DNA of 64,000 bases from Calcarisporiella thermophila CBS 279.70 (lineage: Eukaryota > Fungi > Calcarisporiellomycota), in contig NW_027192214.1 of the NCBI RefSeq assembly GCF_041956535.1, positions 221,687 to 285,686 of the forward strand, in the 5' to 3' direction. Both the position numbers and the translations under genes were made by a program. The notes below the pieces were generated by a model. It searched no databases. It saw nothing but the letters and a program-made list of their open reading frames with translations, and was not told the origin of the DNA. The first letter of the stretch is position 1. The number at the start of each line of letters is the position of its first letter. Of the stretch, positions 1-64,000 are shown in pieces.

Positions 1-3000
1 AGCCGATCCAACACGTTACAGGTTTCCAAGAACACCTGGGGCTTTGAAAACAGCGCTCCGGCGAATCGTTGGCTCAATAGCGTTTTTAGTGCATCAAGTC
101 CGGTGATAATCAAATTGGGATCGGCGGGGGATGTTTCGGCCGTCGTGGTCGTACCCTCCGACCCTACACTCAGGGTCTCTATACAGAGTCCAAACAAAAT
201 GACTATGGTGTTTTGCCCTTCTTTTGAGGCCGTTCCTTCGTCGAGCTGGAGCAACGCAGATATGGAGGGGTCATTTACTTCGAGTAAACGTGTCACAGCG
301 CTAAGCATGTTTGCCCACGAGGTACGGTAAAAAGGGAGCACCACCTTTTGAGACATTCTAGAGTATATCGAGTCAAATGCGTCATTCGAATTTGCATTGG
401 TTCGAGTCTCCACGATTCCCTCGAGACCAGGGATTTCCCCCATTTCAAGCCGCACAAGTACGCAACGCTTCAATTCCAAAACCCAGAGCGAACATAGGGT
501 GGAGAGGTGGGGAGCAACCACGTCCACCAAGTAAGTTTGCTTGCTACTTGCGACGTAGAGTTCGGCCCATGCCCTGAGCATCGCAAGTCTCGTCATGACA
601 GATGCGTGCAAGCTGAGCTGATCCTGTGAACGGGCGCCACCATCTGCAGATACATTTCTTATTAAATGGATACGAAAACAGTAGCTGTTGCCAACACTTT
701 ACCTCGGCACTTCTCAAGGGCCGTCACCAACAGTTTGAGCACCCGCCCTAGCCGATCCAACTCTTGCACAATTCCACTGGCCACGTAAACGGCGCATACT
801 TCCACTGCGGCCGCAAGCACATCCGGGGGCGATTCGGGCTCAAATGCTGGTGTCAGCGCGGCCGCGATTTGTGCTTGATATTGTTCGAGCAATAAGGCGC
901 CCTCCAAATCCGGATCCTCGGCGGGGGAAAACACTTCAATTAGATCGCGCAAAAGACTGATTCCCTCAAGACGCATCTCCCGTTGAGAGCTGGTTGCGGC
1001 GGCAAAAGCCATCTTAATTAGGTCACTGATGTGGAGGACAAGACTCTCGGCGTTAGACTCTGCCCTTGCCGATTCGAGATCAATATGCCGTTTATCACCA
1101 CTGGATGCGATGATACGCACGACTTGATGAACACACTGCAGGGCAAATAGCTGGGTTCGCCAGCGCGGTGAGATCTTGACTATTTGCTCGCCGGTACCAC
1201 TTTTAGCAGGAGTCCCGGCAGAAGCACCAACTTGCCGTATTCCACTCGCCTCATCATCATCCTCATCATTCATCTGGTTTCCGTCATCCTTCTCGATGCC
1301 ATTTTCGTCCCGTCCTTGCTCTTCGCGCACAGCCCCAGAGGGTGCAACCGAGGCCGTTCGATCGTCTGCCCCGTGAGACATCATACTCTTGCACAGCCCA
1401 ATCCAAACAGATGGAGTCGTCAACGCTGTCTGTTTCAACCATCCGCGGATCACGTTCTTCACATCGTCTAAATAGGGATCCGTATCCAACATCGTGAAGA
1501 GCTGGGCGTCCAAGCCGGGGCGTGCGACCGCAAACACCGCGTGCACATCCCGTTGGACCAGCTGATACAGACATGTTACAGCGGCAGCTCGAAGGGGCCG
1601 GTGAGGGCTCGAGAGCCGTTTCTGGAGATAGCGGACAATGTACTGCATGTCCAAGTGACGAGGAATAAACATGATTAGATGCTGGATACAGTATACACCC
1701 TCGACCTGCACGCGAGTGTCCGGGTCATGTAGCAGCTCCTCCACCAGAGTAAGACACAATTCGCGCAACCGGGATGACATTTGGAGCTCTGGCCCTGCGG
1801 TGTTGATCAACGCGTAGAGAATCCGTCCAAGCTCCTGGTACACGGAAAAGCCGACATTCAGGCCAGCATTGCTTGTGCTCACCGTCGCCCCACACTCATG
1901 GGTTTCCTTCATGAACAGTTTAGCCACCAGGCCGAGCGTCGAATTAACGAAACTTGAAAACATAAGCCCTGCAGCCTCGATCAAGGTGGCAAGCCCATCC
2001 AGCGCCCAGATGTGCACAACCGGGTGTGGATCACTGCTCAGAGATAGCAGTATACTAACAATTGTCTTCAGGTGAGCGCTTGCTGCCATGCTTCCCACGT
2101 GGTTGTAAATACTTCCAAGGGAGAGAGCGCTACCCGCACGTGCGTCTGGCTCGCGGTTGTTTACCACCTGATCAACTAAGATCTGAATTTCGTTTGTGAC
2201 GAGGCGGTAGCTGGCTACACTCGTCAACATCCCCATGGCCTCACTTGCTACGTTGCGGACGTATGGGTCCGGGCTCACAATGGCCTCCTGGATTATGCTC
2301 TGCATCAATGACTGTACACGGGCTGATTCGACTGCCGGCTGGACCTCTCCGCGTCTTGCTCCAACACGGACCCGCTTCATAGCACCCAACAACGCTAATG
2401 ATACGTTTACTTGCACGGCAACCTTTCGCCCTGGTGCGCGATCCAGCTTGGGACTCTTCCACATCGTAAGGAGATGTTCAAGCATGCTCTCCTGTGACTG
2501 CGATGGCTGGATGGGGAGTAGCATCGCAAATATCTCGATTGCAACATCAATCAACGCGGTAGCCGGAGGTGGGGACTGCATACTATCCAGACGAAGTGGT
2601 GTGGCCTCGCTAAACGGGGTCGTACACACCGGGAGGAAGTCGTATTCTAAGGCCTCCAGGATGGGCTGCTCAAATTGAGTTTCCACTCTCCGGAGCGCAT
2701 CTTGACACATCCAGTCCTTTGCACGTACATTCTCATCCCCGCCCCGAGCCATCTCCCGCCCTCCTACATCGATGTGAAAGCCACGAACCTTACTCGACAC
2801 TCCGTAGCCATATCCATCGCTTGCAATCCAAATAGGGGTATATGTGCCGGGAACCGCTTGGGTGAGAGAATGAGAGAAGGCCGAGCCAGGGGGTCGCTCT
2901 GGCTCCGCAAACATCATCATGGAACTCCGAAGCAAACCCGCATGAAGCGATTCGAATGCGTGTGCCGGACGCAACAACAATAAACAGCGAAACACCCGTG

Positions 3001-5430
3001 CTCGTATGATATACTCTAGCTCTGGCAACGTGAGGGTAAACATCTGTGGAGTCGGAGGAGTGGCCACTGCAGTGGTCGCAAAAGATGTGGGCAAAACCGC
3101 TAGCAAACCCAACACGTTGTTCAGTAGCGCAACAATCCGCTTGGCAGTATCGCGGGTAACCAGGTCACTGCAGTGCTCCAACAGACTTAAGATGGCCCCA
3201 ACTGTACACGAGCGCTGGTGCACTATATGTATCCACTCTTGCTCTGTGCGAGTTTGGACTGCTTCTTTCGAGGGCGGTTTCGGAAGCGCAGCCTTCCAAT
3301 ACAGAAGTAACTGAGGGAGATGGATGCGCGCAAAATTTGGGCCAAGTGAAAGCAAAGCAGTCATTAGCGTCCAAGCCACCTGTGATTGTACCGAATTGAT
3401 GTGGGAATCTGCCGTAGTCGTCTTCAACAGCGTCGAAGCAAACCCAAACACCCGCCCGCCTAAATCAAATGACACCTCGAGAGGGCGGAATGGAATCACG
3501 CACACCAATGAGGCAAGGCTGTGTGCGTATCCAATGCATCGTCTGAAAAGCTCAGGGGTGGCTGCTGGATTGGTCAGATTCCCAATGTCCTTTTGTAGCA
3601 TGGCCAAAAGCCGCGATATCAGGGTCGACAGCTGAGTAGGTATGGCTAAACACAAATTGCGAAAGCTCATTGCCGCGGCCACTTGAACCGAGTAATTTGG
3701 ATGTGAGGCAACGGTAAGAAGTGGCTCGACGATCACGTCTGATAGTGTGGAAGCAGCCTCCCCAAGCTCGAAGAGGAGGGCCGCAATCTCATTAAGTGCG
3801 GCAACAAGGGCCCATTTTGTTGGGGCTGTTTCGGTAGGCATCAAGGCCGGCCACCGTTTAACGCAGTTCATGACTAGAACTCTTACTGCAGCAATCTGAC
3901 CCTGCTCGCTCAACAGCCTGCCCAGGACCTCGCGCAGCAAGAAAGCCCCATGTGCACGCGCCGACAGGGCCTCATATCGTGTTTGGGTGTTACGCGGATG
4001 CGATACGATCTCCTGCATGATATGGGCAACCAGGGTCGCATAATTGGTTTCTACTACATGTGTGCCTAGTCTCATAAAGAGCAGCGCATACGCCTCTATA
4101 ACTGCAGTACGAATTTCACGCACACTTGCCTTGTTGTTGTAGTGCGATGATAAGTGTCCCAGCATTTCTTGAACAGAGAGCTTGACGGTGCGGCCATTTG
4201 AAGCTTTCTCGTCCGGGGGTTGGGGTGGCGAATCTGCGCCGCGTTTACTGTCAATTGGCGACTCGGTGGCTATCAAAAGTGCTGCAATGGTGCTGGCTAC
4301 CGTCCGACGTACATCGAAATTGGAATTTTCACATGCTCGACACAATAAGGAGAGGAGTTCTTCAAGCTCTTTTGTAGTTACAGACTGAGAGGTGAAATTG
4401 ATCAGCGTTTGAAGACACTAAAAGTGAAAAAAAAAATGGTGAGTAGGAATAACCGAATGTAATGTGAAGTCAACCGGGGCTATTTACCTCCGCTGAGGCC
4501 ACGCGGATGATGAGTGCTTTATCGGTTAAATTGGCTTTTATCACTTTTATAACATCCTTCAAGATAGCATCATTAGCGGCCTTCCCGGCTCCTCGAAGGA
4601 CCATTGCGAGCGAGTTGAAAGTCTCGACTCGAAAGATAAGGGGCTAGGGATTGAAAAGAAAGTTCGATATATGAGGACTTTTAGACAGGAAAAAAAAAAA
4701 GCAGATAAACTCACAACCGAAGCAGTCCTCAAAATACGCAAAAAAGTTGCAGCCGATTCGCCAAACAAAGAAAGGAACTAAGATGAGAAGAGCCCTCCAC
4801 AGTTACAAAAAACAGATAAAATGCCGATTTAGAAGAAGTATACGATTTACTTTTGAACCATGATCTTCTGTCAGTACCCCAATGCAGTGTACCGCCGCCC
4901 TATATAGTAAACACGTCAGAAAGTGTCCCGTGTATGAGAGCTGGTTTCCAATACCTACAATTTAATTTCCTTATCGCCTATCCCTTTTCCTGCGTTTACG
5001 ATACCTTGAAACGCCGTGATGGTGTCAAACAATGACCTGCTATCGCCTCGGGTATAAAGAAGTGAATAACATCGTGCGATAATGCGCCGAATCGGCCTCT
5101 GCGGCTTTGCTGTGGAGAGAGAAATTAGGCGGATAAATTGTTTTTCAAGGGTCCCTTGGTTGTTCTTAAGAACATCCTAAGAAATGTCCAGAATGAAAGG
5201 TAAGTTAGATGATACGATTTTGAGATGCTTCCATCAAGAGAATGAGCTACTTGTGCAATGTTCCGTAGCTCACGCTCCAGGTTCGAGAGCCATTGTAAAA
5301 GGAAAAGCTCTTGCTTTTCCTGCGTGTCGATCGCATTGAATTTCTGGTCATCAAAGACAAACGCCTCTGGAATGGATCCACTGGATGTCTGCTCTAGCGA
5401 AGTAGAGACGCGATTGCTTGCTGCTGGCAT
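1..5430 (-). CDS. LAA1: HEAT-repeat protein HEATR5/Laa1 (AP-1 clathrin adaptor accessory factor); multi-exon, 3' end runs off the window start
   Basis: ATG at 5430 (MPAASN...ELFLLQWLSNLEREL), several short GT-AG introns, and a large exon in the 1227-aa ORF 662-4345. HEATR5-type motifs: PRWRTQLFALQC, LVLHISDLIKMAFAAAT, LLLEQYQAQIAAALTPAF. Confidence 0.9.
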
Positions 5431-5650
5431 AGCTCGCTTTTACTTCCTATGACATCAGAGAAAACCCCACTAATTAGAATGCTTCGTGTTCTCTCACTGT
5501 GAGCTGGAGTAGTTACCTCCTTTTCGGGGGCGCAGCATAGTCAAGGAAATTAAACCGCGTTTTTCCTGATTCTTTAATTTTTTTATTTTTGCCTCCCCCG
5601 TCTTTTCTAGCCTTCTACACGCCATTTCAGGACAAACGTGCTCTTTAATA

Positions 5651-7070
5651 ATGTCGCTTCCCTCGAGTCCTATCTTTCGCTTATCCTGCCCCGTGCAAAA
5701 CTATGACTGGGGAAAATTGGGTACCGAGAGCAAGGTTGCTCAGCTAGCCTCGTCGGACCCGGAATTTAAGATCGATGAGGCAAAGCCTTACGCTGAGGTA
5801 AGCTGTTGTTGGCTCTTGTGCTTCCTAGATAAGATGGCATTGACTTGTGTTTGGTCTTCAGCTCTGGATGGGAACGCATCCCAATGGTCCCGCCCATCTC
5901 TATGGCAATGGCTCCGTTACCCTCAAAGACATTCTTGCCTCCACGCCAGAGCTAATGACCGAGTCTATCCTCAAATCATATAATGGTGATCTCCCCTTCC
6001 TCTTCAAGATCCTCTCGGTACGCAAGGCGCTCTCTATTCAGGCGCACCCGGATAAAAACCTCGGCGCTCAATTATTTCAACAATTTCCGCAAGTTTACAA
6101 AGACCCTAACCATAAACCCGAGCAGGCCATTGCACTAACCCCATTCGAAGCCCTTTGCGGGTTTAGGCCACTCGAAGAAATCGTGGCTCACTTGGACGAG
6201 TTTGAGGAATTCAGAGAGTTAGTGGGCGAGAGTGTGGTGGAAGAATTTCGCGTGGCTGTGAAAAAAAATGCCGGGTCGACCTCGGACGAGGCGGTGAGAG
6301 AAAACAAGAAGGTATTGAAACACTTGTTCACCGCGCTGATGACGAGTGAAGCTCCGCGGGTAAAAACACAGCTGGAGAAACTGGTGGCACGGCTTGATCC
6401 GAATGCACCAGCGGGAAGTATGCACGAGTTGTTAGCACGACTGCATGGACAATTTCCCGGTGATGTGGGCGTGTTTTGTGCACTTCTTATGAACTACATC
6501 TGCCTACAACCCGGACAGTCCATCTATTTGGGGGCCAATGAGCCCCACGCGTATTTATCTGGAGGTAACTATAGCCTACTGCTCCTCCATCCATTGCCCC
6601 TCTCTTTCCCCTTTGATCTCTAACTTAACCCGTTTACCCGCATAGACTGCGTTGAGTGCATGGCTGCCTCCGACAATGTGGTTCGTGCTGGACTCACCCC
6701 CAAATTTAAGGACGTCCAGGTTCTCGTTGGCATGCTTACCTACCACTATGGGTCTGCCGAATCACAGATCATGCCCGGGCGACACTTCCCGGGTACAAAA
6801 CACACCATCTTGTACGATCCACCCATCGAAGAGTTTTCGATCCTAGTCACCCCTCTGCAAGAGGACCAGGGGGTGGAGCATTTCGAGGCGATTCATGGCC
6901 CAAGCATCCTGGTGTGTACGGAAGGGGCTGCACTTCTGGAGGGCGCGGGCCAATCAATTGCGATTGAGACAGGCCAAGTCTACTTCGTGGGCGCTGGTGT
7001 CCCAATCAGCGTGACGGCACGGTCAGGAGGAGCCATCTTATTCCGGGCCTTCGCGACTGCCAATGAATAA
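5651..7070 (+). CDS. PMI40: Mannose-6-phosphate isomerase (type I), 3 exons
   Basis: QNYDWGK, PYAE|[30 protein letters not shown]|[20 protein letters not shown]; introns near 5798-5861 and 6564-6644. Confidence 0.96.
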
Positions 7071-7528
7071 GCGGTCGCCCGTGCTTTGCTCAAGCTTTCT
7101 TCTGTAGTATACCTTAATTCCCTCTCCCCTCCCCCCTCTTTTTTTTTTACTTTTTTTTTACTTAAGAGGGAGAGCCGAGCTTGCGAGGAGGTGTTTGACA
7201 GCCTGCTGAGAAGATTTCTACCCTCACGTACTTGTATACTTTCATTTCTTTGGTTTTTGTTTAAGAAAAAGAAAAAGAATCGCATAGAAAAGCCATTTTC
7301 CTGATATTCCTAGACGAGCAGAGTGATGTAGGGAATATTATCATATGTATTCAATAAAAAAGGAAATTCCGAGTTGATAGAAAGAAGAAAGTAAATGGAA
7401 GAAAAAAAGATAGGGATAAGGGTATGCAAATCGGATGGGCATTAGTATCATATGTACAGAAAAAAAAAAAGAAATAAATAAATGAATAAATAAATTCAAA
7501 AAAAAAAATAGGCGTGTGATTAGTGGCA

Positions 7529-10207
7529 TTATATCAATCCAGATTGTTTTAGCAAGGCTTTCACATCAGCCTCTTCCTTTCCCCGAAACCGTTTCCATAC
7601 TTCTTTTGAGGGGGTGGCGCCCCCCAGCGCCAGAATCGTGTCACGGTATCGCCTGCCCATCTCTCGCTGGCGATCGAGGGAAAGTCCCTCTAGCATAGCA
7701 TAGGCATCGGCGGAGTACACTTCGGACCACTTGTAACTAGTGTAGGATGAGGAGGTGTGAATATGCGGGATACTAGATACATTCTCGTGCCTCTGGAAAG
7801 ACAAGACTCACCTGTAGTACCCGGCTGCATAGTCTCCCGAAAAGATGTGGGTGAATCGGCAAAGGAATCGGTCGTCTGGCTCGCGCGGGTAGAGCCCCAC
7901 TTTCTCCCAGAGCCCCAAGTCTACCTCGAATGCCGTCCTCTCCTCCTCTTTCCGTGGCGGCTTAAATTCGCTATGTAAGAAAAGATCCACTTGTGCATGG
8001 TGCAGTTGCCGCATCATCCCTATTCCTGCCAAGAATCGCCGCCGCTCCTGCAGCCCGTGCACCATCTCGGGTGGCATTGCGTTTCCCGTCTCGTGGTGCA
8101 CGGCAAAGCGGGCGAGCCACTGCGGGTCGTAGCAAAAATTCTCCATGAACTGCGACGCCACCTCCACAAAGTCCCAATCGACCATCTTGATGCCGGACGC
8201 CTGTGGGTGGTCGACGCGCGTGAGGATGTGCTGGAGGCAATGGCCGAACTCGTGGAACAGAGCCTCGACGTCACTGAATTTCATGAGGGTCGGGTGGGCA
8301 TGACTGGCAGGCGGCGTCTGGTTGCTCACCAGATGGGCAATCGGGAGGCGAATCGCCCCCCCATTCTCCTGCTCCTCGGCTCGCTGCTCCTTTTTGAGGC
8401 GCCCTGGTCCCTTCGGCTTCAGCCGCCGCCGCGTGGTGCGCATATCCATCCAGGCCCCGCTCTTTTTTTCCTCAGGGCGCGAGTACAAGTCGGCAAAGAA
8501 GTACGCAAGGGTCTCGTTGCTCTCAGCGTCGCTCACACAATAGACCGTCACGTCGGGATGCCATACGGACACGACCTCCCCCTGCTCCAAGGTGCCCGGG
8601 AGGACCTCCCTCACCTTTACCCCAAACAGCTCTTCCGCCAGCTCAAACATCCCGGCGAGTACGCGAGGAAAGCTTAAATACTTCTGAAGGTCTTCATCGC
8701 TGAGTCGGAAGCAATGCCGGCGGTATGCCTCGGAGACATACTTGATGTCCCACGGCTGGAGCGGAAGCGAGATGCTAAGCTGCGATTCCGCAAACTGAGA
8801 GAGCAGCTCAAGCTCGCGCTGTGCGTGGTCTTTGGCCGCGGTGGTCAGATCATCGATAAGTTTTTGAGCATTTTGGGGGCGCTCGGCCATTTTATTCGAC
8901 ATGGAAAATTCGGCGTAATTTCGAAATCCAAGGAGCTCTGCTTGTTCTAAAACGAGGCGACAAAGATGGGGAGGGGGGGGGAGGGGAAGAAGCGCGGTAG
9001 AAAAGAAGAATAAGCTATCCTCCAAAGAAGCCCGAGGAGAAGTAGAACCCACCTTGGCGCAGCTGCAGTATTTCATTAATGATGGGGATGTTGTTGAATT
9101 TGCCTTCGGATGCAATAGTAACGGATGCGCGGTGTATCTAAGCAAGAAAGAAAAGCGTGTGAGTTGCTTAGGTGGGGCGCTTTGAGAGGGGCAGCACCGA
9201 CCTTTTCCCGCAATGCGCGGTTCTCACAAAACATCATGAACGGCGAATGCACGGGATAGTCTAGAGAAATCGCCCAGGGTCCTTTCTCGGAGTCGCCCTC
9301 TCCGTACCCGAGCTTTTGAGCGTTTCTCAGCATCGTTTCCATCAAGCCGTCGGAGCACCCGCTCAGCTCTTCCTTATTCCACACCAACTCGACAAAGGCG
9401 TGCATTGCATCCTGCACGTTGTTCGAGAACCGGGTGCCGAGATCCGCGAGCCGCTTGATGATGGCGTTGAAGCGGAGCTTTTCGGGGGAGTTTTCCGGCA
9501 GACCGACGCCGCTGCGTTCCATCTCCGTCAATGTCCGGGTGACGATATGCCGTTGCTCGGGAGAGAGGGAATGCCATTGCTCGGTATTGGATTGAAGCAG
9601 TTTGAGGGCGTGGTACCGGGGGACGGACTGGTACATCCGAAGCCAGAGGAGCACGAACTTTGGCTATCCAGGGCCGACAGGGTGAGGGGCTGCGTCAACA
9701 AGCAGGCCGGAGAACGGGGAGAGGGGGACTTACCTGGATGAGCTCCATTGCCTTGCGTATCTCGTCTGAGTCCTTGACCATGTTCAGGTGGGCGATGATA
9801 CGGTACACCCGCTCCAGCATATCGTCGATATCCTCGGCTATATAAGCAAATCCAGGATGAGTTATTAGTCCAGCGATAGGCCTCTCCGCAGAGATGACAA
9901 GCACAACAGGCGGTCGATATCTACTTAGCTCCAGCGTTCCCTCCCATCGCGGCCGGTACTTTTCATCGCATTCATCAAGCACCTTTGCGCACAGTGTCGC
10001 CAGTTTTTCGAAGGATTCCGCGAATCGAGCCGGCTGCAGACGCGAGAAATCAGGGAAGAGGGCCCACCCGAGCAGGGGATCGGCCTGGTCATCTTGCGAG
10101 AGGAGGGCGGCCTGCTCGGGCTTGGGGGAGAAGGCGGGCGGATGCGGCTCGCATTGGCCGGTGTCTATCTGACTGGATTGCCGTGGAAGGATAGTGAGAA
10201 CGGACAT
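7529..10207 (-). CDS. M3A metallopeptidase, oligopeptidase A (OpdA/PrlC/plant OOP-like), 6 exons
   Basis: HEFGH zinc motif, DWDFVEVASQFMENFCY, HIFSGDYAAGYY|SYKWSEV, N-terminal DPLL...PDF; five GT-AG introns join ORFs 9695-10303, 9076-9654, 7808-9145 and 7529-7804. The start at ATG 10207 is inferred. Confidence 0.88.
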
Positions 10208-11021
10208 GGGGGGGGAGTGGAATGGCACGAGCCGACTTTTGGAATGTTTGCAATATTCTTTCAGTTTCTTCACTTTCTTGCAGAGTTCGCAGGGGAACCA
10301 CACAGTAAGTCTTTATTAAATCCTTTGCTAATGCGGATGCAGCCAAGCCGGGAGAGGGGCGGGGGGGGAGGGGGAGGAGGGCCGGAGAGCACGCGCTGAA
10401 GTTGGCACTGAGCAATGGAGGAGGATGAGAAAAAATAAAATTAAAATAGAATTATTAATGAAACATGATCTCAGGCTCCAATAGGCGGCGGACATAAGCT
10501 ACGGCCAGGAGATCGAGCAGGCTGCATCGCTCTCACCAGATTACGCGGCAAGTGACTCTGTGGCCCCCTGCCCTGTGCCATCGAGCCCGGTGATTTGGCC
10601 CGCCCGCCCCCAACCCGCGCGGCAGTCGGCCGGGGGGAGAGGCCGCTGAGGTTCCGCAAGCGCAACGACTTTTTCATGAAACCTAACCGTAACCCTCGCC
10701 ATGTGCCGCGAGAGCGCTCGATCTCCACTCGAGCTCACATGGTTTGCTTCCTTGTGCCTGCAGAATAGCGCGACTACTCAAAGCGGGCCTGGGCATTCGA
10801 GCCTGCCCTCACGGCGCAATACGATTCCACAAGCACCGGAGTCGAGTGATCGCAAACCTTATTTCCCCACAGCCCGGCCGAGGGGGTGGCGGGCGGGGAG
10901 GGCTCTGTTTTCTGCCCAGCCTGCAGCCGGCGTCCCGCAGCGGCCGCCCGGCGCGTCATGGGATGACTCTACGCCCATGCTGCGTCGCCCCCACGCCATT
11001 GCTCGAGCCTGAGCCTGAGCC

Positions 11022-11048
11022 TCTCCTCCTCCTCCTCCTCCTCCTCCC
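11022..11048. repeat. (CCT)n microsatellite, preceded by (GAGCCT)3
   Basis: Visible directly: gagcctgagcctgagcctctcctcctcctcctcctcctcctcccct. Confidence 0.85.
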
Positions 11049-13256
11049 CTGACATTCATGCGAGCCCTCCATGCCTGTACAAATCTGGCCGGTTTCACCA
11101 ATGGAAACTCTAATGTGCACGGCAATCCAACTCCGAACTGCAGTGTGAAGCGGAAAAACAAGCTCCTTGTTTCCCTGGCCGCCCTCGTCGAACGGCTCGA
11201 TTCGATCCCTCTGCAGGCGATGACCTCATCCTCCCTCATCGTCCTGCTCCCGGTGACAGCTTCCCGCCTCGAGTGGCCCTCCGATGTCTCCGGAAGCCCC
11301 TCACGTGCCCTCGCTCATGCCAATGACGTCTGCTCCATTCCAGCGCAATGCTCGCATCCGGCACACCTTCAACCTACCGCGCCAGCTCTGGCCTTGGGCG
11401 GTACGCGCCCTAGCTAAATGGCAGCGACGCCAGCTATTTTTTTTCCCATAGCATTACTAGTGGTCATGAGCACCCTCAGCTGCAACCTTGCCGCTTGCAT
11501 TGTTTATCCTCCTCCTATGCATAACGCGACTCACCACATTTGCACAGCATCGCCTGCAGCTGATCGCCCCCAGCTCCCCATCTTGTTAAGCTGGCTGGAG
11601 CGCTGAGAGTGAAGTCAGCCTGTTAGAATGCAGGTCAAAACGGGTCCCAATGGCTCTGAGAAGGGGGGCTACGTCATGGGCATCCCTCCGACGCCAATGA
11701 GGGCGCATGATGGCTGGCCATTATAGATCACCGCCACACTCTCCCCCTCCCAAAATTGTAGCAATGCCACCTGCCTATTTGCCAAACTACGACCTAATCG
11801 ACTGGAGAATCCCGCTTGGGAGATTGGGGGTGCAATGGCGAGGTCTGGGATATCAGAGGCAGTTCACGTGAGGACTCAGCACTCGCCATATGGCACTTGC
11901 TGAGGGTTGGCGCATATGCCTCACGTATCCCATGCATCTTAGCTCCAAGAAAAAAGCTTTTTCTTGGGCTTTGCACTCCTTTCAGGAGTAATCCGAAGAG
12001 CGGGCTAGCTCGCTGCCCATGTATAGGAGCACAGTGGTGAGCGATGCCGTGCTAGAGAGATCCTATTATGTCTTAGGACCGTAAGCAACCCTTCATATGT
12101 CATAGAAATGAGTCATCTATTTGCATTGACAGCCGATATGAGGCAAGAGGGAAATAAACTGATTTGCAGGTGGGAGAATTAAGGGTTCAGCAACTCTGAG
12201 CATTTTCATCCAGAAAAAACAGAATTAGGTCACGTAGGCGAGACTGCGTCTCCATTATGCAGGATGGAAACGACATGGAATCTTAAGGAATTGGGCACTG
12301 CATCCAACCCTTTCCCATAATACAAGTCCTAGCATCCTCTACTATAGAACACTAGGTGCGCTCCTCCATCATTGTGCGTCACCCCCCTTTTGCAGGGACC
12401 TCTCGTCCAAAACGGTACATTTATTTTGCAAAGCGGCACCAGAAATTGAAACGGCCAAGCCTTAGGACCTCATTGAGCTGCAGCTGAAGAGCGTCGCCAC
12501 AACTGTGCTACTTTATTCCTTAAAATGCTGGCAGACATGGACATCGTATAGAGGTTGCTTACAAAGAGAGTTGCTGTGCAACTCTAACCCACGTGAAACA
12601 AGGCTTTTAGAGGCAGAATATTAGCTTAACCTCAACCATCGTGTACGCATCCTATAGTTTATTTCGGCTTTAGTCCCCCCTCGCGTGTTCAAAGCAACTC
12701 CGAGGCTCTCAGCGGGGAGCTAGGCCATGGTCCTTGTGTCTATTCGGCTTATTGTGGCCATTGTTTTTGTGTTTGATCTTGCCGATTTGCTTGATTTAAC
12801 GAGAAATATACTTAAACCTACTGTAAATCGCGTTTCATTCGCAGTGCCCAAATGCATCCGAGGAAACCAATGGGCCATCGATCGAGTACTTTCGGGAAGC
12901 AGGCGCAGATGGTATATGATAGTCATATAAATAATCCCTTTTCGCGATCGACTGTTCATGATTTCATAGGAACCCTCTACCGCCTACCATCCCCAAGGTT
13001 GAACAGGGCTTTTTATCCATGCGCAAGCTCTTGTTGCCTATGGGTCCCCCTTCCTTTCTATTGCAATTTTCTCGTGCGGCTTCGGGGGACAAATTAAAGT
13101 TAATTTCAGAGTAGTCTGAAAACTCCTTGTAGATACATTCAGGTTACTAAGGGGCGATGAGGAATTTAGTCTTGGACTCTTGTCACTATATTGTTATTCG
13201 AACTTAATCTAGTATATTAATAACCCCCCCCCCCACTCTTCTAAAATCAATTTGTA

Positions 13257-13940
13257 ATGTCTACGATAGCTCAAATTGGCGCTTGGGTCTTCGCTGGAGC
13301 AATCCTTCTCTCTCTTCTTGCCATCCCGTATGACTTTTTCATCTTTCATCCCCTGCTTGCATGCCTCGCGCTGGTCTGCTTGACCGAGGGAATCACAAAC
13401 CTGCAGCCTGCACACACGCAGCAGGAGAAAAAAACGGGCCTCATCTATCATCAATTCTTGAACGGTCTGGCCGCTACTGCCATTGCAGCCGGCAACGCGA
13501 TCATTTTTACAAACAAGGTTTTAAATGGAAAACCGCATTTTCAATCGTAAGTTCAATCTCGTGTCCCTCCTTGCGTCATACTGCATCCACTGACTCTTTG
13601 CTCAAGCCTTCATTCGTGGTTTGGGGTTGCGACCCTCTCCTACATCGTCTGCCAGTCTCTTGTGGGTGTAAGTATGGTCTATTTCCCAAACGTCTTCGGC
13701 GGAGTTCAGAAGGCGAGGGGCATGTGGAGGTTTCATCGGATGTCCGGGTATGCCATGTTGTTCCTAGCATGGACCACGGCCGTTCTCGGGACGAATACCA
13801 GTTGGGCTCGTGCAAACTTGCAGCCTCAGTTCTGGGTGGTGGTCTGGGGAAGTGTCCCCGTGGTCCTCTTCGGAGTGGTGATGGGCGTGCGTTTGAGCAA
13901 GTTTGGGATAGAAAAGGTCGCCCAGAAGAAGGAGAATTAA
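13257..13940 (+). CDS. Cytochrome b561 family membrane protein (CYB561D-like), 2 exons
   Basis: Hydrophobic helices with the four heme-ligand His contexts: FIFHPLL, IYHQFLN, HFQS|LHSWFG, RFHRMSGY; intron near 13547-13606. Confidence 0.85.
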
Positions 13941-14321
13941 TGGGCTCTTCCCATGCGCCCCCCCTGAGGTTAATAAATGTCTCTTATCCATTCCAAGTCA
14001 CCGTCCACTAGAGAAGATGGGAGTATATATTGACGAGACTGAAAGTAGAACGTAAAATTAGGTGATAAAAAAGTAAAAAAAAAAGCTACGAAATATCCTT
14101 ATGTATATTTCAACCCACTCGAAAGAAGAAGCAAACGACATAAACTCTTGACACTCGATCATTTTTAAAGGAGGAAATAGGGTTAAATTTGAAGGAAAAG
14201 GGGAAAAGGAAGAGGGAGAGAGAGGAAAAATGACGACAACCCATCCATGAAACGACGCTGTTAAATATGGAATGACACTAGAAAATGATATAAGCCCAAT
14301 CGCCCCGGCTCGAGGGGCCCC

Positions 14322-17300
14322 TCAGAATTCGAACCTCAGGTTCTCTGCTATCCGCTCCATAAACTCCTGCAGAACCCCGCGCACATCGCCCCTCTCCACT
14401 CCCACCATCTTGATCCCCGACCTGAAAAAGGCAGGGATCTCTTGGCGGACCCGCGATGAGGATTGCGGACCCGTCCAAGCGGTGCGCAACAGCTCCTTGA
14501 ACACCACCACGACCAGAGGCGCCAGGTTGGCAACCTCCCGGGGATGATTCGCTTCTGCCGACAGCACCGCCACAAAACGGTCGAGAATCCGCTTCGATTC
14601 CTCCAGAAGCTGCGAGGTGACTTCTTCACGCTCCCGCTCCTCCTCCACCACCGTCTGCTCGAAATCGGCCAATTCGTCTTCCGCCGTGTTGGATGGCGGA
14701 TGCTCCGCGTGGACCCATCGGTGCAGATCGAACAGCAGCGACAGATAGGTGCTAAGCGCCATGGTCTCCTGCTTCACCAAATTCGGCAGCTGTGGAATAT
14801 AGCCCTTTCGGAGCAAATACGTTCGTAGCCCCATATTGTCGTTGAATTCGCGTGCAAATTGGAACGAGGTGCGCAGACAATGGACCCATCGGGGTCGTAA
14901 CTTCCGAGGCATTACGTGCAGCCCAAGCGGCTCAGAAAGCGCTACGCTTTGGGAAGAGGGAGGAGCAGGTGAGGTTGGCGTGGTGGCCTTAGGCGTGGAG
15001 CCCGCCTTGGGCTCGGGGAGCTGATCGGCCGGCTTCGGACGCGCCGCCATAGGGTGAAACGAGGTGTCGGACAACATGGCATCGCGCACTGCCGCCAACA
15101 GATGCAGGTGCAGAGAGCACTTTGCTAACGTGACCCGAAACTCGGCTTCTCGTGCGCGGATTTTTTCTTCGCTCCTCTCCGGCTCCTCCTCCTTTATCTC
15201 CGTCAGCATCAACTCCCTCGGAAGAGTGGCGGCGAAGAGGGCCTCCAAAGCGTAAGTCGTCGATTCCCACCCCTGCTCATTGAGCAGCGACCCGCATTGC
15301 TTCAAAAGTTGATGGAAGCCGCCAATCCCCGCCGCACCCAAATCTTCGCGATTCTGTCGCGTCATCTGGACCAGAAGATCTAGCGTTTCGGCGAGAAGTT
15401 CCTGCTCACGGGCCAATGTTGTGCGGAACGCGCAGAACACATTGACCCATCCGCGCAGTGCCTGCGCCACCTCTACCGAGCGCTTCTGGCCCATCCTTAT
15501 CTCCTCAAACACGGGCATGAGGGTATTTCGGTAGAGCTTGTGCCAATAGGTAGGGTCAAATACATGGCCGGCAGCAAACAGCAGCTCGAACAGGGTTTCG
15601 AGCGATTGCGCGCGGACTCGGGGACGCTCACCGTCGATGGCGACCCGTGAGAGCGCAGAGACAACGGGGAACCAGCGGAGGAAAAATTGCTCCTCCTCCA
15701 GATGCTTCGTCGACTTCGCCTGGGCCTCTTCTGTCTCCTCTACCACTACACGCACAGCAGTGACCTCTTTAGCCCCCTCGGTCTCCTCAGGAGGCACCAT
15801 CTCTGCCGTCAACCGTTTCGCACAGGCGCCCAGCAGCTTTACGGCATCGAGCACCACGTCCTCCTCCTTCGCATGGAAGACAAATTCCACCAGGCATCCC
15901 ACGTAGTCCACAAAGGCAGCGCCCAGTAGGCTCATGTATTTTTGATGCACCATCTGCACCGCGCCGAATGCGTACTCCACTAGCGCGTGGTTGGCATCGG
16001 ACGCAGCATGCCCCAGGACCACGAAAATACTCCGCCAGCCCGATTTGATGTTGCGTGCCCGTGCGGTGATCATCTGCACGAGCGACTGGATCACAAGGTC
16101 TCGAATGGCGAAGGATGGGCTTCGTCGTACGATGTGCTCGAAAGGCTTCAAAAACTCATTCTGCGTGTGATACCGTGCCAACTCGTCTCTATCCAGGAAC
16201 TTCATCGAGAGTTGCCGCAAAGAGTCCACCGCAAAGGTCGCGACGTCGGCGTTGGGGTGACTTCCCACCGTCTCAAAGTGGGGCTGTAGGATCTTCCAAA
16301 TCGGGATCCACTCAAAACGAATCCGACCCATGTTGTAATACGCAATCTCAACTATGCGACGCAAGCTGAACATGCGTGGGGTGCGTGCGGAGCGCACTTC
16401 TTCGGTGGATACATTGCACAACGCGCGGAAGAAGTGCACTATCGCGTCTCCACTCAGAAGCATTGTATTGGCGAAGATCTGATCAATCGCGACGAGCGTC
16501 TGCTGCGACTGTACCTCGCGCATAGGGGCGCTTACAGAGCCTCGGCGCTGTTGAGCCCGCGGAAAAGGCTTCTTTTCCTCTTCGTTCTCGATCCGACTCT
16601 CGTAATCAACCCCGCGAAGCTCAAGGCCCTCCAAGCGCTGGCGCCCCGCATTGGCGCTGATCAGCTGCAAGGACTCCATCTGAGAAATGGTGCGCAGCAC
16701 GGTCACCCACGAAGCATCCAAGTACTCGCCAAGCACATTTGGGTTTGCAACGTGCAGCAGGGTGCGAATTGCAGCCACATTCTTGGGGCGCATTTCATCG
16801 AGATGATTGAGGCCAGTAAGCTTGGCAAGGCTGGACACGAATGCGTCGCGTTCGGTGGCCATGCGGAAAATGCTGCTGATGCGGATGGCACAAGAAAATC
16901 CATCGAGGCATAGGGTGACCGTCTCTGAATTTGCACGCGAGTAGTCTTGGGCCGCGCTTTCTTCAGGCACAGCCTCTTCAAAAACCAAGCTCAGAGTCGC
17001 CATGAGCGGCCAGCACGCGACCATGAACATCGGCTTCACGTGCTCGGCATGTGTGGCACTGCGGTAAGCCGTGGTAAGCGAGGAGTCCGATGTGGCCCGC
17101 TGTTGGTAGGAAAGCAGGAGTTGCTGGCTCTTCTTTTGCATTTGCAGCGTCTCACGTTGGTATAGTTCCTGCTGCTTGGGTCCTCCAGGGGCAGCCTCTT
17201 TATCTTTATGTACCTGTTCCTCCTCCATCACGATCTCATTTGCAACGATCTCATCGAATATCTTTAAGAGAAACTCGTCGGAGAGGTCACTTGAAGCCGC

Positions 17301-20300
17301 CCCACCTCGGTTGTTGCGGATGAATGCAGCCTTGTCCATTCGGTTTTTCACCTGGGGAGAGTGCTGATCTGTATTGAGGATAATGATGGAGTAGCACAGG
17401 AAGAACGCAGTATCGGCACTCGTAAATGCGTCCGGATTGGTCTCGCAGTATCGGTCGGCGAATTTTTCGAGGATGCGGTCGATTTTTTGAGATTCACCGG
17501 GTAATCGGAAGGTCTGTAGGAATCTTCGCAGTGCCTCGACTATGCCCAACCCAGTGAAATCCTGTCTATCTACAAATCCATGCATGATCTGGATGTTTGC
17601 TGCATCCCCTTCGCCCAGATACTCCCCAATCGCAGCCTTGCTTAGATTTCCTGTCGTTAGCAGGAAGGTTACTTGTGCGTCGGGCGTATCTTCAACGAAT
17701 CCGTGTTCTATAAGGAATCGCATTCCTTTGGTTGGCTTCGAGTTGAAAAGAAGAATGCCCTTAAGGAGGAGCTGCTTCCGAGACATCATCTGTTCGATTT
17801 GGGAGGGGTGGTCTTCCCCATCAGCGCTGCTACCATTCATCGAGTGCACACTGGCAGAGCTCAGGTTTGGGTGGCGTGTAAGATCATTCATAGAGAGTGC
17901 TTGTAGCGGGTTTTTAGGCAGGATTACAGGGCGAGACTTGGAAGACTTTTCGCTCTCTTCCAAACTTGTCACTGTCGTTTGGTTTAAATTGGCGTGGGGA
18001 TCAAGACCTGGGGAAGTTGATTCCTCTTTTTCAGCCGAATCACCCGTAAGCTCGCGCTAATATCGAAGAAAGTTAGTCAACTATAGCATCACTAATATGG
18101 GTTGTAGGATATATACATTATGCGAGCCTTTGGCGTGAGGGGTTGCAGTCGATGCATGGGTATTATCATTCTCCCCGCTAGCCATATGCCCGTTTAGCGC
18201 AGATCCTGATCCTGAAGAAGTGCTAGGTGACCCTCCAAGCCGCCCCCACTCCACCAAACTCTTCATCACTCCCACCAAGCATCTCAATGCCCGAACCCTC
18301 AACCTTTTTTCTTGAATCATTGCCAAATCAGCCCGATTATCCAACAATAGTGCGCTCGCATGTGCACCAATTACACTCCCCATTGTTGATCCTTGAGGTT
18401 TCTGTCGGCCTTGCGCCAATTTCGAAAGAAGAGTAACCGTCCTTTCGAAGATGCTCGCAGAGCCTAAGTCGCAATCATAATTTAGGTATATATCCACCAG
18501 AGTCCTGGGGTTGGAGCATATCTTCGTGAGGCCTTGAAGAATCATCGACTTTTGCTGGAAACTAGCGTTTGACATATCGAGGAACTGAAGGTAAATCTCA
18601 TTAAATAGCACTTCAAGTTCCGATTTCAGGGGCGCACGGAAATGCCGCAGTAACATGAGGAAAATGGAGAGTGACAATTCGAAAAGTTGTGGATTAGCGG
18701 AGACGCCATTCCGTGACAGGGAAACACATAGGTGCTGGCGGATGATGGAGATGAATGCTGGCTCCAGCGTGTAAAATACAGCATCTGCGTTGTTCAACAT
18801 TGAAAGAATAAGCTCGAGAGCGAGGGTGCGGGTGCGCAAGCTCAGCTCCTCGACATCGTGTGCACTTTTCGTAGAGGTTGTGATGGATGCATCAGTGCAC
18901 ATTGAGAAGTCACATAGCAGGCGGATTACCGCCAGAGTTTGATTACGAATAATACAATAGCATTGATGGGGGGTAAGCTCGGGACGGCGCTGGGGTTCGG
19001 GAGAGATTGTGGGGAGGTCCTCTTCGGGTATGCTTGAAGCTTGTGCGGGTTCGGAGGGAGAAGGAGCTTCGATTGTTATATGTTCTGATTCTTCTTTTGT
19101 TTCGCTGGGTACATCAGCTTCATTCGTCGGGTCGTTGGGAGCAAGTTCAGCTGCTGCATTGGTCAATTCCGTCGACTCTGGTGCATCCGAGGGCTGCACT
19201 AACCCATTCGTTTGATCAAGACCAGCGCCCTCAGTTTGGCATGAGTCACTATTATCACTAGATGGTTTATCCAAAGCCTTTGTGCTCGCATCTTGAGGAC
19301 GAATATCTTCAACTGCTCCAGTTTTGTCACCGACGGCCTCTTCATTAGGATGTATCTCGTTTGAAATGAGTTCTTTTTCTGATAGCTTTGTAATGGATTT
19401 GTCCTCGCCAATTTCTTTTGGTCCATCCGTGCTGGAGGTCTCCACTGTACTAGGAGCATTTATCATAGCAGCATGCGCGGTCTCCACACGATTGGCGAGC
19501 AAATTCACAATCTGTGTCAGCTCTGCTTTGGCAGTGGTTTGATTAACCATGTTCCGGCTATAACAGTGCAGATTCATGCACGTTTGAATAATTTTCAGTA
19601 AAGAGAGACTGCTCAAAATGCACGTATCGGACGTAACGATATGAAGTAGTACTTTAAGAATCTGCAGTTGCACCCCATCATCTGTTGAAGGCCCAGTATA
19701 ACTCGTGCAGATTGTGTGTACAATTTCGTCCACCAGGCATAAGTTCTGAATTGACGGATTAGGCAAGGGCATACCAGGAGCGGAATCCGACAGAGAGAAA
19801 GGAGAGGGGGTTTCGACATTTTCAGTGAAAAGATGAGGATCCTTCAAACGAGATAGATCATTATTTTCGCTGATCCCACCCAATAACTGGTTATCGTTCG
19901 CAGGTGGGTTGGAAATTTTTTGAGCTCGTTCCTCTGAAAGTATTTCGTCTCCTGGCAGTAGGCCATGAGAAATTATCTTCTGTAACGCATCGAGCGCAAC
20001 AATGCGAAGTTTTGACGGCATTCCGGGCTGAAAAGCAAGGCGGAAAGGTTCCCAGTATGCATCGGCACGTACCCGGGGTAGATCAGAACCACCTCCTAAC
20101 AGACTTGTTGAAGTAGAAGTGCGTTGCGCGGATGATACTCGTTGTCCTGCCCAAGAGCCAGTTGAAGGACGTGTTGTGGATATTGGCGACTGTGCCTCAG
20201 TGGGTTCGCGCTGAGGGCTTTCAGACTCGATTTCAGGGTTTTTATCAGATGGAGTAGATGAAGGTGAAGCCGCGGGTGCAGCAGAGGATGAATCTGTTTC

Positions 20301-20531
20301 TTGGATCGAAGATGCAGGCTCTTCCACTAATGTTGCTGCCTTCTCACTAGCTGCTTGCAATCGCATCGTAGCCTCGGCATTCATCAAATCGCGTTCTTCC
20401 AACTCACGGGCTGTTAGAATATCATCATTTAAACGCTCCAGTGAACGCTCACATTCCTCACGCAATTCCTTATTTTTTGTCGAGCGGGCCTCAGCATAAA
20501 GCCGCTCTAGCGCACCTTTGAGGATACTCAT
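14322..20531 (-). CDS. SEC7: Large ARF guanine-nucleotide exchange factor Sec7/BIG, 2 exons
   Basis: DCB/HUS region (LVDIYLNYDCD), Sec7 domain with catalytic FRLPGESQKIDR, HDS motifs (FAVDSLRQLSMKFL, NIKSGW); one intron near 18056-18116 joins the 816-aa and 1216-aa ORFs. Confidence 0.95.
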
Positions 20532-21201
20532 AACTACAATAGAATAAAACCAGTAAGCTAATAATCAAAGAAAGCGAAAACTCCATTTATAATCTAATAA
20601 TGAGATTGCAGAAATTCATCGGAGAAAAAGAGTTCTGCATAAGGCCGTTGAAAAAAGAAAAAGTTGTGCCTACCTAATCCTCGATGAGCTGATGGATCGC
20701 AATAAATCTATATTTTAGTTTCGCTATCGCCGTTAATTTCTATTATTCGTCTTCATACAAAGACTATTATTAAAATCAGTTTCTCGATTTAACTTTCCGC
20801 AGGAGATATTTGCTTCTCTTTTATTTTAAACCAAGCCACAATTATATGATAAGTTTTCAAACCCTATGACCGTACATAAATCATGCCAGAGGATATTGCA
20901 ATAAGGGATGGAAACGAACTAGGCTCATGTCTTGAAAGGATTAGTGTAGCTAACATGTGTATTATGTCTAATTAATATTCGATGATAATAATAGTATCGC
21001 GTACTCGTTTGGAAAGCATGTATTAAAATATTTCAAAGTCAGATAAATCAGGAAAAAATGCCTGTGCTCTGGATAGATTGTAGAGTTTCTTTACGCGTCT
21101 TCCTCTCCTCACTCTGATTGTACTGATTTTTACGTGTTCGTTTTTGAAACATTTTATGATAAGCATCGATATAATATTTATTGCATTCTACGAGACGTAC
21201 T

Positions 21202-24200
21202 ATGTCTGATGAATATCTAACCAAAGCGAGTAAAATCCGCAACAAGCTCTCTCCCCTGAGCCACTCCTTCAATAACATTGCGACTTCACAAAAGCACTCC
21301 AAGTCTCCATCCAAATCCTTGCGGCGCCCCGTACCACCTGCTGACACCAACCTACTCTCTCCGACTCAGACGAATATGCCTTCGGGGTATTTCGACTCTC
21401 AAACATCTCTAGATGATAAGCGAAGGAATTCCAAAAGCACTCCGCTATCACCAGGAGGTTCATCGGTATCATTGGCGCATTCGACCACATCCCCTAATCG
21501 TGTCAGTTTTGATTTAACACTATCACATTCTGGAGATCATGATGATGGGACTGTATCGAGCGATTGCACTGAAGAAGATTTTGTTATACCCAGAGATCAC
21601 AGAGTACGACATATTTTCATAATCACATAAATAACTTATATTGATGCATTTTATTAAACACTAGGTTGCAAAAGAAGGATGGATATGGAAAAAGAGTTCT
21701 CTTAAAGTGAGTGCGATTACTTGATGCAGAAACTGGTCTATTTACTAATATTTTCATTAGCAATGGAAACGATATTACGCAGTTGCATGCTTTGGCGACA
21801 CGTCGAAACCAGGGCGACTATTACTTTATAAAGATGCAGGAGTAAAAACGTTTGATGCTCATATTGACTTCTTGCTGGTCCTCATCATTTTATTTTTATT
21901 TTAGAAGCAAGTCCATAGGAAAACAGTGGATATGTCGGATTGTGTTGAGATAGAACCTCGACACCAGGAATACAAACCCGGCATTCGCCATGAGTTTCGA
22001 ATGCTTGTCCGCAAAGAAGATATATGGCTTGGAACTGAAGACATCAATGATCGTCGTAACTGGATTGACGCGCTCTCTTCCCTAATGCCTCGCATTTCGA
22101 GCGCATCTCATCTAGAGCTCCAGACACGAATGGAGATGCTTGAAAACAGCAATCGTTCACTCCAGAGCGCACAGGTGGAACTCGAAGAAGAAAACCAGGC
22201 GCTGCGAGAAGAGCTTGTGGGGATACAAGAGGAGTTGGCAGAAAGAGAAGAAGAGGTTAATCAATTAGCTCATGAATTAGAGAATACAAAACTTGAGGTC
22301 CGGCAGCGCGAGGAAGAAATATCAACGTTACGTCGAGACTATGAAGACCGTGCGGAGGAAGAAAGGCGTGCACTTCAAGAACAGATCAGTGGCTTAGAAG
22401 CACAAGTTGAGAAATGGCAAGCGGCTGCGAGGGAAGCCGATGACCATGGCCGTGAACAAGTATCGCGATTGCAGCGCCAGGTAGAACAAGAGCTTAAGCT
22501 TCGTGCTTGGGCAAAGGTGTGCCCACCTTCTGAGGAGGAAAGGAAAGCATCGGAAGATATTCGTCAGAAAATGGAAGCTACGGTGAAGGAAGTGAATGAG
22601 ATTCTTGCACGACATACACAAGCACTTAGGCATGAGGTTGCTAATAAGGGAAATTGGGGAGTGAAGGAATTCCGCACAATATTTTATGACCTCGTTGTTG
22701 CAATTGACCAAAAGATGGCGCAACTAAAGCAACAGATTGCTGATGTCAAAATAAGCCAAGGGACAAATGTGGCTGAGGGACCAAGCAAGGTGCTCGAGGA
22801 ATTTACCACCTCACTACAAACTGTAGTCGATACAACTAAGAGTCAAGAGGAGATACTATGCAAGTTCGAGACTAGAATTAACGAGCTCTTTGATAAAACT
22901 GTGATTCCAGCTCTCACCAGTGTAGAACAATGCCTTAGTACTGGCTCAGAACCAAATCTATTGCCAGAAAAGGGCGATGAATCAGGAGATATAAAGCAGA
23001 AAAATAGATCATTTGCTTCACTCATTCACACGCTCAATGAAAGTATGCTCGAATCACGAAATGAGTTTACTGCGCTGCGAGAGGATATGAGGCGGTTGCT
23101 TCAAGGGGATAATAAATCAGAAGAGGCGTCGACTTCAAATGACGAAAGTGTGCGGCAAAACGGGGGACTGCTATGCATTGTGCATGAGATTGCTACCAAG
23201 CTAGAGGCATCGGCAAGTGAGTGGCGTGCTGTCCGGAGTGACGCCGACGAATCGATTAAAGAGTTAAGATTGCTAAGGGAGGAACTCACCAAGCAATTCA
23301 AAGAAGGCCAACAGCAATCTAGCGATGCAATTAAAATGCTTCAAAGTGCTGTCGATGACGTACGTGGACACTTAGAACCCAATGATGCGGAGAATGATGA
23401 CAACACTACCGAAAAAGTGACTCAGATGGGTGAAGGTGAACCTACAGCAGCTCTCCGTAACACACTTCATGAGAAACTCAACGCACTCGTAGACTGGATG
23501 CAGCTCATCAACACAAGCCAGTGTCGCCTTATGTCGCTGTACGATGAGCAATTGCATAATCAAAAGAATGAAGCTGGAAATGATTCAGAAAAAAATATTG
23601 CTGATCTTCAGTACCCAGTCAAGGAGCTGGTACAATCGTTGGATATGCGCCTTAACGAGCAAACTGAGGCAATGCGAGAACTCGTCATACACCTTGCTGA
23701 ATTGGCAGACACACCCCATCCTGCCGTTCTTGAGGGTAAAGAAACACAGGAGTTGCTTAAGCAAGTAAATTCCGAGATCGAGCAACTTTCCATAAAAGTT
23801 GCACAATCTGCCAAGGAAGTTGAAGAAAAACTCACTTGTCAGTTTGAGCGGATCATTAATGAATCAAGTGCAGTCTTCAAGGCATCAACTGTGCCGGCCA
23901 GTAGCGATTTAGCGGACCCAAGTATGAAAGATCAGCTTGAACGAAAGCTTACTGACGCAGTGATCGGTGTTCGTCGCAAATTAGCAGAGCAATTTGGGCA
24001 AGATAAAATCGAAGCAAAATTGGAAAAGTTAATCAACATAGTTTTATCTTTGCAGACTGAGCAGCGCGAGTTTGCGGATCGAGCATTGTCGCCTAAAGCA
24101 AATGCCAGCATTCAGGATATGAGGTCAATTGGCAGGGACGGAACAAATGAGAATAATGTATCTGACAAGCTTGAAGAATTATTGCGTCGGATAATAATGC

Positions 24201-25591
24201 TGGAGAAAAATTTATCGGGACAAGCTAATCGAAACCATGCACGATCTTCTCATCCCGGGGACGCGGATCTGACTGACTATGCATCTCCTATGCAGCCTCC
24301 GGAAAAATACTTAAATTCGAATCCCATACTCTCAGAACTTCTAGATATCGTGCAGAATATTCAGCAAGAACAGACGGAGTTACTTTCCCGCCAAACACGT
24401 TTCTATGATAGCAGCAGCCAAACATTCAAACAGTTAATACAGGATGGCCTTGATCGAATGGCCGAGCAGCACACAGAGCTTCTTACGCATATCGCTGAAT
24501 CACTTGAACAGCAGTTCAAAAACTCAAGCGCTTCTTCGCACACGGCGGACAATAATTCGGCATTGAATAGTAAGCAACAACAGCAACAGCATGAGCGTAT
24601 TATTGCTGAAATGCACCGCTGCGTGGATGCTTTTCGAGAAGATTTCCAACTCTCACGCGCACATGAAGCTCCAAATGCCTTAAAACTCAAGATTCAGCGC
24701 CTGAATGCCGAAGTGCGTGATCTCGAGCAAGTGAAGCGTGATTTGGCAAGTCAGCTTGAAGAGCTTAGTACCCAGATTGCTCAAGCGGAATCCGGGCTTA
24801 AATCAGTGCAATCGCAATCTACCTACTTTGTAAAACTGCAAGCGGAACTTGGAGCACGGAAGACTGCAATTGAGCATGAGGTCGAGAAGCTCGAAAGTCA
24901 AGAGGAGAAGCTACGCCTGCAAAAGAATGAGATGAAAGCTGAAATTGTGAAGCTAGAGAAGCAAGTAATCGAGTTGCAATCCGAAGCTCTGGCAAAGGAA
25001 CGGGTTCTAGCAGGGTTAAAGGCACAGTTAGAAGCGTATTCGACTATAATTGAAAAACATGGAAACCCTAGTAGAGGATCAAATGAACAGGTGCCTCGAT
25101 ATATAACTGCATCCGAATCTGATGGAAAATATGGAAACGGACTCAGTCGGTCTCCTATCGATACTGGATTACGCCCTTTTAACGACACTTTACATGACCA
25201 AAACCCAAGCAATGACCTTCAAAAGGTTCTGCATTTCAATTGATATTTTTTTTTTTTGAACTAATCGCTTATTCAAACTTGTTAATAGGTTGAGCAAAGA
25301 GTGCTCCCGAAGCGGAATAATAATATGCCTAGCATGACCGAAAAGTGGAACGGAACTATCTCTTCTACTCATTCTTCGATATCTTCCCGATCAGGCGATG
25401 ATAGTTTTGGCGGTTACAGCCGCGGTCAACGCAAGTCATCGCTTCAAAACTTATTGATTAACCTAGCTGGCCGCAAGGCAAATTTTGAATCAACGGAGAG
25501 CGAGAGCGGAAGAGTACGGCCTGGCAGTGCACTTGGAGTGGGAGGGGGACTAGTAGGTAGAATGCAAAATGGGCGAGATGGGGTCGCATGA
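21202..25591 (+). CDS. PH-domain plus long coiled-coil protein of unknown family, 5 exons
   Basis: Spliced exons give VAKEGWIWKKSSLK|QWKRYYAV...LLLYKD...RRNWIDAL (PH fold signature), followed by about 1000 aa of heptad-rich E/Q/L/K sequence; last intron near 25226-25288. Confidence 0.75.
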
Positions 25592-26072
25592 AAGCGTGAG
25601 CTGGTCGCACTGTACTATGAAGATACTTAAGGTCTGTGACCAAAGAGCTCTATTTTGAAATCTTATTTCTCAAAAGAGATGGATACCAATTCTATTATTT
25701 TTTTTATGTTTTGGCGATTTTGTTCCTTTTCCCTTCTTCTACTCTGTTGATATTTCTGATTTAGATCGATTTTTTCCTTTTCATACTTGCTGCTTTGTTT
25801 TTTACCCTAAAGCCATATACCTTTCGTAAATTGTTCTCTTTTAAATTAGAGTATAAAATGCTGAAATTAAAGTTCAAATGCTCTTCGATAGTTGACAGCG
25901 TTCTGCAGTCACACCTCTATACTCATCTCACTTCCTGCGATCATTTACAATAATTAATTATAACGATACTGGGATAACATCCTTCATTTTTTATACTTTC
26001 TGGACTCTGTTATAGTATTTTTCACGTCAAACCCCCGAAACTTGGAAATGCAGTACTGATCTGCGATTTCCA

Positions 26073-32759
<6,687 letters not shown>

Positions 32760-32898
32760 ATCTTCAACCTTTTTGTTGCACATTGAAATTCCATTTACAA
32801 ATTTCCTTTGTTTAATTATTCTTTTTTATAAGGATGTAATTTTGGTCAGAAGAATAGTTTTTGGTCAATACTTAATACGAAAGCGCAAAGATTATTTA

Positions 32899-34985
32899 TT
32901 ACGCAAATATTTTATATGGATTCATGATACCCTTTGGATCGAGTGATTCCTTAATTTTCTTCATAAGTGCCAGCATTGGCGCAGGTTTCGACCGTTTAAG
33001 GTACTTGGCCTTCATGATTCCAATTCCATGCTCAGCTGAAATAGAGCCATTGTGAAGAGCTAGAGAGAAGACATTCAAAATTTTGTAACCTAACACTGTT
33101 TGTGTGATTTACCTGTCCACTCCATAACGAATTTGTCGCACTCTTCATGTGCCTTCTTATCTTCACCGCGTGTTATAGCGAGGATGTGTAGATTTCCATC
33201 CCCCAAATGACCAAACCCTGTTAAATGTGTTATCTCCTTATCTGGACCAAATAAACCTAACAATTTATAATAGCAAATTTTTAGTGAATAATATTCTGCA
33301 ATACCACAGGATAATCACCTTTATTTTCAAGGTAAGTCTTAGTTTCTTCAAACATTTGCCAGTGTTTCTGAATTGGGATGGAAAAATCGTAAGTAAGCGT
33401 TGGGCCGGCCTCGGCACATGCCTCAGGGATTAGTTCGCGAATTGACCAGAGAGAATTCATCTAAAAAGGACATCTAAATTAATGCGCATATCTAAACGGT
33501 ACTGTTATAGTTCAAATGTAACTTGTTGAATATCCTGCGCTATTACTCCATCTTTGGCAATATCAGATTGCATAAGATTTTCTAAAAATACAGTTATTTT
33601 CTATAGTATATTATAGGTTAGTTTCTGAATTCTCAACATCAAACTGCATAAGAGATTACCTCCTCATCATGGTCCTTACAGCTTCCTTGTGTTTCCACCA
33701 AGGCATAGAAGGGATACTCTCTTTCAAAAGGAAATTTTATATCGGACTTCAAATTGCGAACAATATCAACAGCCGATTGATCCCAAAATTCGAACGCTAA
33801 TATATATCGGCCATTAGAAATTTATCTAAGAAACGCTAATGTTATTATTACCAGATAGTATTTCTGACAAGCGATCCTTTGTGGACATGAATGCACGAGT
33901 CACATTATCAAATGAGTCAAATCCCAGCATAGCAACATTAACATTCTAGTATATTTAAATAGAATTATTCTTTGATTGATTAAAGAGATAGAATAGGACC
34001 TATACCTTGGGCTTTCGAGGTGTAAGTATAGAGACTCCAGTGATAAATCCAAGAGTTCCTTCTGAACCAATAAACAATTGCTTGACATCATAGCCTGTGA
34101 TTTGAAGAAAAATATTAGATATCATTTAGTGTATAAGAGATGAAAGAAATGACTTGCCTGTATTGTCCTTTCGTAATGTCGATAAATTATTCAGTATAGT
34201 ACCATCGGGTAGAACTACTTCCAATCCAAGTACATTGCCATGTAATGATCCAAAGCGCACCAGCCGTAACCCCCCAGCATTTGTTGAAACATTTGCTCCA
34301 ATATGGCAACTACCCTTTGCTCCAAGATCTAAGGGCATCATATGGTTGCGATCGGCTAAGTATTCGTCTAAATCGTGAAGAATACAGCCGGCATCACACA
34401 AGAGTACTCCTGATAACGCATCAAAACTATTAAATTTTTAGCATTTTTAACTGACAAAATAGGTTACTCAATTTTCTGTTTAGTATACCTCCTAATATTG
34501 TTCATTTTTCGGGTAGAGATTATGATCTCATCAAACACGGCTAGAGGCCCTCCACCCACACCAGTTAATCCACCTTGCGGTACAACTGCCAGGCTTTGTT
34601 TGTTACAATACTTCAGGATTTCAGATACTTCTTCCGTGGTTGAAGGCTGCAAAACTAATGGGGAACGGCCACGATATAATTTAAACCAATCTATATTATA
34701 TGGAGCGAGATCCTCCTCACTAACGCCATTTTCTCCTGCATATAGAACTGAATTGTGCGGTAGAATCTCTCGAAAATAGTCAACATCTTCCCTGGTGACT
34801 TGCTTATATCGGTCATCGCGAGTAATGTTAGCTGTCTCCGACGTGAAAGGCACCGCAGAATTCTGCTTGTGAGATCCGGTATTAGAGGAGAAAGTACGAA
34901 AGTTAATGCGATGTAGGTGAGAGTTGTATTTTGACGTCCTCCAAACGCGAAAATTGGAAATATGGGTATAGAAATTCCGTAGCAT
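32899..34985 (-). CDS. DLD2: Mitochondrial D-2-hydroxyglutarate/D-lactate dehydrogenase (FAD-linked)
   Basis: Presequence-like N-terminus (MLRNFY...), [30 protein letters not shown]|[31 protein letters not shown]. Confidence 0.92.
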
Positions 34986-35116
34986 TTTGTTGGATAATAA
35001 TGAAAAATGATTAATACGCGCTACTTTAAATTTCGGCACTTGTTACTGTGAAAATTCACTGTCACGGATTCATCCACACAACACGCCTTTTTTGTTAAAA
35101 CCGAGCTGATTCAGTC

Positions 35117-37680
35117 ATGTCGCAACAGTCCATTAAAGTGTGAGTAGTATGTCTATCTAATGTACTTATTCAATACATACCCAATATTAAATATCATTAT
35201 GCTTTCTTGTTAATATAGGCTTGCTGTTGGCTCTGCAAATGGAAAAATACGTGAATATTTTAATAAAATTTCGACAATCAACTCAAAACATGGGCCTTTT
35301 GACATGTTGTTATGTGTCGGTGACCTGTTTGCCGCAAATCAAGACGATGAAATTATTAGTGATTTAGTAAATGGAAAAATTGAAGGTTGGCCAAGATATT
35401 TAATCAAACAACTGGTTCACGCTAATATTCTGTACTCTTTTAGTTCCGTTAGCCTCTTATTTTATTACGGGGCAGAATGGCATTCCGGATGTGGTACGAG
35501 AAAAGCTCGACTCCTATGGAGAAGTGTGCCCAAATTTATTTTACATGGGTATGTTAGTTCTTAACTATATTGAGTGAATATCAATATTTATGGACTTCTT
35601 TCATTCAGGTAATCATCAGCTCTTAACGACTACAGAGAAGGCGAGAATAGCTGCTTTAAGCGGAATGTATTCTGAACATATTTACGAAAATGATAGCGCG
35701 GGCTCAACCGTTTTTAAAGATAAAGTTGGTTACCTTATATTCAGCTCCACTATAAATTTTATCAAACATTATTTTGGATTTCTAGGAGACTACTTCTGAG
35801 ATCAACGAAAACAACTGCTACCGTTCCTCAGAAATCGAGAGTCTCATTGCTAATATTACGTCCTCTACGTTTTCCCCGCCCGGTATTGATATTCTTATTA
35901 CTTACGAATGGCCACGAGGAATAACCACTGGATCAAAGCAATGTACCCTGGATGCTGGAATTGGATCTTTGCCAGTTGCGAAACTTGCTGCTGCAGCTCA
36001 ACCACGCTATCATTTTGCCGCATCAGAAAACATTTTCTTTGAAAGGGAACCCTATACTAACAGCGGAATTCCTGGTACCTCTTCTCCTATAGCTGGACAT
36101 GTTACAAGGTTTATTGCACTGGGAGAATTTGGTAACCCAAATAAACAGCGGGTATGTGAACTGCTCCTTCCTAATCTCCCTATCACTTATCTTTATGATT
36201 ATATTATTAGTGGTACTATGCGTTTTATCTAGTCCCACTTGCTAGTGCAAGCGCCCCATCACTACTTCAACGACCTCAAAATACTACAGAGTCTCCACTT
36301 TCAATATCATTAGCTGCTGATGGGCGGGGTTTAAAGCGCGGACATATTGGCTCTAATGACAATGAGAATGGCTCCTTTTTTTTCGATAGTAGCGAACCGC
36401 AAAAGAAGAAGGGCCGAGCAGAAAAAGGTATTGAATAAACTTTGAAGCTCTACTATGAGACTTGAAACTAATAGTAAAAGTGAATTTCTTAGTTCCACCA
36501 GAGGGCTACATATGCAAAATTTGCGGTATTCAAGGGCATTTTATCCACGTCAGTGTTCTTTTGGGTCCATATATCTGAATATATCTGATATAATCCTTTA
36601 TTTATTAATTAGGATTGCCCAAAGAAAGCTGAAAATTATGTCTGCCATATTTGCAAGCAGCCAGGACATTTGATCAAAGACTGTCCTCAAGCAGGACAGA
36701 AGAAAAAACCAGTCCCTCCCGAGAATTATGTCTGTAACATCTGTAAGGAGCCAGGACATTTCATTAAGGACTGCCCACAGAAGGGCTCTCACCCTATTCA
36801 TGAGGGTAAATTGAACTAAAATTTCATTTATTGCTATCATAATGATGTCATATGGGCCTATTAATACCCAATTTCCCTTTTTATATAGCGATTTCACCAG
36901 AACAATGCTGGTTCTGTCTTGCTAATCCAAACCTTGCAAAGCATCTAATTGTCAATATTGGAGAAGAAATCTACCTTACCTTAGCAAAAGGTCCTCTGAT
37001 CGATTCTGCTGGTGATGCGCATGTTCCTGGCGGAGGACATGCACTTATTGTCCCGATATCACATACACCGGGCTTTCAACAAATACCATCTGAATCTAGA
37101 GTTGAGATGGTAGCTGAAATAGAAAAATATAAAAGCGCTCTACGAAATCTATACGAGGCGCACGGGTGCGCTATGGTTATTTATGAGGTGTGCCGTGGTA
37201 CAAAGGGCATGCACGCACACTTACAAGCTGTCCCCATTCCGAAAGAGAAAGCAGGAAACGTTGAAGAGGCTTTTAGATCAGAGGGAGCGAAGGCTGGGAT
37301 GCAATTTTCCAATTCACTTCCGGTAAAATAATTTTCAGTATATTAGTGGATATAATTGTTAATTGATTTTTTCTCAATCCCTAGCCTACTGTTGATTCCG
37401 GTTACCTTAAAATAGATCTTCCGGATAACACTTCTCTAGTGTATAAAATCAATCCACAGGAGCGATTTAACCTTCAATTCCCAAGGTGAGATATAGTTGC
37501 AGGAATGATACCTACAATAGATTTTACCATATTTTGGTACACTAATTTAGGGTTGTGCTTGCCCAAATACTGGGGAAACCCGAGCGTTCAGATTGGAGGG
37601 CATGTTCACAGACTGTGGATGAAGAACGACAAGCAGTACAAGCGTTCCGAAAAAATTTTGATTCGTTTTTTAACAAATAG
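35117..37680 (+). CDS. CWF19L1: CWF19-like 1 / Drn1 (lariat debranching cofactor) with three zinc knuckles
   Basis: Metallophosphatase-like N-terminus (GPFDMLLCVGDLF, DILITYEWP, QPRYHFA), CwfJ domain (CWFCLANP, GGGHALIVPISH, HAHLQAVP). Confidence 0.9.
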
Positions 37681-37972
37681 ATTCTGCAATCAGTTTAGGG
37701 TTCAAGTGGAAAATAAAATATAATCTACGTGCAATCCCTTAACTCCTTTTAGTATCTTGCAAAAATTTTCTGGGATTCTAAACTGGTTTACGTTCATATA
37801 TAAAGAATTAATAAAATATTCTCTTGATATATTTTTAATATTTAAAAGGGTTAATGGAACCAGGGTAATATAAGTTCAAGTATCTTCCTTTCAAAATTAG
37901 AAAAACGTCTAATGGACCCAATTTTCAAGAAGCAAATTTAATACGAACTTTAAATACTCATTATTCTCTCTA

Positions 37973-39209
37973 TTAAAGTTTTGCTAGCAGAGCTTTCGCT
38001 GCTTTGCTCCCTACTGGACGACCTAATGAATCACTTATAAATTGACTGGTCTGTATCAACTTCGATAGATTAACACCAGTTTCAAAACCCATTCCATCAA
38101 GCATATACACAACATCTTCTGTCGCCACATTTCCGGAAGCCCCCTTAGCATAGGGGCAACCGCCCAAACCTGAGACGGAGCTATCAACCACCCGCACACC
38201 CATCTAGATAATCGATTAATAATTGAGGTTTTTTTTAGGAGTAATTAATAGAGATTACTTGAATAGCTCGGTAGATATTAGCGAGAGCTTGCCCATAAGT
38301 GTCATGACAATGAACTGCGAGCGACTCTATTGGGACATATTTAGTAACCTCTCCGAGCATCTCCTCCATAGAACCTTTCAGGATATAACGCTATAATTAG
38401 ATTTATTTGAATAATCCATTAATATCACTCCAAGTTACCAGGTGTTCCAACGCCTATAGTATCGCCCAATGATATTTCATAACAGCCCATGTTGTAAAGC
38501 CGCTCTGCCATATCTGCGACAGCCTTGGGTGCAATCTTGCCTTCATACGGACAGCCAAGGACACAAGAAACGTACCCTCTCACCGCAATTCCATTATCCA
38601 GCGCCTTACGCACAACCTCTTCAAATCTATCAAGGCTCTCTTTGATAGAACAGTTGATATTTTTGAGACTAAATGACTCGGATGCGGCTCCAAATATCGC
38701 AACCTCCCGAGCACCACAGGCTAGTGCTGATTCTAGACCCTTCATATTTGGGGTGAGAACTGGGTAGTTTACGTCCTTATGACGAGTTATTTTGGTCATG
38801 ACTTCTTTAGCATCTCCCATCTATAGTTAATTGCTTAGCGATTGTATTTAAAAGTTGAGATGATATAGAAATGATTACTTGCGGAACCCATTTAGGAGAA
38901 ACAAATGATGTTGCTTCGATAACCTTAAGGCCAGTTTGAGCCAATCGATTAATAAGCTCTACCTTCACTTCCGTCGGCACCATCTTCTTTTCATTTTGTA
39001 GACCATCTCGGGGACCTACTTCCACTATCTTGACTCGCTTAGCTCCAGATTTAAAAGGATGTGCTTGCTAATAAAAGAATAAGTTATCTCTAAGAGTTTT
39101 TACATTCTAGTTAATGTATCACCTCCACGCGTAGTGAAGAAGTGCTGAGCATACGAGTTGCAGTATAGTTGGTTGCTCGTATCAAGCGATAAGTGCCGAT
39201 CGAGGGCAT
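37973..39209 (-). CDS. HMGCL: 3-hydroxy-3-methylglutaryl-CoA lyase
   Basis: [22 protein letters not shown]|[47 protein letters not shown]; presequence-like N-terminus from ATG 39209; C-terminal AKL. Confidence 0.96.
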
Positions 39210-39414
39210 TTTTGATGTAATGTCCGTGGGAAAATGAATTATTTGCCACTAGAGCACTCTTAAAAATCGAAGAATTTGGGTTCAGACAAATAAATAGCAA
39301 ATTATTAAAGATAAATACTGTAAAAAAAAGAGAGTTGAATCAATAAGGATATCCAAAAAGTCCAATATACAGTTGAATATTAAAAAAAAAAGAAAAAAGA
39401 TAAAAGAAAAGCAA

Positions 39415-42400
39415 TCAACTAGCAGGATTTCGCCTCCGGCCTCGCCTTTTGTTCCCGGTCGCTCGCCCCCTTCGTCCACTTGCCCCATTTGATCGATTAT
39501 TTCTTCTTGAAGTTTGACCTCGCTTTTGGCATTCACTTGAAAAATGCCCTATCTCACCACAATTAAAGCATTGCATTGTTTGCTTACGCGAGCTCTCGCC
39601 AGCAACTCTAGTTGTAGCGTTATCTATGTGTGCTGTCTCCCCAACCTCCTCGTCTTCTATGAATTGAAAATACTTGCACTGGGCAACTTTTTTGGAACAG
39701 GCATAAAATTGCCGCCCTTTGTTTGGACCATCCTTGCTCACTGTGCGTACCGCACAAAGTAGACCACAGTGACATCTTGCGCGGTTAGTGGATGAACTAG
39801 TAGGGATTTCAAGATGGCTACGAAATCTATCTAGGGCATCCTGTATAGGGTTTTAATGTTATATTAATATTAAAGGCAATCATTTAATCGATATGCAATT
39901 TTACCGCATCCACAATAGAGAGCTGGTTGGAATCATCAGACACATGCAAGCTTCCTTCAATTTCTTCTGCCCAACTAAAATAATCGCATCCTTTGCCATT
40001 TGGCTTTGCACAAGCGTAAAATTCTCTTCCTTTGTTTTGGTTTTTTTTCGTGACCGTGCGTTTAACTGAAGGTTGACCACACATGCAGTTTGGAGATGGA
40101 TGTGAAGTAGAGGGGAGTAGAGATGGGGACTGAGCCAAATTATCTCGGTTTTCGGACACAGTATTTGCCCACATGAAGAAGTCGCATTTGCCATTTTTTC
40201 GGGCGCAAGAATAAAAAAGACGACCTTGGTTGATGCCTTCCTTGCGTACAGTATGTGATACAGCGGGTTGTTGACAGTTACATAAGTGAATTTGCCCCTC
40301 TTGCGAAGCAATCTGGATTTGAAAATAGACTAAAGGTTAATAGGTATTAAATCAGGATATATAGGACAAAAGTTACATTTTCATCTTGATTAAGTATCTG
40401 TGGTCGTTGCATGAGACTTTGGTTAACATTTTCCTATTTGTAAATCTATGTCAAATACTGCTTCTTTTTTTCATCTCCATACGTAATTTACATGAGATTC
40501 ATATAGAATATCCTCACTCGTCTCAACCCTTCTTCTCTGTGCGCTCTCGTTAGTCCAACTTGTTTCTTGAGAATGTCCAAAATATCTAGCAATTGACTAT
40601 ATATGATACTGATTAGTTATAGTGAAAAAAAAATACCAAGCAAACTTTTCTATACCTCGATGATTACATTGGCTTGTTGTACAGCTCGAAGAAATACTGC
40701 TTTATACATCTCGATCGACTGTTCTACCACCTGATGCCTCGTCAAGGAACCTTCACAAATTTGTTTCATTTTCACTTCCATCTAAACAATTAAATGAGTA
40801 TTTCGAAATAAATTAAAAAGGTATAGGAGGATAATTCCTACCTCTCTTCTAAGAAAGGGTTTTGATAGCGACTTTTCGAATCCAATTTTATCATATCCCT
40901 CTACCAACGCAATCCCTAAAGTAGACGGGTAAAAATATTGATTACGCTTAAATGCATATTCGCGTTCCAATATTTTCTGAATGTGTTCGTGAATTGTGGC
41001 ATCGGTTCCTATTGAGTATGAATATTCCAGAAAATGCTCTATAATGAGACTAATGATAGCCACTAACCAATCCCATTTTTATCCATGATGCTAATCAGAT
41101 CAGCTTCCGTAAGAGGTTGTGGCGGCTTTGTAATGCCATCTTTCATCTCGATTGAAGCAGGTACAAATTCTTCTCCGAGGTTGAAATGAGGCAAATGATT
41201 ACTCTCCCATTTATCGTATGGATATACCTCAAGGAAATTCTTTTCCAAGATCACAAGCCCTATTCATTTCCGTACCAATTAGCGAGGTAATGCTGAGATG
41301 GTTTAAATAATCTACTAACCTGAAGTCTGAAAAATTTCATCAGCAATCTCTATTTTGACTGTAGTCTGAAGCCCTTTTGCATCTTCTGAACAGCACGCAA
41401 GAAATCGTCGCACGACGAATTCATAGACACGTTTATCGTCTCCTTGAAGATTCGCCGCGTAACCAGTAGGATGAATTGGAGGGTGTGCGCCATCATCATT
41501 TTTACCTTTTCGTGGCTGCTTTGAGGGGATATTCAACAGGCTATATAAAATAATAAAGAATTAAATTACTTTAATAAAAACGTCGTTGTGTCAACTAGTA
41601 CCGCTCAGCGTAGGGGCCCCAGGCTGGATCAATTACTTGCTTCGCTATCAAACTATCGAAGTCAAAATTTTTTGGAAAGATATCTGTTTCCGTCCTTGGA
41701 TAACTGAGGAAGCCGTCATTATATAATTTTTCAGCAATCTGCATATAAAGCAATTAGTATAAATGACTCTATGTGTGAATGAGATTGCCCAACTCACATT
41801 CATGATTCGATCTCCAGATAGCCGAAGAATTCGTGTTCCGACCTTCTGCAACTCTACTGTTGTAAGAGGAAGCGGTCTCCTAAATGTTTTCAATAAAGAG
41901 TAAGTAATAGAAAAGAAAGGCAACATAATACAATATTTTCCTACCATTTAGAAGTAGGTTTAGTATCAACTGAGCAAACTCGGGCTAATGGGTTTGCCAC
42001 ACATTGCTCGTAGAGTACTACACAAAATAGTCTATCGTAGAGGACTCCACGTAACCATCCAAAGGTCACCATTGTGTCATCCTTCTTATATTTTACTTCA
42101 ATCTTCCAAAATTCTTCTGGTACAAAATCTTGAATCTGCCGATAGCGGTCAACCACAAATCCCAGCGTTGGAAATTGACAGGAGCCTGGTGTATGATTTA
42201 GAAGATCGGGTAAGTTTAAACCGAATATATAAAATTAAAAGCATCATCCTACCATAGCTTATGATCTTACTCTCCAACTCTTTGAATAGAGATCTAAATT
42301 CGAGCGTCTGGAACCGAGTAAATGCATATCCAATGCGAAGATCCAATTCTATTCGGGCCTCTACAGCGTCAGATAAACGCATGTTTATGTCCACAGGGTT

Positions 42401-43074
42401 TTGGCAAGCAGCATGAATATCTCTAAAACGAAGCACGATATTCAATAAAAATAATTATATATTGAGCCAACAAAATATCTATATATATGATACCTTGGAG
42501 TATAAGCCGAGAATCGAGCACGTGTGACACGTATTCTCCTATTTGCTTCACGAGCAATTTCTATGGCCTCTACGCCAATACATTCCCCTTCTCTATCGCA
42601 ATCCGTCCATATCATGATCTCCTGACAATGTCTTGCCTCTGATCTAATATTGGCTGCAATCGCATTTTTATCCTAGATTATAGGGTATTCCTAGGTAAGA
42701 TAAGCTGCATATAAGGGTTGATTCACTGTCATACTTACCTCGGATACTCTTTTTTCGACAGGTGCCTCGAAAAGAACAACAGGCGGGATTGATTCCCATC
42801 GATGGTATTGTGAAGGAAAATCTCTACTCATAATGTGACCCAGCAATGAAGTCATCGTCATGCTGACGAGATTCCCTCCAATTTTGTAGTCGAAATCATA
42901 GTTTTTAATATATTTTGATCCGGTGGCGCGCTATGGTGTATTGAGATTGGTATGATTAGAGAAGAATTAATTTTCAATAAAATGACAATATACCGAGCGA
43001 AATTGATTTTGGGACAAGATTTGTGATATCTGTTTTGCCTGTGAAGGTTTTTCAGCTACACATAATATTCGCAT
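39415..43074 (-). CDS. TOP3: DNA topoisomerase III (alpha-type) with C-terminal GRF zinc fingers and a CCHC knuckle
   Basis: [41 protein letters not shown]|[28 protein letters not shown]|TDATIHEHI. Confidence 0.95.
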
Positions 43075-43843
43075 GATATTAAACGCGAAGTCATAGCAGA
43101 GTGCAAAACTACGCGAGAAAATGCGCTCGATCGGGAAAACTACACGTATAAGAAATTGATTTAAAGTGGCACGGATATCTGGCAATGAAAACTAAAATTG
43201 ACGATAAATATATGGATACATCATAGTATGTATTTAAAAGAGCAACGACATTGTATAGTTCCGATATAGATTTTAGAGTTTCAGTGGAAGTTATCTCGCC
43301 CATGTCTCTTTCTCCTAAAGCTCCTTCAATCGGTGTAAATGGTTTTGTAGCGCAAGTCGAGGAATAAAATAAATTGAGAAATTGTTTGATTAAGGGAGTG
43401 TTGGTAATCAAAAAAATTCACGATATTCCTCTTAGATACTTGGCTCCTTTAGGTAATTAACATGTTGTTTGCTTATCACCCGTTAGATACTACTTATACT
43501 TCATATGATAGCTTATAAGTGATACTGAGTACATTGAGTTCAGAGTGAGAGCAATCTGAAAAAAGTTTTTAATATAAAAGTTGGGCCGTGCCTTTCAAGC
43601 TAAAGGGCTCCATTACGCAATATCCATCGAGAAGGATCCTTTATTGTTATATGTACATCAAAGAGTGAAAACGTATAAGGATAGGTATAAATAAAATTTT
43701 TGGAAAATGGACGAAACACAGGAGGACAAGTAGAAAAAAAAAATCTAACTAAATAGAAAATGGCTTCAATTCAGAGAAGGATTTTTTTTAGGAAATAAAC
43801 AATAATTGATACAATATATTCCAAAATATCTTAGAGAAATATT

Positions 43844-46800
43844 TTAAAATCTTCGAGTATTTGGGTGGTGGTAATAGCTACTTCCATCTTCATATCCACC
43901 TCTTTCATTTCGAGGAGGATACTGTTGATGCTGGTATTGCTGTCGTGCCATTAAAGCCGCATAAGCTCGATCATGCTCTTGAGGAGAGGTCTCATACCCG
44001 TAATCCATTGCTGCTTGTGCGCTTGCATTAGACCCGTATTGATGAGACATATCTGAATATCCATCCGTAGTGTACTGGCGAACAGGGAGGTTATCATAAT
44101 TCCGCATCGTTGATTGTGAATGATTGTGGTGGTTGAAGTATTCGCTAGTACCGCTACGTTCCACCAATCGCACATCGTCACGGTCCTCATAATAATAGGA
44201 TATTGCATCCGACGAAGGATTGATTGGGTAAGAAGACATCTCATAAGCCTCGACACCTTGCTGTGGGTTCATAGGGAGTGGTGGTCCCCTCCTTGGCTCG
44301 AATTCGTTTCTATACAAATCGTTTGCGGGCACCTGTCTTCCCATAGAATACACGCTAGGAGCGACTGATTTGCCCTCGTTCCATTCAGAATAATCATCGT
44401 CATCCTTGTAATATCCATTTATTCCGTCTCGCGAATCGTCGTAGGCTAATTCACTCGTATCCACCGTCTGAAATCGCATGGTTTGGGAGCCATTCTTCAA
44501 AAGGGTAAGACGACGTGTGGTAGGAAGACGCGATATACCGGTTTGCCGTTTCTCGGTTTTCTCGTCCAGTCTACCAGAATATACCTGGCTTAGCATATGA
44601 TTCACGTTTGAGTGAACCATTGGGGTCGGCAGATCTGTTGAAAGAGCTGGGTGCCCAAAGCGTCTATAGAGCTTGTCCTTGTTCTTGGTAGACCCCATAT
44701 CCATGTGCGCGCCAGAGCCGTCCATCAAATCTCCTGAGCCACTATAGTATTTGCATTTCGAATCAAACGTCCGCCAGCATATAAGCTTTAGCAAAATCGT
44801 CAGAATCGGCAATGGGGCCAACACTAGCGACTGGAGTGAGGCACCCTTTAGATTCATGAGTCCGATCATTACTAGTTGAAAGAGGATAATGGACATAAGA
44901 AAGCGGTTGAAAATAACACGCCACATTGCACCGCCAGTTTCAATCTTTGTCTGACAGACATAGAGGACTTGATATCGTTGAACTATATAGTTGAGAGAAA
45001 AATATGCGACACAAAAGGGGAGAACTAGCGGAGCGATTACCTAAAAAAAAATGAGCTATTGAGTCAATCGAACCACTTCAGATATTTCCTACTATTTCTT
45101 TACCGAGTACAAGAGGCCAATAGTCATGTAGAATAGACTCAAATTGTAATACATAGGGTAGTCAAAATACAGAGGACGTGTAGCTTCACGCAATTCTCGA
45201 GGTGTCGGATTAGTTAACCGCTTTTTAAGCCAGATAATCACCAAGGCGAACACTTGCATCAAGTCAAGCACGACAGAGAGACCTCTAAGCGATATGTAGT
45301 TAATCCAGAATGAAGACACCTTGGTAAGCGACTTAGCAGTATCGTCAAGTATCTTCGACTCGCGAAATATATCAATCAACGTTCCGGCCTGGAATTCATT
45401 ATTATTGACCTTATCCCGGATGGTAGCGTATATATCAAGAAATGTCTGAAACAGTGTGACGTAGATGAGGTTGCTGACGATGAAAAACGTGTAAAGTTTA
45501 CGCAGTACGTCGTAATTGCAGGAAGTTTTGGTCAGTGCTCCTGTAAGCAACAAGCATGAAGTCATCTTTCCATTTTACCGAATTGTCTTCATCCATACCT
45601 TGCTGTCTCGAAAGGAACCGTAAAAACAGCGGAAGTAAAAGCAAAAAGATGGCCATAAGCAGTGGAGCAAGCGATGCCTCGATCACACTCTCAATGAACG
45701 GGTTCTTCTTGAAGAAAGGTTTGAGCGCCGGAATCCTGTCCTTGATTACCTTGACATGAGCCAAGGCCGAGATTGCCAGCATTGGAAATATCCAAACGAA
45801 GCAGAACGCAATGAAGAAAATGTTGCCGATCCAGCGCTTTGTTCGACGTGCGTGGGGGTTGAGTGAAACATTCTTCCATATGATATCCTTTGGGGTCGGC
45901 GCGAGGAAGAACTGGGGAGGATTTGCCGAGTTCAGTTTAATGGGGAGGCTACTCTCAAGACGTTTTGCGACTGCATGTGCTTGTGGCATCGATGCAAATG
46001 ACACAAAACCATAGTTAGTCATTTTATTCTCGGAGATACTATCGCGCGCTGTTTCGATCTCGCGCTCTAACTCTTGCATTTCTTTTGTGTAGTGATCAAT
46101 CCCGTCCACTTTGACTCCTCCGCAACAGCGCCCGTTCACCTTGCAGGTTGGCCGCTTCTTGGCAAATTTGTTGGGGCCTAAAGGCATATGCAAGAAAAGC
46201 ATAAATAAAAAAATGACGCTTGAAACCACTCGATCTTACATCCTACCTTTAAGGTATTTTGCGAGCTGCGATTCCAAGTTTCGCACAGCTTCTTCATGCT
46301 TTTCTATCAGCTCCGGAAGTTTACCAACTTTCCGTCCCATATAGGCCTGCTGCACGGGATAGGGTGGGTTCATCCGGCGCACAAGCTCGGCGAGATCACT
46401 ATCCGACTTCAAATGTGGCACATTGAGCACCATGACGGTATGGCTGTGAATAGATCTGCGGTATTCCTCAGATTCGAAATATTTCCGACGCAAGGCGACG
46501 ACACTTTTGTATTGCGAGAAAAGCATATAATAAATGAGGGTGGAAAATATCCAGGTCACCCCCACGTGTGCCCAATACCATCTATCGTCATTGTCAAGAT
46601 CGGCAACGCTGAGGAGACGAATCTCGCCACCTGGCGCATCGCCGTCGTTGGACCGCAGAGTCCCGACGATATTGACGGGTATGATAACCAAAATGCCCAC
46701 AACCGTCATGTAGAAAAACATGCGTAAGAGAAGGCGAACAAACTGGATAAACACAAGTGCGTCGTATCCGATTTTTTCAAGCAGCTGTTCGTCAGTGAGC

Positions 46801-47172
46801 CTGGATAAAAGCAATTAACCCAGAGTTCAGCTTTGAATTTTGTGCTGGATGGTGAATCGTTAATACCTGATTATAGCTAGCCAGTCCAATAAGCCTTGTC
46901 CAAGTTTTGGCGGTCGCTTACTCTCAGCTGAATATTTGATGGTTCGAGCGTATACATTGCTATTGTGGGGCCGCAGAATGGAGAAGGCAAAGGCCACTCC
47001 AATTGTAATCGCAACGTTTATCCCCAGCTGGGTGAGCATGCCTAAGAATAGAAGAAATCCATCAGGACCAATTCAGAAGGGTATGCGCACTATCCATCTT
47101 GCAGGTTTTACCGGTAAGGGTAACCTTTGCATCGGCTTTAACTTGATTCTTGAAGTCAAATACATCGCTCAT
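43844..47172 (-). CDS. OSCA/TMEM63 (Csc1/Rsn1-like) calcium-permeable stress-gated channel
   Basis: FSILRPHNSNVYAR, IGYDALVFIQF, APTPKDIIWKN, TPRELRE...FDYPMYY, ETGGAMWR; multiple TM helices and a long disordered C-tail. Confidence 0.9.
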
Positions 47173-47566
47173 GCTTCATAAATGATATCTAATGAGTATA
47201 TATGCAGTACAGACTATTGCTAAGGATTGGGATGATCTAATGAATCGGAAGAATCAGCACGAGCTTCACAGAGTTAAAATAAGACCCACAAAGAAACTCA
47301 CCCAAACATATAAGGAATTGGTAGGGATGGATAGCATCAATTAAATTTGACCAAACAATTTTAATTTCGGGTTTCTGTGACCTGGGAACCACTCGATATG
47401 GGGTTGGTAGGAATTTGCACTTGGCATTGAGGAAAAACCAAACCCAGCTCTCTTTACCACACAGACAAAAATGACCATAAACATATACAGAAGGGGAGAA
47501 AGAAAAATTTTACAATGCGAAAAGCAAAAACTAAAATTCAACGAAAACAAAGACTAAGTCCACAGC

Positions 47567-48605
47567 TTAACAAGTGGTGCCTACATATTCAACATCGACC
47601 TCCTCCTCATCGTCGCTGGCGCTTTCCTCGTCACCATCGTCGTCGTCATCCTCCTCCTCCTCCTCCTCCTGCTCCCAAGTATCGTCGCCATCCTCTCCTA
47701 CGTCTCCGCCTAAATTGCTCGACCGCATATTCACCCTGCGGAAGAGTTGAATAGAAGGGGAAAGTAAGCTTTTGGCTCCAATACGAGAATGCACGATTTG
47801 CTCTACTTACTTGTCAGAGTCCCCTTGTAGACTCAACTTGGAAAGCTTTATTCGCTGATACTCGTTCTAAAGTCGGATTGAACTCTGTGAGTAGAACATT
47901 GGAAATTCTGACCAAAAGATGAGGTAATCATACCTCGATTTGCGACCAGTTCTCCTCCTGTAATTTCATAGACTCGGCTAGGGAAATTGGCTGTAATCGG
48001 GCACTTTTGTAGTATCTGGACTATAAACCTCAGGAGAGGTTAGAGGAAGAAATAGAGGTTGAAAGGAAAGCAGATGTGAAAGCTACCTCGTTTCTCTGGG
48101 AGTGGGATATTGAACGCTCCTCTCTTTCAATATGTGATTTGAGCTTGTGATAGGCTTGTAACTTTTCCTGTGGAAGTGGGTGTTCAGTGGTCGAGCTGGG
48201 GGTTCTCCCAATATCCAAGTTGCCCAGCACGCCGCCAACCTCATTAACGTGATCCGTGCGACCTAAAAGCACTTCAATGCGTTCATTTGCCTGACGGACA
48301 CGTTCGCCGTTGTCTGGGAGTTGGGCGAGGAGTGATCTGCAAATAAGAAATGTGAGAATACACAATAGCGTGGAGTAGAGATCCAAAAATAATTACGGAT
48401 TCTGTAAAAGAGTGCGATGTTTATCGCGGAGCTCAAGTAGCTCGTCAATCGAGCACTTATTTAGATCCTTTATATCCGCGTGATTGAGGCCGGCGCCGAA
48501 GGCGTTGCGCTGCAATCTGTTGGGATGCGCCAAGCTAGAGTAATGGGCGGAAGATGATAAGCGACGCCGGAATGGTTCAGAACGTGATGAAGGTTGTGAA
48601 AACAT
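47567..48605 (-). CDS. POLR2M: Gdown1/POLR2M (GRINL1A)-like RNA polymerase II-associated factor, 5 exons, 256 aa
   Basis: Exons 48605-48397, 48336-48087, 48020-47934, 47866-47811 and 47735-47567 (771 nt, in frame, all introns GT-AG). Motifs DLNKCSIDELLELRDKHRTLLQNPSLLAQLPDNGERV, QPISLAESMKLQEE, KVNMRSSN and an acidic tail, collinear with animal Gdown1 as recalled. Confidence 0.75.
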
Positions 48606-49333
48606 CAGAATCGGCTGATTAGATTGTTAGAAGAACGGGGGGCGGATAACATATTCAGCATGCTCGCATTGCCCATTCGAGAAGAGCCGCTTTGAGAGAT
48701 TGGAATTCGGAGCACGCTGCCCTCAACACGTCCCCCACCGGATCGGATTCGAATTGCACTCTGCCCGACTAGGAAAGGCGAATAAGCGAAATTACGTGTA
48801 TAAATGGAAGGAGAAAAGCCATATGCCAAAACACAGCAAACTCTATCGAGCAGCGAGGCGATTAGCTCCTTCGAGAACGGCTGAAGCCACGCCGGCCGGC
48901 CGCAGCCTGCAAGTTAATCTAATCGCGGGCCGTCTCCCTATCAGTCCAGGGCGCCCGACAGCCCGCCGGTGAGCTGGGAATAGTCAGCGTGAAGTGGAGA
49001 CAGCGGGGGGGGGCGGATTGGAAGTCCGACACGCCCTGAGAGGTGAGCCGTGAAATGTTGCGCGCTTTTCTGCTGCTTTTGTTGAGGAATGTTTTCACAA
49101 GGGTGTGTGAGGAGAAATTTTTTCTATCCTTGATCGGCTTCTCTCGTGCAGATAGGGAGGACTCGCTTATTTGCTGTCACTTTTATCTTTTTATCTCTCG
49201 CAGCTTTCTTTTTTTTTTAGCACGCTTGCGCTTTTCCCAGCTTCTCTCCCATCTTTGCTTCCGACACCTATCCAAACGCGTTCCTCCCATCTAAGCACCA
49301 CATTAGCAATACCCTCCATCTCCTCTCGCAATC

Positions 49334-51747
49334 ATGGCTAGTCAACAGGCGCGTCTTGCTCACATCGTCGAGTCCATTAACCGTCCCCCCCGCTCCGTCG
49401 AATTCCCCAAGCGCGACGGCAAGCCCGTCTACACCTCCGAAATCTACGGGCAGAATGTCTTCTCGCTTAGCCTTATGGCTAAGATGCTGCCCAAGCCAAT
49501 CTACTCCTCGTTCCTTCGCCTTTCGCGCGGCAGCCATCAGCTGGATAAGCCCACCGCAGACGCTATTGCCCATGCCGTCCGGACCTGGGCAATGGACCAT
49601 GGAGCTACCCACTTCACTCATTGGTTCCAGCCTCAAACAGGCAGTACTGCAGAAAAGCACGACTCTTTCCTGAGCTTGAAGACGACATTCGGCCCGGGGA
49701 GCCAGGACGTGACCCCAATTGACACATTCTCCGGATCCCAACTGCTACAATCCGAGCCCGATGCTTCATCTTTCCCAAGCGGAGGTATGCGCTCTACCTT
49801 TGAGGCCCGTGGGTACACCGTCTGGGATACAAAGAGGTATTGGGATGTCAATTTAAATCCATTGTCTAAAATCAGCCGAGTTCATTGTTTATTTTTTTTT
49901 TTATGACAATGCCATAGCCCCATGTTCCTTAGAGCCGGTCCCAATGGAACCATGATCCTCTACATTCCCTCTGTTTATATCTCTTACAACGGTGAGGCTC
50001 TCGACGAGAAAACCGTGCTTTTGCGCGCCTCAGAGTCTTTGTCCAAAGCCGCCTGTGAGCTGATCAAACTTATTGAACCCGTCCCCGCTGGTAGGCCAGG
50101 CCATTTGTTTTCCCCGGCCGCTTTGTTGTATTGATTTGCTTTGTTTTCATAGGTTCTCCGCCACGTGTCAACCACGTTTACACAACACTCGGAACGGAAC
50201 AAGAATTCTTCCTTGTCGACCGATCGCTCTATGCCCTCCGCCCCGACCTCAAGATTTGCGGCCGCACCCTCGTTGGAAACCTCCCTCCGCGTCACCAGCA
50301 GCTTGAGGATCATTACTTCGGCAAAATGCCCAGTCGAGTCATTGCTGCACTCAGCGAGACCGAGCTCGAACTTTTGAAACTCGGCGTCCCCATCAAGACC
50401 CGCCATAACGAGGTAGCTCCTGGGCAGTTCGAAATGGCGCCTATCTTCGAGGAGGCCAACATCGCCGTCGACCACAACTTGTTGTCAATGGACATCATCC
50501 ACAAGGTGGCCCACAGGCACAAGCTCAAGGCTTTGTTTCACGAAAAGCCTTTCCAGGGTGTGAATGGCTCGGGCAAGCACTGCAACTGGTCAATGAGCAC
50601 CGACCACGGAGAAAACCTGCTCGATCCCACCGTGAAGCCCGAAACCAACTACCGTTTCCTATTGTTCTTGGTAGCCGTCCTCGAGGCAGTCCACCAGCAT
50701 GGTGGCCTCCTGCGTGCGGGTATTTCATCCTCATCAAACGAGCACCGTCTCGGTGCCAACGAGGCTCCTCCTGGTATCGTCTCCGCATTCCTTGGGGAAC
50801 ACTTGACCGAGGTCCTGGACTCTATCGAGCAAAACCGCCCGCTGAAGAACTTCTCTCAGCCCGAGTACCAGAGCATTAAGCTGGGTGGCACCGTTCTCGA
50901 TTTGAAAGTGGCCGCACTGCCCACCATTGCGCGTGATTTGACCGACCGTAACCGCACCTCTCCGTTTGCTTTCACCGGCAACAAGTTTGAATTCCGTGCC
51001 GTCGGCTCAAAACAGTCTCCCTCTTTCCCCGTGACGCTTCTCACCGCAGCAGTGGCCTCTGCAATTCAATCCGTCACCAGAGATTTGATTCAACAGAAGG
51101 GAGACAAGCCCTATCCCACTGACGAAGATAAGCTTGCAGTCATCCGCAAATACATCGCGCGCACAAAACCCATCCGCTTTGAGGGCGATAACTACTCCGA
51201 GGCATGGCGCAAGGAAGCTGCTGCCCGCGGCCTTCCGGACATCAAAAATGGTGTGGAAGCGTTTGCGCAGTTATTGCACCCAGACAACGCAGGAATGTTA
51301 AAGAAGATGGGCGTGTTCTCAGACTCGGAATTGCACTCTCGCTACCACATTCTGATGGAACGTTATGTCAAAGACTGGGTTGTGGAAGCCAATACCCTCC
51401 GAACTATGATACTAACTCAGGTGCTGCCGGCCGGATTCGAATACCGCCGATCCCTAGCCGAGGGTGCGAAACTATTAAAGGAGGTCGAGGTGGAGGCCAA
51501 GCCCGAGTTAGATTTGCTCAAGAAGTTGACTCCACTACTCAATGGCTTGCAAGCTTCAGTTGAGAAATTAACTGAAGCAGTGCATCACGCTGAGGCCGTG
51601 GAAGATCTTGCTGAGCAGGGTAAGCGTGCCCATGGCCTATGGGATTTGATGAACGAGGTACGGAAATATGCGGATAGCCTCGAGGAATTGGTTGCGGATA
51701 AGAACTGGCCATATCCACGATATGCTGAGTTGTTGAGTTCTTTGTAA
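49334..51747 (+). CDS. Glutamine synthetase type III, 3 exons
   Basis: GSIII-specific motifs [74 protein letters not shown]; introns near 49837-49917 and 50090-50152. Confidence 0.95.
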
Positions 51748-52064
51748 TGTTACTGGCTCGGAAGGATTTATGCATGAGCCCATGTGATGAATCTGGTCCT
51801 CTTTTTTTTTTTGTGCCTGATAAAATTCAAAGTATTTTTTTTTTAAATGGGTGTTTAGTGACTCTTTTTTATGGAATTAAAACTCTACTTTTCTCATTTT
51901 CAAGATAAATTACTTTTAATAAAGTGATCCATGGTAATCTTATATAATATTTTAAGCAATATTGTTACAAACGCTTTCCAAACCATTCAAAAACATTAAA
52001 ATTGCTGGAAGATATCAATGAAAAAAAAAAATATTTACACAAAAAAAAAAAGATTAAATAGCAC

Positions 52065-53055
52065 CTAATCGCCCATCTCAATATCATTATGCTCCTTTTC
52101 TTTTTCTACGCCACTTAAGTCGCTCCAACCTACTGATTTTGTTTGCCCCTGAATTGGCAATGGTTTTCGGAGCTGTATCGCAAACTCGTAATTTACCAAA
52201 GGGAAATAGGTTGAGAGGGCATTATCGGACGTTGCATCCTGTGTATGGGTATTGCGATTTTCTGCGACAAGAAAGTGCTTAAGGCTATCAGCAGCCAGGC
52301 GTGTTTGTGCCTGGTTGATTTCGCGGAGATGTTGGGGATTATCTATTCGATGTACGTACACCTAAAGAGAGAGTGCGGTCAAGATAAAATATTGACAATG
52401 GGTACATTTGGTCTAAGGGTTACCGGTGTTCTCTTATACGTATATTGGCTTGGAAATTTTGGTAGAAAGTCAGGCACATATTCAGGCTGATCCTCTGTCA
52501 TATCACCTTCTAGTAATTTTAAAGGTAGCGTTTGTTCAATCGTATTTTCCTCGGATTCAGTAATTGGAAATATTTTTGCTAAATCATCATCTAGTGGACG
52601 TAAAATCATTAAGTCTAAGTAATTATATGATTTGTGAAAATGAAAGATAGTTTACTTGAAATTTCAATGGCTGCTGCACGAAAAAATTCCTCAATGTTCA
52701 TCTTTTTCAGACCTGTCTCAGTTAAGACATGCTCCAAATCATGGATATTTGGTCGGGACCGATTAGAGTGCTGGGCATACGCGTTCGTTAATCGAAACAA
52801 CTGTACAATGTCTTATATCAAATCGTAATGGCAGCGGAGCAGCAACCATTTTTCTGTGAATATACAAATCTTTATGACGTAGGATATGGAATAGATCTTA
52901 CATGTCCCAAAGAGGTCAGAAAGGGTTTCCAGAGCAGATCGTTTAACCGCATCAAACCCAACGCGCTTACATATCAATGAGATCACTTTTTGACACACTG
53001 CTGCTGAAACCTCTGCATTGACGGCTGTTAATGCGCCTCGCTCTATTGTGCTCAT
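52065..53055 (-). CDS. TAF8: TFIID subunit 8-like protein (histone-fold/BTP plus TAF8 C-terminal motif)
   Basis: ICKRVGFDAVKRSALETLSD, YAQHSNRSRPNIHD, PEYVPDFLPKFPSQYTYKRTP. Confidence 0.85.
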
Positions 53056-53194
53056 GGCTTTATTGAGGTAATTGAAGGAGTGGAATTTTAACTAATTAAT
53101 CAAAAATTGTACTGCGCCCCGAATCCTACATGAATTTCTGCAAAGTAAACAAATCAATATGATGTTTAGTTGATCTTAGAAAATATTTTAAATC

Positions 53195-53398
53195 ATGACA
53201 TTTTTATCTTCTCTCTCGCGTTCGCTCACCTCTCGCATCGGGTTCACTGCATCAACTGTAAATTTTCAACAGTTGCGCTCAATGAAAGTGCGCTCATCAG
53301 TAAAGAAAATGTGCGATGGATGCTCAACAGTTCGTCGTCGTGGGCGAGTTTATGTGATTTGCAACAAGAATAAAAAGCATAAACAACGTCAAGGATAA
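53195..53398 (+). CDS. RTC6: Mitochondrial ribosomal protein bL36m
   Basis: Presequence followed by [14 protein letters not shown]...[21 protein letters not shown]. Confidence 0.95.
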
Positions 53399-53912
53399 AT
53401 TTCGGTATCTATCCGGCAGACAACCCTTAATCTTAGATCAAGCTTGAAGCTATGTGAATTCTCTCCTGGCCTTACCGAATTACCTTGCCTGTTATATCTT
53501 TATTTTTGTCTATGGGATAAGGTTTCTATCCTTCTCTCTTTTGTAATGTTATTTCATTTAAACGTTATTTTGGCACGATTTTTTTTTCTACACCTTTGAT
53601 ATATAAATACCTTCATATTTAACTCTTTCAGTCTAGCATATACGAAAGTACTAAATTGTGCTTCCCAGGTCCACTTAAAGACATAGTAGAGGCACTTAGA
53701 AGCTTTTAAAATAATTTTTATTCAGTTAATACTGAGGAACTTGAGTTAAGTGATCTAATTACATCTTACAATTAAGAATAATACTGCTAATTAATTTTGA
53801 CAGTATTTCCTGTCATCATCAGAAGGCATTAGTTGATTGGAGATGCATTCAATATCACATGCGACATGTGACTGTGTCTGATTTCCGACTCCAGGCGAAC
53901 GGATTTAGTCTT

Positions 53913-53919
53913 TATATAA
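53913..53919 (+). promoter_or_regulatory. Candidate TATA box of the isocitrate lyase gene
   Basis: TATATAA about 130 nt upstream of the ATG at 54049, followed by a pyrimidine-rich tract. Confidence 0.4.
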
Positions 53920-54048
53920 GTTCGACCCCCTGGTTCTTTTACTCCCATTTCCCTTGCCTAATTTTTCTTCTTTTTTTATTTTCCCACTCTTGCCGCTCAA
54001 TCAATAAGACTTTCATCGTCCAATTCAGCCGCTTGAAATTCAAACAAC

Positions 54049-55799
54049 ATGAGTTACCTCCCGCTACCCACAGCGCAATTCATTGAAGACGAAGAGCATC
54101 AATTCAAGGCTGAAGTAGAAGAGGTGAAACGCTGGTGGAAATCAGACCGTTACCGACTCATCAAGCGACCCTATCCAGCCGAGCAAATTGTTGCCAAACG
54201 TGGAACTCTTCGCCAGCAATATGCCTCTGACCAACAAGCAAAAAAACTTTGGCGTATTTTGCAGCAGCATAAGAAAAATGGCACGGCGGTGCGCACCTTC
54301 GGAGCACTCGATCCGATCCAAGTAGCTCAAATGGGTAAATACCTTGAGGCTATCTACGTATCAGGGTGGCAATGTTCGTCAACAGCTTCGACGTCGAATG
54401 AACCCGGCCCTGATCTTGCTGACTATCCCATGGTAGGTAATCTTGGATAATTTTACCATAGAACACCTTAACTGATTGTTTCTCTTCCCAGGACACGGTA
54501 CCAAACAAAGTAGAACATCTATTTATGGCACAACAATTCCATGATCGGAAGCAGAGAGAAGCACGCTTGGGAATGTCGAAAGAACAGCGTGCTAAATCTC
54601 CTTATGTAGATTTTTTGAGACCTCTGGTTGCGGATGCTGATACTGGGCACGGTGGAATTACAGCAAATATGAAACTGGCCAAAATGTTTGTTGAGCGCGG
54701 AGCGGCTGGTAAGTGATATACCTTAATTCTAATAACGACATCACTTATATATTCCATACAAATAGCAACCCATCTTGAGGATATGGCTGGCAACTTTAAG
54801 AAGTGTGGCCATATGGCTGGAAAGGTCCTTGTTCCCATTTCTGAGCACATAAACCGGCTTGTTGCATTCCGCGTGCAATTTGACATCATGGGGGTTGAAA
54901 CTCTGATTATCTCTCGTACTGACTCGGAGGCAGCAACTTTGATCACGTCTAATGTTGATCCACGCGATCATCCATTCATTCTCGGCTCAACAAATCCCAA
55001 TTTGCCTCCGCTCGTACAGGTTTTGAACGAAGCTGAGAATGCGGGATTCTCTGGAGCCGAACTTGAGGCAAAGGAAGCTGAGTGGATGAGCAAAGCGAAG
55101 CTAATGCGATTTAGCGATGCTGTTGCACAAGCTATACAGGACTCATCTGCTGGGGATAAAAATTCCAAATTGAAGAAATGGACGGAGCAAAGTGCCAAGC
55201 TTTCAAATGCCGATGCGCGTCTTCTAGCCAAGTCTTTGGGCGTTGAGATCTTCTGGGACTGGGATTCACCCCGCACCCGTGAGGGCCTGTATCGCTACCA
55301 AGGAGGCACTCAGTGCGCAATTCACCGTTCGATTTGCTTTGCTCCATATGCAGATCTCCTTTGGATGGAAACTGCTAAACCTATCTATTCCCAAGCAAAG
55401 GAGTTTGCGGAAGGAGTCAAGAGCGCGCATCCGGAAGTTATGCTCGCATATAATCTAAGTCCTTCATTTAACTGGGATGCTGCTGGAATGAATGATCAGC
55501 AGATACGTACATTCATTGATGATCTTGGCAGGCTTGGTTTTTGTTTCCAATTCATTACTCTAGGTGGTTTCCATGCCAATGCACTGGCTGTAGACACGTT
55601 TGCACGTGACTATATGAAACGCGGTATGCTTGCTTATGTGGAACGAATTCAGCGACAGGAAAGGGAGCACGAGGTCGAGACTCTGCAGCACCAGAAATGG
55701 TCGGGTGCAAACTACGTGGATGCACTGGTATCTGTTGTTACTGGTGGAGTCAACGCGACAGCTGCCATGGGTAAAGGTGTAACTGAATCACAGTTCTAG
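54049..55799 (+). CDS. ICL1: Isocitrate lyase, 3 exons
   Basis: [40 protein letters not shown] and QFITL (ICL-type rather than methylisocitrate-lyase-type residues), HQKWSGA. Confidence 0.95.
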
Positions 55800-56985
55800 T
55801 CCAGCCATCGCATCACTTTGAAAACATAAACTAGTACTAAGCCTCTTTTCAACGTCTATACATGTATCTTAATATTGAAACACTTTGGATTATTATGTTA
55901 TGGTTTTCTCGTATTTAGATTTTTCTTTAAAAAAAAATCCAAATTAAATAGCGGCAAATAAAATGGCGTTTTTTATCTTCACTCTACGAAAATATCTGCT
56001 TTTGTCGCCTGGCTTAATTTATTACAGTGAATATGCAAAAGGAAGTTTATAAAAAATTGACAATTGCTACGAATAAAAGTTTTAATAGCAGATTCGTTTA
56101 AACTAGAGATTAGTGCTTCCTTCGAAGTAGATAAATTTTTGGATATTAATAATATTTTTGCTTTATTTCTATTCGACTTTTTTTTCTCTGCTTGTTGCCA
56201 CCCTTACTGTTAGAAGCAAGTCAGAGAGAAATGAAAATACTTGAATGCAATAACTTCATGCATTGTTACCTACATATTGAATAAAATAGGCGTGGCCTAG
56301 ATCAAGTCAGAATAGTAAAAAGGATGTCAATCGTGCTTTGCCATTCAATTTACTTGTGATATACGAAGAAAGGATAATGTCGATCAACATGAGCCTTGAG
56401 TTTATCTAGTAATTAAAGCTATTAAACAGTTCCTGGAGATGATAAGGCATATACAAAATAAGCACACTGTATTTTCTCTACTCGACCCTGCGGGAACCTT
56501 GTCAAAACATCGGGAAGAATGCCTAATTCATGATATCTTACATTTTAATCAAGTAAAAATGATATATAATGGTGCTTTTGTTATACATTTTAAACTCTAC
56601 TTGATGAAAACATCCTTTTCATATATTATATCCTAGAGTATTAACTTCAGATTCCTAGGTATAGTATGAAGATATTCCTCTAAATAATTCCCGATATGCT
56701 TACTACAAATATGATGACTAGTAAAAATATAATTAATCGAATTGAAATTGAAAATATTTTGAAAAAAAATTGAAAAAATAAAAAAAATTTAAAAAAAAAT
56801 TTTTTGGATTTTGAATAATTTATCGAAAATTTTTATTTTCATTGGTTAAAATTTAAAATTTTGAATTTTGCAAATCCCAATCAGTAACAAAATGAAATTT
56901 TGTTTCCATTAATTCGGTTTTATTACGTATATCGAGAGCATTAACATAAATGATTTGGTTTTATTTAGTTGTATAAATAATATAA

Positions 56986-58759
56986 CTATAGTTTAGATTT
57001 AATCGTATATTTATCGCCTATCAAGTGTCGTTCCAAGTAGTCATTTAAGAACATTCCTTTAGGGTCTAGCCGATTTCGTACTTTGCAAAATTCTTGGAAT
57101 TTTGGATAGCTTGCTGATAACTGTTCTGGTGTCTGTTTGTGGGCCTGAAAAAATGGCAAAATACATGATACAATTAAGTAATTGAGTTAAAAAAGGTAAT
57201 ACAAAGAGGTTACTTTTGCCCAATGCGGTCTTCCTCCCAACGAATACATGATTTCTTCAAAGATCTTCCAATATTTTTTGTATGGAACGGGTGTACCATA
57301 AGGGCTACAAATAAAAAAGTGAATAGTAAAATACAAGGGTTTGAAAAAGAAAGACTTACCGATACATTATGATCCCTATGTAGCAGGTTGGCCGTCCATA
57401 TGCAGGGCTAAGCCAAACATCATGTTCCTCTCGAACAAACCTAACTTCTACTGGGAAATGGACCATGTAGCCGTTTTCGTTAATTGCATTGCGTAATTGA
57501 CGTAGTGCTTGGGCAGTCTTTTCGTACGGAATAGCCCATTCATTCACGTATTGTGGAAAGAGGCAATCGAAATTAAATGCTTTGTAAGAATCATCTATTA
57601 CATTGGCTGGCTGCGTAAATTGCATGGAAAAGTGTTGCTGAGAAATGAATGGTATCAGCGACGGACGGAACCTCGACACATAGAGTAGAAACTGATATAG
57701 GTGGAATCCAAGGAATCGACTCTTATACCAAGAAGTAAGTTTGTTTGTTTTCGGCTAATGGACAAATATTATTAATAAATTAGGGCTTGCTCTCAAAAAC
57801 AGCTATTAAATCTTTGACACCTTATCTGTCCTGTTGGCACGCCAGAGCACCACATTATTGGTATGACAAAACCACCAGAAGCGAACGTGCTCATCTGACT
57901 GCACAATTGAATCAAGGTTATCGAGAACGTGATCGAGCTTCTCTGGTGTCTCTTGCACTTCAAGTCGAAAAGCGGGCTCACATTGCAACTTAACCTCCGT
58001 AATAATGCCTATACATCCGAGACCACATAGAGCTGAGCAGAATATGTCCTGATTTTCCTTTCTAGAGCAAGTTATACGACTGCCATCTGCCGTCAAAAGG
58101 GTAAGCTCCAATACCTTATTTCATTTGATAATATCAAAACTAAAGATGAGAATATTACTATGAAGATTGAACAAAAGCCAAGCATGCTTATACCATAGAT
58201 GATAATGAAGGAAAGTTAATCCCTGTGCCATGAGTAGCAGTAGATATTACACCAGCAATACTCTGCTCTGATATTGATCCCAAGTTGCTGAGTGCTAATC
58301 CATGTTTCGCAAGAATTTCGTGAAGTTGATAGAGGCGTATTCCTCCCTGTACGGTGATGGTTTTTTCTTCTATATTGATCTAAACATATGCAAAAAAATA
58401 TATTGTAAAAGTAAAAGAAAATATTAATAGGAACTACAAAATCTTACATTTAATACAGCGTTCAACTTATCAGTGTTTATCATGTACCCATCAGTACAAG
58501 CAAGATCTGAGGGAGAGTGGCCTGAGCCAATTACTTTTACACGTTTGCCATTATTTCGTGCTAATTCTAAGATCTACATTATATATACAGAGGATAATAA
58601 GTCTAAGTCAACAATTCGGCTTGTTTGTGCATTGATTCTTACTTTAATGATTTGATCTTCTGAATGAACAGAAAAATAGTATTCAGGGGAACAGCGAAAA
58701 GTGCGAGACCAGTTCTGGAACGATGTACGTTTGGCAATTACAATTAGTGATGGATCCAT
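56986..58759 (-). CDS. ALO1: D-arabinono-1,4-lactone / L-gulonolactone oxidase family flavoenzyme
   Basis: [16 protein letters not shown] (covalent FAD His), [39 protein letters not shown]; last exon ends ...YTIKSKL-TAG. Confidence 0.92.
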
Positions 58760-59071
58760 GATGAAGTATTTTTGTTTACTCCTGTCAAATTATTTAGAGT
58801 TTCCCCTGAATTGGGATGTTCAATTCTGAATGGCAAAATTTTATTAATATGTACTAGTACATAAAACTGTCTGTTGGGAAGATATACGGAATTAATTAAA
58901 TTCCTGAGTATTGTATCGTTCTTATTATCGGTCTTACTAACGCTGAAGTTTTGCAATGCCATCTGCAATACACAATATTGTAGGCTATATATCTTTTATA
59001 AATATATTTAGAAGACTTAGGAACAAAATAAGTGTAATCCAAAAAAAAAAAATAAAAATTTGCAAGTGCGT

Positions 59072-61414
59072 CTATTCCCACTCAATAGTTGCGGGCGGTT
59101 TTGAGCTAATAAAATGTTATAACATCGATTTAGTTCTTCATCATATAATTCATATTTGATTAATCTTACCTGACGTCGTAGACAACACGGTTTACTCCTT
59201 TAACTTCATTAATGATCCTTGAGCTTACACGTTTCAGGAACTTTGCATCAAACTCAAACCAGTCAGCAGTCATGAAATCAGTAGTCTCGACAGCCCTAAT
59301 CGCAATCACTTGTTCATAAGTACGCTTGTCACCCATTACACCCACTGCGCGTACGGGCAAAAGGGCAGCATAAGCTTTGAATTTCAAATCATTAGTAAAA
59401 ATCCGTAATAAAAATGTATGCTTTAATAGGGTACCTTGAGAAATCCTACGATAAATTCCAGCTTTCTTAATCTCCTCAATGTAGATGTGATCAGCTAGCC
59501 TAGCAATCTCAACCTGTTGTGGAGTAACTATATATCAATAGCGTCAATTAAGATCACCAGAGTATATCGTTATCCAATGAGAAATACCTTCACCAAGGAT
59601 GCGAATGGCAATTCCAGGACCGGGGAAAGGATGTCTCCAGACCAGATCATCAGGGAGACCTAAAATTTTACCTAATGCACGAACCTCATCTAAAAATATA
59701 ATAAATATAAGGATGTTCAACCAAACATATACTTGTTAAAGCTTACCTTTGAAGAGTTCCCTAAGAGGCTCGATTAACTTAAGCTTCATATCATCTAAAA
59801 GTCCTCCTACATTCTGTAACAAAGTTTAATTCATTAAATTCTTCAGATGCAAATCCTTTTTAAAAACTTACGTGATGAGTTTTAATAGTTGCACTGGGCC
59901 CCTTAAAGCTGATACTCTCGATAACATCGGGATACAATGTACCCTGTAAAAGATACTCAATGCGACCTCCCGTTTCACGATCAATCTTAGCTGCCTCGGC
60001 CTCAAATACTTCAATAAAAGTATTGCCGATTATTTTGCGTTTTTTCTCTGGATCAGTAACCTAAAATGCAATTCATTGTGTTTTAATTAAAATTTAGAAA
60101 ATAGCAACTACTTAATATAAATATTTACGCCTTTGAGTCGGCCAAGGAAGAGTTCACTAGCATCCACAACCTTAAGGTTGATACCCATATGATCCGCCAA
60201 CTGTTGCTTTACTGTTTGACATTCATTCAAACGCATCACCCCATTATCGACCAGGATAGCATGAAATCTACAGAAAAAGGATCAGCAGTTTGTCAAAATG
60301 GATGTTGGAGTATAAAGGTATTCTATGATCGATTGAAAAAATCCTCACCTTTCTCCAATTGCTTCTTTCATCAATTTGGCAGCAACACTGGAGTCAACTC
60401 CTCCACTTACAGCACCCACCACTTGGCCTGTTGGTCCTACAATTTTTCGGATGCGCTCAATTTCTTTGTCAATAAATGATTCCTAATTGTTATATGCGAA
60501 TAATCAATTAGAAGTAGAAGGAGCTATATTATGCTATTTAAAAATTACCATTGACCAATTAGTATTGCATTCACAGATAGTTATCACGAAATTGCGCAAA
60601 ATTTCCTTGCCATTGAGAGTATGAGTAACTTCCGGATGGAACTGAATACCTAGGGTTTATATTTAAAGAAAGTGTCAAAATATGCTAATTTGTAAATAAA
60701 AATATAAATTTACCGAAGAAATGCTTCTCCTCGTGAGCGACAGCGGCATAGGGTGCTGTACGCGTGTTGGCAATGACACGAAAGCCGGGAGCGATTTCAG
60801 AGACCTGATCGCCATGACTCATCCAAACTTGGATTTCTCCTTCGAGTCCGGCAAAGAGCTTGTCAATATAGGCATGTTCATTATGTTTAGTGATGTTAAG
60901 TAGGGCATGGCCATATTCTCGATGGTCGCATGCCTCCACTTTGCCTCCGAGATATGTTGTCATTTCCTATGCAATGTCATAGAAAGATTAGTGTAGGAAT
61001 GCAAAAAATATTAAGAAATTAAACGCACTTGCAAGCCATAGCAGATGCCAAGAACAGGAACGCCATACTCAAAGACTGCGGGATCGACACGGGGTGCGTC
61101 CTTGTCGTAGACAGAATACGGACTACCAGAGAGAATAATTCCTAAGAAGATAGCCGATTAAGTAAAAGCTACCATTTTTCGTTCAACGGAATGTTTCTCT
61201 TTCAAAATAAGATAAATGTCAAAATAAAAATGCAAATACCCTTAGGCTTAAAGCGAAGCTCGCTCATCTTCTGCGTGCATGGTAACAATTCGCAATAAAC
61301 ACCAAATTCACGAATGCGTCTAGTGATTAAATGAGAGTATTGCGATCCAAAGTCTAGAATGAGGACGGTGTCGAAAAGCTCGTGCACCTGAATAACTTGA
61401 TCTTGCTCAGTCAT
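59072..61414 (-). CDS. GUA1: GMP synthase (glutamine-hydrolysing)
   Basis: [66 protein letters not shown]; final exon [10 protein letters not shown]. Confidence 0.96.
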
Positions 61415-61996
61415 TTTCGCTTTTGTATTAAGTATAGATGTCAAAATGTTGAGTGCTAAGGATAATGTAAACAATCTCTTCGACCGGAGAGTAAATCATA
61501 CCAAAAAAGAGTCACAATGACATTTGCCAAAAATATAAAGTAGGCATTGATTAATAGATCATAATAATCGACTCATTATTATTAGTATACGCGTAATTAC
61601 ATCCCAATGATAAATAAATGCTGATATATATATCAACTAAGATGACTTAAAATAAGCTCACATTAATTAAGAATAGATCCGCCTAGGATTGACAAGTGTA
61701 CCCAGTATCTCATTACAACGAAGTTAGATAATGTGGAGTTTCAAAGAAATCAGGTGATAAAAAATGGATGCCGCAATGCAAGTGATATTGAAAACAGGCT
61801 CGCATTATGATTACTATCTTGTTTTAATCTAGAAAGATCAGGGTTAGCTCACAGAATATCATGAGATTTCTAGCGAACTCGTTGATTGCGCGCTTATTCG
61901 CAATTCCGGGACCCAATTGCTAAACCCACGTGCCCAATTAAATTTCTCAGCTGTTGTTTCCCCCATTCCTCTCCCATTACCATTAAACAAAGACAA

Positions 61997-62707
61997 ATGC
62001 ATGCCTATTTCTACGACGAAAACGGCCAGGATCAGCGATTACCTCACGAGCTACAGCCCAGTGTCTCGGTTTCTGCCGAGGAACTCGCCGATATTGGTGT
62101 TCTCTCTTGGCAGTTAAAGGGAGAAGATGCACTTGATCGTATTGAGGATGTTTGCCGTGAACGCAACTATAAGAATCGGGATGAGGTAGGATAAATCCGG
62201 AAAATATAAAGGTATAATGGCATTATTGACTTGGTATATTTACCTAGATAACAGTATCAAGAGAGGGCCTTGGCGAAGCATACGAGGCTAAGATAAAAAT
62301 GTTCTTTGAAGAGTAAAATCTCCCAATATTCTTTCTACATTCCAGTTATAGTCAATGCACAATATCTTTATAGGCACATTCATGAAGACGAGGAAATTAG
62401 ATTCATTCTTGATGGCACAGGATATTTCGACGTTCGCGATGCCCAAGATCGCTGGATTAGAATTGCAGTTGAAAAGGGCGATTTGCTTATTCTGGTTAGT
62501 GTTGAATATTCCTCCTTATTTTGCCATTTATCTTGACATTGACTTCAATAATAGCCTGCTGGTATATATCATCGTTTTACAGTTGACACGAATAATTATA
62601 TCAAGGCTATGCGCCTTTTCAAGGATGATCCTGTATGGACACCTATTAACCGGCCAGCTGACGCGAACCGGTTCCGCCAGGAATATCTGAGCTCTATCAA
62701 GGCATGA
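61997..62707 (+). CDS. ADI1: Acireductone dioxygenase (methionine salvage)
   Basis: DQRLPH, RNYKNRD, FFEE|[14 protein letters not shown]...[19 protein letters not shown]. Confidence 0.95.
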
Positions 62708-62955
62708 TAACTTAAAGTAGAGCTTAAATATTTTCCAAAGCGGTGTTTCGCTATTGTAGCATATTCATATAAAAAATTTAGTCGATGGTCATATTCTATG
62801 ATTCGCAATCATCTTTATGAAGCTATAGGTCTATATATATCATTTCGAAATAGTGGAAATAAATGAAATGAATGAGAAGGGAATTTGGCCGCGCTCAACG
62901 AAAGAATCCGCATCATCATAAAAGCCAAACGCTTGAGAGCACGTGTACTTATATT

Positions 62956-63705
62956 TCATTGCATTGATTCTCCTGTACGCGCACTCGTAGGAACTGGTGG
63001 TAGTAATGCAGCAGCAACCCTACGACCTTCTTCTGCAAGCATATTATATGTGGAAACGGCTTGCCACTAGCAATAGTGTGATAATTTAATAAAAAATATC
63101 GAAAAAATTGAAATTGCAATTGTCTACTCACAGTTGCCATCTGCTCTAACTGTATACCAAACGAAAACAAAGATTCCCGTAGTACAGGTGGAAGGGGAAC
63201 GAATGTTGCTCCTGTTCCAAATACCAACAATTCTATTCCATCACAGCTATTAGATTCGTATTGTAACTTGATTATCTATCATTTTACCAGGCTTTGGGAC
63301 GATGGTCTGGAATACAGAAAATGAATCGGGGGTCCATTTTTCAAAAACTCCTCCAACAGGAGAACTTCCTTTCTGCATCTGCACAATTCCTTGTCCTTGA
63401 GGAACATCCCATAGAAATGCCTCTTCGCCCATAATTAGGATAGGCCCGCGGAAATGCAGGCGGTTGGATAAATAGAAACCATCACGTCTTACTTGCTCGA
63501 TTCGAATTCGTCTTATTATATCATTTTCATCAAACATATTACGAAATGATGCTCCGGGAGGCGATTGAGCTGCCTCACTGAATATTTCTGGTACTTTAGT
63601 TTTAGGATTATTCTGCCTTACCGAGGAATTGAATGCATAGCGGGTGCTATATATCGGTAATGATCTACACAAAATTCTAGCAGATTTCAATGTTAGGTGC
63701 TCCAT
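62956..63705 (-). CDS. NDUFAF3: Mth938-domain protein, complex I assembly factor NDUFAF3-like
   Basis: Presequence-like N-terminus; VPKP|ELLVFGTG, GIQLEQMAT, STYNILAEEGRRVAAALLP. Confidence 0.85.
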
Positions 63706-64000
63706 TCCAAAATTTTAGAAGTCTTTTTCAAATTGGGCCTGTTATAGTCAAAATTGACGTCAACATATAAAAATAGGTTAGAGACTAATATTCTTTTATG
63801 TCAAGAGAATGTAAACGGTAAAATATAACAACAATAGAAAATGAAATCTAGAAAACTATAAAATTAATCTTTAAAAGGTCACTTTGTTTTAAACAAATCA
63901 AGATATTCTGCAACAAATGTGCGAAGTATGATAGCCCAGTTCGCAACCGTAGGAGGATCTATTGCAGTTGCATTATCCTAATTGATATATAAAGTTGATT

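What the first reader, a model, noticed from the sequence alone, without database searches (positions are those of the whole stretch)
47567..48605. Fungal Gdown1/POLR2M-like gene: a 'metazoan-specific' Pol II regulator hidden across five short exons
Seen: five exons bounded by GT-AG introns sum to 771 nt and one clean 256-aa frame. The N-terminal block is DLNKCSIDELLELRDKHRTLLQNPSLLAQLPDNGERVRQANERIEVLL. The C-terminal blocks are ARLQPISLAESMKLQEENWSQIE, then KVNMRSSNLGG, then an acidic tail. Recalled from memory (needs verification): human Gdown1 has [69 protein letters not shown] and an acidic end, in the same order. Established: Gdown1 binds Pol II, blocks TFIIF, imposes Mediator dependence, is absent from yeast and is usually called metazoan-specific. 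Inference: this fungus retains a Pol II(G)-type control system, implying an opisthokont-ancestral origin and loss in yeasts, with a K-to-N change in the LPDKG motif. The ORF track misses it because no fragment exceeds about 120 aa.
Basis: partly seen in the sequence, partly recalled or inferred. Interest (0 to 1): 0.88.

Follow-up and report, generated by a model that had tools for sequence, protein, structure and literature searches.

The report
Fungal orthologue of animal Gdown1
An early-branching fungus carries a true, single-copy version of Gdown1, a protein that clamps onto RNA polymerase II and that papers up to 2026 still call animal-only, so the factor is older than animals and its original job can be tested in a simple heat-loving microbe.

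Summary
The five-exon minus-strand gene is real: 771 nt, 256 aa, and NCBI holds the same model for Calcarisporiella thermophila as an uncharacterized protein. It is an orthologue of animal Gdown1/POLR2M (about 93%). A profile built from animal proteins only matches this one locus in the 28 Mb genome and ranks the four pieces holding exons 2, 3, 1 and 5 first among 2545, in colinear order. Two of its four introns sit at the same codon and phase as in animal Gdown1 genes, one in the Rpb10-binding region and one in the protrusion-binding helix; the second points to Gdown1 rather than TTF2 or other LPDKG carriers. It is a variant: LPDNG for LPDKG, no detectable external-binding region, no clear cytoplasmic-anchor motif. 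Most likely job (about 60%): escorting newly built cytoplasmic Pol II and shielding it from TFIIF/TFIIB; Mediator-dependent Pol II(G) control is unshown. Gdown1-like proteins that look non-animal hint at an origin older than opisthokonts. The scan's index (this genome only) held no earlier Gdown1 finding on other DNA.

The parts
48397..48605 (-). Exon 1: start codon, 45 unconserved residues, then helix 1 of the Rpb10-binding region (residues 46-69)
   Evidence: Animal-only profile positions 11-36, 9.8 bits, 0 of 2000 shuffles; top piece of the window for a helix-1-only profile, E 0.21
48337..48396 (-). Intron 1, 60 nt, phase 2, in frame but holding a stop; position shared with animal Gdown1 genes
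   Evidence: Same acceptor position and phase in 21 fetched animal-type genomic loci, about 12 distinct sequence types
48087..48336 (-). Exon 2: helix 2, LPDNG turn and helix 3 of the Rpb10-binding region, then a linker where the external-binding region is not detectable
   Evidence: Pfam GCOM2 positions 15-62, E 0.032; animal-only profile 39-106, 26.5 bits, E 8.6e-4 genome-wide; model gives short helix, turn, long helix; EBR profile negative
48306..48320 (-). LPDNG, the variant of the LPDKG motif (residues 76-80)
   Evidence: K is invariant in 29 of 29 animal rows; only match to the motif pattern in the genome
48021..48086 (-). Intron 2, 66 nt, phase 0; not shared with the animal loci examined
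47934..48020 (-). Exon 3: protrusion-binding block, start of helix 5 (human 302-313 equivalent)
   Evidence: Animal-only profile 214-237, 13 bits, 0 of 2000 shuffles; top piece for a PBR-only profile, E 2.6e-4
47867..47933 (-). Intron 3, 67 nt, phase 0, 14 codons after the E of the ES pair; position shared with animal Gdown1 genes
   Evidence: GT at the same codon in all 14 animal-type loci where the block was found, 6 distinct types; profile matches break at position 239 in further loci
47811..47866 (-). Exon 4: presumed continuation of helix 5
   Evidence: No profile support; needed for frame; same ends in the public model
47736..47810 (-). Intron 4, 75 nt, phase 2
47567..47735 (-). Exon 5: NMR stretch resembling human 337-340, then acidic tail (27 of 55 residues D or E) and stop
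   Evidence: Profile 272-297, compositional; NMR stretch alone not significant, 58 of 1000 shuffles

Best explanation
A vertically inherited, single-copy orthologue of animal Gdown1/POLR2M (identity about 93% likely). Inferred mechanism: the N-terminal three-helix module docks on Rpb10/Rpb3, and the exon-3 helix lies on the Rpb2 protrusion, where it blocks TFIIF-beta and TFIIB. The protein thus rides on Pol II during cytoplasmic assembly and import together with RPAP2 and GPN1-GPN3 and keeps the enzyme inert until it is displaced in the nucleus. Shown here: gene structure, homology of both modules, shared introns, presence of partner genes. Inferred from animal structures: binding to Pol II, competition with TFIIF, cytoplasmic location. 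With only two of three anchors and N in place of K in the motif, binding may be weaker than in animals.
For: Animal-only profile (29 proteins, many named GRINL1A/POLR2M) hits human GDOWN1 in the PDB at E 2.4e-48 and only this locus in the fungal genome. Top four of 2545 window pieces are this gene's, colinear; exons 1 and 3 were not part of the motif pattern used to collect homologues and still rank first with region-only profiles. Introns 1 and 3 share codon and phase with animal genes. Gapless match to human 14-51 keeps E23, L24, L34, L35, N37, L44 and has K for R30; exon 3 keeps S305, E308, S309, L312, Q313 with I for L304. The genome encodes RPAP2, three GPN GTPases, Iwr1, Rpb10 and TFIIF-beta. 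Human Gdown1 sits on cytoplasmic Pol II with RPAP2 and GPN1-GPN3, and its PBR clashes with TFIIF-beta and TFIIB (PMC13486763, PMC13443923).
Against: External-binding region not detected. K47 is N although invariant in 29 animal rows; R33 is T, Q31 is H, L303 is P (P occurs there in 2 of 29 animals). The YR motif near the human cytoplasmic anchor (R352/R354/R357, PMC9728996) has no clear counterpart. Exon 2 alone is below Pfam's cut-off (14.9 of 27 bits). No expression data. Partner genes are general to eukaryotes and do not discriminate. No other named fungal homologue was among the 120 listed hits.
Confidence: 0.62

Rival explanations
1. Same orthologue, but its main job is nuclear Pol II(G)-type control: it represses initiation until Mediator relieves it, or tunes NELF-type pausing.
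For: The PBR block that inhibits initiation is kept. The genome also has NELF-B and NELF-C/D; the human PBR clashes with NELF-A (PMC13486763). The animal cytoplasmic-anchor motif is not evident, which could allow more nuclear protein.
Against: Even in human cells Gdown1 is mostly cytoplasmic and acute depletion has little direct effect on transcription (PMC8887472). Mediator does not compete with it directly (PMC13486763). Yeast Pol II works with Mediator without it (own knowledge).
Confidence: 0.22
2. An eroding orthologue that has lost tight Pol II binding and is on the way to the loss presumed for yeasts, or keeps only a minor role.
For: K-to-N in an otherwise invariant motif, no EBR, only 16-32% identity to animal pieces after intron 1.
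Against: Intact frame, canonical splice sites, conservation concentrated on the hydrophobic interface positions of both modules.
Confidence: 0.09
3. Not Gdown1 but another carrier of the mobile LPDKG module (a cut-down TTF2, or the kind found on plant ULP1D and CHR24).
For: TTF2 shares the motif (PMC4007455); the same three-helix shape matches plant ULP1D and SNF2 proteins; no second carrier was found in this genome.
Against: Exon 3 matches the Gdown1 protrusion-binding helix and ends at the same intron site as animal Gdown1 genes; size, order of blocks and acidic end fit Gdown1; no helicase or protease domain.
Confidence: 0.03
4. Horizontal transfer from an animal, or contamination of the assembly.
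For: No other named fungal homologue surfaced; genomic transfer would carry introns along.
Against: Lies on a 511 kb contig between a fungal-type RSN1/OSCA gene and a type III glutamine synthetase; introns of 60-75 nt match the 55-100 nt gaps in other genes of this genome; no close animal relative; two further introns are not animal; other factors lost in yeasts (NELF-B, NELF-C/D) are also kept.
Confidence: 0.04

Closest known systems
Human GDOWN1 / POLR2M / GRINL1A (368 aa; PDB 28jc_M, 9t5h; Pfam PF15328 GCOM2)
   Same: Gapless Rpb10-binding module, protrusion-binding helix start, acidic end, same order; two intron positions shared with animal orthologues (human gene itself not examined).
   Different: 256 aa; LPDNG; much shorter linker; no detectable external-binding region; no clear CAS arginines or YR motif; function untested.
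Invertebrate Gdown1 (250-330 aa, insects, molluscs, tunicates)
   Same: Similar size and layout; L or F at position 40 and I, L or P variants in the PBR as in the fungus.
   Different: All keep K47 and most keep the EBR with its FKPN-like end and a YR before the acidic tail.
TTF2 / Lodestar and plant ULP1D, CHR24 (LPDKG-module carriers)
   Same: Three-helix module with the LPD-x-G turn (PMC4007455, shape match only).
   Different: They are large enzymes; the fungal protein has no catalytic domain and has the Gdown1-type C-terminal block.
NELF-B and NELF-C/D as a precedent
   Same: Once seen as animal factors, widespread in eukaryotes and lost in yeasts (bioRxiv 10.1101/2023.02.19.529146); both present in this genome.
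   Different: That survey does not mention Gdown1 or POLR2M.

Membership tests
Gdown1/POLR2M | N-terminal three-helix Rpb10-binding region (human 19-73) | tested here: met
   Exon 1 profile 11-36 and exon 2 profile 39-106, each 0 of 2000 shuffles; gapless against human
Gdown1/POLR2M | Exact LPDKG (or LPDRG) pentapeptide | tested here: not met
   LPDNG; K in 29 of 29 animal rows; hence filed as a variant
Gdown1/POLR2M | Protrusion-binding region, start of helix 5 (human 290-334) | tested here: met
   Exon 3, E 2.6e-4 among 2545 pieces with a PBR-only profile; second half of the helix (exon 4) unsupported
Gdown1/POLR2M | External-binding region (human 224-255) | tested here: not met
   EBR profile gives no coherent match; end of exon 2 scores 2.6 bits, 114 of 1000 shuffles
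Gdown1/POLR2M | Order RBR, linker, PBR, acidic end in a 250-370 aa protein without catalytic domain | tested here: met
Gdown1/POLR2M | Conserved exon-intron positions | tested here: met
   Introns 1 and 3 shared
Gdown1/POLR2M | Reciprocal best match with animal Gdown1 | tested here: met
   Animal profile to fungal genome: only this locus. Reverse: GCOM2 is the only Pfam family for exon 2; single exons find no animal protein by pairwise search
Gdown1/POLR2M | Pfam PF15328 score above 27 bits | tested here: inconclusive
   14.9 bits for exon 2 alone, the model's first 14 positions falling in exon 1; no precomputed Pfam entry for the public protein; joined scan left out
Gdown1/POLR2M | Nuclear export and cytoplasmic anchoring signals (NES2 332-340, CAS 352-357) | tested here: inconclusive
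   NMR stretch resembles 337-340 but scores 58 of 1000 shuffles; no YR (PMC9728996)
Gdown1/POLR2M | Tight binding to Pol II and competition with TFIIF/TFIIB | not testable with these tools
   Needs pull-down, reconstitution or a complex prediction
Pol II(G) Mediator-dependent system | Repression of initiation relieved by Mediator | not testable with these tools
   No data; see PMC13486763 for the indirect mechanism in humans
TTF2/Lodestar | SNF2 helicase domains after the LPDKG module | tested here: not met
   256 aa gene ends in an acidic tail and stop; no helicase family on any exon

The most novel reading that the evidence does not exclude
Gdown1 is an ancient eukaryotic Pol II biogenesis escort, older than opisthokonts, whose minimal form is two anchors (Rpb10 module plus protrusion helix); animals added the third anchor and the cytoplasmic lock, and yeasts lost it. 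This thermophilic fungus, which also keeps NELF subunits, would then preserve a pre-animal Pol II control set suited to structural and genetic work.
Probability: 0.45. Interest if true: 0.75.

Novelty: new variant of a known kind. Interest (0 to 1): 0.58.

Why it matters
Gdown1 is described as metazoan-specific or metazoan-restricted in papers of 2022 and 2026 (PMC8887472, PMC13443923), and its cellular role (assembly escort, mitotic or stress repressor, Mediator-dependence factor) is still argued. A fungal orthologue dates it to at least the animal-fungal ancestor, shows which parts are oldest, and offers a natural two-anchor, LPDNG variant from a thermophile already used as a source of stable proteins. 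Caveats: retention of 'animal' transcription factors in early-branching fungi has precedent (NELF), automated family databases may already list non-animal members (not checkable here), and the paper library is incomplete.

Tried and rejected
Pairwise searches with single exons were too weak: PDB, 1.84 billion representatives (only the protein itself plus four chance matches to long repeat proteins), word-indexed search limited to exon 2, tblastn scan of metagenomes. Pfam family scan of the genome found no candidate. The first alignment search was swamped by low-complexity words. The hit of P0001 is circular, because that profile held pieces of exons 1 and 2 as separate rows, and is not counted. 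Foldseek with the exon-2 model found nothing. The row labelled EBR was mis-anchored and was redone. No RNA run was listed, so read laying could not be used. A CpG-rich promoter claim for 48606-49333 was not supported (observed/expected 1.01; 28% of equal windows score as high). No tree was built: the alignable single-exon pieces are too short. No fetched contig was taken for human; the human protein appears only as a PDB chain.

Full report
Observation. The gene lies on the minus strand from 48605 to 47567. Five exons of 209, 250, 87, 56 and 169 nt are separated by GT-AG introns of 60, 66, 67 and 75 nt; they sum to 771 nt, with no internal stop and consistent phases. A search with exon 2 alone returned a public 256-aa protein, P0001, that holds every exon's translation at the expected position; its source names it an uncharacterized protein of Calcarisporiella thermophila, locus VTP21DRAFT_5893, with no Pfam entry, an early-branching fungus of its own phylum in NCBI's taxonomy. 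Neighbours are an RSN1/OSCA-type channel gene downstream and a divergent type III glutamine synthetase. No RNA run was listed, so the junctions rest on sequence, on the public model and on homology.

Method note. P0001 was handed to a search only with the scored region limited to exon 2. No fetched contig was taken for human.

Finding relatives. Single exons gave only hints: Pfam GCOM2 on exon 2 at E 0.032 and a GCOM2 cluster as third Atlas hit. A degenerate DNA pattern for the helix-LPDxG-helix of exon 2 matched once in this genome and 54 times in metagenomes, against 15 chance matches in bacterial genomes. About 30 of the 54 were real family members; the intronless ones score above Pfam's GCOM2 cut-off. 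A profile from them retrieved 588 proteins, the listed ones mostly animal and many named GRINL1A or POLR2M.

Homology at both ends. Searched against the 28 Mb genome, the animal-only profile finds this locus and no other. Against all 2545 stop-to-stop pieces of the window, ranks one to four are the pieces holding exons 2, 3, 1 and 5, at profile positions 37-110, 214-238, 11-36 and 271-296, so the order is colinear; exons 1, 2 and 3 each beat 2000 of 2000 shuffles, exon 5 is compositional and exon 4 has no support. Because homologues were first collected with a pattern from exon 2, profiles restricted to helix 1 and to the protrusion block were run as a control; the pieces with exon 1 (E 0.21) and exon 3 (E 2.6e-4) still rank first.

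Shared introns. In 21 genomic loci of animal type (taxa inferred from likeness to named fish, cockroach, bee and mollusc proteins), an acceptor lies at exactly the position and phase of fungal intron 1, one base plus five codons before the L of LPDxG; they form about 12 sequence types, 13-67% identical. In all 14 loci where the protrusion block was found, a GT donor follows 14 codons after the E of the ES pair, exactly as fungal intron 3 does, and profile matches break at the same two positions in further loci. The second site lies in a Gdown1-specific block and is the best argument against TTF2 or another carrier of the LPDKG module; such carriers exist (PMC4007455), and the module's shape also matches plant ULP1D and CHR24. 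Introns 2 and 4 were not seen to be shared (for intron 2).

What is kept and what is not. Human Gdown1 binds Pol II through three regions: RBR 19-73 on Rpb10/Rpb3, EBR 224-255 and PBR 290-334 on Rpb2 (PMC13443923). The fungal RBR aligns without gaps at an offset of 32: E23, L24, L34, L35, N37, L44, P45, D46 and G48 are identical, R30 is K, K50 is R, but Q31 is H, R33 is T and K47 is N, a position invariant in the 29 animals. A model of the exon-2 part gives short helix, turn, long helix, as in a model of an animal RBR. In the PBR, S305, E308, S309, L312 and Q313 are identical, L304 is I and L303 is P. The EBR was not detected, and the YR motif near the human cytoplasmic anchoring signal (PMC9728996) has no clear counterpart.

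How it most likely works. Two 2026 structures place Gdown1 on cytoplasmic Pol II with RPAP2 and GPN1-GPN3, where the PBR clashes with TFIIF-beta, TFIIB and NELF-A, and Mediator does not compete directly (PMC13486763, PMC13443923); acute loss has little direct effect on transcription in human cells (PMC8887472). The fungal genome encodes RPAP2, three GPN GTPases, Iwr1, Rpb10 and TFIIF-beta. I therefore favour an assembly and import escort that keeps Pol II inert (about 0.6), over nuclear Mediator-dependent control (about 0.2), an eroding gene (about 0.1), another module carrier or transfer (under 0.05 each). All steps after homology are inference.

Range. No other named fungal member appeared among the 120 listed hits, but that list is biased to animals and capped at 8000 word-sharing candidates, so fungal distribution and loss in yeasts remain untested. 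Leads for a wider range: a 159-aa protein over the GCOM2 cut-off on a very compact contig (P0008), two further unnamed intronless proteins (P0006, P0007), and a 210-aa Euglenozoa cluster that scored near the top for both exon 2 and P0008 (scores under 0.9). Their taxa are not established. The genome also keeps NELF-B and NELF-C/D, known to be widespread and lost in yeasts (bioRxiv 10.1101/2023.02.19.529146).

Novelty and verdict. Papers in the library call Gdown1 metazoan-specific, and searches found none describing a fungal or protist orthologue; the library is incomplete and automated family databases could not be checked. The finding is a real, well-supported orthologue in variant form: new variant of a known kind, interest 0.58.

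Noticed in passing
G000:C2:1359124-1359306 (L082) and G000:C1:930852-932956 (L083, L084): NELF-B (COBRA1) and NELF-C/D (TH1) matches over the Pfam cut-offs in this fungal genome.
   Followed up: partly
L072:1964-2443 (P0008), L015:3-467: A 159-aa Gdown1-like protein over the GCOM2 cut-off with acidic end, on an AT-rich contig with 17-20 nt gaps between genes; probably a protist, taxon unknown.
   Followed up: partly
L028:946-2015 (P0006 cluster), L018:650-1132 (P0007), L041:607-1053: Further intronless or non-animal-looking LPDKG-module proteins; L041 lies next to a UVR-motif gene and may be algal.
   Followed up: partly
ESM Atlas: An unnamed 210-aa Euglenozoa cluster resembles the module by features; plant ULP1D SUMO proteases and CHR24-like SNF2 proteins match its shape, suggesting a mobile Rpb10-docking module. 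Leads only.
   Followed up: no
window 49334-51747 (+): Type III glutamine synthetase in at least two coding pieces, divergent from the Gdown1 gene across 728 nt.
   Followed up: partly
window 48606-49333: The shared intergenic stretch is not unusually CpG-rich for this window (observed/expected 1.01 against 0.95).
   Followed up: yes
window 43844-47039 (-): Multi-exon RSN1/OSCA/TMEM63-type channel gene just downstream on the same strand.
   Followed up: partly
whole genome G000: No second carrier of the LPDxG module was found, so a TTF2 with that module may be absent; a copy split by introns could be missed.
   Followed up: partly
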